From an uncultured Chloroflexia bacterium (lineage in GTDB: Bacteria; Chloroflexota; Limnocylindria; Limnocylindrales; CSP1-4): 64,000 nt of DNA. The translations under genes and the position numbers were made by a program. Location of the stretch: the NCBI GenBank assembly GCA_963828165.1, contig CAWHDR010000001.1, positions 2,048,001 to 2,112,000 on the forward strand, read 5' to 3'. A model generated the notes under the pieces. The model saw only the letters and a list, made by a program, of their open reading frames with translations, had not been told where the DNA came from and made no database searches. Shown here piece after piece: positions 1 through 64,000 of this stretch. Every line of letters starts with the position of its first letter. Position 1 is the first letter of the stretch.

Positions 1-293
1 GACGGACTCGTCCGCGAGCGCCGCGTCTCCGGCGGCTTCGTCGGCGAACGGCACGATCTCGACGTCCCGGTCGAGCTGGCCCGCGGTCGTGGTGATCGCG
101 AGGCTCAAGCCGGGCGGCTCCGGCTGGACGACCCCGATCTTCGTCGCGGCGTCGTCGCCGAACAAGAGCGTCGGTACGACGAACGACCCGACCACGAGCA
201 CGGTGGTGAACGCGACCGAGAGGATGAAGCCGCGACTGCGACCGCGCTCGATCATCTCGCGCCGGGCGACCAGCCAGACGCTCCGCCAGCGGC

Positions 294-297
<4 letters not shown>
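1..297 (-). CDS. ABC-2 type transporter permease (5' part; runs off the window)
   Basis: ATG at 297 overlaps the ATPase stop (ATGA). Reads MSRWRSVWLVARREMIERGRSRGFILSVAFTTVLVVGSFVVP, a typical permease N-terminus with a TM helix. Confidence 0.85.
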
Positions 298-1214
<917 letters not shown>

Positions 1215-1265
1215 GTGTCCCCCCGTGTCGCGCGCGGCGCTCTCGGCAGGCTCCGAGGATACCCA

Positions 1266-1303
1266 ACGAAGAAGACCCCGGCCTGTGCAGCAGGCCGGGG
1301 TCT
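1266..1303 (-). terminator. Intrinsic terminator after the cupredoxin gene
   Basis: 13-bp stem AGACCCCGGCCTG/CAGGCCGGGGTCT followed by TCTTCGTT on the minus strand. Confidence 0.65.
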
Positions 1304-1323
1304 GGAGCGGAGCGAGAGCGAGG

Positions 1324-1722
1324 CTATCCCGCGGTGAGCGTGCCTTTCATTTCCGGATGGACTTCGCAGAAGAACTCGTAGGCGCCGGCGGCGAGCGCCG
1401 GAACGTCGTACGTGATCGCCGCGGAGGTCACGATCTCACCCTTGAACTTGACCGCACCCGAGGCGTCCTTGATGGCCACGTTGTGGGGTGCGGACTCCTG
1501 GTTGTCCAAAGCGATCTGGAACCCCTCGTCCGCGGGTGCCGCGATCGACGCCGTGGAGAACTTGAGGTCCTTGGCGCTCACGGTGATGGCGTCGCCCGCC
1601 GGGGCGGAGGCGGCCGGCGCGGAGGCTGCCGGCGCTGAGGCCGAGGCCCCGGATCCACCGGAACAGGCGGCGCTGGTGATGGCGAGGGCCACGAGGCCCA
1701 GGCCCAGGACGAGGCGCTTCAT
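1324..1722 (-). CDS. Cupredoxin (type-1 copper) lipoprotein
   Basis: Lipobox SAAC, Ala/Pro/Ser linker, PHN...CEVHPEM copper ligands. Confidence 0.9.
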   Translation of the reverse strand: MKRLVLGLGLVALAITSAACSGGSGASASAPAASAPAASAPAGDAITVSAKDLKFSTASIAAPADEGFQIALDNQESAPHNVAIKDASGAVKFKGEIVTSAAITYDVPALAAGAYEFFCEVHPEMKGTLTAG

Positions 1723-1781
1723 CGGTTCGGACTCCTTGTCGGATGAGCGCGGCCGGGTTGACTCCCGGCCGCACCATTTCG

Positions 1782-2207
1782 TCAGGCGCCGGCACCCTCG
1801 GTGCGGCGGCCGGTGACGAGCCTGGCGAAGGACGCCATCTCGCGCTTGACCACGGCGATCGGGTTGCCGTCCATCCGGGCGAAGTCGACGGCGACCAGGA
1901 CGATCAGCGCGACCTCGATGGCCTTGGCGACGTAGGCCGTCTGGTAGTACGGGCCCTGGATCGCCCAGCCGAGGATGGTCGTGAAAGCGTAGCCGATAAG
2001 GCCGAGACGGACGACCCAGCGGAACCGGACCGCAAGGGCAAGCGGCACGATCATCGCGACCGCGGCGACGAGGTAGCCGATCGCGTTCAGCGTGAACAGG
2101 AGTCCGCCCAGGGTCGAGTGGATGTATCCGGTGGCCAGCGCCAGGCCGACGATGGCGGCGCGGATGACGACGTCGGACGTGCGGAGCTGCGTTCGGGAAG
2201 CGAACAT
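1782..2207 (-). CDS. Hypothetical membrane protein (about 4 TM)
   Basis: MFASRTQ start; four hydrophobic segments; GAGG RBS-like sequence upstream. Confidence 0.75.
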   Translation of the reverse strand: MFASRTQLRTSDVVIRAAIVGLALATGYIHSTLGGLLFTLNAIGYLVAAVAMIVPLALAVRFRWVVRLGLIGYAFTTILGWAIQGPYYQTAYVAKAIEVALIVLVAVDFARMDGNPIAVVKREMASFARLVTGRRTEGAGA

Positions 2208-2434
2208 CTGTGTCGGGACCTCGCTAGGTTGTGACCGGTCAGGGGTGCCGTGTCGTGCCGATATCGTCCGGGCGGCATGGGCCGAACGCGCCCGACAAGG
2301 GACACCAGCCGACCCGGACACTCGCCCTCGCCGCTGTGCCGTCGCTGGTCGACCCTCGCCTCGGCCGGATGACGTAGCTGCCTCGGCCGAGAGGCGATGC
2401 CCGCTCGTGGCGGACCCGTCGTATCCTCGCGCCG

Positions 2435-5400
2435 ATGGCCGCTCCCGCCCGTCCGCCCGGTCCGATCGAGCCTGTTCCTACCCCGACCGACCCCGACGGC
2501 GGGGCGGGCGGGATCCACGAGCTGCTGTCGGTCGCCGTCGAAGAGGCGGCCCGGCTCCTCGACGCCGACGGCGCGATGGTCTACCTCATCGACCCGGCCA
2601 CCGGGAACCTGCGTTTCGCGCACGACGCGGGCATCCGCAGCGAACGCAGCCGCGAATGGGTCCGCGGCCTCGAGCTGGCCCCCGGGACCGGGATGTTCGG
2701 GCGAGCGCTGGTCGAGCGTGCCATCGTGGTCACGAACGACTACCAGAACGACCCCTCGTTCCGCCATGCCACCCAGACCGACCGCGTCGTCGAGGACATC
2801 GGCATCCGCTCGATGGTGGTCGCGCCACTCGTTGCGGGCGACCAGGTGTTCGGGGCGATGGGCACCTTCTCCACGCGCGCGGAGGCCTTCGAGCAAGGCG
2901 CAGATCGCCCTCGTCCGCGCGCTGGCCGATCATGCGGCCGCCGCCATGGCGAACATCCGCCTGATCGAGGAACTCGACCGATCTCGGAAGGAGCTCGCGC
3001 AGCGGGCCGAGGTCGAGCGAACGCTGCGCGAGATCAACGCCCGCATCTCGGCCGCGGCGGATCTTTCGAGCGTGCTGCAGCTCGCCGTCGACGAGGCCGC
3101 CCGGCTGCTGGGGGCCGACGGCTCCCGGATCGACCTCGTCGATCCCGGGTCGGGGCTGCTCCGTTGGGCGTATGCGTCGGGCGAGGTCAAGCCGGTCGAC
3201 GAGGCCAGGTATATCGATCCCGAGGAGACTCCCGAGCAGGGCATCGCCGGCCAGGCGATGGCCCAGGCGCGGCCCATCTGGACGGGCGATTACACCGCCG
3301 ACGACGGCTTTCCGCACGGGACCGGCGGCGATGCGTACGTGGCCGAATTCGGCATCCATTCGGTCATGGCCGCGCCGCTGGTCGGGGAGGCCGGACCCTT
3401 CGGTGCCCTGTCGATCTTTTCCACGCGCACCGACGCGTGGCGAGACGCGGATGCCGGCCTGCTCGAGTCGATCGCCGCGCAGGCCGCCATCGCCATCACC
3501 CGGACCCAGCTCCTCGAAGAGCTCGACCGGTCCCGCGGCGCGCTCGCACGCCGGGCTGGGGCGGAACAGGCGCTGCGCGAGATCGCCGCGCGCATCACCG
3601 CGATGCGAGATCCGTCCGAGATCCTCCAGCAGGTCGTGGAGCTCGCGAGCCGCCTGGTCGGCGGACAGGGGGCCATCCTCGACATCCTGGAGCCGGGCAC
3701 CGACAAGCTGCGCTGGGCGTTCGATGACGGACTGCGGCGGCTTTTCAGCGACGAGGAACGCTCGAATCTGTGGATCTCGGTCGGGGAGGGCGCCACCGGG
3801 ATGGCGGTCGCCGAGGACCGCGTCGTGATCGCAGGCGACGACCTGGCCGCGCAGTTCCCGCCAAGCCCCGAGTCGACGCAGTTCTACGACCGGACCGGCT
3901 TCCGCTCGATGATCGCGGCGCCGATCACCGGGGAGCACGGCCCGCTCGGGGTCATCGAGGTCTATGCGGTCGTGGCGGACGCGTTCGACGGCGAGGATGC
4001 GGCGCTCATCCGGGCGCTCGCCGGGCAGGCGGCGATCGCGATCACCAATGCGCGGCTCATCGACGAGCTCGAACGGTCGCGCGAGGAGACGGCCCGGCGC
4101 GCCGACGCCGAGCGGACCCTCCGCGAGATCGCGGTCCGTGTCTCGTCGATCCTCGACCCCGATACGGTCCTGACCCGGATCGTCGCAGAATCCGCACGCC
4201 TTCTTGGCTCCGACGGTGCGCGGATCGACCTGTGGGACGAGGAGCTGGGCTCGCTGCGCTGGGCCTACGCCTCGGGCGACGCGATGTCCGAAGTGCCCGA
4301 ATGGGGGCGGACCGGTGGGCTCAAGCCGCGCCAGGCCGTGGCCGGCCTCGCCTTCGCCGAGCAGAAACCGATCATGACCCAGGACTACCTGGCCGACGAC
4401 CGGTTCGAGACCACGCCCGAGATCGAGGCGTTCGTGCGCAAGGCCGGCATCCGCGCCGTGATCGGCGTGCCGCTGACCGGTGAGGGCGACGCACCGCTCG
4501 GCGTGCTGTCGGTCGTGTCCCGCGAGCCCGGCGCCTACACCGCGACCGAGGTGGAGCTGCTGACCGCCCTCGCGACGCACGCGTCGATCGCGATCACGAA
4601 CGCGAACCTGATGGAGCAGCTCGCCCGCTCCCGCCAGGACATCGAGCGTCGCGCGGAGGCCGAGGCCAGCCTGCGCCAGATCGCGGCCCGGATCACGGCC
4701 CTGCGCGAGCCGGATGAGGTCCTCCAGCACGTCGTCGACGAGGCGCGACGCCTGTTGCGCGCCGACGGTGGCCTGATCGACCAGTACGACCCTGAGAGTG
4801 GCACGCTCCAGTGGGCCTACGACGCCGGACTCGAGCCCGACCAGCGCGAGGCGGTCAAGATGACCAACCTGCGCCTGGGCGAAGGCGTCTCAGGCAAGGC
4901 CGTGGCCGAGGCCCGGGTCATCCACGCCGGGGACTACCTGGCCGGCGATTTCCAGCACGACGCGCTGGCGGATTCGCTCGTCGAGCGGGCCGGTGTCCGT
5001 GACCTGATCGCGGCGCCGATCATCGGAGAAGCCGGCCCCCTGGGCGCGATCGAGGTGCTGAGCCGCCGGCCGAACGCGTTCGACGATCTCGACGCGGCCG
5101 TGCTCGGAAGCCTGGCCGAGCAGGCGGCCATCGCCATCACGAACGCCCGGCTGATCGACGAGCTGGAGCGGTCCCGACTGGCCCTCGCTCGCCGGGCCGA
5201 AACCGAGCGGTCGCTCCGGGACATCACGGCCCGGATCGCGGCGCTGACCGACCCGGATGAGGTCCTCGAGCGGGTCGTCGAGGACGCGAAGCGCCTGCTC
5301 GCGACGGACGGCGCGCACCTGACCCGCATGGCTCCCACCGGCACGTACCTCATCCCGGTCGTGGTGACCGGCGCCAGCGATGACGCGACGCGCGAGTGGC

Positions 5401-7949
5401 TGATGAGCAAGCGGTTCCCGCTTGGAGCGGGGATCAACGGCCTCGCCGCACAGGAGGGAACACCGGTCTGGACCTTCGACTACCTGGCGGACCCGCGCAT
5501 CCCGCACGAACCGGACGACGACTTCACGGCCGAGCGGCTGGGCCTGCGAGGCATGGCGTCGACGCCGTTGCGCGCGCCCGGTGGCGACGTCATCGGCACA
5601 CTCGCCATCTCGACGGCGGAGCCGCGCACCTTCGAGGCCGACGACCTGGACCTCCTCCAGGGCCTCGCGGATCAAGCGGCCATCGCCCTGACGAATTCGA
5701 ACCTCCTCGCCCGACTGACCCAGGAAGAGGCGCGTTTCCGGGGACTGGTCCAGACGACCCCGGACGTGATCTGGCACGCGGATGGGAACGGGACCTTCAC
5801 CTTCATGGCGGACTCGGCGGAGGCCCTCTTCGGCTGGCCGGTCGACGAGATCGTCGGGCAACACTTCGATTTCCTGACCGAACCGTCGTCGATGCCGGTC
5901 GCCCTCGAGGCGTACGGGGCCGTCGGGGCGGAGCCGGGCCGCGTCGAGCGGGTGCCGCTCATCCTGGTCCGTCGCGACGGGTCGAGATTCGCCGCGGAGG
6001 TCACCACCACGGGTGTCTTCGAGGACGGCGTCTGGGTCGGTGCGCAGGGCACGGTCCGGGACGTCAGCGAGCGGGAACGGCTCGAGCGCGAGCTGCGCCA
6101 ATCGGAGGAGCGCTACCGGTTCCTCGTCCAGAACGCTCCGGATCTCGTCTGGTCGATCGGACCGGACGCGCGCATCACGTTCCTGTCGGACGCCGTCGAG
6201 CGGCTGACCGGTTTCCGCCCGGAGGAGCTGCTCGGCGAGCATTTCGGGGCCATCGTCCATCCCTCGTCGCGCGACGTCGCCGAGATCGACTGGACCGCTG
6301 CGATGAACGCGCCGTCCCAGGAGGTCCGCGGGCGGATCAGCCTCCAGCACCGCGACGGGTCGGCGGTCCCGGCCGAGTTCATCGCCGTCGCCGCCCTCGG
6401 CGCTGACGGCGATTTCGCGGGAGCGAACGGGTCCGTCCGCGACATGCGCGAGCGCGACCGGCTCGAGCGCGAGCTGCGCGCATCCGAGGACCGCTACCGG
6501 ACTCTCGCCTCGTCGTCGCCGGACCTCGTGTTCGCCACGGACGCGGAGGGTCGGTACACGTTCCTGTCCGACCGGGCCCAGACGACGCTCGGCTGGGACC
6601 GCACGGCCGCACTCGGCCGTTCGTTCATGGCATACGTGGCTCCGGGCTTCGAGGCGGCCGCCGCCGCGAGCTACCAGGCCGTCCTGGCCGATCCCGAACA
6701 GGTCCATTCGGCGCGGGTGGATTTCCTCGACGGGTCGGGGCAACCGGTCCAGCTCGAGATCAACGTCGTCGGCAAGGTCGAGGACGGCGCGCTGGTCGGG
6801 ATCAACGGGGTCGCGCGTGACGTGTCGGAGCGGGAGCGGCTCGAGCGCGAGCTGATGCGGTCGGAGGAGCGCTATCGGTTCCTCGTGCAGAACTCGCCGG
6901 ACGTCGTCTTCGCGACGAACGTCGAGGGAAACTTCACCTTCATCTCGGCCGCCATCGAGCGGCTCACCGGCCATCCCGCGGCCCAGCTCATCGGGAAGCA
7001 TTTCGGGACGATCGTCGAGTCGGAGGACGCCCAGGTGGCGGGCGGCCGTTGGGAGGCGCTCTCCAGCCACCCGGACCAGGAGGTCCAGACCGCCCAGGTC
7101 CTGCGTGGTCGCGACGGCCGCCATACCCCGGTCGATGTCCGAGCGGTGGGCGTGTGGGTGGACGGGGCGTTCGCAGGCATCCAGGGCGCGGCGCGCGACG
7201 TGAGCGACCAGGTCCGACTGGAGCGGGAGCTACGACGCCAGGCCGGGGAGCTCGCCGCCGGCGAGGAGCGCGCCCACCTCGCACGGGAGCTGCACGATTC
7301 GGTCACCCAGGCGCTGTTCTCCATGACCCTCGTGGCGCGCTCGGTCGAGATGCTGCTGGAAACGGACCCGGACACCGCACGGACGCACCTGACCCAGCTG
7401 CGCGAGCTCCAACGGGAGGCGCTCGCGGAGATGCGCGCCCTCATCTTCGAGCTTCGGCCCGGCAACCTGGAGCAGGATGGCCTGGTCAGGGCGGTGAAGA
7501 CCCACAGCGCCGCGCTCCAGGGCCGGCTCGGGCTCCCGGTCGTCGTGGAGAGCGACCTGGAGGATCGACTGCCGCTGGCGGCCGAGGAGGTCCTGTACCG
7601 CATCGCCCAGGAGGCGCTGCACAACGTCGTGAAGCACGCGGCCGCCCGGCAGGTGCGCGTCGACATCCGCCAGCACGACGGCGGCATTCGGCTGCGGGTG
7701 AAGGACGACGGCAAGGGATTCGATCCGTCGACCGTGCCCGACGGCCACCTGGGGCTCGCGGGCATGCGGGCTCGGACCGAGCGGGTCGGCGGCACGTTCA
7801 CGTGCGTGAGCGAACCCGGGTCGGGGACCGCGATCGAGGTCACGCTCCCTCCGGCCGTGCTCGCGGACCTGCAGGCGGTGGCATCGGCCGGTGAGGTCGC
7901 GGGACGTCCCACCCCACCCGCGGGGACCCCCTCGATCCGCGACGGATGA
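2435..7949 (+). CDS. Soluble multi-sensor histidine kinase, 6 GAF + 4 PAS + HisKA_3 + HATPase (frameshift near 2891)
   Basis: First GAF in ORF 2435 frame, remainder in ORF 2397 frame. Repeated AIAITNARLIDELERSR linkers, RDVSERERLE PAC ends, H-box ARELHDSVTQ, EALHNVVKH, DDGKGF, GLAGM. Confidence 0.9.
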
Positions 7950-8036
7950 CGTAGATCCGGTTCGGTCGTTCCGCCGAGGTCATCTCGGTCGAAGGTCGCT
8001 TTCGCTCCCCGAGGCTGCGGCCGCACCATCTCCGCC

Positions 8037-8444
8037 ATGCCCCCCGCTGACGCCCGGTCCGACGAAGCTGCGCCGCTGCGCATCCTCGTCGTCGATGCCG
8101 ATGACCGGGTTCGCGAGAGCCTGACCGGGTTGCTCGCCATCGGCGAGCGGGTGCTCATCGTCGGCAGCTCCGGCCAGTCCGGAACGGCGCTCGCCCTGGC
8201 GCGCGAGCATCGACCCGACGTCGTGATCGTCGACCCGCGCCTGCCCGAGGTCGACGGTGGACTGAGCTTCATCGCCGGGGTCCGGCAATGGTGTCCGGAC
8301 ACGCGCATCCTCGCCATGAGCTGGTCCGACGCGCTCGAGCGCCAGGCCCTCGACGGCGGAGCCCACGGCTTCGTCCGCAAGACCTTCCGCCCCGCTGAGC
8401 TGATCGCCGCGATCCTCGCGGCCGGCCGGCCCGCCGATGCCTGA
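8037..8444 (+). CDS. Receiver-only response regulator
   Basis: ILVVDAD, VIVDPRLP (phospho-Asp), FVRK motif; no output domain. Confidence 0.85.
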   Translation: MPPADARSDEAAPLRILVVDADDRVRESLTGLLAIGERVLIVGSSGQSGTALALAREHRPDVVIVDPRLPEVDGGLSFIAGVRQWCPDTRILAMSWSDALERQALDGGAHGFVRKTFRPAELIAAILAAGRPADA

Positions 8445-9189
8445 GGAGACCGCTTTGCTAGACTCGACGCTGTCCCCAACGTCCCCGCCAGACACCAGCG
8501 GCGCGAGTGCGCCGGGAGCCGACGTGACAGACGACGCCCCGATCCGTGTGCTCATCGTCGACGACCACGCGGTCGTCCGGACGGGTCTCAAGGTGTTCCT
8601 CGATCTCCAGACGGATATCGAGGTCGTCGGCGAGGCGGCAGATGGCTCCGAGGGCGTGGCGATGGCCCGCCGACTCCAGCCCGATGTCGTGCTGATGGAC
8701 CTGCTGATGCCGAACATGGACGGCATCACCGCGATCGGCCGGATCAAGGCCGAGCACCCCGAGATCGAGATCGTGACGATGACCTCCTTCATCGAAGAGG
8801 AGAAGGTGACCTCGGCCCTGGAGGCGGGAGCGTCGGGCTACGTCCTCAAGGACGCGGAGGCCGAGGAGGTCGCCGCGGCCGTGCGCGCGGCCCATGCGGG
8901 CGAAGTCCACCTCGACCCAGCGGTCGCGCGCCTGCTTGCCCAGCGGATGCGTGACCGCAAGTCCCCCAAGGACGAGCTGGCCGAGCCGTTGACCGATCGC
9001 GAGAAGGACGTGCTCCGCCTGCTGGGGCAGGGGATGTCCAACAAGGACATCGGCTCGACGCTGTTCATCACGGAGCGCACCGCCCGCACGTACGTCTCGA
9101 ACATCCTGGGCAAGCTCGGTCTCGCGTCACGGACGCAGGCGGCGCTGTACGCGGTGGAGCACAAGCTCGTCGACGCGCCCGGCGCCTGA
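8437..9189 (+). CDS. NarL/LuxR family response regulator
   Basis: VLIVDDH, LMDLLMP, YVLKD, C-terminal LTDREKDVL...SNKDIG HTH. True start may be downstream. Confidence 0.95.
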   Translation: MPEETALLDSTLSPTSPPDTSGASAPGADVTDDAPIRVLIVDDHAVVRTGLKVFLDLQTDIEVVGEAADGSEGVAMARRLQPDVVLMDLLMPNMDGITAIGRIKAEHPEIEIVTMTSFIEEEKVTSALEAGASGYVLKDAEAEEVAAAVRAAHAGEVHLDPAVARLLAQRMRDRKSPKDELAEPLTDREKDVLRLLGQGMSNKDIGSTLFITERTARTYVSNILGKLGLASRTQAALYAVEHKLVDAPGA

Positions 9190-9219
9190 ACCCCGGGCTG
9201 CCAGGGCGCGCGACCCGAG

Positions 9220-10497
9220 CTATTCGACGGAGACGACCCGGTACGTGACCGCGCCCCGTGGCGTCTTGACTGCGACCTCGTCGCCCGCGACCGCGCCCAG
9301 TAGTGCCCGCCCGACCGGTGATGCCACCGACAGCCGCCCCGAGGATGGATCGGCCTCGGCCGTGCCCACCAAGGTGTACGTGTCGGTGTCGCCCTCGATC
9401 TCGACGACGATCCGGGAGCCCAGGTCCGCGCCGGCCCCGGCGGTCGGCGCCACGGCGATGACGGCCGAGCGCAACTGCGCCTCGATCGACTGGACGCGGC
9501 CTTCAAGGAACGACTGCTCCTCGCGCGCGGAGCTGTAGTCGGCATTCTCCTTGAGGTCGCCGAGCTCCTTGGCAGCCCGGATCCGGGCGATGACCTCGGG
9601 CCGCTTCACCCCGGTCAGCTCCGCCAGCTCCGCCCGCAGGCGCTCGGCTCCCTCCGCGGTCAGGGTCGCAGCCGGACCGCCGGGCGTGGCCGTCGGTGGG
9701 GCTTCCGGAGGGCGTGCCGCTCCGGGCGACGAGGGGCTCCCACCGCCTCCGGCGCGTGACGATGTCGGCGCGGGCGACCGCGACGGCGTGGCTCGCGGCG
9801 CACGCCGCCGTGGCTCCGGCGGCTCCCCTCGCGCCCCCTCCGCATCGCCGTCCGGGACGACCACGACCCTCGTCACCGGCGCTGCCGGTTCGACCGCCTC
9901 GGGTAGCAGCGACCCGGACAGGCCGCTCGTCTTGCGCTCGCCGGTCGGACGCCGCAGGTTCGCGAATGGCAGGACGACGTCGGGGTCCCGCAGGCCCGCG
10001 CGCTCGCTGGCGGTGACGGTCTCGGCGAAGGCCGCGAGCAGCGCGTCCTCGTATTCCTCCACGGCCTCGGTCGCGGCCCACCACACCCGGCATGACGGCA
10101 ACGCTCGCAAGGTCATGAGCCAGTGGCCGCCGGCGTATGGCCGTCGGTCTCCGAGCGTCGTCCGCGCCATGGCCGCCAGCCGACCGCTGATCGTCGCCCC
10201 GGTCGCGCCGACATAGAGCACGGTCTGGGACGGCAGCCAGAAGGAGGCGAGCCGGGCCGACAGGGCACGCGAGGTCGGCCTTGCGCCGTCGAGCAGGAGG
10301 CCAGGCACGTGCTCGAGCCATTTGCCGACACGCGTGAGCTCGATCGGGGCCGTCGGGAGTGGTGCCGGGAGCTCCACCAGGAAGACGCCCGGGGAACGGC
10401 CGGGCACCGGGCGCCCCCACGGCAGGGGCCCGTCGGGAAGCAGGCCGACCTTGCGCAGCAGGCTCGGCGCGGACAGCGCCTCGTCGTCGTCAGGCAT
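9220..10497 (-). CDS. greA: Transcription elongation factor GreA with N-terminal GIY-YIG-like domain
   Basis: C-terminal GDLKENADY...EQSFLEGR and SVASPVGRALLG. N-terminal PGVFLV...LYVG...RL...E...PFAN. ATG 10497 lies 7 nt after a TACCAT -10. Confidence 0.88.
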   Translation of the reverse strand: MPDDDEALSAPSLLRKVGLLPDGPLPWGRPVPGRSPGVFLVELPAPLPTAPIELTRVGKWLEHVPGLLLDGARPTSRALSARLASFWLPSQTVLYVGATGATISGRLAAMARTTLGDRRPYAGGHWLMTLRALPSCRVWWAATEAVEEYEDALLAAFAETVTASERAGLRDPDVVLPFANLRRPTGERKTSGLSGSLLPEAVEPAAPVTRVVVVPDGDAEGARGEPPEPRRRAPRATPSRSPAPTSSRAGGGGSPSSPGAARPPEAPPTATPGGPAATLTAEGAERLRAELAELTGVKRPEVIARIRAAKELGDLKENADYSSAREEQSFLEGRVQSIEAQLRSAVIAVAPTAGAGADLGSRIVVEIEGDTDTYTLVGTAEADPSSGRLSVASPVGRALLGAVAGDEVAVKTPRGAVTYRVVSVE

Positions 10498-10543
10498 CCG
10501 GGGGATGGTACCCGTGACGGACTCGCGGTACCGTGCACTGCGC

Positions 10544-11932
10544 ATGGCTGCTGTTCGGCCGCGTCGGACGCGGGTCCGGCGCGCCCTCCTGATCCTCGCC
10601 ACCGTGACGGCGACGAGCGTCATCTCGATCGCACTCGGCCCGCTGCTGACCACTTCGCGGATCCCCGACCCGATCGCGGCCGCGCGGCCGTCGCCGTTGG
10701 CCGAACCGACGGCTCGCGCCGAGGTCGACCGTGGCGTCCGGCCGGCCAGTGCGAAACCCGCGAACCCGATCCCGGCACCACCCGTGGCGGCGCGCCCGGT
10801 CGTGGCAACCATCGGGGTCCGGCCGCCGGAGCTGGCCGGTCTCACGGCGACGGCCGCGACGCGCCGCGCCCTCCAGAAGCGTCTCGACCAGCTGCGCGAG
10901 CGGTATGGGGTCCCCGGGATCTCGGTCACGATGCTCTTCCCCGATGGCAGCTCGTGGGTCGGCGTGAGCGGCCTGGCGAACGTCGGGGCCAAGACGCCCG
11001 TGACCGCGTCCACGTCCTTCGCCATCGCGAGCATCAGCAAGACCTTCACCGCCGCCCTCGTCCTGGCCCTGGCGCAGGACGGGACGATCGACCTCGACGA
11101 GCCGGTGCGGACATACCTGCCCGAGGTGAAGGTCAATGCAAAGATCACGGTCCGCCAGCTGCTCGACCACACCAGCGGGCTGCGCGATTACTTCTTCCAT
11201 CCGGCGATCGACAAGAAGCTGTTGACGGATCGCAGCCGGGTCTGGGATACCGCCGACGCGATGAAGCACGTCGGCAAGGCGTACTTCAAGCCGGGCACCG
11301 GTTGGCACTATTCGAACACCAACTACCTCGTGCTCGGGATGCTCGCCGAGCGGGTCGGCGGGGCGCCCCTGGCGGATCAGGTCCGCGCCCGCTTCCTCGA
11401 GCCGCTGGGACTGCGACACACCTGGTATCAGCCCACCGAGGAGGCCAGCGCCGACGGCGCCCACGGCTACCGGTTCGATTCGACGTCGAAGGACGCTCCT
11501 GCCATCGACCTGTCCGATGGCAGCCCGTTCATGCCATTCACCTCCGTCGTCACCGCAGCGGCCGGCGCCGGAGCCTTCGCGTCCAACTCGACCGATCTCG
11601 TCCGCTGGGTCCGCGCGCTCTACGCCGGCGCGGTGCTGTCCCAGGCGTCGGTCGATGCGATGGTCGGCGACATCAGCCGAACCGCGCCGTACAAGCCCCG
11701 CGTGCCCTACGGTCTGGGCGTCCAGCGCCAGGACATCGACGGGTACCAGTCGCTCGGGCATTCCGGGCGGCTGCTCGGCTTTCGGTCGGTCGTCCGTTGG
11801 TTGCCGGACGAGGACGTTGCGATCGCCGTGGTGAGCAACCAGAGCCGGACCGATCCCGGGATCTTCGCGCGTGCCTTGCTCAGGACCGCCCGGGCCGCTG
11901 GCGCGTGCGTGAACTGCACCAGCCAGCGCTGA
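10544..11932 (+). CDS. Serine hydrolase, beta-lactamase/D-Ala-D-Ala carboxypeptidase family, membrane-anchored or exported
   Basis: SISK (SxxK), YSN, HSG motifs; LLDHTSGL; N-terminal hydrophobic helix. Start uncertain. Confidence 0.9.
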   Translation: MAAVRPRRTRVRRALLILATVTATSVISIALGPLLTTSRIPDPIAAARPSPLAEPTARAEVDRGVRPASAKPANPIPAPPVAARPVVATIGVRPPELAGLTATAATRRALQKRLDQLRERYGVPGISVTMLFPDGSSWVGVSGLANVGAKTPVTASTSFAIASISKTFTAALVLALAQDGTIDLDEPVRTYLPEVKVNAKITVRQLLDHTSGLRDYFFHPAIDKKLLTDRSRVWDTADAMKHVGKAYFKPGTGWHYSNTNYLVLGMLAERVGGAPLADQVRARFLEPLGLRHTWYQPTEEASADGAHGYRFDSTSKDAPAIDLSDGSPFMPFTSVVTAAAGAGAFASNSTDLVRWVRALYAGAVLSQASVDAMVGDISRTAPYKPRVPYGLGVQRQDIDGYQSLGHSGRLLGFRSVVRWLPDEDVAIAVVSNQSRTDPGIFARALLRTARAAGACVNCTSQR

Positions 11933-12047
11933 CGCGCTGCTCGCGTCGTGCGGGCGGTGGGACCATCGCACCCGTCCCGACGGTACGGACGGCTGTTGAC
12001 CTTTGCCATCGGAGCGCGCACGTTGCGGGGTACGTTTCGGGGGAAAC

Positions 12048-12596
12048 ATGATCCAGGTCGATGCCTATACCGTCGGGGGGATGGCCCACGGCACGCTCAC
12101 GCGTGCCGGGCATCTGCGCGAGATCCTCGAGGAGACCGGCGAGCTCGCCCTGCAGAGCGTCCGCTGGTTGCCGCTCGGCGCGTCGGAGGCCCAGGCCGCC
12201 GGCGACCTGACGATCGCCATCGACGACGTCCTCGTGGCTGTCACGAACGACGAATCGACCATCCCGGTCCACGCCAGCTGGCACGCGCTCAGGATCGAAG
12301 TCGGCCCGTATGTCCTGGAAGGTGAGCTGCCGACGCTCCCCGGCTACGACCCCGACCGTGCCCTCGCGCGACCGAACGGCGAGTTCGTGCTCATCCGCGA
12401 ACCGCGCCTTGGTCGGGTGGGTGGCCCCCTCGGGCCGATCGGCCAGGAAGCGCTCGTGAACCGCTACAGCGTCGAGCGGGTCGAGGCGGACATCATGCTC
12501 GGGTTCTTCTTCCCGGGAGCTGCGATGCCCGCCACCAGCGAGACCGACGCGATCGAACGGCGACCGGCCCCGACCCCGGAGACGAGCGCGCCCTGA
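12048..12596 (+). CDS. Hypothetical protein (two similar beta-rich halves, DUF6812-like)
   Basis: GGGGA RBS then ATG; coding-like codon use; internal two-fold similarity seen by eye. Confidence 0.7.
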   Translation: MIQVDAYTVGGMAHGTLTRAGHLREILEETGELALQSVRWLPLGASEAQAAGDLTIAIDDVLVAVTNDESTIPVHASWHALRIEVGPYVLEGELPTLPGYDPDRALARPNGEFVLIREPRLGRVGGPLGPIGQEALVNRYSVERVEADIMLGFFFPGAAMPATSETDAIERRPAPTPETSAP

Positions 12597-12618
12597 CCCA
12601 CCGCCAAGGCGGCGTTTC

Positions 12619-13884
12619 CTAGCGTGAGCCGCCGGTGCCGGCCCCCGTGCGTCGGCGCACGGGCTTGCGATGCGCGTGGTGCTCTTGCGTCACGCGGGCA
12701 TGGCCGCTGCGCATGCCAAGGGGCCGTGGCTCCGTATCGCGATCCGGCACGAAGCCCTCGGCCACGGTCCACGGGATCGCATGCTTGAGCATCCGCTGCA
12801 CGCCGCGGAGCAGGTCGACCTCATCGATGCACACCAGGCTGATCGCCTCGCCCAGGGCGCCCGCGCGGCCGGTCCGGCCGATGCGGTGGATGTAGTCCTG
12901 CGGGTTCCAGGGCAGCTCGAAATTCACGACGACCGGCAGGTCCTCGATATCGAGGCCACGGGCGGCGACGTCCGTCGCGACGAGCACCCGGATGGCCCCG
13001 GTCTTGAAGCCTTCGAGCGCACGGGTCCGCTCCGGCTGCGACCGGTCGCTGTGGATGGCGACGGCGTCGATGCCTTCCCGGTCCAGGCGCGTCGCGAGCC
13101 GGGAGGCAGCGAGCTTCGTGCGGGTGAAGACCAGGACCTGGTGCAGGTCGCCTGACCGGATGAGATGGGCGAGGAGCGCCTCCTTGCGGTCGCGGTCCAC
13201 CGGATAGACGAGCTGGCGGATGCCCTCGACCGTGGTGTTGCGCGGCGCCACCTCGACCGTCTCGGGGTCGCGCAGGATCGTCCCGGACAGGCGCCGGATG
13301 TCGTCGGAGAAGGTCGCTGAGAACATGAGGTTCTGGCGACGCTTCGGGAGGAGCTCGATGATGCGCTGGATGTCCGGCAGGAAGCCCATGTCGAGCATCC
13401 GGTCGGCCTCGTCGAGGACCAGGATCTCGACCTGACCGAGGTTCGCGACCTTCTGTCCCACGAGGTCGAGCAGGCGACCCGGGGTCGCGACGAGGATCTC
13501 GACCCCCGCGCGCAGGGCCTTGATCTGCGGGTCCATGGGGATGCCGCCGTACACGACGGTCGAACGCAACGGCACGGTCCGGCCGTAGGTCCGGACGCTC
13601 TCATCGACCTGCATCGCGAGCTCGCGGGTCGGCACGAGGATGAGCGAGCGAACCGGGTGACGGGCCGGCGAGAACGACGTATTGGCCTGCGGCCGGAGTC
13701 GATCAAGGATCGGCAGCGTGAACGCCGCGGTCTTGCCGGTACCGGTCTGGGCCGCCGCGAGGACGTCACGGCCGGCGAGTACGAGGGGGATGGCGGCCGC
13801 CTGCACCGGTGTGGGTGTGGTGTAGCCCTCTTCGGTGACGGTCTTGAGTAGATCGGCCGACAGGCCGAGTGAGTCGAAGGTCAA
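12619..13884 (-). CDS. DEAD-box RNA helicase (RhlE-like)
   Basis: AQTGTGKT, PTRELA, TPGRL, DEAD, SAT, ARGLD, HRIGRTGR; TTG start with GGAG RBS. Confidence 0.95.
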   Translation of the reverse strand: MTFDSLGLSADLLKTVTEEGYTTPTPVQAAAIPLVLAGRDVLAAAQTGTGKTAAFTLPILDRLRPQANTSFSPARHPVRSLILVPTRELAMQVDESVRTYGRTVPLRSTVVYGGIPMDPQIKALRAGVEILVATPGRLLDLVGQKVANLGQVEILVLDEADRMLDMGFLPDIQRIIELLPKRRQNLMFSATFSDDIRRLSGTILRDPETVEVAPRNTTVEGIRQLVYPVDRDRKEALLAHLIRSGDLHQVLVFTRTKLAASRLATRLDREGIDAVAIHSDRSQPERTRALEGFKTGAIRVLVATDVAARGLDIEDLPVVVNFELPWNPQDYIHRIGRTGRAGALGEAISLVCIDEVDLLRGVQRMLKHAIPWTVAEGFVPDRDTEPRPLGMRSGHARVTQEHHAHRKPVRRRTGAGTGGSR

Positions 13885-14372
13885 GCGTGGCTCCTGCAGG
13901 GACCCTGGCCGTCGCGGGCGGGACTCCGCGGGAGCGCGACGGTGGCGTGGGACGGCGCGCCAGAACGCGGCCGCACGTGGCCCGCCCGGAGCATAGCCGA
14001 AATCGGTCGCATCGGGACTTCCCGGCTGTTGAAAAGCGGCCCGGTGCGCACCGGTACGACTGGTGCAATGACGGGGGCTTGCTTGCACTGGCATACTTTG
14101 GTCGCAGCCCCCCAGGCTTGCAGACACCAGACAGACAGGCATCAACCAAAGACTCGCCGCCCCAACGGCAGGACCCTGTCGATCACGTCGGGTGCTCTTC
14201 ACTCGACGGCCCGGTTCGGCTCACCCGGACCGGCTCAACCCTTCGCTCGCGCTCAGCGCGATCGATGGGCGTCCGTCGCTCGCGCGCTCGCGAACTTCCT
14301 GCCACACGGCGGCACCACCCCACCGTCACCGCGTCCCCCCACGCGGTGTTCTGGAAGAAGGAGGCAGGAATC

Positions 14373-15221
14373 TTGCTGGTACCCACGAACGTCGCCCAGA
14401 GGGCGGCCAGCCACCGGTCACTTCGCCTGACCGCATTCGCTCTGACGGCCGCGCTGGTCGTGAGCCTCGGAGCGATGGCGAACCCCCAGGAAACCAACGC
14501 TCGAGCCCTCAAGGTCGTCGTGGTCGTCGGACCGGTCGGGTCGAAGACCTCGGAGTACAAGTCCAGCGGCAAGTACTACGCCAAGCTGGCGCGCTCGTAC
14601 GGAGCGTCGGTCACGGAGATCTACAGCCCCTACGCGACATGGTCCAAGGTCAAGGCTGCCGCCCAGGGCGCCAATCTGCTGATCTACCTCGGCCATGGCA
14701 ACGGCTATCCCAGTCCCTACGGCTCGTTCCAGCGCTACACCAAGGACGGGATGGGGCTCAACGCCTCGTACGGCAACGGCAACTCGAACGTCAAGTACTG
14801 GGGCGAGTACTACATCGACCGGGACATCCAGATGGCGAAGAACGCCGTCGTCATCCTGAACCGCCTGTGCTATGCGTCGGGCAATTCGGAGTGGGGTTCC
14901 GCGAATCCGACGAAGTCGACCGCGATCAAGCGGGTCGACAATTACGGCGCCGGGTTCCTGCGGGCGGGTGCGAAGGCCGTGTTCGCGGAAGCGATCACGA
15001 GCGCGTCGTACACGATCCGCGCGCTCTTCAAGTCGTCGAGGACGATGAACTCGATCCTCATGACCCACCCCTCGGCGAGTGACGCGCGAGACTTCTACGT
15101 CAACTCGGCCCGAACCAGCGGCATGCGGGCGCACCTCGATCCGCCCCAGGCCGGCAAGTACTGGCGGTCCCTCATCGGCAACCTGGCGTTGACCGCCACG
15201 CAGTGGCGCGCCGGCGGCTGA
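14373..15221 (+). CDS. Secreted protein with clan CD-like His/Cys peptidase motif
   Basis: AAGGAGG RBS, TTG start, signal peptide, LIYLGHG ... ILNRLCYA. Confidence 0.7.
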   Translation: MLVPTNVAQRAASHRSLRLTAFALTAALVVSLGAMANPQETNARALKVVVVVGPVGSKTSEYKSSGKYYAKLARSYGASVTEIYSPYATWSKVKAAAQGANLLIYLGHGNGYPSPYGSFQRYTKDGMGLNASYGNGNSNVKYWGEYYIDRDIQMAKNAVVILNRLCYASGNSEWGSANPTKSTAIKRVDNYGAGFLRAGAKAVFAEAITSASYTIRALFKSSRTMNSILMTHPSASDARDFYVNSARTSGMRAHLDPPQAGKYWRSLIGNLALTATQWRAGG

Positions 15222-15243
15222 GGCCTCCGCTCCGGCGAACCTT

Positions 15244-15270
15244 CGAGGCCCGGCGTCGAGCCGGGCCTCG
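15244..15270. terminator. Stem-loop after the secreted protein gene
   Basis: CGAGGCCCGGC/GCCGGGCCTCG perfect 11-bp stem, no U-tract. Confidence 0.4.
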
Positions 15271-15300
15271 GCACGTCCGGGAGGCCGTACCATGCTGGCC

Positions 15301-15873
15301 ATGACTGTCACGACCGACCGACTGCCCTTCACCGGTGACGACGCCGCCGATCGATTGCTCGTCTCGGATCCCCTCGCGATGCTGATCGGGTTCGCCCTCG
15401 ACCAGCAGGTCACGGTCCAGAAGGCCTTCAGTGGCCCGCTCGAGCTGGAGCGCAGGATCGGCCACCTGGATGCCGCGAAGCTCGCGGCGACCGACCCCGC
15501 GGAGCTTGACGCGGTGTTCCGCAAGCCGCCCGCCCTGCATCGGTTCCCCGGATCCATGGCCGGCAAGGTCCAGCAGCTCGCTGCCGCGATCGCCACCGAC
15601 TACGGCAACGACGCGGCCCGCATCTGGACGGAAGCGAGCGATGGCCCCGACCTCAAGCGCCGCCTGCTGGCCTTGCCCGGTATCGGCGAGATGAAAGCCG
15701 CCGCGATCATCGCGATCCTGGGCAAGCGCCTCGACCTGGACCTGCCGGGTCTCGACGCCGTGATGCCGGCGCACCCAACCCTCGGAGATGTCGATTCAGC
15801 CGAGGCGCTGGCGTCCTACCAGGCCGGCAAGCGGGCCATGAAAGCGGAGAAGCGCGCGGCCGCAAAGGGCTGA
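15301..15873 (+). CDS. HhH-GPD-type base excision repair family protein
   Basis: LDQQVTVQKAFSGP, HRFPGSMA, HhH LALPGIGEMKA; probably leaderless (TACCAT upstream). Confidence 0.88.
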   Translation: MTVTTDRLPFTGDDAADRLLVSDPLAMLIGFALDQQVTVQKAFSGPLELERRIGHLDAAKLAATDPAELDAVFRKPPALHRFPGSMAGKVQQLAAAIATDYGNDAARIWTEASDGPDLKRRLLALPGIGEMKAAAIIAILGKRLDLDLPGLDAVMPAHPTLGDVDSAEALASYQAGKRAMKAEKRAAAKG

Positions 15874-15914
15874 CCCTCGAGCGCGGCCGGGCAGGGCGAC
15901 TTGGCCGCCCCGGA

Positions 15915-15948
15915 CACGAAACGACCCCGGCTGCTGGGCCGGGGTCGT
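15915..15948 (-). terminator. Intrinsic terminator after the 54-aa ORF
   Basis: ACGACCCCGGC/GCCGGGGTCGT stem followed by TTCGTG on the minus strand. Confidence 0.6.
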
Positions 15949-15962
15949 CCGTCTGCGCGGGG

Positions 15963-16127
15963 TTATCGAGGTTGCCCTGTCGGTACGAGCCAGGGACGGC
16001 TGTCGCGGTCGTCGATGCCGGGGCGGGAGTCGACGCCGAAGCGGAACGCCGCCGCCGCGAACGCGGCGATCGGGAAGATGAAGCTGGCGGCCACAGCGAG
16101 GGCGGCCACGACCTGATCGAACGTCAT
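15963..16127 (-). CDS. Small single-TM protein (54 aa) divergent from MocR regulator
   Basis: MTFDQVVAALAVAASFIFPIAAFAAAAFRFGVDSRPG...; AAAGGAAAGGG RBS; own terminator. Confidence 0.7.
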   Translation of the reverse strand: MTFDQVVAALAVAASFIFPIAAFAAAAFRFGVDSRPGIDDRDSRPWLVPTGQPR

Positions 16128-16149
16128 GTCTTTCGCCCTTTCCTTTCCG

Positions 16150-16257
16150 GTCCAATGTCGTGGAATCTGACTGATGGCTTGACATTGGACTGTTGCTCCG
16201 TGCATCATGACGCGCATGAGCGACCAGTCCAATAGCCAATCCGATGTAAGTGGACTG
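16150..16257. promoter_or_regulatory. Probable MocR operator boxes and promoter
   Basis: GTCCAATGTC (16150) / GACATTGGAC (16181) inverted repeat, further CAGTCCAAT, AGCCAAT and TGGACTG copies; TTGACA-N18-CATCAT ahead of ATG 16216. Confidence 0.6.
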
Positions 16258-17772
16258 AAAAGGCAATCGATGGTCTCTGCGGCGGCCCTCGTTGAGCTCA
16301 TCGGTCCGTGGGCCGATGGCGCCGACCCGCTGAACGAGCAATTGGCGGCGGCCCTGGCCCGGGCCATCGACCTCGGTCTGCTGCCACCGGGCGCGCGCCT
16401 CCCGGCGGAGCGCGAGCTCGCGCGCGAACTCGCCCTGAGTCGGACCACGATCGTCGCCGCGTACGACCGCCTGCGCTTGGCCGGGCTGGCGCGAAGCCGC
16501 CAGGGGAGCGGCACGAGGGTCGCGGCGCGACGACCCGGTCTGACCCAGCCGTACCTCGCGTCCATCGAGTCGATGGATTCGGACGCCGTACGAATGCCAG
16601 CCACTACCACGGCCGCCACCGCAGCCGCGGTCGGCCTGCTGACCCCGCTCGTCGACGACGCCATCGAGCTCACGATCGGCGCGCTTCCGGCCGGATCGAT
16701 CGTGGCGGATGCGATGGCTGCGGCAGTACGTGACGATCTCCCGAACCTGCTCCGCGACAGCGGCTACGACCCGTTCGGCCTGCCGGCGCTGCGCGGGCAG
16801 ATCGCCGCATACCTGACCCGCCTCGGCGTGAACACGGATCCCGACCAGGTCCTCGTCACGAGCGGCGCGCAGCAGGCGCTCCATCTCATCGGATCGCAGC
16901 TCGGCGGACCCGGGAGCTCCATCGTCATGGAGAACCCCACCTACATCGGGGCCATCGATGCATTCCGAACCACGGGCAATCGGCTCGTCCCGATCCCGGT
17001 CGACGACCACGGCGCCCGGGTCGAGGTCATCGGGCTGCTCGGGTCGAGCGCGCCAGTCCGCCTCGTCTATGTGATCCCCACGTTCCAGAACCCGACCGGT
17101 GCGGTGATGCCGGAATCGCGCCGTCGCGAGCTCGCGCGGATGGCGTCCGAATCCGGTTTCCAGATCGTCGAGGACCTCACGCCCGACCTGACCCTCGGGG
17201 TCGACAGCCCCCCACCGATCGCTGCATTCGACGCAGGCGACCGGGTCATCACCGTCGGCTCGCTGAGCAAGCTCGCCTGGGGCGGGCTGCGCGTCGGTTG
17301 GGTGCGGGCGTCGCGGGAGGTCATCGATCGGCTTGTCGCCGGCAAGATCGTCGCGGACCATTCCTCGAGCCTCGTCACGCAGGCGATCGGTGCGCGCGTG
17401 TTCGATCGGCTCGACGATGTCGCGGCCCGCAGTCGCCAGGCCGCCGCGGAACGACGATCCGTGTTGATGGAGGCGCTCGCGACGCGCCTGCCCGAGTGGT
17501 CCTGGACCGAGCCCAAAGGCGGGCTCTCCCTGTGGGTTCGCCTGCCGGGGACCGACGCGGTGGCGTTCAGCCGCCTCGCTGCGACCCTCGGTGTCGTGGT
17601 GCGGCCCGGTCCGCTCGCCTCCCCGGACGGTGGCTTCCGCGACCACGTCCGGATCGCCTACGGCTCGGAGCCGGACCGGCTGGTCGACGGCGTGGAGCGC
17701 TTGGCCGCCGCATGGGCGGCCTACACCCCGGCCATTCGTTCGAGCCGCCCGTCGCTGGCCGTCAGCGTCTGA
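16216..17772 (+). CDS. MocR/GntR family regulator with PLP aminotransferase domain
   Basis: LPAERELA...SRTTIVAAY wHTH; VTSGAQQAL, FQNPTG, SLSK...GLRVGW. Alternative start 16270. Confidence 0.93.
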   Translation: MSDQSNSQSDVSGLKRQSMVSAAALVELIGPWADGADPLNEQLAAALARAIDLGLLPPGARLPAERELARELALSRTTIVAAYDRLRLAGLARSRQGSGTRVAARRPGLTQPYLASIESMDSDAVRMPATTTAATAAAVGLLTPLVDDAIELTIGALPAGSIVADAMAAAVRDDLPNLLRDSGYDPFGLPALRGQIAAYLTRLGVNTDPDQVLVTSGAQQALHLIGSQLGGPGSSIVMENPTYIGAIDAFRTTGNRLVPIPVDDHGARVEVIGLLGSSAPVRLVYVIPTFQNPTGAVMPESRRRELARMASESGFQIVEDLTPDLTLGVDSPPPIAAFDAGDRVITVGSLSKLAWGGLRVGWVRASREVIDRLVAGKIVADHSSSLVTQAIGARVFDRLDDVAARSRQAAAERRSVLMEALATRLPEWSWTEPKGGLSLWVRLPGTDAVAFSRLAATLGVVVRPGPLASPDGGFRDHVRIAYGSEPDRLVDGVERLAAAWAAYTPAIRSSRPSLAVSV

Positions 17773-17836
17773 CGAACGAACCGACGTTCGTTCGCGTCCC
17801 GGCCGGATCCCGCCGACCGGGCTAGACTTCCCGGCA

Positions 17837-18451
17837 GTGGCCGACCTCCCCGCAGGCTCACCGCAGCCCCCTCGCCCCAGCGCCCGATCGGCGCGTCGCC
17901 CGCGCTTCGTCCTGCCCGATGATCACATCGATGAACGGGCCGGCGAACGCATCGAGGCGTTCCTCGAGGGCCCGCCGGTCCGCGCCCGGCGCACTCGTCG
18001 GTCGCGGCATCTGCGGTCCGAAGGTCTGCGCCCGGTCCGCCGGGTCGTGCCCATGGACACCCGGACTGACTGGGATATCGCCCTGCGCCACGAGGACGCC
18101 CGCGTCGCGCGCTACGGACGGCCGGCGGCGATCATGGCCATCCGGCTCCGGATGCTCACGGCGGGCGCCGTCGACCACTATGCGGCGCGCATCGGTGGCG
18201 CCATCCGGCATCAGGCTCGCGAGACGGACCGGGTGACCCGCTTCGGTCCGGACCGCTTCCACGTCCTGTTGCCCGAAACCCTCGAGGCCGAGGCGTCGGT
18301 CCTCGCGGAGCGCGTCCGCGCGGCCTGCGTCGCCGTGATCCCGGGCGCCCAGGGGTCAGAGGTGGAAGTCATGGTCGCCGCGGCCGGGACGTCCGGTGGC
18401 GGCTCGCTCCTCGAGGCCATGCGGTCGGTCAAGGCCCGCCTGGAGAGCTAG
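17837..18451 (+). CDS. Degenerate GGDEF-like domain protein
   Basis: EDARVARYGRP, RETDRVTRFGPDRFHVLLPET, AERVR; GGDEF replaced by GPDRF. Confidence 0.7.
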   Translation: MADLPAGSPQPPRPSARSARRPRFVLPDDHIDERAGERIEAFLEGPPVRARRTRRSRHLRSEGLRPVRRVVPMDTRTDWDIALRHEDARVARYGRPAAIMAIRLRMLTAGAVDHYAARIGGAIRHQARETDRVTRFGPDRFHVLLPETLEAEASVLAERVRAACVAVIPGAQGSEVEVMVAAAGTSGGGSLLEAMRSVKARLES

Positions 18452-18837
18452 CGGACCAACGTCTCGAAGAGGTGCTCGAGCTCGGCCGCGGGATCGTCGG
18501 TCAGCCCCGTGTGGACATCCGACGGCTGGATGATCGTGCTGGCCGGCGACACGAGCCAGTGGAAGCGCTCGGCGATCGACAGGCGAGCGATCGGCCCGCC
18601 ATCCGGCTCGCCCCGCGCGACGCGTTCGATCGCCGCGAGATGAGGACGGACCGACACTGGATCGGTGTCGGGCGCCAGCGCCGCGAGACGGCGCTCGTCG
18701 AGCTCGGTGCGCGCGCCGATGTACGACTTCGATCGGCACAGCAGCACGACGCCGGCGTTGAGGCACTCCCCGCGCTCCACGCGCGGGACGACGCGGATGA
18801 TCGCGTACTGGTAGGGACTACGCGGCTCGTCGGGCAC
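18448..18837 (-). CDS. DUF3037 domain protein
   Basis: YAIIRVVPRVERGECLNAGV, ERFHWLVSP.S.IIQ.S.VH.GL. Confidence 0.9.
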   Translation of the reverse strand: MPDEPRSPYQYAIIRVVPRVERGECLNAGVVLLCRSKSYIGARTELDERRLAALAPDTDPVSVRPHLAAIERVARGEPDGGPIARLSIAERFHWLVSPASTIIQPSDVHTGLTDDPAAELEHLFETLVR

Positions 18838-19603
18838 GTTCGGCCTCCTCCACGAACGGACGTCGTCCGGCTAGCCGCCGTTCGAGATAGCGAACGTACG
18901 CGGCTCGCTGGCCGTCGGCGTCGCCGGCGGTCGGATCGTCGGGCAGCCACAGGTCGGGGATGGCGGCGGCCAGCCGCTGGAACAGGCCCCGGTCGAGCGT
19001 CTGCGCCAGGCGGGCGTCCGCTTCGTCGATCGGGCCCGCGAACGGCAGCAGCACATGATCGCGCGTGCGCTCGAACGGCCGCTCCGCGTGCGCGTCGGGG
19101 TCGCGCCAGGTGTGGTGGACGTAGAGGGCCGCCCCGTGGTCGATCAACCAGGTCCGGCCGTGCCAGATGAGCAGATTGGGATTGCCCGCGGTCCGGTCGG
19201 GGTTGGTGGTGAACGCATCGAGCCACACGATCGCCGCAGCGGCCTCGGGATCGACGACGGGTGAGGCCCCTGGGTTGAACGTCAGGGCGCCGGGCAGGAA
19301 GTCGATGCCCAGGTTCAGGCCGCCGCTGCGCCGGACGAGCTCCTGCAGCTCCTCGTCGGGCTCGGCGTCCCCGAGGCTGCCGTCCACGTCGATCGTGACG
19401 ATCTCGGGCACCGGAAGCCCGAGCGCCCGACCGATCTCGCCGGCAAGCCATTCGGCCACGAGCGCGCGCGGACCCTGCCCGGCGGCCCGGAATTTCACCA
19501 CGTACAGGCCATCGTCATCCGCCTCGACGAGCCCCGGCAGCGACCCGCCCTCGCGCAGGGGCGTGACATAGCGGGTGGCGGTCACGTGGCGCGGTTCGGG
19601 CAT
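18818..19603 (-). CDS. HipA-like kinase
   Basis: REGGSLP, YVVKF, NPDRT.GNPNLL, LIDHG; overlaps the DUF3037 gene. Confidence 0.88.
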   Translation of the reverse strand: MPEPRHVTATRYVTPLREGGSLPGLVEADDDGLYVVKFRAAGQGPRALVAEWLAGEIGRALGLPVPEIVTIDVDGSLGDAEPDEELQELVRRSGGLNLGIDFLPGALTFNPGASPVVDPEAAAAIVWLDAFTTNPDRTAGNPNLLIWHGRTWLIDHGAALYVHHTWRDPDAHAERPFERTRDHVLLPFAGPIDEADARLAQTLDRGLFQRLAAAIPDLWLPDDPTAGDADGQRAAYVRYLERRLAGRRPFVEEAERARRAA

Positions 19604-19758
19604 CGCGCCGGAGTCTAGCGCCCCACGACGCGTGCAGGTTCGCAACGGTCTCCCGGGGCATTGTGAGGTCAGCGACTATGCTTGGTCGTACCCTTAGGGC
19701 CAACAGTCGTCGCTTCGAGCCTTGGCACTGGCCGAGCACCATCGACCAGGAGACCGCC

Positions 19759-20736
19759 ATGACCGCAACCGTCCGCCGGCTCGAGCCCGGCCAGGAATTC
19801 GATGCCGGCGAGGCGCTCGCCAACGATCAGGCGCTGCTGGTCGAGCTGGAGCCCGAGGCAGGCCGGCTGTACGACCGCCATGCCAAGGTCGCCCAGGAGT
19901 GGTTCCCCCACGATTACATCCCGTACCGGCTCGGGCGCGATTTCGACAAGGAGCCCTGGACGCCCGACCAGCCGCGGCTCACGGGCGTGGCCCAGACCGC
20001 GTTCGAGATCGGCCTGCTGACCGAGGACAACCTGCCCTCGTATCACCGGCTCATCCACGGGATGTTCGGCCGGGGCGATGGCGCCTGGATCAACTGGGTC
20101 GGGCGCTGGACGGCTGAGGAGGGACGCCACGCGATCGTCCTGCGTGACTACCTCACGGTCACCCGCAACATCGACCCGATCATGCTCGAGCGCGGTCGAA
20201 TGACCCAGCTTCAGCAAGGCTACGACCATGCCTCCCCGACGACCCTGCGCGGTCTCGCGTACGTTGCCTTCCAGGAGCTCGCGACGCGGATCGCCCATCG
20301 CAACACCGGGCGCTACTCGGACGATCCCGTGGCGGACAAGATCATGGTCCGGATCGCCGCGGACGAGAACCTGCACATGGTGTTCTACCGCGACATCCTC
20401 GCGGCCGCGCTGAAGCTGCAGCCCTCCGCGGCGGTCCGCGCCATCGTCGACGAGGTCCTGGCCTTCGAGATGCCGGGGGCCGGGATCCCAGGGTTCATCC
20501 GCAAGGCGGCGCAGATCGCGAAGGCCGGGATCTACGACCTGCGGGTCCATCACGACGAGGTCCTGATGCCGATCCTGCGCCACTGGCGCATCTTCGAGCT
20601 CGAAGGGCTCGACGCCGCCGCCGAGGATGCTCGCCGGCGACTAGCCGAGCACCTCGCGGCGCTCGATGCGGCCGCGACGCGGTTCGAGGAGAAGGTCGCC
20701 AACTCGAGCTTCCCGCGGATCGCCTCCACAGGCTAG
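19759..20736 (+). CDS. Soluble acyl-ACP desaturase (DesA-like, di-iron)
   Basis: LLTEDNLPSYH, WTAEEGRH, FQELAT, DENLH; AGGAG RBS. Confidence 0.92.
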   Translation: MTATVRRLEPGQEFDAGEALANDQALLVELEPEAGRLYDRHAKVAQEWFPHDYIPYRLGRDFDKEPWTPDQPRLTGVAQTAFEIGLLTEDNLPSYHRLIHGMFGRGDGAWINWVGRWTAEEGRHAIVLRDYLTVTRNIDPIMLERGRMTQLQQGYDHASPTTLRGLAYVAFQELATRIAHRNTGRYSDDPVADKIMVRIAADENLHMVFYRDILAAALKLQPSAAVRAIVDEVLAFEMPGAGIPGFIRKAAQIAKAGIYDLRVHHDEVLMPILRHWRIFELEGLDAAAEDARRRLAEHLAALDAAATRFEEKVANSSFPRIASTG

Positions 20737-20758
20737 CTTCCCACCCGCGTACCGCGCC

Positions 20759-21262
20759 TCAGAGCTCGGTCTGGAGCACCTGCCAGACGGCCCCGATGGC
20801 CGTCACGATGAGCCACAGGACGCCGACCACGAGCAGCGCCAAGCCGACGAAGAATGCCCCCTCGCCCCGGGTCGAGGCCTCCGGCTCGAGCGCATGGCGG
20901 CGGAACAGTGCCAGGTTGCGGGAATTGGAGCGGAACGCGAAGTCGTACAGGTCGCCCAGGAAGGGGATCGCGCCGATCGCCAGGTCGACGAGCAGGTTCA
21001 CGACCATCCTGGCGAGGACGATCCGGGGGATGCCGAAGCGCGCCGCCTCGGCGATGACCCACGCCCCGACGATCCCCGAGATGACGTCGCCGACCACCGG
21101 GACGAGACCGACGATCGGATCGAGTCCGACCCTGACGGAAGTTCCCGGGATCCCGACGAGCTCGTCGAGGGCGTGCGTGACCCGTTCGATCCGCCGCTCG
21201 GCCGCGTGGAAACGATCGCGGCGGCTGGCACCGATGACCTCGCCGTTGATCGAACCCTGCAT
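20759..21262 (-). CDS. DUF4112 membrane protein
   Basis: GLDPIVGLVPVVGD, GAIPFLGDLYDFAFRSN.RN. Confidence 0.88.
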   Translation of the reverse strand: MQGSINGEVIGASRRDRFHAAERRIERVTHALDELVGIPGTSVRVGLDPIVGLVPVVGDVISGIVGAWVIAEAARFGIPRIVLARMVVNLLVDLAIGAIPFLGDLYDFAFRSNSRNLALFRRHALEPEASTRGEGAFFVGLALLVVGVLWLIVTAIGAVWQVLQTEL

Positions 21263-21580
21263 CGTTCGAGTGTACGGCGCGAGGCAGTGCGCCCGAGTCC
21301 GGCATGGACGGATGTCCATGTCGACTTCATGACGGACGCCGAGTGGTATCGAGCATCACCGCGCCTACGTTGTCTCCAGCACGAAACGGACCGCCGGACA
21401 ACGAGACGTTCGACCGGCGGCGCGTCGACCCTCCGGCGGGATGCCGGGCGGCGGCGGAGCCGGCAATCCTGACCGGACGGTGGTCCGACACTGCTGACAA
21501 CTGAAGAACAATCGAATCGCCGCTGACCGCTCGGATGTTTGGGGACGTCGAGCGGTCAAGCGGTGTTCTTGGCTTGGCAT

Positions 21581-21615
21581 ACATGACGGAAGTTGGCAGG
21601 TTCGAAGTCCAGACT
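21581..21615 (+). promoter_or_regulatory. Degenerate copy of the WYL operator plus -10-like CAGACT
   Basis: ACATGACG-N5-TGGCAGGT versus ACATGACA-N5-TGTCATGT (13/16 match). Confidence 0.5.
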
Positions 21616-21621
21616 CCAGGC

Positions 21622-21807
21622 ATGGACCTGATCGAACTGACCCGCACCATCCAGGCACAGAAAGAGCGAGACATCGAAGCGGCAAGCCGCCACCTCCGAC
21701 TGCTGCCGCCCAACGCGTCGGCGGGGCGTCAGGGATGGCGCCAGCGCTGGTTCGGCTCCGGCAGGACGGCTCAGCGTCCGGTCTCGAGCGGGACCGCGTC
21801 GCGGTAG
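21622..21807 (+). CDS. Small basic hypothetical protein (61 aa)
   Basis: MDLIELTRTIQAQKERDIEAASRHLRLL...; plausible leaderless start; 3' end overlaps the WYL gene end. Confidence 0.55.
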   Translation: MDLIELTRTIQAQKERDIEAASRHLRLLPPNASAGRQGWRQRWFGSGRTAQRPVSSGTASR

Positions 21808-22769
21808 CGCTCGACGATCCGATTCGCGGTCGCCAGCACCCGATCCCGGATCTCGGGTGGGTGCAGGACCTGGAGGCCTGACCCGATCGACAGGAGCTTG
21901 CCCGGGACCTCCTCGGGCCAGCTGAGGGTCAGCCGCAGGCGCGTCCAGCCGTCGGGATCGAGCTCGTCCAGTCGCGCCGCTGTCTCGAGCGTTTCCCGTC
22001 CGAAGACGTCCGCGATCCGCCATTCCCGGTCCGAGGGAACGCGGACCGTGACCTCGACCGTCGGGACGTCTCGCTCGTAGGCGGCGCTGGATTCCTGCCA
22101 GTACGCTGCGAGATCGAAGCCGGGCGGGCGTTCGACCCGATCGTCGAGCAGGGTCGCCTCCAGCACGCGCGAGGCGCGATAGGTCCGGATCTGCCCGTCC
22201 GTGATCCCGATCACGTACCACATGCCCCCTTTCAGCACGAGCCCCAGCGGACCGACCGTGCGCTCGACCGGATCGCGTGGGCCGCTGCCGCGTTCGTAGC
22301 TGATCCGGACGGCGCGGCCATCCCAGACTGCCGCCGAGAGCGTCGCGAGGTGGGGCACGGTGTCGTCGGCGTGGAACCACGAGGCGGCGTCGAGGTGGAA
22401 TCGCTCCACGATGCGCGACGCTCGCGACCGCAGCTCCGGTGGCAGCGCGGCCATGACCTTGAGCTGGGCCGCCGCCACGACCGTGCCGAGACCCAATTGC
22501 GCGGCGGGGCCGGGGAGGCCGGCCAGGAACAGGGCCTCGGCCTCGTCCGCGGTCATCCCGGTCAGCCGGGTGCGGTACCCGTCGACGAGCCGGATGCCAC
22601 CGAGCGGGCCGCGCTCCGCGAAGATCGGCACGCCGGCCGCGCTCAGCTCCTCGACATCGCGATGGACGGTTCGGACGGACACCTCGAGCTCGCGCGAGAG
22701 CTCCGCCGCGGTCATGCCGCCACGGCTCTGAAGCAGCAGGAGCAAGTTCACGAGACGGGACGCGCGCAC
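21771..22769 (-). CDS. HTH-WYL-WCX transcriptional regulator (YafY/PafBC family)
   Basis: MRASRL...ELEVSVRTVHRD HTH; PLGLVLKGGMWYV, RTYRASR WYL motifs. Confidence 0.95.
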   Translation of the reverse strand: MRASRLVNLLLLLQSRGGMTAAELSRELEVSVRTVHRDVEELSAAGVPIFAERGPLGGIRLVDGYRTRLTGMTADEAEALFLAGLPGPAAQLGLGTVVAAAQLKVMAALPPELRSRASRIVERFHLDAASWFHADDTVPHLATLSAAVWDGRAVRISYERGSGPRDPVERTVGPLGLVLKGGMWYVIGITDGQIRTYRASRVLEATLLDDRVERPPGFDLAAYWQESSAAYERDVPTVEVTVRVPSDREWRIADVFGRETLETAARLDELDPDGWTRLRLTLSWPEEVPGKLLSIGSGLQVLHPPEIRDRVLATANRIVERYRDAVPLETGR

Positions 22770-22775
22770 GGACGA

Positions 22776-22809
22776 AGTGTAGCGGCGGACATGACAGGAC
22801 TTGTCATGT
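22776..22809 (-). promoter_or_regulatory. Palindromic WYL operator and leaderless promoter
   Basis: Perfect ACATGACA-N5-TGTCATGT at 22789-22809; TACACT -10 lies 6 nt before the GTG. Confidence 0.7.
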
Positions 22810-22824
22810 ACCGATGGTGGTCAC

Positions 22825-23694
22825 CTACGTGCGGGGCTGACCCTCGGTGCCGCCTTCGCGCAGGAAGCGCTCGATCTCTCCGATCAGGTCATCGCCGGAT
22901 GGGAGCCGCTGGTCGTCGACCAGGCCCTCGAGGCGCTGGACGTAGTCCCTGGTGGTCTCCTCGAGGGCGGTCGCGGTGTCCAGGCGGTTGCGAAGCTGTT
23001 CCGCCTCTTCGGCGAGGTCGCCCGCGGGAAGTACCACGTCGAGATGGCGCCCGAGGGCCATGAGCAGCTCGACCGACGCAGCGGGATACGGTCCCGAGAC
23101 GTAATGGGGGACCTGCGCGAAATAGCCGACGGCGGGGATGCCGCCCTCGGCCATGGCCATCTCGAGCACGCTCACCGTCGCCGCCGGCACCCGCAGGAGA
23201 CCGGCCGGTCCCGGTCGCACGTCGCCGCGTAGCCGACCGGCTTCCGACGTGGTCCCAAGGATCGGCACGGAACGGGTATGCGGCACGGCCGCCGGGATCG
23301 CTCCCAGGCTGATCCACTCCACGACGCCCAGGCGATGCGCGATCTCGACGACCGCGTCGCGGAACGCCTGCCACCGGTCGTCGGGTTCCGGACCAGCGAG
23401 GACGAGCAGGTCCCGCTCCGAGACCCGGACTCGCCGGATCGCGAGCTCGGGCCACGTCAGCTCGTCCAGCCGGCCGTCCACGATGTGCAGCGTCGGCCGG
23501 CGGGCACGGTAATCGAACAGCGCATCGGCATCGAAGGTGACGACGACCGGGGCGTCCTCGACGAGGTGGTCGAGGGCGGTCGTGGCGGCGCTGCCGGCAT
23601 CGACCCAGCCATCGAAGGCGCCCACCATGGTGGGCGCGATGAGGTCGCCCGGGTCGCCCGGGGCACCGGGCTTGGCCAGCTCGTACAGGCTCAC
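22825..23694 (-). CDS. PAC2 family protein
   Basis: FDGWVDAG, DYRARRP, GPEPD, VPHTR, AQVPHY. Confidence 0.9.
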   Translation of the reverse strand: MSLYELAKPGAPGDPGDLIAPTMVGAFDGWVDAGSAATTALDHLVEDAPVVVTFDADALFDYRARRPTLHIVDGRLDELTWPELAIRRVRVSERDLLVLAGPEPDDRWQAFRDAVVEIAHRLGVVEWISLGAIPAAVPHTRSVPILGTTSEAGRLRGDVRPGPAGLLRVPAATVSVLEMAMAEGGIPAVGYFAQVPHYVSGPYPAASVELLMALGRHLDVVLPAGDLAEEAEQLRNRLDTATALEETTRDYVQRLEGLVDDQRLPSGDDLIGEIERFLREGGTEGQPRT

Positions 23695-23959
23695 CGCGAC
23701 AGGATACGCGCGGCCACGTTCGGTGCCTCGGCGCCGGAGGTCATCGCCAGGCCCAACGCGTCGCGGGTGGAAAATGCTCGCAGGGGCGGAAACCGTTGCA
23801 CGGCCGTATTCGAGTACGCTCCTCGTGGCAACACCGGTGATTCAGGAATCGACATCGTCTTTGGATCGAAGCTGGGTTGCAGTGACCCATGCGTCTTTGG
23901 CAGATTCCCTGCCGGCCCACCCGGGCATACCCACGCAATTCGCATCGAGGAGGGACACC

Positions 23960-25132
23960 TTGCGGAGGAGTTTCGCGCGGTCGACTCGAGTCACGGCTGC
24001 GCTCGTCATCTCGACCCTGGTCCTGTGGACGTTCGCCCCGGCGGTCTCCGCGGACGACGGCCTGGAGGTCACGACGCCCTTCCCCGCGGTCGCGGTCGCG
24101 CCGGGCACGAAAGTCAGCTTCGATCTGACGGTGGACTCCACGCGCGCGGCCAACGTCTCCCTCGCCTTGAGCGGCGTCCCGGAGGGCTGGACCGCCAGCC
24201 TGCTCGGTGGCGGGTTCGTGGTCGACGCGGTGGCCGTCACCTCGGGCACGGCCTCGGAGGTCCGGCTCGATGTCGACGTCCCCGCGGACGCGGCGGCCGG
24301 CACCTCGACGCTGCGACTCACGGCGCGCGGCGGCGGAGCCCAGGACGTCCTGCAGATCTCCGTCCGAGTCGACGCCGAGGCGGCCGGCGACATCACTTTG
24401 ACGACGTCCACGCCGACCCTCACGGGGGCATCGGACGCCGACTTCACGTTCGACCTGCAGCTCCAGAACGACACGGCCCAGGACGTGACGGTGTCGGTCT
24501 CGGCGAGCGGGCCGGAGGGCTGGGACGTCGAGGCCACGCTGACCGGCGAGACGCAGGCCGCCTCCACGATCGTAGAGGCGGGGGCCTCCCAGAACATCGG
24601 GGTGACCGCCAGCGCCCCCGATGATGTCCCGGCGGGCACCTATCCGATCACGGTCGAGGCGCGGGCCGGCGAACGGACGATCCCGGCCGAACTCGGCATC
24701 GAGGTCACGGGCTCGTATTCCATGGAGCTCGCCACGCCCAACGACGTGCTGTCGGCAAGCGGATCGGCCGGGTCGCCCACGACCCAGGCATTCGAGATCA
24801 CGAATACCGGCACTGCCCCGCTCACGGAGGTGACCCTGACGGCGACCCCGCCGACGAACTGGGAGGTCACGACCGACCCACCCACGGTCGCGTCGATCGA
24901 GCCAGGCGCCACGCAGACGATCACGGCGACCATCACGCCGTCCGGCGAAGCGGTCGCCGGCGACTACGTCATCACCTTCGATGCCGCCGCGGCAGAGGAG
25001 GGCGCCGAGGGTAGCAGCCAGGTCCGCTTCACCGTCGAGACGTCGCCGCTCTGGGCCCTCGTCGGCCTTGGCCTCATCGCTCTGATCGTCGCGGGCCTCT
25101 TCTACGTCTTCCGGACCTACGGGCGCCGATGA
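23960..25132 (+). CDS. NEW3/Ig-like domain membrane protein linked to an ABC transporter
   Basis: Signal peptide, three beta-sandwich repeats (PEGW, NTG...L, GDY), C-terminal TM ending YGRR. Confidence 0.85.
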   Translation: MRRSFARSTRVTAALVISTLVLWTFAPAVSADDGLEVTTPFPAVAVAPGTKVSFDLTVDSTRAANVSLALSGVPEGWTASLLGGGFVVDAVAVTSGTASEVRLDVDVPADAAAGTSTLRLTARGGGAQDVLQISVRVDAEAAGDITLTTSTPTLTGASDADFTFDLQLQNDTAQDVTVSVSASGPEGWDVEATLTGETQAASTIVEAGASQNIGVTASAPDDVPAGTYPITVEARAGERTIPAELGIEVTGSYSMELATPNDVLSASGSAGSPTTQAFEITNTGTAPLTEVTLTATPPTNWEVTTDPPTVASIEPGATQTITATITPSGEAVAGDYVITFDAAAAEEGAEGSSQVRFTVETSPLWALVGLGLIALIVAGLFYVFRTYGRR

Positions 25133-26397
25133 GCGCCAGCCCCGGGCGGATCGCGCCCAAGAAACGGCCGGGCCGCCGACTCGCGGCCGCACCGACGGCT
25201 CCGTCGGGCGGCGTCAGCGGGATCGACGCTCCATCCGACAGCATCCGTATCCGCACGCGCGGGCTTACCAAGCGCTACGACGAACTCGTGGCGGTCGATC
25301 ACCTCGACCTCGACATCCACGCGGGAGAGATCTTCGGGCTGCTGGGCCAGAACGGGGCCGGCAAGACCACGACGATCCTCATGCTGCTCGGTCTGACCGA
25401 GCCCACCTCTGGCGCTGCGCGAGTGGTCGGGCTTGATCCGTCGCGCGGCCCGCTCCAGGTCAAACGGCGGGTGGGCTACATGCCGGACAGCGTCGGCTTT
25501 TACGGCGACCTCACGGGTCGCGAGAACCTGCGCTACACGGCCCGGTTGAATCGCGTACCAGCCGACCTGACGGAGACGACCATCGATGAAGTCCTCGAAC
25601 AGGTGGGGCTGACGGGTCGCGCCGACGACAAGACCGACACGTACTCGCGGGGCATGCTGCAGCGCCTCGGTATCGCGGACGCGCTCGTGAAGGATCCGGA
25701 CGTGCTCATCCTCGATGAGCCCACGACCGCGATCGACCCGCTGGGCGTCACCGAGGTCCTGGAACTCCTGCGACGGCTCGTGCGCGAACGGGGGATGGCC
25801 GTCCTGCTTTCGAGCCACCTGCTCAATCAGGTCCAGAGTGTGTGCGACCGGATCGGGATCTTCGCGGCCGGGAAGCTGATCGGGCAGGGGACCATGGAGC
25901 AGCTCGCGGCCCGCTTCGGCGATGGTCGGCGCGAGGTCGAAGTCGGGCTGGACCTGCCGGAAGGTGCGGACGACAGCCACGCACGCGAGGTCCTGCGGAA
26001 CGTCCCGGGCGTCGAATCCCTTGACGATGGGCCGCGTCCCGGCGACCCCTGGACGCTGACCGTGGCACCTGGCAGCGATCCTGCCGCAGTGCGATCGGCG
26101 GTGCTCGCAGTGGTGGCCGCCGAGGGCCTTCCCCTCGCATCGATCCGCGCGGTCCTCCCGTCGCTCGAGGACGTCTACCGGCGGGCCGTGGCCCGCCCGG
26201 CAACGGCCGGCGCGGCTCGGCCGCGCCCGTCGAACGAGGACGCGCCTGCTGTCGAGGACGCGCCTGCTGCGGATGCGCGCGCGGACCGGCACCGCGTGCC
26301 CGCCGGTGCGCCTCCACCCGTCCGCGTCGTGGCGCCCGACCCGGTCGAGCCGGTCACGCTCCCATCCGATCCGCCCACCCCGGAGGAGAAGCCATGA
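25129..26397 (+). CDS. ABC transporter ATP-binding protein
   Basis: GQNGAGKT, YSRGMLQR, ILDEP, SSH; Pro/Ala-rich tail. Confidence 0.93.
   Translation: MSASPGRIAPKKRPGRRLAAAPTAPSGGVSGIDAPSDSIRIRTRGLTKRYDELVAVDHLDLDIHAGEIFGLLGQNGAGKTTTILMLLGLTEPTSGAARVVGLDPSRGPLQVKRRVGYMPDSVGFYGDLTGRENLRYTARLNRVPADLTETTIDEVLEQVGLTGRADDKTDTYSRGMLQRLGIADALVKDPDVLILDEPTTAIDPLGVTEVLELLRRLVRERGMAVLLSSHLLNQVQSVCDRIGIFAAGKLIGQGTMEQLAARFGDGRREVEVGLDLPEGADDSHAREVLRNVPGVESLDDGPRPGDPWTLTVAPGSDPAAVRSAVLAVVAAEGLPLASIRAVLPSLEDVYRRAVARPATAGAARPRPSNEDAPAVEDAPAADARADRHRVPAGAPPPVRVVAPDPVEPVTLPSDPPTPEEKP
26236..26271 (+). repeat. 18-bp tandem duplication (EDAPAV/EDAPAA) in the ATPase tail
   Basis: GAGGACGCGCCTGCTG repeated with an 18-bp period. 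Confidence 0.8.
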
Positions 26398-27395
26398 CGG
26401 CGGTGACCGCCCCGCGCACGAGGTCGGTCCCGGGATCGGGCTGGACCGTCGTGGCGGCAAAGGAGTTCGGCGACCACCTGCTGTCGGCGCGGTTCTTCGT
26501 GCTCGTCATCGTGCTCGGGCTGGCCGCCGCCATCCCCCTGTATTTCGCGGCGGCCGCGATCCGGGAGGTGGCGTCGGGCGTCACCGACTCCCAGGCCATC
26601 TTCATCGCGCTGTTCTGGTACGCCCCGGACGTCGGCGGCCAAGTCACCCTGCCGGCAGTGACGGGCTTTGTGGCCTATGTCGCGCCGCTGCTCGGCCTGG
26701 CCTTCGCCTTTGACTCGATCAACGGGGAGCGCGCCCAGGGCACGCTGCCGCGGCTCCTCTCGCAGCCGATCCACCGCGACGATGTCGTGAACGGCAAGTT
26801 CCTGGCCGGGCTCGCGGTGATCGGGCTGGTCCTCGTCACGGTCGTCGGCACGATCGCCGCATTCGGGATCATCCGGCTTGGCATCGTGCCGCAGCCGGCC
26901 GAGCTCCTGCGGATCGTGCTCTGGCTGCTGCTGACCTTCGTCTACGTCTCGCTGTGGCTCGCGTTCGGCATGCTCCTGTCGGTCGCAGTTCGCCGAGCCG
27001 CGACGTCAGCGCTCATCGGCTTTGGCGTGTGGGTTCTCCTGACGATTTTCGGCCGACCCATCGTCTCGCTCCTCGGCGGCGTCTTCGCCCCCAGAGGTGC
27101 CACTGCGGAGGAATTCCTCCAGAACAGTGGTATCAGGGAGACACTCTTCCGGCTGCTCCCCGACACCCTCTACCGCGAGGCGTCGCTGACCCTGCTGAAC
27201 CCGCAGGTCACGTCGGTGTCCACGCCGGCCACGATCGGCAGCTACGAGCAGGCGCAGCAGCGCATCCCGTCGCTGCTCTCGCTCGACCAGAGCTTCATCC
27301 TCGTGTGGCCGCAGGTCGTGGGCCTCGTGGCGATGATGGTCGCCTGCTTCGCCCTGGCCTACGTGCTGTTCATGCGCCAGGAGGTCCGGGCCTAG
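26394..27395 (+). CDS. ABC-2 transporter permease
   Basis: FDSINGER..GTL.RLLSQPI.RD...GK motif; multiple TM helices. Confidence 0.92.
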   Translation: MTAVTAPRTRSVPGSGWTVVAAKEFGDHLLSARFFVLVIVLGLAAAIPLYFAAAAIREVASGVTDSQAIFIALFWYAPDVGGQVTLPAVTGFVAYVAPLLGLAFAFDSINGERAQGTLPRLLSQPIHRDDVVNGKFLAGLAVIGLVLVTVVGTIAAFGIIRLGIVPQPAELLRIVLWLLLTFVYVSLWLAFGMLLSVAVRRAATSALIGFGVWVLLTIFGRPIVSLLGGVFAPRGATAEEFLQNSGIRETLFRLLPDTLYREASLTLLNPQVTSVSTPATIGSYEQAQQRIPSLLSLDQSFILVWPQVVGLVAMMVACFALAYVLFMRQEVRA

Positions 27396-27398
27396 CCC

Positions 27399-28004
27399 CT
27401 AGGCCAGCGCCCCGCCCGGCAGCCCGAGCTCCCGCTCGGCCGCGTCCGTCGCCCAGGCCACGACCTCGCCGCGGCTGATCGTGGTCGCGTGGGCCACGAC
27501 CTGGAGCGCGAGGCCGTCCAGCAAGCGACAGGATCCGCCACGCCGCGCTCGCCGGGTCCGGGCAGGTGAACGCCCCGGCCGCCACGCCCCGCCCGATCGT
27601 CCGCTTCCAGCAGGCCCTGCCACTCCAGGTTGAGCCGGCGTGAGGTCGCCTGGACGGCCGGCCGGCGCGCCGCCTCGGCCCACGCGTCGAGCCACAGCTG
27701 GAACGCCCAATCCTTATCGGCCGGCGTGTAGGTCCGGAAGAACACCCGCAGCGCCTCGACTGGCGACGACGCCTCGGCCATGGCGGCCGCCGGACAGCGC
27801 CAGGTCGTGTGCCGCCACCCGCTCGAAGGCGGCCGCGAGCACCTCATCCATCGAATCGAAGTAGTGGTGGATGAGGCCGGACGACGTCCCCATCTCGGCG
27901 GCCACGTCGCGCACCGTCGTGGAGGCCAGGCCCTTGCGCACCGCGACGTCCAGGGCGGCCGCGACGATCGCCTCGCGTCGCTGGTCTGGCGTCATCCGCT
28001 TCAT
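27399..28004 (-). CDS. TetR family regulator (BetI-like C-terminus), interrupted by three +1 frameshifts
   Basis: HTH TTVRDVAAEMGTSSGLIHHYF; continues as LWLDAWAEA and LLDGLALQ in other frames; apparent extra bases near 27790, 27605 and 27523. Confidence 0.8.
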
Positions 28005-28093
28005 GGGCGCGCAGCGTAGAACGATATTGCGCAGACGTCCAATAACGGATATCGTGCCCGGACCACCCGCACGACACGAGGGCCCGTCACGGC

Positions 28094-29294
28094 ATGATCC
28101 GCACCACGCCCTTCCACGAGCGCACGAACGCGCTCAACGAGACGCAACTGTGGAGCCACTGGTCCGGCTACCTCGCCGCGGACCGCTACCAGATGTCGGA
28201 CAAGATGGAGTACTTCGCGGTCCGCAACGCCGCGGGCCTGTTCGACTCGAGTCCGCTGTACAAGTACCGCATCACCGGCAAGGACGCAGAAGCCTTCCTC
28301 GCCGGCGTCCTCGCCCGCGACATCCGAGCGTGTCCACCAGGGGGGGCCCAGTACACCTGCTGGCTCGACGATCGCGGCTTCGTCATCGAGGACGGGGTCA
28401 TCCTCCACACCGCGAAAGACGAGTACCTGCTGACGAGCGCCGAACCCAACTTCGCCTATTTCGCCGACCGCATCGGGCGCCACGACGTCTCGATCGAGGA
28501 GGTGAGCGACGACATCGGGACGCTCGCTCTCCAGGGCCCGCGCTCGCGCGACCTGCTCAAGCGACTCGTTCCGCAGATGGAGAAGATCCCGTACTTCGGT
28601 GTGGCGAAGGGCGAGATCGGCGGGGCGGGCGTGACCGTCAGCCGGACCGGCTACAGCGGCGACCTCGGCTACGAGGTCTGGGTGGACACGCCGGATGCGC
28701 TGCACGTCTGGGACACGCTGTGGGACTCGATGGAGGGCCACGGCGTCCTGCCGTTCGGGCTCGCCGCCCTCTACATGCTCCGCATCGAGGCCGGGTCTGC
28801 TGCTCCTCGACGCCGATTTCGACTCGAGCCGCTTCGCCTGGAACGATTCGCACCGATCGAGCCCGATCGAGCTCGGCTGGTCGTGGATGTTCAAGGACCT
28901 CAAGTCGGACGATCGGGCGTTCATCGGCCGCAAGGCGCTCGAGCGCGAGATCGGCGACAAGACCTCGCGCTGGGCGATGCGCGGCCTCATCGTCGATTGG
29001 CGGGACTACGATCGGGTCTACAACGAGGCCGGGCTCATCCCGCCCAAGGACCACGCGCCGGTCCAGGAGGACTGGATGTGCTACGACGACGACTACCAGC
29101 GTGTCGGCTATGCCACGAGCTTCATGTACTCGCCGATGCTCCAGCGCCACATCGCCATCGCCCGCATCCGCCCGGACCTCGCCAAACTCGGGACCAAGGT
29201 GAACCTGGAGTTCACGGTCGACCACCACTACGAGCAGGTCGCGGCGCACGTCGCGCGGCTGCCGCTCTACAACCCTGAGCGAAAGACGGCCTGA
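28094..29294 (+). CDS. Aminomethyltransferase (GcvT-family folate-binding), +1 frameshift near 28794
   Basis: TTPFH, LFDSSPL, LQGPRS, SRTGYSGDLGYE, RIEAG continuing as LLLLD in the next frame. Confidence 0.88.
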
Positions 29295-29295
29295 C

Positions 29296-31000
29296 ATGAC
29301 GACGACGATCCCGACCCGGAAGCGCCCGACCACCAAGCGCCCCGCATCGACGGCGCCTCCGAAGGGCTCGAAGTCGACGACCGGATCGACGAAGACCAGC
29401 TCACGTGGCGATCGGACCTACGACGCCATCGTGGTCGGTGGCGGCCACAACGGCCTGGTCAACGGCGCCTACCTCGCGAAGGCCGGCCTCAAGACGCTGA
29501 TCATCGAGCGTCGCCACCTCGTCGGCGGTGCGGCCATCACCGAGGAGCTGCGCCCGGGTTTCTGGTTCACGACGTTCTCGTATGCGCTGTCGCTGTTGCG
29601 GCCGGACATCATCCACGACCTGGAGCTGACCAAGCACGGCTTCATGCCCCTGCTGATGTCGACGCTCCTGGCCCCCGGCGAGAACGGCGATTACCTGCTG
29701 TTCACCCAGGACCACAACCAGAACCTCAAGGAGATCGCGCGGCACTCCAAGCACGACGCCGACGCGTACGACCAGTACACCCACGACATCGAGATGGTCT
29801 GCCAGGCCATCAAGCCCCTGCTCGACATGGTCCCGCCCGACATCTTCAGCGACGACCCGGAGGAGCTGATGGCGCTGGCCGGCCTGGGCTCGCGCTTCCG
29901 CAAGCTCGACAAGCGGGTGCTCCATAACGCGGTCCGGCTGCTGACCGGCAGCGCCGCGGACTTCCTCGACGACTACTTCGACTCGGAGCTGCTCAAGGGC
30001 TACCTTGCCTCGCTCGAGCATCATCGGCACGAAGGTCGGGCCGCGCTCGCAGGGTTCGGGACTCGTGCTGCTCTACCACTCGATCGGGGAGCACGACGGC
30101 GAGTTCGGGTCGTGGGCCTTCCACAAGAAGGGCAACGGCGGGTTCACCCAGGTGCTGGCGCGCGCGGCCGAGTCCTACGGCGCGGAGATCATCCTGGAAT
30201 CGCCTGTCGACAGCGTCATCACCAAGAACGGTCGGACGACCGGTGTCGCCCTGGCCGACGGCACGGAGTACTACGCCGATACCGTCGTCAGTGCCCTGGA
30301 CCCCCGCCGGACGTTCCTCGAGCTCGTCAACCCGCGCGAGCTGCCGGACGACCTCGTCGAGAACATCCAGCGGTTCCGCTTCCAGGGAACCTCGTCAAAG
30401 GTGAACTTCGCCCTCGATGGGATCCCGAACTTCCCGCCCCTCGGCCAGAAGCCGGACCACTTCCGCGGGTTCACGAACATCGGGCCGTCGATGGACTACC
30501 TCGAGCGCGCCTTCGACGACGCGAAGTACGGCTGGTACAGCCAGAACCCATACATCGACATGGCCATCCAGTCGACCATCGACGCCGACATGGCCCCGCC
30601 CGGCAAGCACGTCCTGAGCTGTTTCATCCAGTACACGCCGTACCAGCTGCGCGAGAGCGATTGGGACACCGAGAAGGAGAATCTCGGTGACACCGTCCAG
30701 CGCACCCTCGAGCGGTTCTTCCCGGGCTTCGGCGACCTCGTGCTCCAGCGGGAGGTGCGCACGCCGCTCGACATCGAGCGGACGGTCGGCCTGTCCGAGG
30801 GCAACATCTTTGCCGGCGAGTTCTTCGCACCGCAGATGTTCTTCTTCCGGCCGGCACCGGGCTGGAGCCAGTACCGCACGCCGATCGACGGCTACTACCA
30901 GTGCGGCTCGGGCACGCACCCCGGCGGCTGCGTCATGGGCGCGCCGGGCAAGCTCGCGGCCGGCCAGATCCTCAAGGACCGGGCAAAGACCCGCGCGTAG
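29296..31000 (+). CDS. Phytoene dehydrogenase-like FAD oxidoreductase (COG1233), +1 frameshift near 30013
   Basis: GGGHNGL, ERRHLVGGA, APPGKH, TPLDIE, GSGTHPGGCVMGAPG. Confidence 0.88.
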
Positions 31001-31019
31001 ATCCGTCCGGGCATGGAAA

Positions 31020-31051
31020 CGCCCGCCCGGCACTGCGATGTCGAGCGGGCG
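31020..31051. terminator. Stem-loop between convergent genes
   Basis: CGCCCGCCCGGCA/TGTCGAGCGGGCG imperfect stem. Confidence 0.45.
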
Positions 31052-31073
31052 CTGCCCAGGAGTGTTCGGTGGG

Positions 31074-31616
31074 TTACTGGCCGATCAGCGCGCCCGCGCT
31101 GTCCACGACGTACCACTTCGTGCCGAGGCCCTGGCCGTTGGTGTCGCCGGCCGCGGAGTCGCCCGCGAAGTAGTACAGCGGCCAATCTCCGTACTTGACC
31201 TGCTTGGTCCCGTCCGTCCGGTCGACGGTCGTGAGCTTGGTCGCGTCAAGGCCCGCACCGGCCGAGACGGCCGCAGCGTCCGTGGCGAGCAACGGGGGCC
31301 ACTGGGCGGCGCAGGCGTCGTAACAGGTCGACTCGCCGGAGGTGTCGGGGGTGAACCCGTACAGCGACTTGCCCTTGGCGTCCACGATGATCTCGCCGAG
31401 CGCATTCGTGGCGAGGGCGATCGTGGCGTCGGCGGCCGCAGACGGGGCCTCGGATGCTGGGGCCTCGGACGCCGGCACCTCGGACGGCGCCTCGGACGGC
31501 GCGGCGACGGATGGCGCCGCAACCGACGGCGAGGTGGTCGCGGCAGGCGTCGAGCAGGCTGCGAGCAGTGCGACGAGGCCAAGGACCAGGAACAGGGGTC
31601 GCAGGGTCGAGTGCAT
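31074..31616 (-). CDS. COG4315 lipoprotein with Yx(FWY)xxD repeats
   Basis: Lipobox LAAC; LYGFTPD, CYDACAAQWPP, PLYYFAGD, GQG. Confidence 0.9.
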   Translation of the reverse strand: MHSTLRPLFLVLGLVALLAACSTPAATTSPSVAAPSVAAPSEAPSEVPASEAPASEAPSAAADATIALATNALGEIIVDAKGKSLYGFTPDTSGESTCYDACAAQWPPLLATDAAAVSAGAGLDATKLTTVDRTDGTKQVKYGDWPLYYFAGDSAAGDTNGQGLGTKWYVVDSAGALIGQ

Positions 31617-31833
31617 CCGGTGATCTCCAGTCGGGCGGGTTCGGTTCACCCATGTCTACGCTCCTGAAGAGATCCTGGTTTTGCGCCCGAGTCAGGCGCG
31701 TGCGTGATGCGATCCGCACACTCCGGCCGGCTACAACGCTTGACGCCACCACGAATCGCAGCGCGGCGACGCCGGGGAAGAGCCACCGCCCCGAGCCCAC
31801 CGAGTGGGTGCCGCCCGGCATACCATGCCGGCC

Positions 31834-32724
31834 ATGACGCCCGCGAACACCGCCACTCCGATGGGCTCGCCGACCGGCACCCTCTTCTTCGTCCACGGCG
31901 CCAACGAGACGTCCGAGGGCTTGGCAACGAACCTGTCGCGTATCGAGGATCAGGTCCGCAGGCGCGGCTGGGACGTGCGAGTCGTCGGCCCCGAATGGCG
32001 GCGGCACTCCGGTCTGCGGCTCGGGAACTGGCGCAAGTCGCTGTATCGGGGCAAGCCGGCAACGATTGCCTTGTCGTCGCTGCCCACCGGCGTCGGCAAA
32101 GCCGGGGTCATGCGGCTCATGACGAACTACTTCGAGGGTCGGCGCGAAGCGATGCTGGAGGCTCTCGGCGCCCAGCTCCTGGCCGATGTCATGGGGTACC
32201 AGCAGCACCGGAGCTCCGTCCAGGACGTGCTCCGAAGCGAGCTCACCAAGGCGGCGAAGGCGGCACGCGGCCGGCCCGTCCTGCCGGTCGGGCTGAGCCT
32301 GGGCGGGGTCGCGCTTGTCGATCTGCTCGGCAGCTGGCCCGACGCGCCCGTGGAGGCATGCGTGACCGTCGGATCCCAGGCGCCGCTGCTGTACACGTTC
32401 GATGCGATCCCGTCACTGCCGTACGACGAGGCCGAGCCACCCCACCTGACCGTCCCGTGGCTGAATGTCTACGACAGCCGGGACTTCCTGTCCTTCGTGG
32501 CCGAGCCCCTGTTCCGGCGCACCGACGGGCTCGCCAGCGTCGTCGACCTGCGCGTCAAGTCGGGGAAGGACTTCCCGAGGTCCCACAGCGCATACTGGGA
32601 TCTGGCGCCCGTCTGGGACGCGATCGGCACGGCGTTCTCGTGGAAGCGGACGGAGCGGCTGACCGTCAAGCAGGCGCGCGACCTCGGCTTCGAGGCGCGC
32701 AAGCGGCCGGCGCCGAGGACCTGA
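31834..32724 (+). CDS. Alpha/beta hydrolase-fold protein
   Basis: FVHG, GLSLGG nucleophile elbow, DFL, SHSAYW. Confidence 0.75.
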   Translation: MTPANTATPMGSPTGTLFFVHGANETSEGLATNLSRIEDQVRRRGWDVRVVGPEWRRHSGLRLGNWRKSLYRGKPATIALSSLPTGVGKAGVMRLMTNYFEGRREAMLEALGAQLLADVMGYQQHRSSVQDVLRSELTKAAKAARGRPVLPVGLSLGGVALVDLLGSWPDAPVEACVTVGSQAPLLYTFDAIPSLPYDEAEPPHLTVPWLNVYDSRDFLSFVAEPLFRRTDGLASVVDLRVKSGKDFPRSHSAYWDLAPVWDAIGTAFSWKRTERLTVKQARDLGFEARKRPAPRT

Positions 32725-32795
32725 CCCGAGGATCTTTGATGACGATGCAACACCGAATCGAGCCGCGAACGACCGACCCACAGCGAGCAGTCGGC

Positions 32796-33338
32796 ATGAT
32801 GCGCTCCATGTTTCGATCCCTTGTCGTGACGGTCGTGGTCGGTCTGGTCGTTGCCGGCTGTTCAAGTCCGGGCGGCGCCTCCTCGAGCTGGTCGTTCGGC
32901 CCCAGCCTGCCGCCGGCGTCGGGGGAGGCCTCGGCGGCGCCCAGCGCCTCCACCGTCCCGTCTGCACCGCCCTCGCTGCCGCCTTCGCCGTCGGCGGCAG
33001 CATCTGTGGCGCCTTCGCCCGCCGGGGCGTCCGCGTCCCCGGCCGGTGACGCCACGCCGTTGACGATCGGCACGCGCACCGGCAGCGAGCTCGAATTCGA
33101 GCCGGATGAGGTCAGCGTCCCGGCCGGTACACCTGTTTCCGTCACGTTCGAGAACACGTCGAGCCTGCCGCACAACCTCACGTTCGGAGCGCCGATCAAC
33201 GCCGCGACCGCTCCGCTCGTCGACCCAGGCGCCTCGGAGACGATCGAGTTCGATGCGCCTGCGGCTGGCGACTACACGTTCACGTGCACGATCCACCCGG
33301 GCATGGAGGGGACGCTGACCGTCGAGGCTGCGGGCTAG
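32796..33338 (+). CDS. Cupredoxin (type-1 copper) lipoprotein
   Basis: Lipobox VAGC; PHN...CTIHPGM. Alternative start 32739. Confidence 0.87.
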   Translation: MMRSMFRSLVVTVVVGLVVAGCSSPGGASSSWSFGPSLPPASGEASAAPSASTVPSAPPSLPPSPSAAASVAPSPAGASASPAGDATPLTIGTRTGSELEFEPDEVSVPAGTPVSVTFENTSSLPHNLTFGAPINAATAPLVDPGASETIEFDAPAAGDYTFTCTIHPGMEGTLTVEAAG

Positions 33339-33373
33339 TCTCCTCGCGGGCCGGGCCCGCCGGCTGGCCGATA

Positions 33374-33393
33374 TCGAACATCTGTTCTATCAT
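33374..33393 (+). promoter_or_regulatory. LexA (SOS) box next to the -10 of the radical SAM gene
   Basis: TCGAAC-ATCT-GTTCTA (GAAC-N4-GTTC at 33376-33387), then TATCAT and ATG 6 nt later. Confidence 0.8.
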
Positions 33394-33399
33394 CCGGCG

Positions 33400-34332
33400 A
33401 TGCGGCCGGTCTACCGCGACGAACCCTGTCGGACGGCGCTCAACCGCGTCCGGAAGATGTCATTCAATTGGTCGCTCAACCCGTACATGGGCTGCGTCCA
33501 TCAGTGCACGTTCTGTTTCGTTCGGGCGTTCGAGCGAATGGCCGATCGGCCGTCAGACGCCCGCTACGGCACATCGATCCGGGTCAAGACGAACCTGGTC
33601 GAGGTCCTCCGCCGCGAGCTGGCTCGCAAGTCCTGGAAGCGGGAGCAAGTCGTGGTCGGGACGGCCACCGACCCGTACCAACCGGCCGAGGGCCACTACC
33701 GGCTGACTCGGGACGCGATCTCCGCGCTCGGGGAGGCGCGGACGCCGATCGGGATCATCACCCGCGGTCCGCTGATCGTTCGGGACGTGGACGTACTGGC
33801 CGAGGCATCGCGGCACGCGAAGGTGGGCGTGACCTTCTCGATCCCGACGCTCGATGCCGAGATCTGGCGACGGACGGAGCCTGGCACCGCGCCGCCGCGT
33901 CAGCGCCTCCGCGCGCTCCGGGTACTCATCGACGCCGGCATCGACGCGAGCGTCGGCATGGCGCCGATCCTGCCAGGTCTGTCGGACGACCCGGCCAGGA
34001 TGGCCGACGTCGTGCGAGCCGCCCGCGACGCCGGCGCGACCTCGGTCTGGACGAACGTCCTGTACCTGCGCCCGGGCACCCGCGAGCACTTCCTCGAGAA
34101 CCTCGCACGCGACTGGCCGGACCTCCTGCCCCTGTACGAGCGGCTTTACGACGGGCGGGCATATGTCGCCAAGGAGACGCTGGAGCCCGTTCGGCGCCAG
34201 GTCCGAGAGCTCGCGATCCGACACGGCCTGGCTGATCGGCGACGCCGACCGATCACGCCACCGCCCGAACCCACGAGCGAGCAGTTGCCGCTGACCGCGT
34301 TCATCCAGGCACCGGGCGTCCCGTCCGCGTGA
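33400..34332 (+). CDS. Radical SAM protein, Rv2578c/spore photoproduct lyase-like
   Basis: NPYMGCVHQCTFC (CxxxCxxC), GTATDPYQPAE, EPGT. Confidence 0.92.
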   Translation: MRPVYRDEPCRTALNRVRKMSFNWSLNPYMGCVHQCTFCFVRAFERMADRPSDARYGTSIRVKTNLVEVLRRELARKSWKREQVVVGTATDPYQPAEGHYRLTRDAISALGEARTPIGIITRGPLIVRDVDVLAEASRHAKVGVTFSIPTLDAEIWRRTEPGTAPPRQRLRALRVLIDAGIDASVGMAPILPGLSDDPARMADVVRAARDAGATSVWTNVLYLRPGTREHFLENLARDWPDLLPLYERLYDGRAYVAKETLEPVRRQVRELAIRHGLADRRRRPITPPPEPTSEQLPLTAFIQAPGVPSA

Positions 34333-34346
34333 CGCGGGCTCAGCGG

Positions 34347-34724
34347 TCAGCCGGGGCGCGGCCAGCGGGATCGGCCGGGTGCCGAGCGGGGGAGGGCATC
34401 CCAATCGGCCCGGACCGGGGAGAAGATGTCGACCACGACGGCGCCGTCGGGTCCGGCCACCGCGTCGTGGGGCAGGTTCGACGGGATCAGCCACGTCCCG
34501 CCGGGACCGAGCTCACGCCGCTCCCCGTCTACCGTGAACGTGATGCTGCCGTCGACGCACATGCCCAGCTGCTCGTGCTCGTGACGGTGCTCCGGCACGA
34601 CCGCGCCGGGCGCCAGCTCGACGAGCGCCAGGCTGGCGTTGGCACCGGCCACGACCCGTGCCTGGACCGTGTCGCCCCAAACGTCGAGCGCCGGGACGTC
34701 CCCGATGTCCACCAAGTTCGCCAT
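34347..34724 (-). CDS. Cupin domain protein
   Basis: HRHEHEQ, IPSNLPH, DIFSPVR. Confidence 0.88.
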   Translation of the reverse strand: MANLVDIGDVPALDVWGDTVQARVVAGANASLALVELAPGAVVPEHRHEHEQLGMCVDGSITFTVDGERRELGPGGTWLIPSNLPHDAVAGPDGAVVVDIFSPVRADWDALPRSAPGRSRWPRPG

Positions 34725-34807
34725 GTGCCCTCGCGGCTGCGATCTCCGAGGACCGAAGCGTATCGCCAAGCGGAGACCCCGCGCGAGATGGCATCGTGGT
34801 ATCACCG

Positions 34808-36082
34808 ATGACGACCACGATCTCGCTCAGGACCGCGGGCCGCTTCATTCTGGGCCGGGGGGGCCTGTGGCCCGGACGCCGCTGGCGCGGACTGCGCGGC
34901 ACGGAGCAGGCGATGCGCGCGATGGAGCACCTCCAGCTCGATCCGCTCGTCGTCATCGCGCGCGCGCACGACCTGATGCTCCAGTCGCGGGTGATCGACT
35001 ATCGACTCGACGACTGGGCGATCCTCACCTACGAGAAGCGCCGCTTCTTCGACTGGGGCGGCTGGCTGGCCGTGCGTCCCATGGACGAGCTCCCACACTG
35101 GCGCGTGCTGATGCGGCGCGAGCGCGAGAGCCCGCGCTGGCAGGCGTTCGCGAAGGAACACGAGACAGCGATCGCCGAGATGCGCGACGTGCTGCGCGAT
35201 CGCGGAACGGTCTCAAACCGGGACTTCACGATGAGCGCGAGGACCCGCGTCGATAGCTACCGCGGTCGCAAGGACAGCGCGGTCGCGCTGTATTACCTGT
35301 GGCGCATGGGCGAGGCGATGGTGACGCGCCGCGAACGGTTCGAACGCGTCTACGCCGCCACCGACGCGGTCGCGCCCGGGCACCTCATCCGCGAGAGCTC
35401 CGACGCCGAGGCGGACGATCACCTGTTGCGCAAGATGGTCGCGGCGCAGGGGCTCACGAAGTTCGTGGGAGTCAAGTCGGCGCTCCAGCGCGACATCTCG
35501 CCGGCGGAGTTCAAGGCGTGGCGCGAGCAGCGGGTCGCAAGTGGCGAATTGATCGAGGTTCGCGTCGAGGGTTGGCGCAGCCCGCACTGGGCGCTCGGCA
35601 GCGACGCTCCGATCCTCGAGACGCTCGAGGCCGGTCGCGTGCCTCACTCGTGGAAGCCGCTCGACTCGACGACCGAGGACGAGGCGGTCTTCCTCTCACC
35701 GCTCGACCCGGTCCGTGGTCGCGCCGAGGAGCTCTTCGGGTTCCACTACCGCTGGGAGGTCTACACACCGGCGGCCAAACGCAAGTACGGCTACTACGTG
35801 CTGCCCGTCCTGTGGCGCGACACGATCGTTGCGCGCTTCGATGCGAAGCTGGACCGCAGGGACCGGACGCTGCGGATCCTTGGCCTGTGGCTGGAAGACG
35901 AGGCACTGGCCCGCGACGACGACTTCGCCGAGGCCATGGCTCGGGGACTCGCCCGGTTCCTGGACTTCCTGGAGGCCGAGCGCATCGACGTGAAGGGTGT
36001 GCCACTGCCCTCGCTGAGGCGGCGTCTATCCGGAGTCGTGCCGCAGGTCCCGGCGCCCCATCGGTCGTCCCGGGCGAGGTAG
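34808..36082 (+). CDS. YcaQ/AlkZ-family DNA crosslink repair glycosylase (HTH_42)
   Basis: LQLDPL.VIARAH, LSPLDP, YRWEVYTP..KRKYGYYVLP. Confidence 0.88.
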   Translation: MTTTISLRTAGRFILGRGGLWPGRRWRGLRGTEQAMRAMEHLQLDPLVVIARAHDLMLQSRVIDYRLDDWAILTYEKRRFFDWGGWLAVRPMDELPHWRVLMRRERESPRWQAFAKEHETAIAEMRDVLRDRGTVSNRDFTMSARTRVDSYRGRKDSAVALYYLWRMGEAMVTRRERFERVYAATDAVAPGHLIRESSDAEADDHLLRKMVAAQGLTKFVGVKSALQRDISPAEFKAWREQRVASGELIEVRVEGWRSPHWALGSDAPILETLEAGRVPHSWKPLDSTTEDEAVFLSPLDPVRGRAEELFGFHYRWEVYTPAAKRKYGYYVLPVLWRDTIVARFDAKLDRRDRTLRILGLWLEDEALARDDDFAEAMARGLARFLDFLEAERIDVKGVPLPSLRRRLSGVVPQVPAPHRSSRAR

Positions 36083-36184
36083 TTCCGGAAACCACCAGTC
36101 TCCGCGCCGACGTACCACGTCGCAGCGGCCGCACGCCGGGTCGACACATCCACACACCCGCCGGCCGCACTCGAGGAGGTCACG

Positions 36185-36643
36185 ATGTCCCGCACGCTCC
36201 GCCTCGTCCTCAGTCTTGCCGCACTCGCGGCGCTCGCGCTCGGCTCCGTCGCGTCCACGACGGCCGGCGGCCCCAAGGTCCTCGACGCACGCATGGCGGG
36301 GATCCCGTCAGGTGCTCCGACGCTCCACGGCCTGATCGGCGGGGGCGTGGCCTGGTCGCTCGAGGAGGGCCGGACCATGCTCTTCGCCGACGGGCGGCTG
36401 CACGTCGAGGTCGAGGGTCTCGTCGTCGCCGCGAGCGGCGTGAACCCGATCGCGACGGGCCGGGCCGTCCTCACGTGTTCGTCCGTGGCCGCGGCCAGGT
36501 CTCCGATCGTCCCGTTCTCCGGCACCGGTGACGCCGAGGTGAATACCGTGCTCGATGTACCCGCGACGTGCCTCGCGCCGGCCGTGTTCTTCGTGGGTAT
36601 CACGGGCAACGGGGAACGTTGGTTCGCCGTCACGGGCAGGTAA
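36185..36643 (+). CDS. Hypothetical secreted protein
   Basis: GAGGAGG RBS, signal peptide, two Cys. Confidence 0.75.
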   Translation: MSRTLRLVLSLAALAALALGSVASTTAGGPKVLDARMAGIPSGAPTLHGLIGGGVAWSLEEGRTMLFADGRLHVEVEGLVVAASGVNPIATGRAVLTCSSVAAARSPIVPFSGTGDAEVNTVLDVPATCLAPAVFFVGITGNGERWFAVTGR

Positions 36644-36685
36644 ATCCTAACTGACGGCGACCGGCCGTCGGTCGCCACCCCGGGA

Positions 36686-36724
36686 ATCGAAAACGACCCG
36701 GGTCGACTGACGATCCGGGTCGTT
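36686..36724 (-). terminator. Intrinsic terminator after the zinc-ribbon gene
   Basis: 14-bp stem AACGACCCGGGTCG/CGATCCGGGTCGTT with a T-run on the minus strand. Confidence 0.65.
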
Positions 36725-36782
36725 CTTGGGGTGTCTCGGTCAGGCGGGACGGGGACGACCCGCCTGACGAGATCCTGGGGCG

Positions 36783-37157
36783 TTAGCCCCGCTGGCTGCG
36801 GAAGCAGTCGCTGCAGTAGACGGGCTTGCCGCTCGTGGGACGGAACGGGACCTGGGCTTCCTTGCCACAGGACGAGCACGTCGCCTCGAACATCTCGCGG
36901 GGAGCGCGCTCGTAGCCGCCGCCTCCACCGCCGCCGCCGTAGCTGCCGGCGCCGCTGGAATAGCCGCCACCGTACGAGCTACCGCCGTACGAGGAGCCGC
37001 CGCCCTCTGCGTTGCGCGCAGCCTTGCGGCTGGCACGGCAGGAGGGGCAGCGTCGCGGCTCGGTGAAGCCACGCTGCGCGTAAAAGTCCTGCTCGGAGGC
37101 GGTGAACACGAATTCCTGTCCACAGTCCGCGCAGGTCAGATTCTTGTCGTTGTACAA
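36783..37157 (-). CDS. Zinc-ribbon + CxxC-x17-CxxC domain protein with Gly-rich linker
   Basis: CADCGQEFVFT..EQ.FY...P.RC..CR; CSSCG...VPF.P...PVYCSDCF; AAGGAG RBS, TTG start. Confidence 0.92.
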   Translation of the reverse strand: MYNDKNLTCADCGQEFVFTASEQDFYAQRGFTEPRRCPSCRASRKAARNAEGGGSSYGGSSYGGGYSSGAGSYGGGGGGGGYERAPREMFEATCSSCGKEAQVPFRPTSGKPVYCSDCFRSQRG

Positions 37158-37346
37158 AAGAAAGACTCCTTCTCGATAGCCGGCGCGTTCCCGTGGTTTC
37201 TCGCGCCAGTCGTGAGAGGAGTCCGCGTTGCGTCGTGCTATGTGTAGCCACGGCTATGTCCGTGACCGGCCAGCATCATACCCCATGTCCCTCGGGCATG
37301 TAACCCCTCATCTGACGCCATCGCGGTCGTCCGGCATCATGGCCCG

Positions 37347-37781
37347 ATGCGCGATTCACTCCCGCCCGAAGCCTTCCTCGCGGGGTATCCGGACGGGATC
37401 CGCGACGCCGCGGAGACGCTTCGCGCGATCGTCCGCCAAGCGGTCCCAGACGCCATCGAAGGCGTCCGTGGTGGCTGGCGCCTGATCGGTTACGAAGTGC
37501 CGGCCGGCCGACGCAGACGCTACTTCGCGTACATCGCGCCAGAACCGATCCACGTCCACCTCGGCTTCGAATACGGGGCGTGGATGGCCGACCCGGAGGG
37601 ACTGCTCGAGGGTGCCCACCTCGGTCTCCGCAAGGTGCGGTTCACGACCTTCGCGGAAGGCCAGCCGATCCCCGCAGCCGCCCTCGAGCGCCTGACCCGA
37701 GAAGCCGCACGCGTCGCCCTGCTGTCGCGCGGCGAGCGACTCGCACGATCGTTCGATCGGGAGTGGGAGCCGCCGGTCTAG
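37347..37781 (+). CDS. DUF1801 (YdhG-like) protein
   Basis: LRAIVRQAVPDA.E, GW..IGY, HVHLGF..GA...DP..LLEG. Confidence 0.8.
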   Translation: MRDSLPPEAFLAGYPDGIRDAAETLRAIVRQAVPDAIEGVRGGWRLIGYEVPAGRRRRYFAYIAPEPIHVHLGFEYGAWMADPEGLLEGAHLGLRKVRFTTFAEGQPIPAAALERLTREAARVALLSRGERLARSFDREWEPPV

Positions 37782-37984
37782 AGATCGGAGCCGGGCGCGT
37801 GCTCGGTCGAGGGCTCCCCGCCCTGCTCCTCGGGGGCGACCGTCGGCGTCTCGTGGGCGGGCTTTCCGGCCCCGACGTCGTCCGTTCCGGCGGCCTCTGG
37901 TCGGCCGTCCCGACGCTGGTCATCGGGGCCGTCGATCTCGTCCGGGCGCTCGAGGGGCTCGTCGTTGCTGGTTTGATCGGTCAT
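37778..37984 (-). CDS. Small acidic, probably disordered hypothetical protein
   Basis: GGAGG RBS before MTDQ; Asp/Glu/Pro/Gly-rich. Confidence 0.55.
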   Translation of the reverse strand: MTDQTSNDEPLERPDEIDGPDDQRRDGRPEAAGTDDVGAGKPAHETPTVAPEEQGGEPSTEHAPGSDL

Positions 37985-38170
37985 GGGTGCGTCCTCCATG
38001 CGGCCGACGTGGCTGCCCGCGGCAATCATCGAGCGTGATTCGTTGCGGCCAGCCCGCCGTCCGGGCTTGGGCTCTTGCGTTTACGGGTCGAAGGTGCCCG
38101 TGCGGACAAGGAAGCACGGCCGCGGGGAGGAATCCGCGACCGTGCCGGGAAAGGGGGGATGGACGCGAGG

Positions 38171-38671
38171 CTACGGGAGCAGCACCGCGTCGATGACGTG
38201 GATGACGCCGTTCGAGACATCGATGTCGGCGGCCACGATCCGAGCGTCGTTGACATACGGCGCGCCGGCGCGGATGGACGGGTGGATGAAGCGCTTGCTC
38301 AACGTCCGGATGCGGCTGCTGTCCAGGACGCTCGCGCTGAAGCGCTCGCCCGGGGCGACGTGGTAGAGCAGGACGGTGCGGAGGGTGTCGACCGGGATAT
38401 CGCCGATCCCACTCACGCCCAGGCGCGAGAAGAGCGACTCGAAGGCGGCGTCGGTCGGGGCAAAGACCGTGAGCTGGCGCCGGCCGTCGAGCGTATCGAG
38501 GAGGCCGGCCCGCACGACTGCGCCGATCAGGTGGTCGAATTCGCCGGTCGAGGAATTCACCGCGATGGCGGTATCGACGATGGTCGAACGCGACTGGCGC
38601 GCCGCGACCGGCGCGACCGCCAGGCTCGCGAGGAGTCCGACCGTCAAAAGGATGAGGGTTAAGCGACGCAC
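38171..38671 (-). CDS. Secreted fasciclin (FAS1) domain protein
   Basis: TVFAPTDAAF, LLYHV, DI.VSNGVIHVIDAVLLP. Confidence 0.95.
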   Translation of the reverse strand: MRRLTLILLTVGLLASLAVAPVAARQSRSTIVDTAIAVNSSTGEFDHLIGAVVRAGLLDTLDGRRQLTVFAPTDAAFESLFSRLGVSGIGDIPVDTLRTVLLYHVAPGERFSASVLDSSRIRTLSKRFIHPSIRAGAPYVNDARIVAADIDVSNGVIHVIDAVLLP

Positions 38672-38708
38672 GATGGATGGTCCCTTCAGTTGGGAGTCGG
38701 GGACGACG

Positions 38709-38936
38709 TCAGGCGGTGACGCGTTCGTCCGCGGTGATCCACTGCACGAGGGTCGGCAGCAGCGCCACGGCCGAGATGCCGACGAGGATGTAGATCAAGC
38801 TCGAGAGGACGTTCGTCTCACCGAACGACATGCCGGTCAACATGGCGACCAGGTCGATCTGGGCGAGGCCGATGAGGAGCCAGTTGAGCCCTCCGACGAT
38901 GACCAGGAGCAGGAACAGGGCCTTGAGGTAGCGCAC
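38709..38936 (-). CDS. DUF378 small membrane protein
   Basis: IVGGLNW.LIGL...DLV, IYILVG; AAGGAG RBS. Confidence 0.9.
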   Translation of the reverse strand: MRYLKALFLLLVIVGGLNWLLIGLAQIDLVAMLTGMSFGETNVLSSLIYILVGISAVALLPTLVQWITADERVTA

Positions 38937-38969
38937 GGGTATCTCCTTGTGACTGATGAGCCGGTTGGT

Positions 38970-39028
38970 TGTCTAGGCTCTGTTCATACTTTAGGCCGGT
39001 GTCTGAACGCTTGTCAAGCCTTTGTATT
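38970..39028 (-). promoter_or_regulatory. Sigma70 promoter TTGACA-N18-TAAAGT with CarH-like TnnACA repeats
   Basis: Minus strand: AATACA/TTGACA 11 bp apart, CAGACA, then TGAACA/TAGACA 11 bp apart. Confidence 0.7.
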
Positions 39029-39047
39029 CGTGTATGCTGTACGAAGC

Positions 39048-39980
39048 ATGTACACGATCAAGCAAGCCGCTCTTCGATCCGGCGTCTCGGTGCCGCTCCT
39101 TCGTGCCTGGGAGCGCCGCTACGGGATCGTCGTTCCAGACCGGACGGCATCCGGCTATCGGCTCTACGACGACGCGGCCTTGGCCCGCCTCAAGACGATG
39201 CGGCGGCTGGTGAACGAAGGCTGGACCCCGAGCAGCGCCGCAGCCGCGGTGCTCGAGGACCGGGCGCCGGCGGAATCGCCGGTGGCGACCGTGGACGAGG
39301 GCAGGCCTGCGCGAGCAACGGACCTCGTCGAGCGATTTCTCGAGGCGGCGGCGCGGCTCGAGGCGATGGAGGTCGAGCGGGTGCTCGACGTGATGCTCGC
39401 GGACGGCACCTTCGAGGCCGTGGCCGACCGTCAGCTGCTGCCGGCACTCGTGGCGCTGGGGGATGCCTGGGCGTCCGGTCGTCTGGACGTTGCGGCGGAG
39501 CACGCCGCCAGCCACGCGGTGTTGCGTCGGCTATCCGCCGCGTTCCAGGCCGCCGGTGGTGCCAGGCCGGCTGACGGGAGCGTCCTGGTCGGGCTACCGC
39601 CGGGCGCGAGGCATGAGCTCGGCGCACTCGCGTTCGCCGTGGCCGCTCGGCGAGCGGGCATCCCGGTCCTCTATCTGGGCCCGGACCTGCCAGTCGCCGA
39701 CTGGGTCGCGACCGCTCATCGGACACAGGCCCGCGCCGCCGTCATCGGTGCCATCGGCGCGGACGATGCACGCGCGGCGGCCGACGTGGCGCTGGCCCTG
39801 CACGCGGACGATCCCGCTCTCGCGATCGTGCTGGGTGGGGGCGCCGCAGGAGTGGCGGCTGAGGAACTGGTCGACGGAACCGGAGCGTGGGTGACCGTCC
39901 TGCCTGCCGGGGTCCGCCAGTCCGTGACCGCGTTGAGCGAAGCCATCGGGTTCCCTGCAACCGACGCCCTCAGGCGGTAA
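39048..39980 (+). CDS. CarH/LitR-type MerR regulator with B12-binding domain (copy 1)
   Basis: RAWERRYG, RTASGYRLY, W-x9-EH (WASGRLDVAAEH), RHELG, YLGPDLP. Confidence 0.9.
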   Translation: MYTIKQAALRSGVSVPLLRAWERRYGIVVPDRTASGYRLYDDAALARLKTMRRLVNEGWTPSSAAAAVLEDRAPAESPVATVDEGRPARATDLVERFLEAAARLEAMEVERVLDVMLADGTFEAVADRQLLPALVALGDAWASGRLDVAAEHAASHAVLRRLSAAFQAAGGARPADGSVLVGLPPGARHELGALAFAVAARRAGIPVLYLGPDLPVADWVATAHRTQARAAVIGAIGADDARAAADVALALHADDPALAIVLGGGAAGVAAEELVDGTGAWVTVLPAGVRQSVTALSEAIGFPATDALRR

Positions 39981-40015
39981 GGTCTTTGGTGCGCGCCAAG
40001 GAAGGAGACCGCCGC

Positions 40016-40405
40016 ATGTTCAAGGACAGCAAGGCATTCTCGGGGTTCGCGGTGAAGGACCTCGCAGCCGCGAAGACCTTCTACGGCGACACGCTCGGTC
40101 TGGATGCGCGAGATGGCCCGATGGGCATGCTCGAGTTGCACCTCGGCAGCGGCGCGGTCGTCCTGGTCTATCCCAAGGAGGACCACCAGGCCGGGAACTA
40201 CACGATGCTCAACCTCCCGGTCAAGGACGTGGATGCCGCGGTGGATCAGCTGACCGCAGCAGGCGTCCGGATGGAGCACTACGGACCGGACTTCGGCCAG
40301 GACGAGAAGGGCATCGCCCGGGGCAACGAAGGCCCCACGATCGCCTGGTTCAAGGACCCGTCGGGCAACATCATCGCCGTGCTGGATGAGGGTCCGCCGG
40401 CCTGA
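40016..40405 (+). CDS. VOC/glyoxalase family protein
   Basis: AFSGFAV.D, FYGDTLGL, AWFKDPSGN. Confidence 0.9.
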   Translation: MFKDSKAFSGFAVKDLAAAKTFYGDTLGLDARDGPMGMLELHLGSGAVVLVYPKEDHQAGNYTMLNLPVKDVDAAVDQLTAAGVRMEHYGPDFGQDEKGIARGNEGPTIAWFKDPSGNIIAVLDEGPPA

Positions 40406-40503
40406 CCGCTCGGGAACCTGGCTTGCGGGGGTCGTCTGTCCCCGCCCGCGACCGACGCCAACCCTTCACGCTCACGCCTCCCGCCCCCAGAAGGAGATCC
40501 ATC

Positions 40504-41889
40504 GTGACGTCCACGACCACCGACGCCTTCTCCATCCCTGGCCTGCGCGCCGCCATCGGCGGCCGGGTGATCACGTCTGACGACCCGGAGTACGACAAGG
40601 CCAGGTCCGTCGTCGCCGGCGGCATCGATCGCCGGCCGCTCGTCATCGTCCGTCCCGCCAACGCCGACGATGTCGCCAAGGTCGTCACGATCGCCAGCGA
40701 CACCGGGCTCCCGCTCGCGGTCCGCTGCGGCGGTCACAGCGCGGCGGGGCACTCCGTCGTCGAGGACGGGATCGTGCTCGACCTGCGCGATATGAAGGCG
40801 CTCGAGATCGACGTCGAGGGCCGGACCGCCTGGGCAGAGGCCGGCCTGACCGCCGGTGAGTACACGACCGCGGCAGCGGCTCACGATCTGGCGACCGGCT
40901 TCGGGGACACGGGTTCGGTCGGGCTCGGCGGGATCACGCTCGGCGGGGGAGTCGGCTATCTCGTTCGCAAGCACGGCTTGACGATCGACTCACTGCTGGC
41001 CGCCGACATCGTGACCGCCGACGGCCAGCTCCGTCGCGTCGATGCCGAGCATCACCCGGATCTGTTCTGGGCGGTCCGCGGTGGCGGCGGCAACTTCGGC
41101 GTGGCCACCCGCTTCCGATTCCAGCTGCATCCGCTCGAGTCGACCGTTGGCGGCATGCTGATCCTGCCGGCCACGGCGGAGACGATCGCAGGGTTCATCG
41201 CGGCCGCCGAGGCGGCGCCCGAGGAGCTGTCGACCATCGCGAACATCATGCCCTGCCCGCCGATGCCGTTCGTGCCCGACGAATACCACGGGAAGCTCGT
41301 GAACATGGCGCTCATGACGTATGCGGGCGACAGCGATGCCGGCGAGCGCGCCCTCGCCCCGTTCCGAGCCCTCGCGACGCCCATCGCCGACATGCTCAAG
41401 ACGCAGCCCTACCCGGATATGTACCCGCCGGAGGACGATTTGTACCATCCCCTCGCCATCGCCCGGACGATGTTCATCGATCGCGTCGACCAGGCCGTGG
41501 CCGAGACGATCATGGAGTTCCTGAAGAACTCGGACGCGGCCATGCGCGTGGCGCAACTACGCGTCCTGGGCGGGGAGATGGCCCGCGTGCCGGCGGATGC
41601 CACGGCCTTCGCCCACCGCACGAATCGGATCATGGTCAACGTCGCCTCCTTCTACGAGGGCCCCGATGACAAGCCGATCCGCGAGGCCTGGGTCGCCGAA
41701 TTCGTCGCGGCCATCCACCAGGGTGACCCCGCCGCGTATGTGAACTTCCTCGGCGACGAGGGCGAGGGCCGCGTCCGGGCCGCCTATCCCGGGACGACCT
41801 GGGACCGCCTGGCCGAGATCAAGCGTCGCTACGATCCGACGAACCTCTTCCGGCTCAACCAGAACATCCCGCCCGCGCCGAGCGCCTGA
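40504..41889 (+). CDS. FAD-linked oxidoreductase (VAO/BBE family)
   Basis: RCGGHS, LGGGVG, RGGGGNFGV, YVNF, KRRYDP.N.F..NQNI. Confidence 0.93.
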   Translation: MTSTTTDAFSIPGLRAAIGGRVITSDDPEYDKARSVVAGGIDRRPLVIVRPANADDVAKVVTIASDTGLPLAVRCGGHSAAGHSVVEDGIVLDLRDMKALEIDVEGRTAWAEAGLTAGEYTTAAAAHDLATGFGDTGSVGLGGITLGGGVGYLVRKHGLTIDSLLAADIVTADGQLRRVDAEHHPDLFWAVRGGGGNFGVATRFRFQLHPLESTVGGMLILPATAETIAGFIAAAEAAPEELSTIANIMPCPPMPFVPDEYHGKLVNMALMTYAGDSDAGERALAPFRALATPIADMLKTQPYPDMYPPEDDLYHPLAIARTMFIDRVDQAVAETIMEFLKNSDAAMRVAQLRVLGGEMARVPADATAFAHRTNRIMVNVASFYEGPDDKPIREAWVAEFVAAIHQGDPAAYVNFLGDEGEGRVRAAYPGTTWDRLAEIKRRYDPTNLFRLNQNIPPAPSA

Positions 41890-42216
41890 TGGGCGGGCCG
41901 GCCCCACGACCGAGGTCGATCCGCGGTTCAGCAGCACGGGCGCGACCGCGACGCCGTGGCCGGAGGCTCGCGCCCAGCTGGACCCTCGGGCGTCTGGCGG
42001 CCGCGTATCTTCCGACGTGCGACCGGGTGTTCGTGTTCGAGGCGCGCGACGGCGAGCTGCACGCCGAAGGCAGTGCCGACCCGGCCCTCGCGTTCGAGGT
42101 GCGTGCCACGAAGGCATTCGGGTTCGAGAAGGGCGCGTCGTTCAGCCAGACCCGCTACCGCTTCGAACCGCAGCGCTTCGGGCGGCCGAGATCCGCGCAC
42201 GTGGGAGGACATTGAC

Positions 42217-42666
42217 ATGCGTTTCCGCACGACGATCCTGCGGGGCGACAAGACAGCGACCGGCATCCGCGTCCCGGCCGAGATCGTCGAGGCGCTCGGC
42301 AAGGGCAAGCGCCCCCCGGTCAAGGTCACGATCAACGGGTTCACGTACCGGAACACCATCGCCGTGATGGACGGCGACTACATGGTCGGTGTCAGCGCGG
42401 AGAACCGGGCAGGCGCCGGGGTGGGTGGCGGCGATCAGGTCGATGTCGACATCGAGCTCGATAGCGAGCCGCGCGTGGTGACCCTTCCGCCCGACTTCGA
42501 TGCGGCGCTCGACGCCGAGCCAGACGCACGACGCACGTTCGAGAGCCTCTCGCCCAGCAACAAGGGTTGGCACGTGCTCCAGGTCGAGGGCGCCAAGACC
42601 GACGAGACGCGGCAGCGCCGTATCGCGAAGCAGGTCGATGCGTTGCGTGACGGTCGCGCCCGGTAG
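42217..42666 (+). CDS. DUF1905 + OmdA (YdeI-like) protein
   Basis: GKRPPVKVTING, AKTDETRQRRI; GGAGG RBS. Confidence 0.9.
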   Translation: MRFRTTILRGDKTATGIRVPAEIVEALGKGKRPPVKVTINGFTYRNTIAVMDGDYMVGVSAENRAGAGVGGGDQVDVDIELDSEPRVVTLPPDFDAALDAEPDARRTFESLSPSNKGWHVLQVEGAKTDETRQRRIAKQVDALRDGRAR

Positions 42667-42683
42667 GAGCCGGTTTCGAGACC

Positions 42684-43577
42684 CTATGTCAGCCCTGCCC
42701 CCGCGGCTCGCGCGTCCTCGACCAGTGATTCCAGCGCGTCGTCATCGGCCGCCGAGTCGCGCACGAGGCCGATCACCCGGCTGACGCCGAGCTCGCGATA
42801 CGCGGCGAGCCGGTCGACCCGTCGCGCGCCACGCTCCGTGATGTCCTCGCGCCAGACGTGCACCGACACCGAAAGGGTTGCCGGATCGCGCCCGATCTCC
42901 TCACAGCGGCCGCGGATCACGGGGAGCGCCTCCGCGAGCTCCGTCGGCGTCAGCCCGTCCACGTTGAGCTCGTCCGCGTGACGCGCGGCGAGGCGCCAGG
43001 TCACGTTGGGCCCGTTGCCGCCGACCATGATCGGGACGCGCGGCCGCTGGATGGGCTTGGGAACGTTGATCGCGTCGCGGACGCTCGAATAGCGGCCTTC
43101 ATGGGTCGCATGCCGATGCTCGTCGCCATCGAGCATCCGGGTGATGACCTCGAGGTCATCGGCCAGCCGTGCCAGGCGTTCCTTGGTCTCGGGGAAGCCG
43201 TATCCGTAGGCCAGCCACTCGTCGCGCTTCCAACCGGCCCCGATCCCGAGCTCCATCCGGCCGCCGCTGATCGAATCCATCGTGGCGATCATCTTCGCGG
43301 TCAGGGCCGGGTTCCGAAACGCCGTGCAGATCACGACGTGTCCGAGCCGGACGCGCTCGGTCAACGCGGCCAGGGCCGATAGCGACGTGAACGACTCGAA
43401 GGTGATCTCGTCGGTCGGGCGCGGGACCGTATGGAAATGGTCGAACAGCCAGATGGACTCGAAGCCGAGCCGCTCGGCTTCTTGCGCGACCGTGGTCGTG
43501 CGCCGCCACGCGTCGAGTGGGTCCCAGCCGTCGTACTCGCCGACCCAGCCCTGCGGGACGATCGCACCAAGCTTCAT
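42684..43577 (-). CDS. LLM-class (probably F420-dependent) oxidoreductase
   Basis: WLFDHF, RNPALTAK, GRMELGIGAGW, MVGGNG. Confidence 0.9.
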   Translation of the reverse strand: MKLGAIVPQGWVGEYDGWDPLDAWRRTTTVAQEAERLGFESIWLFDHFHTVPRPTDEITFESFTSLSALAALTERVRLGHVVICTAFRNPALTAKMIATMDSISGGRMELGIGAGWKRDEWLAYGYGFPETKERLARLADDLEVITRMLDGDEHRHATHEGRYSSVRDAINVPKPIQRPRVPIMVGGNGPNVTWRLAARHADELNVDGLTPTELAEALPVIRGRCEEIGRDPATLSVSVHVWREDITERGARRVDRLAAYRELGVSRVIGLVRDSAADDDALESLVEDARAAGAGLT

Positions 43578-43912
43578 GGTGCCGACTCGGCGAGTTCCAC
43601 CACGGTCTCGCCTCCGAACGCCATCGCCCGACCCACCTGGAACGTATCGGCGATCGCGTTCCACGCCTCGAAACCCGGGTGGGCGTCGTGCGCATGGTGG
43701 CCCTCGCCGCTCGCGAAGATCACGGACACGAGGTACTGCGTCGCGCCCTTGACCGGTCGGGTGGAGATGTCCATCCGGCTGAGCGTCGCGTGAACGAGCA
43801 GGCCGCGCGCCTGGAGGTCCCGCCACACCGGCAGCTCATGTTCGCGGAACCCAGCCTCGAATTCGTCGACGCGATCCTCGCCCACGCTCAGGATGACGAC
43901 CACCGTTTCCAT
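43574..43912 (-). CDS. Hypothetical protein (possible dimeric alpha-beta barrel)
   Basis: GGAGG RBS; ATGA overlap with the LLM gene; HHAHD..PGF motif. Confidence 0.7.
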   Translation of the reverse strand: METVVVILSVGEDRVDEFEAGFREHELPVWRDLQARGLLVHATLSRMDISTRPVKGATQYLVSVIFASGEGHHAHDAHPGFEAWNAIADTFQVGRAMAFGGETVVELAESAP

Positions 43913-43966
43913 GCGCGCACCTCCGCCGCACATCATCGGCCGTCGTGGGCGATGGTGCCGAACGGG

Positions 43967-45169
43967 TCAGGCGTTGAGCGCGGAGAGCCCCACTGGCGCG
44001 GCGAGTGCGGCGACCGAGGCCGCAGCCCCGACGCGCTGGAACAGCTCGCGATACTGGGCTCCGACCTCCGACCAGACCATCTTGCGGCTGTGGTCGTACG
44101 CCTTGCGGCCAAGCGCGGCTCGAAGTTTGTCGTCACCGAGCACCTTGTTGAGCGCGGCCGCGAAGGGGCCAGGTGAGGGTTCTGGCACGAGCAAGCCCCG
44201 CCCGCCGGCGAGCAGCTCGGCGGCGTAGGCGTACGGCGTCGACACGATGGCACGACCGGCGCCCATCGCGTACGAGAGCGTGCCCGACACGGTCTGGTCC
44301 AGGTTGGGATATGGGGTGACGACGATGTCGGCGGCCTGCAGCCAGCGGGTCATCGCGACGCGGTGGGCGAACTCGTCGACGAACCGGACATGGCCTCCGA
44401 GCTTGAGCGCCTTGACTCGGGCGACCAGGGTCGCTCGATACGACTCCCCGTCCGCTTCCAGCAGGTCGGGATGCGTCACGCCCACGATCACGTAGGTCAC
44501 GTCGGGGTTCGCTTCGATCACCGCCGGGAGCGCTTCGAGCATCAGCTCGTGTCCCTTCGTCGGGCCCAGCAGGCCGAAGCTCAGGATCACCCGGCGTCCC
44601 TCGAGACCGAGGCTCGCCTTGATCACCGCCGTGTCGGCCATGGGCAGGTCGGGTACGCCGTGGGGGATCACGTTGAGGCGGTGCGGGTCGACGCCATAGC
44701 CCTTCTTGAGGAGCGTCGCCGCCGATTGGGACATCACGACCGTCGCGTCGACGCTGGCAACCAGGTCCGCGAGAACGGTCCGCTGCCGGGTCGTCGGCGT
44801 TCGCGGGATCGCGTGAAGCGTGGCCACCGCGGGGACATTCAATGCCTCGACGAGATCGAAGACGTATTCGCCCTGATCGCCACCCCAGGTGTCGTAGTCG
44901 AATTGGAGGGAGACGGCCTCGACGCAGGCTCCCAGCGCACGTCCGGTCGCGGCATAGTCGGAGCGCTCATCGCGGCGGATCCGGTGATGGACCTCGAGGG
45001 GGAACGGTGTGCCCCGTCCGGGTGGGAGCAGGACGGCGATCTCGCGGTCACCTGTCGCAGCCGCCAGATCGCGTGTGAACGTTGCGATCCCACAGCGACG
45101 CGGGGGGTAACTGGAGACGAAGGCAGTCCGGGCGATGACGTAGGTCCTCTCGGTCGACCGGAGCGGCAA
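43967..45169 (-). CDS. Glycosyltransferase family 4
   Basis: YPPRRCGIATFT, IPHG, FGLL.P.KG.E, SGTLSYAMG, STPY. Start uncertain. Confidence 0.9.
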   Translation of the reverse strand: MPLRSTERTYVIARTAFVSSYPPRRCGIATFTRDLAAATGDREIAVLLPPGRGTPFPLEVHHRIRRDERSDYAATGRALGACVEAVSLQFDYDTWGGDQGEYVFDLVEALNVPAVATLHAIPRTPTTRQRTVLADLVASVDATVVMSQSAATLLKKGYGVDPHRLNVIPHGVPDLPMADTAVIKASLGLEGRRVILSFGLLGPTKGHELMLEALPAVIEANPDVTYVIVGVTHPDLLEADGESYRATLVARVKALKLGGHVRFVDEFAHRVAMTRWLQAADIVVTPYPNLDQTVSGTLSYAMGAGRAIVSTPYAYAAELLAGGRGLLVPEPSPGPFAAALNKVLGDDKLRAALGRKAYDHSRKMVWSEVGAQYRELFQRVGAAASVAALAAPVGLSALNA

Positions 45170-45273
45170 CCGGTCCGCGCTGGGACGGGCGCTCCGTGAG
45201 CCGGTGTCTTGTGCGGAGAGGGTACAGCGGCCAGCCCGATGTGGGTCGGCCGCTATTCCGTGAAGTCCGAGGG

Positions 45274-45300
45274 AGCGGCCCGTCCGATGGGCGGGCCGCT
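45274..45300. terminator. Stem-loop after the cold-shock gene
   Basis: AGCGGCCCGTCC/GGGCGGGCCGCT 12-bp stem. Confidence 0.5.
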
Positions 45301-45309
45301 CGATGCGGG

Positions 45310-45513
45310 CTAGGCGGAGCGCACGTTGTTAGCGCGCGGGCCCTTGGGGCTCTGCTCGACGTCAAAGACGACGGGCTCGCCGCCGACAAGGCGGTCGAAA
45401 TCGAGCGAGGTATCAAGCCCACCGCGATGGAAGAAGTATTCCTTCTCATCCTCGGCGGAGATGAAGCCGAAGCCGCGATCGGCGACGACCTTCTTGATGG
45501 TACCGGTGGTCAT
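45310..45513 (-). CDS. Cold-shock domain protein
   Basis: MTTGTIKK...RGFGFI...YFFH...KGPRANNV; GGAGG RBS. Confidence 0.93.
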   Translation of the reverse strand: MTTGTIKKVVADRGFGFISAEDEKEYFFHRGGLDTSLDFDRLVGGEPVVFDVEQSPKGPRANNVRSA

Positions 45514-45688
45514 GAGGACCTCCAACACTTCCCGAACACGGAGAGAAGACGCACGGCCCGTTCGAGAAGGAGATCGACCACGCGGAGCATCGCCACGCAG
45601 TGCGGCGATACCCCACCTTACCACACCGATTCGCCGATTCCGGCCCTCCGGCCCGGGAGTCGCTCGCGATTCGAGGCTCGATTCGCCC

Positions 45689-47626
45689 CTAATTCGCCGC
45701 GACGAAGGCGTCGACATCGACCAGCGGGCGGCCGGGTGTGCCGTCGACGCGAATGCTGACCGTGCGGGCGGCCGAGGTCGACCAGTTGCGCGCCCACACG
45801 ACCCGCTGGTTGCCGTAGGTCGGGGCATACAGGTCGACCGTCGCGACCTTGGTGCCGTTGACGGAGACCGTGGCCACACCGCGGTTGGGCCCGGTCCGCG
45901 CGACCCACGCGGCGGCGCGCCCGGTGAAGGACAGCGTCGCCTGAGCTCCGGCCGTGCCCGAGCGCTTGGCCGCCCCGCCCCAGTAGGCCGCCGGGTCCGA
46001 CACGGTCGTCCAGGACCCGCTGTAGGTGATGGCGCTGTTGAACTCGCTGTAGCGGGCCAGCCAGAACGGCGTCCCGAACACCCACGCTCCGACGTTGCCG
46101 GCCTTGTCCACGGCGCGCACCCGGAAGCGGTACGTGTGCAGGCTTGACAGCGAGCGGTCGGCGGTCGGCGCGGTGAGCGTCGTCGAGACGACCGTCCACG
46201 CGCCGCCGTCGGTGCTCTGGAGCAGCTCGTAGCGGGCGATCCCGCTCGTGGCGTCCGTGCCCGACCAGGGCACGCGCAGGGTGATCCGGCCGGCGTCGAT
46301 GGTGGTCGCCGCCACCAGGCCTCGGCGCGGCTCGGTGGCCGTCGGGGCGACCGTGTCGAGCACGATCGTGTCGGTCTTGACGGCGCTCCAGTTGTTGGCT
46401 GCGTCCTTCCACTTGGCATACACCGTCCGGATGCCGTTCGTGGCCGGCAGGGTCCAGGACTGGCTGGCGGCATACGGCCGGGTCGTCCAGTTGACTCCGT
46501 CATTCGACAGCTCGACCTGGCTGACGCTCGAGTCCGCGTCGGTCGCCGGCACCGCCAGCGTGACCGACGACGTCGCCGTCACGGCCCGGCCGCCCGCGAT
46601 CGTGACCGAGCCGCTGGGACCCGTTGAGTCGAGGCCCACCACGTCGAGATCCATCGGCGAGCTTTGGCTTGGGTCGGTGTTGGGACTGCCCGGATAGAAC
46701 GCGATCAGCGAGTGCGATCCGACCCCGAGCTCGTTGCGGACGATGAACGCGACGAGGGTCGTTTCACCGACACCGGTTTCCGGCGAGATGCCAACGAACC
46801 ACCCGTGGTCTGGGCTCTTACCGACCCGCGCATCGATCGCTGTCTCCGGCGGCGGGTCCACGGTGACCCGGAACGTGACGCTCTCTTCGGTGGTGATCTC
46901 GGCCGGCAGGATCTCCAGGGTCGTCGTCGTCGCGTGTGCGAAAACGGACTGCACGATCGACGGGCCGCAGTCCTCCATGAAATCGATGTTCCCGGAGAAG
47001 CAGGCCTTGATCGGATAGTCGAACGTAGCCGTCGGCGTCCAGGTCACGTCGGTGACGCCGCCATCGCCGATCGGGACCGGCAGATTGATCATGCCCGAGT
47101 GGTCCGCGCGGACCACCTGGACCGAGCCTCCCCCCGGGTCGGGCTCCACTGTGATCCGAAGTCCAACAGGTTCACCGCGGAGAGACGGGCTGCCGTCACT
47201 CTCCAGGGTCACCGTGACCGGCGTCCGGTCGTCGATGACCTCGACCACCACGGCATCGCTGGTCGACGGTGCGGAGGATTCGCTGCCGTTGTACGTCGCC
47301 ACGAAGGTGTGCGTCCCGGCTGTCAGCCCATTGGGCAGCGACAGATGCGCGACGCCGTTCGGGCTGATCTCGTCCTCGACCAGCCCGACGCCATTCCGCA
47401 CCAGGGTGACCGTGCCGCCGTCGTCAGGAGATGGGCGAACCACGACCATGAATGAGACGGGATCCCAGATACCGATCGGCCCGGCGGGCTCGCGAAGCTC
47501 CGTCGTCGTGGCCACCGGCTCGGCGCCCGCGACGGCGGACATGCCAACCGGACCGAGTGTGGCAATGAGAGCGGCAACCAGCAGCGATGTCGCCCACCTC
47601 GAATGGCGAACGCGACCTCGGATCAT
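45689..47626 (-). CDS. Secreted Ig-like/FnIII multidomain surface protein
   Basis: Signal peptide; Big_3-like repeats (GTH...ATY.G), KDAANNWS, FRVRAVDKAGN. Confidence 0.82.
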   Translation of the reverse strand: MIRGRVRHSRWATSLLVAALIATLGPVGMSAVAGAEPVATTTELREPAGPIGIWDPVSFMVVVRPSPDDGGTVTLVRNGVGLVEDEISPNGVAHLSLPNGLTAGTHTFVATYNGSESSAPSTSDAVVVEVIDDRTPVTVTLESDGSPSLRGEPVGLRITVEPDPGGGSVQVVRADHSGMINLPVPIGDGGVTDVTWTPTATFDYPIKACFSGNIDFMEDCGPSIVQSVFAHATTTTLEILPAEITTEESVTFRVTVDPPPETAIDARVGKSPDHGWFVGISPETGVGETTLVAFIVRNELGVGSHSLIAFYPGSPNTDPSQSSPMDLDVVGLDSTGPSGSVTIAGGRAVTATSSVTLAVPATDADSSVSQVELSNDGVNWTTRPYAASQSWTLPATNGIRTVYAKWKDAANNWSAVKTDTIVLDTVAPTATEPRRGLVAATTIDAGRITLRVPWSGTDATSGIARYELLQSTDGGAWTVVSTTLTAPTADRSLSSLHTYRFRVRAVDKAGNVGAWVFGTPFWLARYSEFNSAITYSGSWTTVSDPAAYWGGAAKRSGTAGAQATLSFTGRAAAWVARTGPNRGVATVSVNGTKVATVDLYAPTYGNQRVVWARNWSTSAARTVSIRVDGTPGRPLVDVDAFVAAN

Positions 47627-47795
47627 GAGCGCGGTCGAGCCGGAGCACGGAGCGGCGTGAACGGCATGGTTCCCCTCAGTCGACGCAGGCTTGGGGCGCC
47701 CGGGAGTGCCCTATGCGCGGGAACGTAGCAGAGGCTTCGTGGCCTGTATACAGATCGTCGGTGCGCACGCGCACCTACTATTGGTCCGCCGCGAT

Positions 47796-47816
47796 TGAGA
47801 GCGCTATCAGTACGCT
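47796..47816 (+). promoter_or_regulatory. LacI-type palindrome plus -10
   Basis: TGAGAGCGCTATCA, then TACGCT 6 nt before the ATG. Confidence 0.5.
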
Positions 47817-47822
47817 ACGCGT

Positions 47823-49295
47823 ATGGAACGCTTCGACCTGATCGTGATCGGCGGGGGTCCAGCCGGCACCACTGCGGCCTTGCGCGCGGCTGAGCTCGGG
47901 GCGCGCGTGGCGCTCGTGGAGCGCGACCGACCCGGTGGCACGTGTACGGACGACGGGTGTGCGCCCACGCGCGTGCTCGCAAAGGCTGCTCGTCTGCTCC
48001 GGGACCTCGAGCAACTGCCGGCGTACGGGCTCGGCGCACCTGATGGCTCGAGCGCAGGGCAGGGGAGCGTGGATCTGGCGGCGCTGCTCGCCGCGACCCA
48101 GCGCACTGTCTACGAGCTGCAGGAGAAGAAGCAGCTTGTCGGCCACCTCGCGGGAGCCGGCGTCACCCTGATCGCCGGTCGCGGTCCGGTCGGGTTCTTC
48201 GGCTCGAACACCATTGAGGGTGCCGGAGGCGAGGCCCTGGAGGCAGACCGGTTCATCATCGCGGCGGGAGGCCACGCTCGCCGCCTCCCGTTCCCGGGCA
48301 GCGAGCTCGCACTCACGCACTCAGACGTGTGGGAGCTTCGCACGCTTCCCCGTTCGATGGCGATCGTGGGCGCGGCGGCTACCGGGGCCCAGCTCGCGTC
48401 CGTCTTCGCGGCCTTCGGCACGGCGGTCACGCTCCTGGAGCTCGCCCCTCGCGTCACTCCGGGAGAGGACGAGGACATCTCCGCGGCACTTGCCGCGGCG
48501 TTCACGGCGAATGGCATCGAGGTGATCACCGGCATCAGCGGGGTCGACGCCATCACGCGTGACGACCGCGGACTGCGACTCGCCTACCGGGCCGGCGATC
48601 GACCGGTCGACCTCGACGTCGAGTCCGTGATGCTGGCCGTCGGCTGGCCGGGAAACCTGGACGACCTGCGACTGGAGGAAGCCGGCGTCGAGACGGACCG
48701 TGGGTACATCAAGGTCGACGACCGCTTGCAAACGTCGGCGCCGCACATCTGGGCCGCCGGCGACATCACCGGACGGATGATGCTGGTCCAGAGCGCGACC
48801 TATGAGGGCCGCATCGCCGCCGAGAATGCCATCGGGAACGACGGTCGCGAGCTGCACCACACGATCGTGGCCCACGGTGGCTTCACCGATCCCGAGTATG
48901 GGTCCGTCGGCCTGACCGAAGCCGCCGCGCGCGCCGGCGGCCGCGACGTCGTGACCGGCAAGGTCTCGTACGGCGACCTCGATCGAGCGGTCATCGACCG
49001 GCGCACCGATGGTTTCGCGAAGCTCGTCGTGGACCCAGACACGCATCGGGTGCTGGGCGCCCATGTCATCGGCGAGCAGGCGGTCGAGGTCGTCCAGATC
49101 GCCGCGACGGCGATGGCCGCCGAGATGCCGGTCGAGCAGCTGGCGGAGATCGAGTTCGCGTATCCGACCTTCACGTCGATCATCGGCCTGGCCGCGCGCC
49201 AGGTCGTCCATGCACTGCGACTCGGCGGCGACGTCGAGGCGTGGGAGGCGATGGGCCGGCCGCGCCAGGCGGAATGGGAGCGGCGCGACCCGTAG
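47823..49295 (+). CDS. Class I pyridine nucleotide-disulfide oxidoreductase
   Basis: GGGPAG, GGTCTDDGCAP redox disulfide, AAGD, C-terminal AYPT. Confidence 0.92.
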   Translation: MERFDLIVIGGGPAGTTAALRAAELGARVALVERDRPGGTCTDDGCAPTRVLAKAARLLRDLEQLPAYGLGAPDGSSAGQGSVDLAALLAATQRTVYELQEKKQLVGHLAGAGVTLIAGRGPVGFFGSNTIEGAGGEALEADRFIIAAGGHARRLPFPGSELALTHSDVWELRTLPRSMAIVGAAATGAQLASVFAAFGTAVTLLELAPRVTPGEDEDISAALAAAFTANGIEVITGISGVDAITRDDRGLRLAYRAGDRPVDLDVESVMLAVGWPGNLDDLRLEEAGVETDRGYIKVDDRLQTSAPHIWAAGDITGRMMLVQSATYEGRIAAENAIGNDGRELHHTIVAHGGFTDPEYGSVGLTEAAARAGGRDVVTGKVSYGDLDRAVIDRRTDGFAKLVVDPDTHRVLGAHVIGEQAVEVVQIAATAMAAEMPVEQLAEIEFAYPTFTSIIGLAARQVVHALRLGGDVEAWEAMGRPRQAEWERRDP

Positions 49296-49333
49296 ATTCC
49301 GCGCACCGGAGCCTCCTGCGGCAAACTGGCGCC

Positions 49334-50455
49334 ATGCCGAGAGGTTTCAAGGCGCGGCCGCCACGAGGGCGACCACCCCGCGGGTTCGTGCTCGCGGTGG
49401 GTGCGCTGCTTGTGGTCGCCTGTGCGCCGGGTGGTGGCAGTCAGGGTCCGACGGCCGCGGCACCCTCGGCCTCGCCACCGGCCGCCTCCACCATGTCACC
49501 GGGCGCGCCGACCCCAAGCACCGTCACGGGCGCTTCCCAACCCGCGGCCGGGCCGGTCATGGTACAGATCCGCGAGTTCGATGTCCCGGCCGGCTCACAC
49601 CCGCACGACGTCGCACCCGCTGCGGATGGCGGTGTCTGGTACACCGGGCAGCACAAGGGTGTGCTGGGCCACTTCGATCCGGCCACGGAGGCCATCCGCG
49701 AGATTCCGCTCGGGTCCGGTTCCGCGCCGCACGGCGTCATCACCGGCCCGGATGATGCCGCGTGGATCACGGACGGCGGCCTCAACGCGATCGTCCGTGT
49801 CGATGGCGAGACGGACGAGGTCCGCGCATTCGAACTGCCGGCCGATCGACCGGATGCGAACCTCAACACCGCCGTCTTCGACCCCGCGGGCACGTTGTGG
49901 TTCACCGGCCAGGCCGGCATCTACGGGCGGCTCGACCCGGCAAGCGGCGAGATGGACGTCTTCGACGACCCGGAGGGCCGCGGCCCGTACGGCATCACCG
50001 TCACGCCCGGCGGCGACATCTGGTACGCGTCGCTCGCCGGCAGCCACATCGCCCAGGTCGACACGACGACGGGCGCCGCGACGATCGTCGAACCGCCGAC
50101 GGCCGGCCAGGGTGCCCGACGGGTCTGGTCGGACTCACGCGGCCGGATCTGGGTCAGCGAGTGGGATGCGGGCCAGGTCGCGGTCCACGATCCGGCGACT
50201 GGGGAGTGGCAGGAATGGCCGCTCCCCGGCGAGGGGCCGCAGGCCTACGCGGTCTACGTCGACGAGCGCGACATCGTGTGGCTGACCGACTTCGGCGGGA
50301 ACGCCATCGTGAGGTTCGACCCTGCGACCCAGGCCTTCGATGCCATCAAGCTAACGAGCCCCGACGCCTCCGTGCGCCAGCTCCTGGGTCGGCCCGGCGA
50401 GCTATGGGGCGCCGAATCGGCGGTCGACAAGCTGGTGCTCGTCATCGAGAGCTGA
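49334..50455 (+). CDS. Vgb-like beta-propeller lipoprotein
   Basis: Lipobox VVAC; repeated PH/PY-G-I...DG.VW.T blades. Confidence 0.85.
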   Translation: MPRGFKARPPRGRPPRGFVLAVGALLVVACAPGGGSQGPTAAAPSASPPAASTMSPGAPTPSTVTGASQPAAGPVMVQIREFDVPAGSHPHDVAPAADGGVWYTGQHKGVLGHFDPATEAIREIPLGSGSAPHGVITGPDDAAWITDGGLNAIVRVDGETDEVRAFELPADRPDANLNTAVFDPAGTLWFTGQAGIYGRLDPASGEMDVFDDPEGRGPYGITVTPGGDIWYASLAGSHIAQVDTTTGAATIVEPPTAGQGARRVWSDSRGRIWVSEWDAGQVAVHDPATGEWQEWPLPGEGPQAYAVYVDERDIVWLTDFGGNAIVRFDPATQAFDAIKLTSPDASVRQLLGRPGELWGAESAVDKLVLVIES

Positions 50456-50494
50456 ACATAAGAAGCCCCCGGCCCTCCCCAAAGGACCGGGGGC
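50456..50494 (-). terminator. Intrinsic terminator between convergent genes
   Basis: GCCCCCGG/CCGGGGGC stem followed by TTCTTATGT on the minus strand. Confidence 0.55.
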
Positions 50495-50509
50495 AGCTTC
50501 AGCGAACCG

Positions 50510-51853
50510 TCAGTCGACGGGCGCGAAGTAGTGCTTGTCTACCCACTGGGCGACCTTCTTGCCGAGCCATGCGCCCTGCTCGTCGGCGCTTCGGAAGTGG
50601 AAGCCGATGAGGATGCGGCCTTCGATGGCGTCTTTGATGATGCCGGTGAACCGCGTATAGCTCCGCGTCACCGGTTGTGGCAGCGGCGCGGCTCCGGCGC
50701 TCATGACCTGGAAGGACATCTTGTCGGTCCCGAAGTACTGCCTGGCGGCGTAGAACCAGCCGGCAGCGAAGCAATTGAAGCCGGACGGATTGTCCGGGTA
50801 TCCCGGGTTCTGGAACTGGGCGGTCCAAGTGGGGTCCGCCACCGTGTCCGGATTACCGTCCTGGTCCGCCAGGCGGATAGCCGTCTGCGGTCGCCACTGC
50901 AACCAGCGTTCCTTGTTGTCCCAGCAGCCGATCAGGGCGTCGGCCGCCGATATGCTCGACCTGACGAATAGCATCGCCTGCTCGGCAGTCGATAGGCCGT
51001 TCGCCACGGCGATCTCGCGCAAGGTTCGATTGAAGGCCGAGAACAGATTGAAGGAGACGAAGCTGGCGAGACGGTTCTGCTCGTCGGTGCGGGCGCCTGG
51101 GACCGCGTTCGATCCCAGCCGCTTCACTTCGTTGAATTCCGCCGCCCACTCGGGGCTTGCCAGGTCATATGGCCCCTCCGTGCGGTACTGACCCGTGCTC
51201 TTCAGCGTGAACGGACGGACGTTGGCGACCCAGGCGAACACGTTCGCATTGGCGGTCTCGACCGGGCGCCATTCGCCCTTGAGCGTGCCGATCGGCCAGG
51301 TCGCTGAGCCCTGGAAGCGGCCGTCAGTGGAGCGATTCCCGTTCATGGCGGTCGCGGCTGCCCGGCCGATCGCGATTCCCTGCGTCTTGGCCGTGCCCGC
51401 GGGGATGTCGAGCATGTAGAGCCGATACTGCTCAGCCACGTTTGCCCGCATGGCTTCGGGGGCGTTCGGTGGGAGTGGTGGAAGGCCCAGGAGCACGTCA
51501 TGGGCAGCCGTGGCGACGGCGGCGGCCATCGAGGCGCCAGGCGTCGAGGGCAGGCCGCCTAGATATGGCCGGTGCCCGCCGTCGATGGCATTGACCGCGT
51601 CATAGACGGCCCCTTGCACCATCGCCAGGTGGATCACGGCGAGCGGAGGCGGCTGGCCGAGGCCGGGGATCGCATTGCTCGGCGGGTTGCCGATGGCGTT
51701 GACCGCGTTGATGTTCCAGTCGAGCACCGGGTTCGCCTGCTCGGCTGCTGCCACGGACGCGGCCGGGACCAACCCGGCGACCGCGATCATGACGACCGCG
51801 GTGACACTCGCGAACCATCGCTTGGCCCTTGATCGGTGACGTGATCGGACCAT
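50510..51853 (-). CDS. Secreted vanadium haloperoxidase/PAP2-superfamily protein
   Basis: AVYDAVN, K-x6-RP (KERWLQWRP), PSGF, RILIGFHF. Confidence 0.85.
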   Translation of the reverse strand: MVRSRHRSRAKRWFASVTAVVMIAVAGLVPAASVAAAEQANPVLDWNINAVNAIGNPPSNAIPGLGQPPPLAVIHLAMVQGAVYDAVNAIDGGHRPYLGGLPSTPGASMAAAVATAAHDVLLGLPPLPPNAPEAMRANVAEQYRLYMLDIPAGTAKTQGIAIGRAAATAMNGNRSTDGRFQGSATWPIGTLKGEWRPVETANANVFAWVANVRPFTLKSTGQYRTEGPYDLASPEWAAEFNEVKRLGSNAVPGARTDEQNRLASFVSFNLFSAFNRTLREIAVANGLSTAEQAMLFVRSSISAADALIGCWDNKERWLQWRPQTAIRLADQDGNPDTVADPTWTAQFQNPGYPDNPSGFNCFAAGWFYAARQYFGTDKMSFQVMSAGAAPLPQPVTRSYTRFTGIIKDAIEGRILIGFHFRSADEQGAWLGKKVAQWVDKHYFAPVD

Positions 51854-51995
51854 GACGTCCCTCCTTGCAGGGATCGGGCACAGGGGTCCTATGGCCGCTG
51901 TCGTTCGGTCCCTCGATGTAACGGCGTCCGGGAGGGCCGATTCGGTTCATTCTTTCCCCGTCACTGTCCGATTGCCGACACGAAGTGAGGGCACG

Positions 51996-52370
51996 ATGGC
52001 GAAGCTGGTGCCGTTCGACGACCTGGAGCACGGTCCGCATGCCCACGAATTCGTGGGCGCCGAGCACGGCGAGGTCCCGTTCTCGGTCATCCTCGTGCAC
52101 TCGCGGCCGGGCGTCGGCCCCAAGCTCCATCGACACCCGTACCCGGAGGTCTTCGTCGTCGAATCCGGCCAGGCCACATTCCAGATCGGCGAGGAGACCG
52201 TGGTCGTCGACGGCCGCCACATCGTCGTCAGCCCGCCGGGCGAGGCGCACGGGTTCACGAACACTGGGACGGACGAGTTGCGACTCACGGCCATCCATGG
52301 CGCGGGGCGGTTCGCCACGGAGTGGCTGGCCGGCCCGGATCCCACGTGGACCTCCAAACCCAACGACTGA
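51996..52370 (+). CDS. Cupin domain protein
   Basis: GPKLHRHPYPE, PPGEAHGF.N. Confidence 0.88.
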   Translation: MAKLVPFDDLEHGPHAHEFVGAEHGEVPFSVILVHSRPGVGPKLHRHPYPEVFVVESGQATFQIGEETVVVDGRHIVVSPPGEAHGFTNTGTDELRLTAIHGAGRFATEWLAGPDPTWTSKPND

Positions 52371-52400
52371 CTTGCAATGTGCAAGTGACGAGCGTAGGTT
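52370..52400 (+). promoter_or_regulatory. Promoter TTGCAA-N17-TAGGTT with palindromic operator
   Basis: ACTTGCA-ATG-TGCAAGT overlaps the -35. Confidence 0.6.
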
Positions 52401-52428
52401 GGGGCACACAAGGAGACCACTACCCCAC

Positions 52429-52812
52429 ATGAACGACCAGATCCTCCACTCCCTCGCCCGCGGCCACCGCATCGACATCACCACCACCGGCCGCAAGACC
52501 GGCGAACGGCGTCGCATCGAGATCGTCTTCCACAACATCGACGGCCGGCTGATCATCACCGGCACACCGCGGTCGGATCGAAAGCGCGCCTGGCTGCTCA
52601 ACCTCGAGTCGGACCCGCACCTCACCTTCCATCTCAAGCGCGCCAGCGCCCAGGCGGACCTCCCGGCCACGGCCCGCGTCATCACCGACCCGACGGAGCG
52701 CCGCTCCATCGCCGACTGGGTCGTGGCGAATGCCTGGAACGGGATGGACGTCGACGCGATGGCGGCATACTCACCGATGATCGAGGTCACGATCCAGGAC
52801 CTCGCCGCCTGA
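52429..52812 (+). CDS. Deazaflavin-dependent nitroreductase/quinone reductase family
   Basis: ITTTGRKTG..R, W..NL...P; AAGGAG RBS. Confidence 0.88.
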   Translation: MNDQILHSLARGHRIDITTTGRKTGERRRIEIVFHNIDGRLIITGTPRSDRKRAWLLNLESDPHLTFHLKRASAQADLPATARVITDPTERRSIADWVVANAWNGMDVDAMAAYSPMIEVTIQDLAA

Positions 52813-52822
52813 GGTCATCGCG

Positions 52823-53311
52823 TTGTCCTATCCCGAGCCGCGCTACCACGGCGACAACGGAGAAGCCAGCGCCCGACTCCGGCTGGCCGACCAGGCGCCG
52901 GACGTGACCTACGCCAACGGAGGGACGGCGCACTTCCTCGCTACGACCGACTCGACCGACGGCCAATTCGGCCTGTATCGATGGGAGATGTCCGCCGAGC
53001 CAAGCGGCCCTGGCCCGCACTTCCACAGGACGATCTCGGAGTCGTTTTACGTCCTCTCTGGCACGGTCCGGCTCTTCGACGGCAACGACTGGATCGACGG
53101 AACGCCGGGTGACTTCCTGTTCGTACCCGAAGGGGGCATCCATGGCTTTCGCAACGAGTCAGGCGAGCCGGCGACGATGCTGTTGCTCTTCGCCCCGGGT
53201 GCCCCGCGCGAGGACTACTTCGAGACGCTCGCCCGGGTCTCGAATGGCGAGGTGATGACGGAGGAGGAACGGCTGGCGTTCTACCTCCGCCACGACAATC
53301 ACTGGGTCTGA
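52823..53311 (+). CDS. Cupin domain protein
   Basis: PHFHRTISESFYVL.G, VPEGGIHGF.N, REDYF. Confidence 0.9.
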   Translation: MSYPEPRYHGDNGEASARLRLADQAPDVTYANGGTAHFLATTDSTDGQFGLYRWEMSAEPSGPGPHFHRTISESFYVLSGTVRLFDGNDWIDGTPGDFLFVPEGGIHGFRNESGEPATMLLLFAPGAPREDYFETLARVSNGEVMTEEERLAFYLRHDNHWV

Positions 53312-54237
53312 GGCCGGGCCTCGCGTAGCTGCTCCATGATCGGGTGGAACGCCTCCAGGCCCTGAAGAGAATTCGGGCGCAGCTGGACCTGGAGATGGTC
53401 GAGGCCGAGATCGGCGAACGCCCGGAGCTTCGAGGCGATCTCCTCAGGGTCGCCGCGGATCTCCTTCGCCTCGGCGGCGATGTCCGCCGCGACCGTCCGG
53501 ACCAACACCTCCATCGACCTTGTGAGCGTGGCTGGATCCCGCCCCGCCGCGCGACAGATCTCGTCCATCTCCTCGAGCATCTCGGGCAGCTCGTCGAGGC
53601 TCCGCATGCCGCCGTTCCAATGATCCGCCATCTCGGCCGTCAGGCGGAGCATCCGCGGGCCGTTCGCGCCGACCATGACCGGCAGGCCGCTCGGACGCGG
53701 GCCGCGCGGCTCAATTCGCGCGCTGCGGGTCTGGATCGTCGAACCGTCGTAGGTCGATGAGCCGTGGCGGAGCATGTCGGTGACGATTCGTAGGGCATCC
53801 TCGAACCGTCGGAATCGGTCGTCGAACGGAACGCCGTAGCTCGTGTATTCGGGCTCGTTCCAGCCCGCTCCGAGACCCAGGATGATGCGGCCGCCGCTGA
53901 CTTCGTCGAGCGTCTCGGCCATCTTGGCGAGCAGCGCCGGGTTTCGGAACGAGACCGCGAGGACGTAATTGCCGAGCGCGACGCGCTCTGTGGACGCCGC
54001 CAGCGCCGACAGGAGCGTCCACGACTCCCAGGCGCCGCTCCACTTCCCGGCCGGATTCCCGAACCCGATGTGGTCAGAGATCCAAACGGCATCAAAGCCC
54101 ATCGACTCTGCCGCCTGGGCCATCGCCAGGACATCGGACCAGCGCGGCGTCTGCCCGTCCATCGCCCCCTCGACGTAGGGCAGGTTGACCCCGAGCTCGA
54201 TGGGTCGATGAGGACGACGTGTGGCACTGGCCGACAT
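53299..54237 (-). CDS. LLM-class oxidoreductase
   Basis: WISDH, RNPALLAK, GRIILGLGAGWN..EY, GPRM. Confidence 0.9.
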   Translation of the reverse strand: MSASATRRPHRPIELGVNLPYVEGAMDGQTPRWSDVLAMAQAAESMGFDAVWISDHIGFGNPAGKWSGAWESWTLLSALAASTERVALGNYVLAVSFRNPALLAKMAETLDEVSGGRIILGLGAGWNEPEYTSYGVPFDDRFRRFEDALRIVTDMLRHGSSTYDGSTIQTRSARIEPRGPRPSGLPVMVGANGPRMLRLTAEMADHWNGGMRSLDELPEMLEEMDEICRAAGRDPATLTRSMEVLVRTVAADIAAEAKEIRGDPEEIASKLRAFADLGLDHLQVQLRPNSLQGLEAFHPIMEQLREARPQTQ

Positions 54238-54362
54238 GTCGGCCACCGTAGCAGCCCGCGCGCGGGACCGGACCATCGACTCATCGGCTCGTCTCAGCGA
54301 TGCCGACGCCCGCGCGGTGGCATGATGCCGGTCAAGGACTTGTCTCGCGGGAAAGGACTCGC

Positions 54363-54731
54363 TTGGCCCCACCGACCACCGTCGACGAGTACATGGCGGC
54401 CTTGCTTCCTGAACGTCGGGCCGCCATGGAGCTCCTCCGATCCACGATCAAGGCCGCCGTCCCCGAGGCGATCGAGGTCATCTCCTACAACATGCCGGCC
54501 TTCAAGAGCCACGGCGGCCAGTTCCTCGTCTCTTACGACGCGTACAAGAAGCACTACAGCCTCTTCCCGGCGAGCGAGGCGGTCATCCTGGCGTGCGGCG
54601 ACGAACTGACGCCACACCTGTTCGGGAGCGGGACGATCCGCTTTCCGGCCGACAAGCCGATCCCCGTCGCGCTCGTGACGAAGATTCTCAACGTCCGTTG
54701 GGCGGAGAACGCCGCAGCCGAGCGGCGCTAG
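54363..54731 (+). CDS. DUF1801 protein
   Basis: TVDEY, ISYNMP, KKHYSLFP, GTIRFP. Confidence 0.87.
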   Translation: MAPPTTVDEYMAALLPERRAAMELLRSTIKAAVPEAIEVISYNMPAFKSHGGQFLVSYDAYKKHYSLFPASEAVILACGDELTPHLFGSGTIRFPADKPIPVALVTKILNVRWAENAAAERR

Positions 54732-54738
54732 GCGCTGG

Positions 54739-55395
54739 TCAGAAGTCCTCGCTGGCGTAGTCGAGGTCGTCGGGTCCGAGGATGTCCCGATAGAGGACGC
54801 TGCGAGGATCGTCGCTGACCCCGAGCCCGTAGTAGAGGATGCCGAGGTTCTTCGTCACCATCTTGCGGAGGCGCTGGCTCCGTCGCTCCTCGGTCGCGAA
54901 GCCGTCCTCCATGCGGGCGGACGAGACGATCGCGAGCGTGCCGCCGGAACGCAGGCCGTAGGCATATCCCCAGGTATTGGCGGCGATATACATGTCGATG
55001 TCGGTCAGGCCGATGACGACGGCGTTCGGATCGGCTGCGACCACGTCGGTGGCGGCGATCGCGTCGAGCAGGCGTTCCGCGATGAGCTGGTCGCGTTGCG
55101 CGTCCATCGCTCCCGCGGGAATGCTGATGGACGGCAGGACCTCGACGGCCAGGTCGAACTTCTCGAGGTAGTGGACGACGAGGGCATCGGCATCGGCACG
55201 CGGGAAGTCGCCGAAAGGCGCCAGGTAGACCGCGCGCTCGACCGGCGGACTCGGGACGCCGATCGGTGACGCCGGGCCGATGGCGATGTCGTCGGGTGCC
55301 GGTCGAGGACCGACGCTGCCGAGCATGACCACGTACCCGACGAGCACGACGATGGCGAAGAGCGCCACGGCCAATTCGGCTCGATAGTTCGCCAT
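54739..55395 (-). CDS. Archaemetzincin (M54)-like membrane-anchored protein lacking zinc ligands
   Basis: R.Q..A..LL, GLT..D.Y, A.VS.AR, then R..KMVTKNLGILYYGL where M54 has HExGH. Confidence 0.7.
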   Translation of the reverse strand: MANYRAELAVALFAIVVLVGYVVMLGSVGPRPAPDDIAIGPASPIGVPSPPVERAVYLAPFGDFPRADADALVVHYLEKFDLAVEVLPSISIPAGAMDAQRDQLIAERLLDAIAATDVVAADPNAVVIGLTDIDMYIAANTWGYAYGLRSGGTLAIVSSARMEDGFATEERRSQRLRKMVTKNLGILYYGLGVSDDPRSVLYRDILGPDDLDYASEDF

Positions 55396-55489
55396 TCGCT
55401 CGATGGTACCGGCTCGTCTCGGAGTCGCCGACCGCCCGAATGTCAGGGGTTGACGTCACACACTGTGTGTCGCACACTGTACGGCAGAC

Positions 55490-55855
55490 ATGACAACGAC
55501 CGACCCCAAGCCAGAAGCCGGCGACGTCGCGTTCGAGAACCTGCGTCTCGAGCTGCGCCGCGGCGCCCTCGTCCTCGCTGTGCTGGCACGGCTTCGGACG
55601 GAGCACTACGGCTATGCGCTGCGAAAGGCATTGACGGAGCAGGGGATGGACATCGACGAGAACACCCTTTACCCGCTGTTGCGCCGGCTGGAGACGCAGG
55701 GTCTCCTGGACAGCGAGTGGCGTGAGGAAGACCGGCGCCCGAAGCGCTTCTACCGACTCTCGGCGGACGGCAAGACGACCTTGGAAAGGCTCCTCGAGCA
55801 GTGGGCCGACCTCGACGCCTCGCTCCGCCGCATCAACACCGAGGACCCGACATGA
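55490..55855 (+). CDS. PadR family regulator
   Basis: YGY.L, TLYPLLRRLE, RPKRFYRLS. Confidence 0.93.
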   Translation: MTTTDPKPEAGDVAFENLRLELRRGALVLAVLARLRTEHYGYALRKALTEQGMDIDENTLYPLLRRLETQGLLDSEWREEDRRPKRFYRLSADGKTTLERLLEQWADLDASLRRINTEDPT

Positions 55856-56874
55856 CCCCGATCGTTCGCTACCTGAATGCCGTCCGCGACCACCTCCCGC
55901 GGGGGGAACAGGACGACATCATCAACGAGCTGTCGGACAACCTTCGCTCGCGATTCGAGGACGAGGAAGCCGCCCGAGGCCGGCCGCTGCAGGAGGAAGA
56001 GGAAGTGGCGATCCTCAAGGAATTCGGGCACCCGATGGCCGTCGCGGCGCGCTACCGCGGCGATGAGCGCACGGTCACGTTCGGGCGCCGTCTGATCGGC
56101 CCGGAGCTCTTCTCGATCTACATGAAGGTGCTGGCCATCAACGTGGCCGTCACCCTGCTCATCGGCATGATCGCGCTGGTGGCGGGCGCCACGCTCTGGT
56201 CCGGCTTTGCCGGCATCCTCGTGCCCCTCGCGATCCAGTTCATGATCGTGACCGCGATCTTCGTGTGGATCGATCGACGCTGGGTGCGCGATCCCGATGG
56301 CTGGGACCCACGGACGGTGAACGCGATGGGCCCCGACATCGACGTCTCGACCCTCGATGGTCTTGCCGTCCAGTTGCTCGGGAAGGAGTACACGCGCTCC
56401 GTGTCCGTGGCGGCGTCCGTCCTGGAGATCGGTGTGCTCGCGATCGTGTTGACCGTGGCCGTGAACATCGGCTTGCCGGACCAGATCGGGTTCATGGAGC
56501 CCGGGCCGGGATGGAGCGCCGTCTACGTGCCGGCGATCGCGGTGATCGTGCTCGCGTTCCTGACACCCATCGTGAACATCATCCGCCCGCGGTGGACGCG
56601 GTTCCGGGTCGCGTCGCACGCTGCGGTCGACTTCGCGGTGATCATCATCGGCACCGCATCGCTGATGCTGGGGGATTGGGTCGTCATGGCCGACGGGGCG
56701 TTCCCCACGGGCGAAGAGGCGAACCTCATCTCGACCATCAACGCCATCGTCCGGATCTCGATCGCGGCGACGATCGTCCTCACCTCGATCACCGCCGCAC
56801 TCGAGGTGCGGCGGTTCGTGCGGATGGGACGGGCGGTCGAGCCTCCCGCTACGCAGGCCCCATCGGGCTCATGA
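55852..56874 (+). CDS. Membrane protein with HAAS-like N-terminal domain
   Basis: RYL..V...LP...DDI..EL...FGHP...A..Y followed by about 6 TM helices; ATGA coupling to padR. Confidence 0.8.
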   Translation: MTPIVRYLNAVRDHLPRGEQDDIINELSDNLRSRFEDEEAARGRPLQEEEEVAILKEFGHPMAVAARYRGDERTVTFGRRLIGPELFSIYMKVLAINVAVTLLIGMIALVAGATLWSGFAGILVPLAIQFMIVTAIFVWIDRRWVRDPDGWDPRTVNAMGPDIDVSTLDGLAVQLLGKEYTRSVSVAASVLEIGVLAIVLTVAVNIGLPDQIGFMEPGPGWSAVYVPAIAVIVLAFLTPIVNIIRPRWTRFRVASHAAVDFAVIIIGTASLMLGDWVVMADGAFPTGEEANLISTINAIVRISIAATIVLTSITAALEVRRFVRMGRAVEPPATQAPSGS

Positions 56875-57208
56875 GCTGGAAGTAGTTGTCGTCCGGATCG
56901 GCGAGCGTCGCGATCTGGTCGACCGCGCCTTCGAAACCGTACGGTTCCGCGACGACGATCGCGCCGGCGGCCTTGAACTTGACGAAGTCACCCTGCACGT
57001 CGGCGGTCTCGATGTTCCAGAGGATCCGCCCCGGCGCAGCGTTCTTGCCCTTGACCTGGTCGTGCGGGCCGACGGTGACCCAGCCCGTGCCGAGCTGCCA
57101 GCCGGTGTACCCGCCGTCGGACATCGCCGGCTCACCGAAGAGCTTCGTGTAGTACTCGACCAGGCGCGCCGGGTCCTCGGACCCGATGAGGATGCTGTTC
57201 AAGTTCAT
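56849..57208 (-). CDS. VOC/glyoxalase family protein
   Basis: GGAGG RBS; ATLADPDDNYFQL. Confidence 0.87.
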   Translation of the reverse strand: MNLNSILIGSEDPARLVEYYTKLFGEPAMSDGGYTGWQLGTGWVTVGPHDQVKGKNAAPGRILWNIETADVQGDFVKFKAAGAIVVAEPYGFEGAVDQIATLADPDDNYFQLMSPMGPA

Positions 57209-57323
57209 GTGGCCTCCCAAGTCCGATCTAATCCTGACACGCCCAAGGATGACCCAATGCGGGAATGCGTGCGTCGCTCTCGAGTGACCGAAAACGCCCC
57301 GACGCGCGCAGATACCGTGGCCG

Positions 57324-58247
57324 TCAGCTGGCCGGCAACAGGCCCCGGACGACATCGACCGCGTCGTCCATCGAGCCGGACAGCACGACCGACCCAGTGC
57401 CGCCGACTTCGTGGGCGCGCCGCCCTCCAACGGCGACGGCTAACCGTCTCGGGGATGTGCGCAGCGCGGTGACCACTTCCGTCGCCGCCGGCACGTCGGA
57501 TGCATCGATGACCCCGACCACAGCCACCGGTGCGCGTGTCGTCTGGGCGGCAACGAGCCAGCTCGCCAGCGGGACGTCGGCGCCGAGGTAGATGGTCTCG
57601 AGGCGCCCGCGACGGGCGGCTATCGCGAATGCGAGGGCACCGATCTCGTGGTGGCAGCCGGGCGGCAGGCCGACGATCACTTGCGGCGCGGACGAGGACA
57701 CCACCAATTCGTAGAACCGGACCAGCCGCCGTCGGATCGTCTCGCTGGCCGCGTGCTCCATCGACACATCGATCGATCCCTCGGACCAACCCTCGCCGAC
57801 GCGTCGGAGGGCGGGGAACACGATGTCCTCGAGGGCCGCCTCGAATCGCTGTGCCGCGAACGCCTCGTCCAATAGGCGATCCATCTTCGCGACGTCGAGG
57901 GCGCTGGCAGCCGTGACGAAGGCGTTGACCAACTCACCGCTCCGGGTCGGCGTCGAGATCGTGATTTCGGGAATGGCCGTAGCGTCAGGTGCCGCGGTTG
58001 CTCGGTCGATCAGCGCCGCGAGCTCAGCACCGCCGGCGCGGACCTGATCTGCGGCCTGGCTGGGCCGAAGTCCTTGTCGCTCGACGAGGTGGCGCATCGC
58101 GATCAGTCGATCGATCGCCGCGTCGTCGTACAGCCGGTAGCCCGCCGGGGTTCGCGCCGGGTCCACGACGCCATAGCGGCGCTCCCACGCGCGGACAGTC
58201 GGCACGTTCAGCCCGCTGCGGGCGGCGGCTTGCTTGATGGTGTACAT
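57324..58247 (-). CDS. CarH/LitR-type MerR regulator with B12-binding domain (copy 2)
   Basis: MYTIKQAA, RAWERRYG, W-x9-EH (WSEGSIDVSMEH), HHEIG, YLGADVP. Confidence 0.9.
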   Translation of the reverse strand: MYTIKQAAARSGLNVPTVRAWERRYGVVDPARTPAGYRLYDDAAIDRLIAMRHLVERQGLRPSQAADQVRAGGAELAALIDRATAAPDATAIPEITISTPTRSGELVNAFVTAASALDVAKMDRLLDEAFAAQRFEAALEDIVFPALRRVGEGWSEGSIDVSMEHAASETIRRRLVRFYELVVSSSAPQVIVGLPPGCHHEIGALAFAIAARRGRLETIYLGADVPLASWLVAAQTTRAPVAVVGVIDASDVPAATEVVTALRTSPRRLAVAVGGRRAHEVGGTGSVVLSGSMDDAVDVVRGLLPAS

Positions 58248-58270
58248 GGTTTGCGTAGAGTAACACGTCA

Positions 58271-58335
58271 CAGACATTTGACAAAGGTTCCACATTGCCC
58301 GTAAAGTGGTAGCCACCCTAGACAAAGGGTGCACA
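58271..58335 (+). promoter_or_regulatory. Sigma70 promoter TTGACA-N18-TAAAGT with CarH-like TnnACA repeats
   Basis: TTGACA 58278 / TCCACA 58289 and TAGACA 58319 / TGCACA 58330 (11-bp pairs); TAAAGT at 58302. Confidence 0.72.
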
Positions 58336-58401
58336 TCCGCTCCGCCCCGCTCGCCGGCAGCCGCAGGCGGCCAGAGCCCAAGCACCAGAGGAGACACATC
58401 G

Positions 58402-59280
58402 ATGAACCGACGGATCCACCCCGTACTCCGCGTCCTCGCGGCCGGAATCCTCACCCTCTCATTCGCGGGAACCGCCACTGCGGCTGACACGGCTATGGTC
58501 CGCGTCCTGCACGGGTCGCCAGACGCCCCCGCGGTCGACGTTCACGTCGACGACGCCATCGTGGACGCACTCACCAACGTGCCGTTCGGGACGATCTCCG
58601 ACTACCTGGAGATCCCGGCCGGGGAGCACAACGTCAAGGTCTTCGCCACCGGCACGACTGACAGCCCGGTCATCGACGCCGAAGTCACCGTCGCGGCGGG
58701 CGCCAAGTACACGATCGCCGCCACCGGCGCGGTCGCCTCCATCACCGCCCAGGTCCTGGAGGACGAGCCCGAACCGAATTGCGACAACGCCTCGGTTCGC
58801 GTCGTCCATTTCAGCGCCGACGCTCCGGCCATCGATGTGGCGGCCACCGGTTCGGATCCGGCCGATGCCGTGGTCAAGAACCTCGAGTATCCAAACGCCA
58901 CCGCCTACGTCGCCCTTCAGGCAGGCTCCTATGACCTCGAGGTCCGCCTCGCGGGGACGACGACCGTCGCGCTCGATCTTCCGGGTGTCGAAGTCGAGTC
59001 GTGCAATGCGTACAGCGCCTTCGCAATCGGCTCCGCCGCCTCGCCGGCGGTCGGCGACAATGCCCTCCGGGTCGTCGTGGCGGTCGATGCGACCACGTCC
59101 GAATCGGGCGCCGGCATGACGCCACCTCCGACCGACACGGTCGCGCCCGAAGCCTCGATGACGGCCGAAACCGCCGGCTCGGCGGCCGCCGTGGCGCTGC
59201 TAGCGGTCGTCGGCCTCGCCACCTCCGCGCTGACCGCACGGCGTCTCGCCGCCAGCCGCTCGGCACACGACGAAGAATAG
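58402..59280 (+). CDS. DUF4397 domain surface protein
   Basis: VRVLHGSPDAPAVDV and VRVVHFSADAPAIDV repeats; signal peptide; C-terminal PPTD + TM + RR. Confidence 0.9.
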   Translation: MNRRIHPVLRVLAAGILTLSFAGTATAADTAMVRVLHGSPDAPAVDVHVDDAIVDALTNVPFGTISDYLEIPAGEHNVKVFATGTTDSPVIDAEVTVAAGAKYTIAATGAVASITAQVLEDEPEPNCDNASVRVVHFSADAPAIDVAATGSDPADAVVKNLEYPNATAYVALQAGSYDLEVRLAGTTTVALDLPGVEVESCNAYSAFAIGSAASPAVGDNALRVVVAVDATTSESGAGMTPPPTDTVAPEASMTAETAGSAAAVALLAVVGLATSALTARRLAASRSAHDEE

Positions 59281-59342
59281 TCGTTGGCCTGCAGCGGACC
59301 CGACTGATCTCTTTCGGCCGGGTCCGCGCATCCCTTGGCACG

Positions 59343-60368
59343 ATGAACATCCAGCAGCTCCTTGACGACGCGCTCGAGATCGCAGTCGTCCCCAGCTTTT
59401 CGGCCATCGGGTACTCAGTGCGCCGCCGCCTCCATGGGTGGACACCACCACCCGCCGACGTGTTGCGCGGCCAGACGGTCCTGATCACCGGACCGACTTC
59501 GGGTCTCGGCCGGGCAGCGACTGACGCGCTGGCCGGTTTGGGGGCCCGCATCGTCCTGGTGGGTCGTGACCGTGACCGGCTCACCGTGGTTCGGGATGAC
59601 CTGATCCGGACCCATGGCGCCGACCGCTTTCCGACCGTCGTCGCCGACATGGCCTCGCTGCCTTCGGTCCGGCACGCGGTGACGCACGTCTTGACCACGG
59701 AAGCCCGGCTCGACGTCGTCATCGACAACGCCGGCGCGATCTTCCCCGAGCGAGTCGAGAGCCCGGACGGATTCGAGGCGACCTTCGCGACCCTGGTCCT
59801 GGGTCCGTTCACCCTGCTCGCCGGACTGTTGCCCTTGCTCCGTTCGACCACTGGCGCACGCGTGGTCGCCGTGACCTCGGGCGGGATGTATGCGCAGCGA
59901 CTCCGACTCGACGACCTCCAGTGGGAGGACACGCCGTTCGAAGGCGCGCGCGCCTACGCGCACGCCAAGCGCGCCCAGGTCACGCTCGTACGGGAGTGGG
60001 CGCGGCGCGTCCCCGCCAACGAGGTCGTGTTCAACGCCATGCACCCGGGCTGGGCGGACACGCCCGGGATCTCCGCGGCGCTGCCGCGGTTCTACAGCCT
60101 GATGGACCCGATCCTGCGGACGCCGGAGCAGGGTGCCGATACCACGGTCTGGCTCGCCGCCGATCCGGCCGCCGCCGATGTCTCGGGCCGCGTCTTCCTG
60201 GATCGGCGGCCACGGCCGTTCGACCGCCTGCCCACGACCCGCGTCTCGGCCGACGACCGCGTCCGGTTGTGGGATGCGGTCGTCGGGCTCACGGGCGTGC
60301 CCGATCCGGCGCCGGCCCCAGATCGATCGCCCGCGACCCATCCACCCATTCAAGGAGCAAGGTCATGA
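59343..60368 (+). CDS. Short-chain dehydrogenase/reductase (DHRS12-like)
   Basis: TGPTSGLG, DNAG, SGGMY, YAHAK, MHPGWADTPG. Confidence 0.92.
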   Translation: MNIQQLLDDALEIAVVPSFSAIGYSVRRRLHGWTPPPADVLRGQTVLITGPTSGLGRAATDALAGLGARIVLVGRDRDRLTVVRDDLIRTHGADRFPTVVADMASLPSVRHAVTHVLTTEARLDVVIDNAGAIFPERVESPDGFEATFATLVLGPFTLLAGLLPLLRSTTGARVVAVTSGGMYAQRLRLDDLQWEDTPFEGARAYAHAKRAQVTLVREWARRVPANEVVFNAMHPGWADTPGISAALPRFYSLMDPILRTPEQGADTTVWLAADPAAADVSGRVFLDRRPRPFDRLPTTRVSADDRVRLWDAVVGLTGVPDPAPAPDRSPATHPPIQGARS

Positions 60369-60826
60369 CCCGCATCCACGAGCGCATCGCCACCAGCCTC
60401 CCGATCGAGGCCACATTCGACTACGTCGCTGACTTCGCGAACTCGGAGCAGTGGGATCCGGGTACCACCTCATCTCGTCGACTGGATGATGGGCCGGTCG
60501 GGCCTGGCGCCAAGTACGGCCTGACGGTCCGGATGGGCGGCCGCGTGGCCCCCATGGAGTACCAGATTCGCGACTTCGATCGGCCGCGCCGGGTGGTCCT
60601 CGTCGGCTCAGGCTCCAACGTCAAGGCCATCGACGAGATTCGTTTCGAACGCGCCGGGGACGGCACCGTCGTCTACTACACCGCGGATATCAGCCTTGGT
60701 GGGCTGTTGCGCCTCGCCGAGCCGTTCCTGGGCGGGACGTTCAAGAAGATCGGCCGCGACGCCGCGGCAGGCATGGACGTGGCGCTCGAGGACCTCGCGG
60801 CCCGACGCGACGAGGCGGCCAGCTGA
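60365..60826 (+). CDS. SRPBCC/polyketide cyclase family protein
   Basis: FDYVADF.N..QWDPG, GP.GPG; coupled to both neighbours. Confidence 0.88.
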
Positions 60827-62115
60827 TGCGCGTCGCGATCATCGGTGCCGGGATCAGCGGCCTGAGCGCCGCTTACGGCCTGCATCGCGAGCATGAAGTC
60901 AGGCTGTACGACGGGGAGTCGCCGGTCGGCGGCCACGTCAAGACCGTCATGGTCGACACGGCGAACGGACCGCTCCCGGTCGACATGGGGTTCATCGTCC
61001 ACAACGACGTCACGTACCCCACGTTCCTTAGGCTGATGGCCGAGCTCGGTGTCGAGACGCAGGCAAGCGATATGTCCCTCGGGTCTGCTTGCCGGGCCTG
61101 TGGCGTGGAGTTCAGCTCCCGCGGCGCACGTGGCTGGTTCGCACAGCCAGCCGCCGCGTTGCGTCCCGGCCATTGGCGGATGTTCGCGGACATCCTGCGG
61201 TTCTACCGCGACGCGCGCTCTCGGCTAGACGCCGACATCGCCTCGCGGGCGACGCTACGCGAATATCTCGAGGATCTCAGAGTCGGTCCGGGGTTCCAGG
61301 ACCACTTCCTGATCCCCATCACATCCGCGGTGTGGTCCACGGCGGCCGACCGGATCCTCGATTTTCCAGTCGACTACCTCCTGCGCTTCCTCGATCACCA
61401 CGGGTTGATCGGCGTCGGCCGAGCGCTGCAGTGGCGAACGATCGTCGGCGGCTCGATGACCTATGTCGAGCGGATCGTCGATCGGATCGGTCAGGATGCA
61501 GTCCGTGCCGGCGATCCGGTCGTGGCCGTGGCGCGGACCGAACTCGGGGTGACCGTCAGGACGGAGGGTGGTTCCAGCGACTCGTTCGATGCCGTCGTGC
61601 TTGCGACCCATGCCGACGATGCCCTGCGGGTCATGAGCGACGTCGACGCCCGGGAGCGGGCCGCCCTCGGGGCGTTCGCGTACTCCGAGAACCGAGTGGT
61701 CCTCCATACCGACCCCGCCCTGATGCCTCGGCGGCAGGGGGCTTGGGCGTCATGGAACATCGATCAGCAGGATCATCGCGCCCCCGGTGAGGCGCTCTCA
61801 ATGACCTATCACATGAACCGGCTCCAGGCCCTCCCCGGGCCCGACCAGTACTTCGTGTCGGTCAACCCGGATGCCCGGCTGGACCGAGCGCGAATCCTCG
61901 CGGACCGGACCATGCGTCATCCCATGTACACGTTCGAGACGCTCGAAGCGCAGGCTCGCGTCGCCGACCTGCAGGGCTGGCGCAACACGTTCTATGCCGG
62001 GGCGCACCTCGGCTACGGCTTCCACGAGGACGGTTGTCGGTCAGGGCTCGAGGCGGCCCGTCGGATCACCGCGGAGGCCGGCGTCATCGGGCAGATCGAG
62101 GAGCGGGCGGCATGA
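60826..62115 (+). CDS. FAD-dependent oxidoreductase (COG2907, UfaD/RSP1091-like)
   Basis: GAGISGL, GGH..T, VDMGFIV.N..TYP, WASWN, TYHMN.LQ, GFHEDG. Confidence 0.92.
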
Positions 62116-62852
62116 GAACGCATCTCCTGGAAGGCGTGGTCCGACATCGTCGCGCCCGACCGTTCGTGTATTCGCTCGAGCATCGGGTCCACTACGTTGC
62201 GCTCGACCTGGGCGAGCTCGACGATATCAACCGCTTCTCGCGGCTGCTCGGTCGCAACCGACGACGCGTCCTGGACGTCCGGGACGGCGATCATCTCGAC
62301 CCGCCCGCGACGAATCTCCGAGCGGCGTTCCTCGAGCACCTTCGGGCACACGACGAGGACCCCAGCGGATGGCAGATCACGCTCGTCACGAACCCCCGCG
62401 TGCTCGGATACGTGTTCAACCCGGCCAGCTTCTACCTCTGCCGTGACGGGGAGGGCACGCTCCGCGTCGTGGTCGTGGAGGTCCACAACACGCATGGGGA
62501 GCGCCATCTCTACACGTTGCGGCCGCGTGACCGGGCCCCGACGTTCCACGCTTCCATGGGGAAGGCGTTCTACGTCTCGCCGTTCATGGAAGCCGACGGT
62601 GCCTACACCGTCCGGGTCCGCGACGAGGCGTCGCGGCTGCGCATCACCATCAACCACGAGCAGCCGGACGGCCTCGTCCTGCATGCCAGCCTGGATCTGG
62701 TTCGGCGCCCATTGACGGACCGAAACCTCGTTCGGATCGTTCTCCGGCAACCGCTCGTGACCCACAAGACCACGCTGATGATCCACTGGCACGCTCTCCG
62801 CCTGTGGCTCCGCGGCGCTCGGTTTCACCGCCATCGAGAGGTTGTCCGATGA
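62112..62852 (+). CDS. DUF1365 protein (UfaO/RSP1090-like)
   Basis: [41 protein letters not shown]. Confidence 0.93.
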
Positions 62853-64000
62853 CCGCACGTACCGTCCCGTCGCGCCGCCCGATCAACGTCGGACCCATCC
62901 TCGAGCGCATCGCTTGGCGCGTCGCCCTCGCAGCCGCCCAGCGGATCCGTCACGGGCGGCTGACCGTGGTCCTGCCCGACGGATCGCGGTCGGTCCACGG
63001 CGACCCGGCCTCACCCGAGGGGGCGGAGATCCACATCCACGATGGTGGGGCGTTGACCAAGATGCTTCTCGGCGGTGAGACCGGGGGCGGTGAGGCGTAC
63101 ATGGACCGGCTGTGGTCCAGCCCCGACCTCGCGGCCTTGTTACGGCTTGCGGCCCGGAACCGAGAGGCGCTCGCGCTCTCGAGTGGCTGGTTCCGAGTGC
63201 CGGCTCAGCTCCTACGAACCATCGGCCACCGGACGCGCCATAACAGCAAGACCGGTAGTCGCAGGAACATCGCGGCGCACTACGACCTGGGCAACGACTT
63301 CTACCGGCTCTTCCTGGACGAGACGCTGACCTACTCGAGCGCGGTCTTCGCTGCGCCAGACCAGGATCTCGCCGATGCACAGCGGAACAAGTACCGGGTC
63401 ATCGCCGCCAAGGCCGGCCTCCAGGCGGGTCAGCACGTCCTCGAGATCGGGACCGGCTGGGGTGGCTTCGCCATCTATGCGGCCGGTGAACTTGGCTGCC
63501 ACGTCACCTCCGTCACGATCTCGCAGGAGCAGTACGACCTAGCTCGGCAGCGCGTCCACGCGGCCGGCCTCGACCATTTGGTGGAGATCCAGCTTCGCGA
63601 CTATCGCGACATCGAGGGGACGTACGACGCGATCGTCTCGATCGAGATGCTCGAGGCCGTTGGGGCGGAGTATTTCGGGACCTTCTTCGAGGTCTGTGAC
63701 CGGGCCCTGCGACCTGGTGGTCGAATGAGCCTGCAGTCGATCACGTTCCCGGACGCGGCCTACGAACGGCAGCGCCAGGGTGCGAACTGGATCCAGACAT
63801 ACATCTTCCCGGGTGGGTTGTGCCCGTCACTGGCGGTCATCGAACGCTCGACCCGTGACACGCAGTTCTTGATCACCCGCGTGACCGACATCGCGGGCTC
63901 GTACGCTCTGACGTTGCGAGCCTGGCGGGAGCGGTTCATGGCGAGGCTCGACGACGTGCGCGCGATGGGCTTCGACGAGCGGTTCATCCGGATGTGGGAG
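62849..64000 (+). CDS. cfa: Cyclopropane-fatty-acyl-phospholipid synthase family methyltransferase (runs off the window)
   Basis: NIAAHYDLGNDFY, TYSSA, LEIGTGWGG, SIEMLEAVG, WIQTYIFPGG. Confidence 0.93.
   Translation, partial: MTARTVPSRRPINVGPILERIAWRVALAAAQRIRHGRLTVVLPDGSRSVHGDPASPEGAEIHIHDGGALTKMLLGGETGGGEAYMDRLWSSPDLAALLRLAARNREALALSSGWFRVPAQLLRTIGHRTRHNSKTGSRRNIAAHYDLGNDFYRLFLDETLTYSSAVFAAPDQDLADAQRNKYRVIAAKAGLQAGQHVLEIGTGWGGFAIYAAGELGCHVTSVTISQEQYDLARQRVHAAGLDHLVEIQLRDYRDIEGTYDAIVSIEMLEAVGAEYFGTFFEVCDRALRPGGRMSLQSITFPDAAYERQRQGANWIQTYIFPGGLCPSLAVIERSTRDTQFLITRVTDIAGSYALTLRAWRERFMARLDDVRAMGFDERFIRMWE

Follow-up and report, generated by a model that had tools for sequence, protein, structure and literature searches.

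The window, a 64,000-nucleotide stretch of DNA from a soil Chloroflexota, encodes on its reverse strand a stop-free 425-aa protein (9220-10497) in which an N-terminal domain of about 195 residues is followed by a flexible, Pro/Ala/Gly/Arg-rich linker of about 80 residues and by a complete GreA with an intact acidic tip. Structure searches, profile comparison, and motif order show that the N-terminal domain has, at the level of its predicted structure, the GIY-YIG endonuclease fold. The fusion is confirmed as real and conserved, being a core gene that one bacterial family has kept by vertical descent, and it is best explained as a specialized second Gre factor of that family, which belongs to the Limnocylindrales (Chloroflexota). 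Gre factors are among the best-studied bacterial transcription regulators and are regarded as small and self-contained, and a complete Gre factor permanently joined to a nuclease-fold domain is an unexpected pairing. With regard to its function, we lean toward a working Gre factor that would be tethered to a module that binds nucleic acids, has been domesticated, and probably does not cut.

All features of the protein lie on the reverse strand, with the stop codon at 9220-9222. Upstream of 10497 the same frame stays open to 11172 (650 aa), and an alternative ATG at 10545 would place the gene in a head-to-head overlap with the ATG at 10544 of a divergent beta-lactamase–family gene. Orthologues align from residues 1-10 through residue 425. 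Because the homology of relatives begins at residues 1-10 of the 425-aa form and the ATG at 10545 would create the overlap with the divergent gene, position 10497 is the more likely start. Each motif quoted in the preliminary description of this DNA was located in the translation: GVFLV at residues 37-41, LYVG at 94-97, SGRL with R106, EEYED at 147-151, LPFAN at 176-180, and GDLKENADY at 313-321. The linker (residues 196-277, 9667-9912) is a low-complexity Pro/Ala/Gly/Arg/Ser segment (P 23%, A 18%, G 12%, R 11%, S 10%), a composition that bears out its earlier description as Pro/Ala/Arg-rich, and its start is predicted to be disordered, with AF2 pLDDT values below 50 past residue 183. Across 192 fused proteins the linker has a median length of 72 aa (A 21%, P 19%, R 12.5%), and dN in the linker is roughly double the value in the domains on either side.

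The DNA is 72-76% G+C, a composition in which long spurious open reading frames are common, and several database entries are frameshifted fragments; both would suit an artefact, either an error of assembly or sequencing that joined two genes or a frame extended too far in GC-rich DNA. However, the search for the fusion in related genomes, raised in the preliminary description, recovered an intact full-length orthologue in 16 of 24 same-genus genomes (three more carry it in pieces or with stops), and the Gre tip lies in frame with the N-domain in 16 of the 18 genera sampled from the family of the window (f1). The top 120 metagenome proteins from an N-domain search, drawn from several sources, are all this protein; 115 carry the Gre Pfam domains, and the other five comprise four short or partial entries and one entry with PF01272 only. 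Additionally, a DNA contig of 851 nt (X3), which comes from an unrelated run, aligns to 9512-10362 without gaps and with 84 substitutions, bridging Gre, linker, and N-domain in frame, and both halves of the protein are under purifying selection. On the strength of the orthologues, the metagenome proteins, the bridging contig, and the selection on both halves, the artefact reading was rejected, its probability being practically negligible. At the family level, N-domain profile matches were found in all 62 f1 genomes, in one of 69 f4 genomes, and in none of the 7 f2, 61 f3, and 1 f5 genomes. The records of this Limnocylindrales family used here come from soil and other environmental metagenomes. 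Sequencing runs containing the stretch do so at shares of at most 0.16, with no RNA run among those listed, and parts of the stretch are without cover in three of the four runs compared.

The Gre part was described earlier as a complete factor with an acidic tip, and this agrees with the presence of both Pfam domains and an intact motif. The N-terminal coiled-coil domain (residues 279-347, 9457-9663) matches PF03449 with an E value of 3e-24 and 85.5 bits against a cut-off of 24.5, and the C-terminal globular domain (residues 358-425, 9223-9426) matches PF01272 with an E value of 6.7e-20 and 71.3 bits against a cut-off of 26.9. The subfamily domain model TIGR01462 scored 145.5 bits, above its cut-off of 139, and the best GreA equivalog model, NF001263, fell just short (143.9 versus a cut-off of 145). 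The tip, GDLKENADY (residues 313-321, nt 9535-9561), lies inside the coiled-coil domain. Its general form GDLxENxxY is present in 190 of the 196 N-domain proteins with at least 180 aa downstream, the six exceptions looking frameshifted, deleted, or unrelated. We take the aspartate and glutamate of this motif to be catalytic, from E. coli GreA. Gre factors act at the RNA polymerase secondary channel and stimulate transcript cleavage, and the Gre part of the fusion would dock in this channel and stimulate cleavage like any GreA.

Whether a stand-alone greA exists beside the fusion was a further question of the preliminary description, and one does: the genome of the window carries a separate canonical greA of 157 aa, 46-47% identical to the fused Gre, and 10 of the 12 other f1 genomes compared have a stand-alone copy as well. 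A tree built from 37 sequences places the fused Gre domains outside a clade of stand-alone GreAs from families f1, f3, and f4 (support 99/97), on longer branches than the stand-alone forms.

The N-terminal domain (residues 1-195, structured over about 10-182; 9913-10497) carries the key residues G37-V38-F39, Y95-V96-G97, R106, E150, and N180. An AF2 model of this domain (pLDDT 78.4, pTM 0.79) was compared with 48,161 chains using VIA-align, and among the 11 chains with Z of at least 2 the top seven were all GIY-YIG proteins, including T4 EndoII (Z 7.2, 105 residues aligned, rmsd 2.8) and UvrC (Z 6.2, 80 of 89 residues aligned, rmsd 2.2). A second, independent AF2 model, that of the stand-alone relative P0193 (pLDDT 92), likewise placed GIY-YIG proteins as the top seven of 10 chains with Z of at least 2 among the 48,161, with best scores of 7.1 for EndoII and 6.0 for UvrC. 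No structural Z reaches 8, and scores of this size, by the tool's own warning, can reflect a common arrangement when taken by themselves, so the case for the fold rests on the clean ranking together with the sequence evidence. Foldseek gave Eco29kI as its top 10 for both models; against PDB and BFVD it returned no match at E ≤ 0.001, the leading rows being Eco29kI, endonuclease II, and a GIY-YIG protein.

When profiles were compared by hhalign with 25 UvrC N-termini, profile A3 reached a probability of 88.7% (E 2.6e-6, 82 columns) and A2 86.7%, with the YIG-Arg segment aligning directly with UvrC; the genus-only profile A1 gave 1%. The window protein had no match among the curated Pfam GIY-YIG models. 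Among 20 stand-alone relatives, sub-threshold matches to models of the GIY-YIG clan comprised GIY_YIG_2 (seven), GIY-YIG (three), T5orf172 (one), and GIY_YIG_domain (one), the best being one to GIY_YIG_2 (E 0.003; 18 bits, cut-off 22.4). A sequence search of solved structures with A1 found a single match, to an unrelated small protein (E 0.5), and with A3 the best match was UvrC (E 0.35 over 21 residues), a lead only. The ESM Atlas also offered a lead only, as 26 of 30 matches were unnamed clusters and the sole named ones were GIY-YIG clusters (score 0.91). The GIY-YIG–like domain proposed in the preliminary description was thus supported by the AF2 structure searches, the UvrC profile comparison, and the order of motifs. 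Observations running against the assignment are the Z scores under 8, the 1% of profile A1 in hhalign, and the Pfam GIY-YIG models remaining below threshold.

Between the first strand (GVF) and the second (YVG) lies an insert (residues 42-93, 10219-10374) of about 45-50 residues that forms two helices in the AF2 secondary structure. Phe39 and Tyr95 are 56 residues apart, versus 11 between the two tyrosines in the UvrC of the same genome, which puts the insert at about 45 residues, close to the roughly 50 extra residues first noticed. Twelve of its residues are invariant within the genus: E53, T55, R56, G58, K59, W60, E62, D70, G71, R73, R82, and W87.

The domain was shown to belong to an unannotated GIY-YIG subfamily of about 970 clusters at 50% identity, whose stand-alone members have retained all catalytic residues and are located in prophages, for example one of Syntrophomonas (L024), and in defense islands. 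The N-domain is not covered by any model of Pfam, NCBIfam, PHROGs, or PADLOC, and PHROGs and PADLOC matched no family to it or to four of its relatives; the analysis defines a GIY-YIG subfamily that these resources have missed. A universal neighbor gene of the stand-alone relatives was not found, their synteny being clade-specific only.

The catalytic positions were compared between the stand-alone and fused forms. Stand-alone relatives retain Y39 in 62, Y95 in 61, R106 in 63, H121 in 61, K128 in 62, E150 in 61, and N180 in 61 of 63 sequences. In the window protein, Gly37, Tyr95, Gly97, Arg106, Glu150, and Asn180 are retained, with Tyr95 and Gly97 aligned to the YVG motif of UvrC and Arg106 and Glu150 to its Arg and Glu. 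Glu150 shows no variation in alignment A1 or A2, and Asn180 is also present in 15 of 18 genus sequences. The GIY tyrosine position is Phe39 here, and phenylalanine occupies it in at least 90% of the 18 genus sequences; among all 185 fused sequences, 150 have F and 32 have Y. The position four residues after the arginine, a second Tyr or His in UvrC, is Met110 here and is followed by Ala111; of the 63 stand-alone forms, 58 carry Y or F at position 110 and 52 carry Y at position 111. The near-invariant His121 and Lys128 of the stand-alone forms are Tyr121 and Met128.

Across the 185 fused sequences, a set dominated by close relatives, R106 is found in 181, E150 in 178, and N180 in 167. The 16 fused genus representatives all keep Arg106 and retain Y39 in 10, H121 in nine, K128 in eight, E150 in 11, and N180 in 12 cases, and only four genera (g10, g11, g14, and g15) have all seven canonical positions intact. 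Catalytic residues have been lost as a patchwork across the fused genera, typical of relaxed catalytic constraint. Judged by substitution rates, the N-domain is itself under purifying selection, with dN/dS against the closest relative of 0.09 (0.11 for the Gre part), and 44 columns are invariant within the genus of the window. As the site is intact in some genera and lost in others and the fold remains under selection, the family amounts to a natural experiment in which catalytic and tethering roles would be separable.

Because phenylalanine replaces the tyrosine at position 39, methionine stands at Arg+4, and Tyr121 and Met128 replace His and Lys, the N-domain in this genus would be a nuclease that has been domesticated and has lost canonical cutting. 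The residues for phosphate and metal binding, Tyr95, Arg106, Glu150, and Asn180, are kept, and the domain is for that reason most likely a tethered nucleic-acid-binding module, which could keep the Gre factor on, or direct it to, DNA or the DNA/RNA of stalled complexes. The earlier suggestion that a domain with phenylalanine at the GIY tyrosine position may bind but not cut agrees with the role of general base assigned to this tyrosine in Hpy188I (PMC3045582), with the Eco29kI Y49F variant, which PDB titles give as inactive, and with the tyrosine kept in 62 of 63 stand-alone relatives. An active nuclease was probably part of the ancestral fusion, as the catalytic set is still complete in four of the genera sampled, and cutting may persist in sister genera whose sites are intact. 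The combination could link stalled RNA polymerase to DNA, though the copy in the window is probably no longer able to cut.

A possible alternative, to which we give clearly less weight, is that the N-domain is still an active nuclease that GreA tethers to backtracked or stalled RNA polymerase and that makes incisions in DNA, or cuts in RNA or R-loops, where the polymerase has stalled. The site would then be rewired here, for example with His125 or Tyr149 as general base and with E147 and E148 helping metal binding, and would work by the classical mechanism in the genera with the canonical set. The six residues retained in the window protein and the four genera with all seven canonical residues would accord with this, as would His125 (160 of 185 fused versus 46 of 63 stand-alone sequences) and Y149, E147, E148, and D151, which are conserved at 0.94 in fused forms only. 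The preliminary description had read the EEYED segment as containing the metal-binding glutamate; E150 does lie within it, but the acidic run as a whole is not the family-invariant element. Replacement of a motif tyrosine also has a precedent, since Hpy188I has a lysine at the position of the YIG tyrosine (PMC3045582), and in one lineage of fused loci SbcD-like and SbcC/YhaN-like genes start 5 nt downstream. However, the general-base tyrosine is phenylalanine in nearly all sequences of the window's genus, the Eco29kI counterpart of this change is inactive according to its PDB title, the metal-binding Glu has been lost in five of 16 fused genera and Y39 in six, and a constitutive DNase tethered to RNA polymerase would be hazardous without regulation, with no inhibitor or immunity gene seen beside the fusion at the loci examined. 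Two observations sit uneasily with the tethered, non-cutting module that we prefer. The retention of Arg106, Glu150, Asn180, Gly37, and Gly97 exceeds what is expected of a purely structural remnant, and the new Y149, E147, and E148 next to the canonical Glu, with the enrichment of His125, could represent a rewired active site.

Besides the EEY-D residues, E42, R137, W139, W140, and T143 are conserved in fused forms only. Such a surface, together with the acidic patch, would be expected if the N-domain were a protein-interaction or regulatory module that docks on RNA polymerase, on the Gre domain (auto-inhibition), or on another factor, with nucleic-acid binding irrelevant. The canonical Glu is dispensable in five of 16 genera while its neighbors stay, and the Arg-rich linker could fold back onto the acidic patch. 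We consider this unlikely, as no partner was identified and Arg106, which is kept in every genus representative and in 181 of 185 fused sequences, has a role in positioning phosphate and water in GIY-YIG enzymes (PMC3045582).

The protein was compared with several known systems. Residues 278-425 resemble canonical GreA/GreB (PF03449 plus PF01272) in both domains, in the tip, and in scoring above the TIGR01462 cut-off, and they are predicted to act at the secondary channel by the same mechanism; the fusion differs in its approximately 277 extra N-terminal residues and in being a second copy beside the 157-aa GreA. With the GIY-YIG superfamily (the UvrC N-terminus, T4 endonuclease II, I-TevI, Eco29kI, and Hpy188I) the N-domain shares the fold and the order of GIY strand, YIG strand, Arg helix, Glu, and Asn, but it has the insert of about 45 residues between the first strands, about 15 extra residues between Glu and Asn, scores below Pfam thresholds, Phe for the GIY Tyr, and Met for the Tyr at Arg+4. 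The NCBIfam models NF004969 (transcript cleavage factor/unknown domain fusion protein) and NF011309 (a GreA model of 906 positions) also have Gre at the C-terminus of a longer protein. They match the fusion weakly and within the Gre part only, at scores far under their cut-offs (44 versus 697 and 75.3 versus 714, respectively), and their N-terminal parts do not match. Finally, Kaur, Iyer, Burroughs, and Aravind (eLife 2021, PMC8195603) describe counter-invader proteins of the form Effector + TPR + GreA/B-C + PIN. These combine nuclease-type effectors, REase and HNH being among 13 alternatives, with a module of the Gre family whose predicted partner is RNA polymerase. As presented there, they have the C-terminal Gre domain only, plus TPR and PIN, are strain-variable, and are read as defense genes, whereas the fusion joins a GIY-YIG domain to a complete Gre, catalytic tip included, and belongs to the vertically conserved core genes of its family.

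The literature was also searched for the combination itself. In the collection of papers searched, none joins GreA (or "elongation factor GreA") with GIY-YIG; "Gre factor" with GIY-YIG returned only an unrelated Salmonella paper, and Limnocylindria with "transcription elongation factor" returned no paper. As far as these papers show, the architecture is an unreported combination. Its status as a core gene in one Limnocylindrales family suggests a previously unknown coupling of the polymerase secondary channel with the handling of DNA or RNA.

A stronger form of such coupling, which we regard as unlikely, would be a new nuclease coupled to RNA polymerase: in the four of 16 genera with the full set, Gre would deliver an active endonuclease to backtracked or stalled complexes, incising the template or an R-loop, and the window's genus would keep a binding-only sensor. 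If true, this would be a route of transcription-coupled repair or conflict resolution independent of Mfd/UvrC, and possible co-workers would be the neighboring DEAD-box helicase and, in one lineage, the SbcCD-like end-processing genes. For the role in transcription-coupled repair or R-loop processing that the preliminary description suggested, the sole contextual hints are this helicase, upstream of 15 of 17 fused loci, and the SbcCD-like genes of that lineage. There, the fusion gene is followed after a 5-nt gap by an Mre11/SbcD-like phosphoesterase and an SbcC/YhaN-like ATPase, that is, by DNA-end-processing genes; in the genome of the window no SbcCD-like genes adjoin the fusion, and the only pair is distant, about 330 kb away. 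A complex prediction of the N-domain with the DEAD-box helicase scored 0.01 against a mark of 0.32, a value that speaks neither for nor against binding. The helicase gene (12619-14202, reverse strand; Pfam DEAD 3.2e-47, Helicase_C 5.4e-31) is a conserved upstream neighbor, its homologs lying on the same strand as the fusion gene at the 15 loci. In the window the two genes also share a strand, with two oppositely oriented genes between them, and in one lineage (L031, L033, L035, L039, L040, and L046) the helicase is directly adjacent to the fusion gene.

The fusion gene occupies 9220-10497 on the minus strand, a 425-codon open frame encoding an N-domain (residues 1-195), a linker (196-277) and a GreA part (278-425). 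The G+C content of this DNA is 72-76%, and the same frame remains open upstream as far as 11172. Position 10497 was preferred as the start because the homology of relatives begins at residues 1-10 of the 425-aa form, with none further upstream, and because an alternative ATG at 10545 (minus) overlaps head-to-head with ATG 10544 of a divergent β-lactamase-family gene, one CATG being shared. All motifs quoted in the preliminary description were confirmed (residues 37-41, 94-97, 104-107, 147-151, 176-180 and 313-321). The complete Gre factor that it described was recovered as Pfam matches to the coiled-coil domain PF03449 (residues 279-347, E 3e-24) and the globular domain PF01272 (residues 358-425, E 6.7e-20), with the acidic tip intact as GDLKENADY. 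Against NCBIfam, the fusion protein scored 145.5 bits with TIGR01462 (cut-off 139) and 143.9 with the best GreA equivalog model (cut-off 145). The tip motif G[DE]LxENxx[YFH] was present in 190 of 196 N-domain proteins with at least 180 residues past the N-domain, the remaining six appearing frameshifted, deleted or unrelated. With both Gre domains and the tip motif kept, the Gre half looks fully functional.

Two separate genes joined by a sequencing error had been considered as an alternative, and this was ruled out by comparison with relatives. An intact full-length orthologue (57-90% identity) was found in 16 of 24 other genomes of the same genus; it was broken into pieces or interrupted by stops in three and absent from five, the completeness of those five being 59-77%. 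The names that near-identical proteins bear in their source records place the organism in Candidatus Limnocylindrales (Chloroflexota). In a class-wide survey of 201 genomes, each at least 80% complete, the N-domain profile matched 62/62 genomes of the window's family (f1, 18 genera) and, in the four other families of Limnocylindria, 0/7 (f2), 0/61 (f3), 1/69 (f4) and 0/1 (f5). Sampling one genome per genus across the other 17 genera of f1 showed an in-frame Gre tip downstream of the N-domain in 15. In genus g4 the N-domain is instead followed by another, short C-terminal tail, and the genome has only a single GreA match; in g8 the gene is truncated by the contig end. Misassembly was likewise excluded as the source of the fusion, since it is conserved in the genus and in f1 and a contig from a separate, unrelated soil sequencing run spans 9512-10362 gap-free at ~90% identity.

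The window genome and its relatives also encode a separate stand-alone GreA of 157 aa, which shares 46-47% identity with the Gre part of the fusion. An unrooted maximum-likelihood tree was built from 16 fused Gre domains and 21 stand-alone GreAs, after nine near-duplicates had been dropped from the 30 rows fetched. Stand-alone GreAs of f1, f3 and f4 form a single clade (99/97) that mirrors taxonomy. Because the fused Gre domains fall outside this clade on longer branches (0.29-1.0 versus 0.03-0.29), the tree argues against a recent origin of the fusion's Gre half from the resident greA. This half may stem from transfer, or from an old duplication and faster evolution since.

No Pfam or NCBIfam match was obtained anywhere in residues 1-277, and the N-domain was assigned by structure and profile comparison. 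An AlphaFold2 model built from 18 genus sequences (pLDDT 78.4, pTM 0.79) was compared with 48,161 representative PDB chains using VIA-align 2. Of the 11 chains with Z of at least 2, all top seven are GIY-YIG proteins: T4 endonuclease II (Z 7.2, 105 aligned, rmsd 2.8), the UvrC N-domain (Z 6.2, 80/89 aligned, rmsd 2.2), the plant Grx N-domain (5.8), Eco29kI (4.9), I-TevI (4.5), Hpy188I (4.4) and PD-T4-3 (3.7). The identical seven lead the 10 chains found with an independent model of P0193, a stand-alone relative (43% identity, pLDDT 92), and for both models Eco29kI fills the ten best Foldseek rows, with weak E-values (0.035-0.39). Against 25 UvrC N-termini of related genomes, hhalign gave 88.7% over 82 columns for a profile of 20 stand-alone members, 86.7% for a mixed profile and 1% for the narrow profile of the window's genus. 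Y95/G97 align with the UvrC YVG motif, R106 with its Arg and E150 with its Glu; N180 is placed on the UvrC Asn by the genus-profile alignment (1% probability) and by the end of the structural alignments (181 versus UvrC 89). Sub-threshold Pfam matches among the 20 stand-alone members were to GIY_YIG_2 in seven and to GIY-YIG in three. Individual Z-scores are modest and no curated model passes, yet we consider a GIY-YIG fold very probable, as the preliminary description had proposed; the assignment is firm because the two models agree, the ranking is clean and the profiles align. The ~50 extra residues reported between the first two motifs correspond to a ~45-residue insert of two helices between strands one and two, absent from classical GIY-YIG domains, giving a Tyr-to-Tyr spacing of 56 residues compared with 11 in the window genome's UvrC. 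About 15 additional residues also lie between the Glu and the Asn.

The canonical residue set is near-invariant among 63 stand-alone sequences: R106 is kept in 63/63, Y39 and K128 in 62/63 each, and Y95, H121, E150 and N180 in 61/63 each. These forms also mostly have a Tyr at position 110/111, the counterpart in the alignment of the Arg+4 Tyr of UvrC. In the GIY-YIG mechanism, as set out in passages of Sokolowska et al. (PMC3045582), the GIY Tyr is read as the general base and is touched by a second Tyr or His, the YIG Tyr and Arg position phosphate and water, and the metal is bound through the Glu. The window protein has F39, Y95, R106, M110, Y121, H125, M128, E150 and N180. The 185 fused sequences, a set made up mostly of close relatives, carry F at position 39 in 150 cases and Y in 32; a fairer sample is one representative from each of 16 fused genera. 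Here R106 is kept in 16/16, N180 in 12/16, E150 in 11/16 (lost in g6, g7, g12, g13 and g18), Y39 in 10/16, H121 in 9/16 and K128 in 8/16, and the complete seven-residue set in four (g10, g11, g14 and g15). Losses scattered in this way from one lineage to the next point to something other than catalysis as the target of family-wide selection. Despite the mosaic catalytic decay, the N-domain is clearly still under purifying selection. Relative to the closest relative, dN/dS was 0.09 for the N-domain and 0.11 for Gre; linker dN was ~2-fold higher in more distant pairs, in which dS is saturating. Within the window's genus 44 N-domain columns are invariant, and other positions are conserved (0.88-1.0) only in fused genera, such as E42, R137, W139, W140, T143, E147, E148, Y149 and D151.

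In the window's genus the N-domain is most likely a non-cutting nucleic-acid-binding module. The Phe-for-Tyr replacement from which this had been proposed is confirmed and the catalytic residues are patchily lost; the binding itself we infer. A laboratory Y-to-F variant of Eco29kI is inactive according to PDB titles, and the window-type N-domain is its natural counterpart. In such an arrangement the Gre half would seat the protein on RNA polymerase and the Arg-rich linker of 40-100 residues would present the former endonuclease domain. Retention of Arg, Glu and Asn and the newly conserved Y149, E147 and E148 are also consistent with an active nuclease at stalled polymerase, rewired or, in four genera, canonical, which the residue losses across genera leave as an unlikely but serious alternative. 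SbcCD-like neighbours in one lineage speak for it as well. In this L031 lineage (L031, L032, L033, L035, L039, L040 and L046; fusion proteins mutually 74-86% identical), Y39, Y95, R106, H121, K128, E150 and N180 are all retained, and only 5 nt separate the fusion gene from a downstream pair on the same strand that resembles SbcD/SbcC or YhaO/YhaN, first a calcineurin-like phosphoesterase and then an AAA_27/SMC-type ATPase (7262-8539 and 8547-11360 in L031). The nearest SbcCD-like pair in the window genome lies ~330 kb from the fusion gene.

In the literature collection searched, we found no publication naming GreA together with GIY-YIG. Among published architectures the effector-TPR-GreA/B-C-PIN conflict system comes closest; Kaur et al. 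2021 (PMC8195603) describe it as a variable defence gene with the C-terminal Gre domain only, whereas here Gre is complete and conserved in f1. We rate as new the Gre-GIY-YIG domain architecture and the unannotated GIY-YIG subfamily, both component kinds being known.

Of 17 fused loci, drawn from lineages whose fusion proteins are mutually 43-60% identical, 15 have a DEAD-box RNA helicase gene upstream in the same orientation. It immediately adjoins the fusion gene in the L031 lineage; in the window lineage it is two genes away (12619-14202), with the β-lactamase-family serine hydrolase (plus, 10322/10544-11932, likely ATG 10544; PF00144, 1e-66) and a 197-aa ORF (plus, 12003-12596; no Pfam match) intervening. 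Convergent with the fusion gene is a LuxR-type response regulator (8437-9189, Pfam). It is the second of two response-regulator genes (the other at 8037-8444, Pfam) after an 1850-aa ORF at 2397-7949 (plus), which from translation alone has several repeated modules each ending similarly (AIAITNARLIDELERSR...) and a C-terminal part resembling a histidine kinase.

Searched exhaustively with the profile, 1.84 billion representatives yielded 970 clusters at E ≤ 0.001. Forms without Gre are stand-alone (~200 aa), actinomycetotal (~325 aa) or from Limnocylindrales with a different tail (~280-340 aa), the additional tails having no Pfam match. Among GTDB species genomes, stand-alone forms are spread over many phyla, with hosts including Bacillota, Bacteroidota, Pseudomonadota, Planctomycetota, Actinomycetota and one Methanoregula. 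These forms occupy genomic settings characteristic of mobile or defence nucleases. At four loci (L024, L025, L026 and L029, from Syntrophomonas, other Bacillota and one Deltaproteobacteria MAG), a ~200-aa member sits in a prophage head-morphogenesis block, between the gene for the large terminase subunit and those for the portal and a ClpP-like protease; such blocks are typical sites of free-standing homing endonucleases. The ~325-aa relatives of the Arthrobacter group are flanked on one side by a SIR2/ThsA-like gene and on the other by a type IV methyl-directed restriction enzyme (PLD-helicase-DUF3427 type; PADLOC 1124.8 bits), a defence-island setting. The extra C-terminal domain of ~325-aa relatives, without a Pfam match, was seen at L063, L067-L070, L072, L082, L087 and L100 (Arthrobacter group, Solirubrobacterales). 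At L091 (1920-5945), a relative adjoins a class II ribonucleotide reductase gene split by an intein that carries a LAGLIDADG domain. Seven Limnocylindrales loci (L043, L044, L045, L050, L093, L128 and L146) join the N-domain to a different ~100-140-aa tail ending like GRW.I.C, for which L043 gave no Pfam match, and in g4 this tailed form appears to take the place of the Gre fusion.
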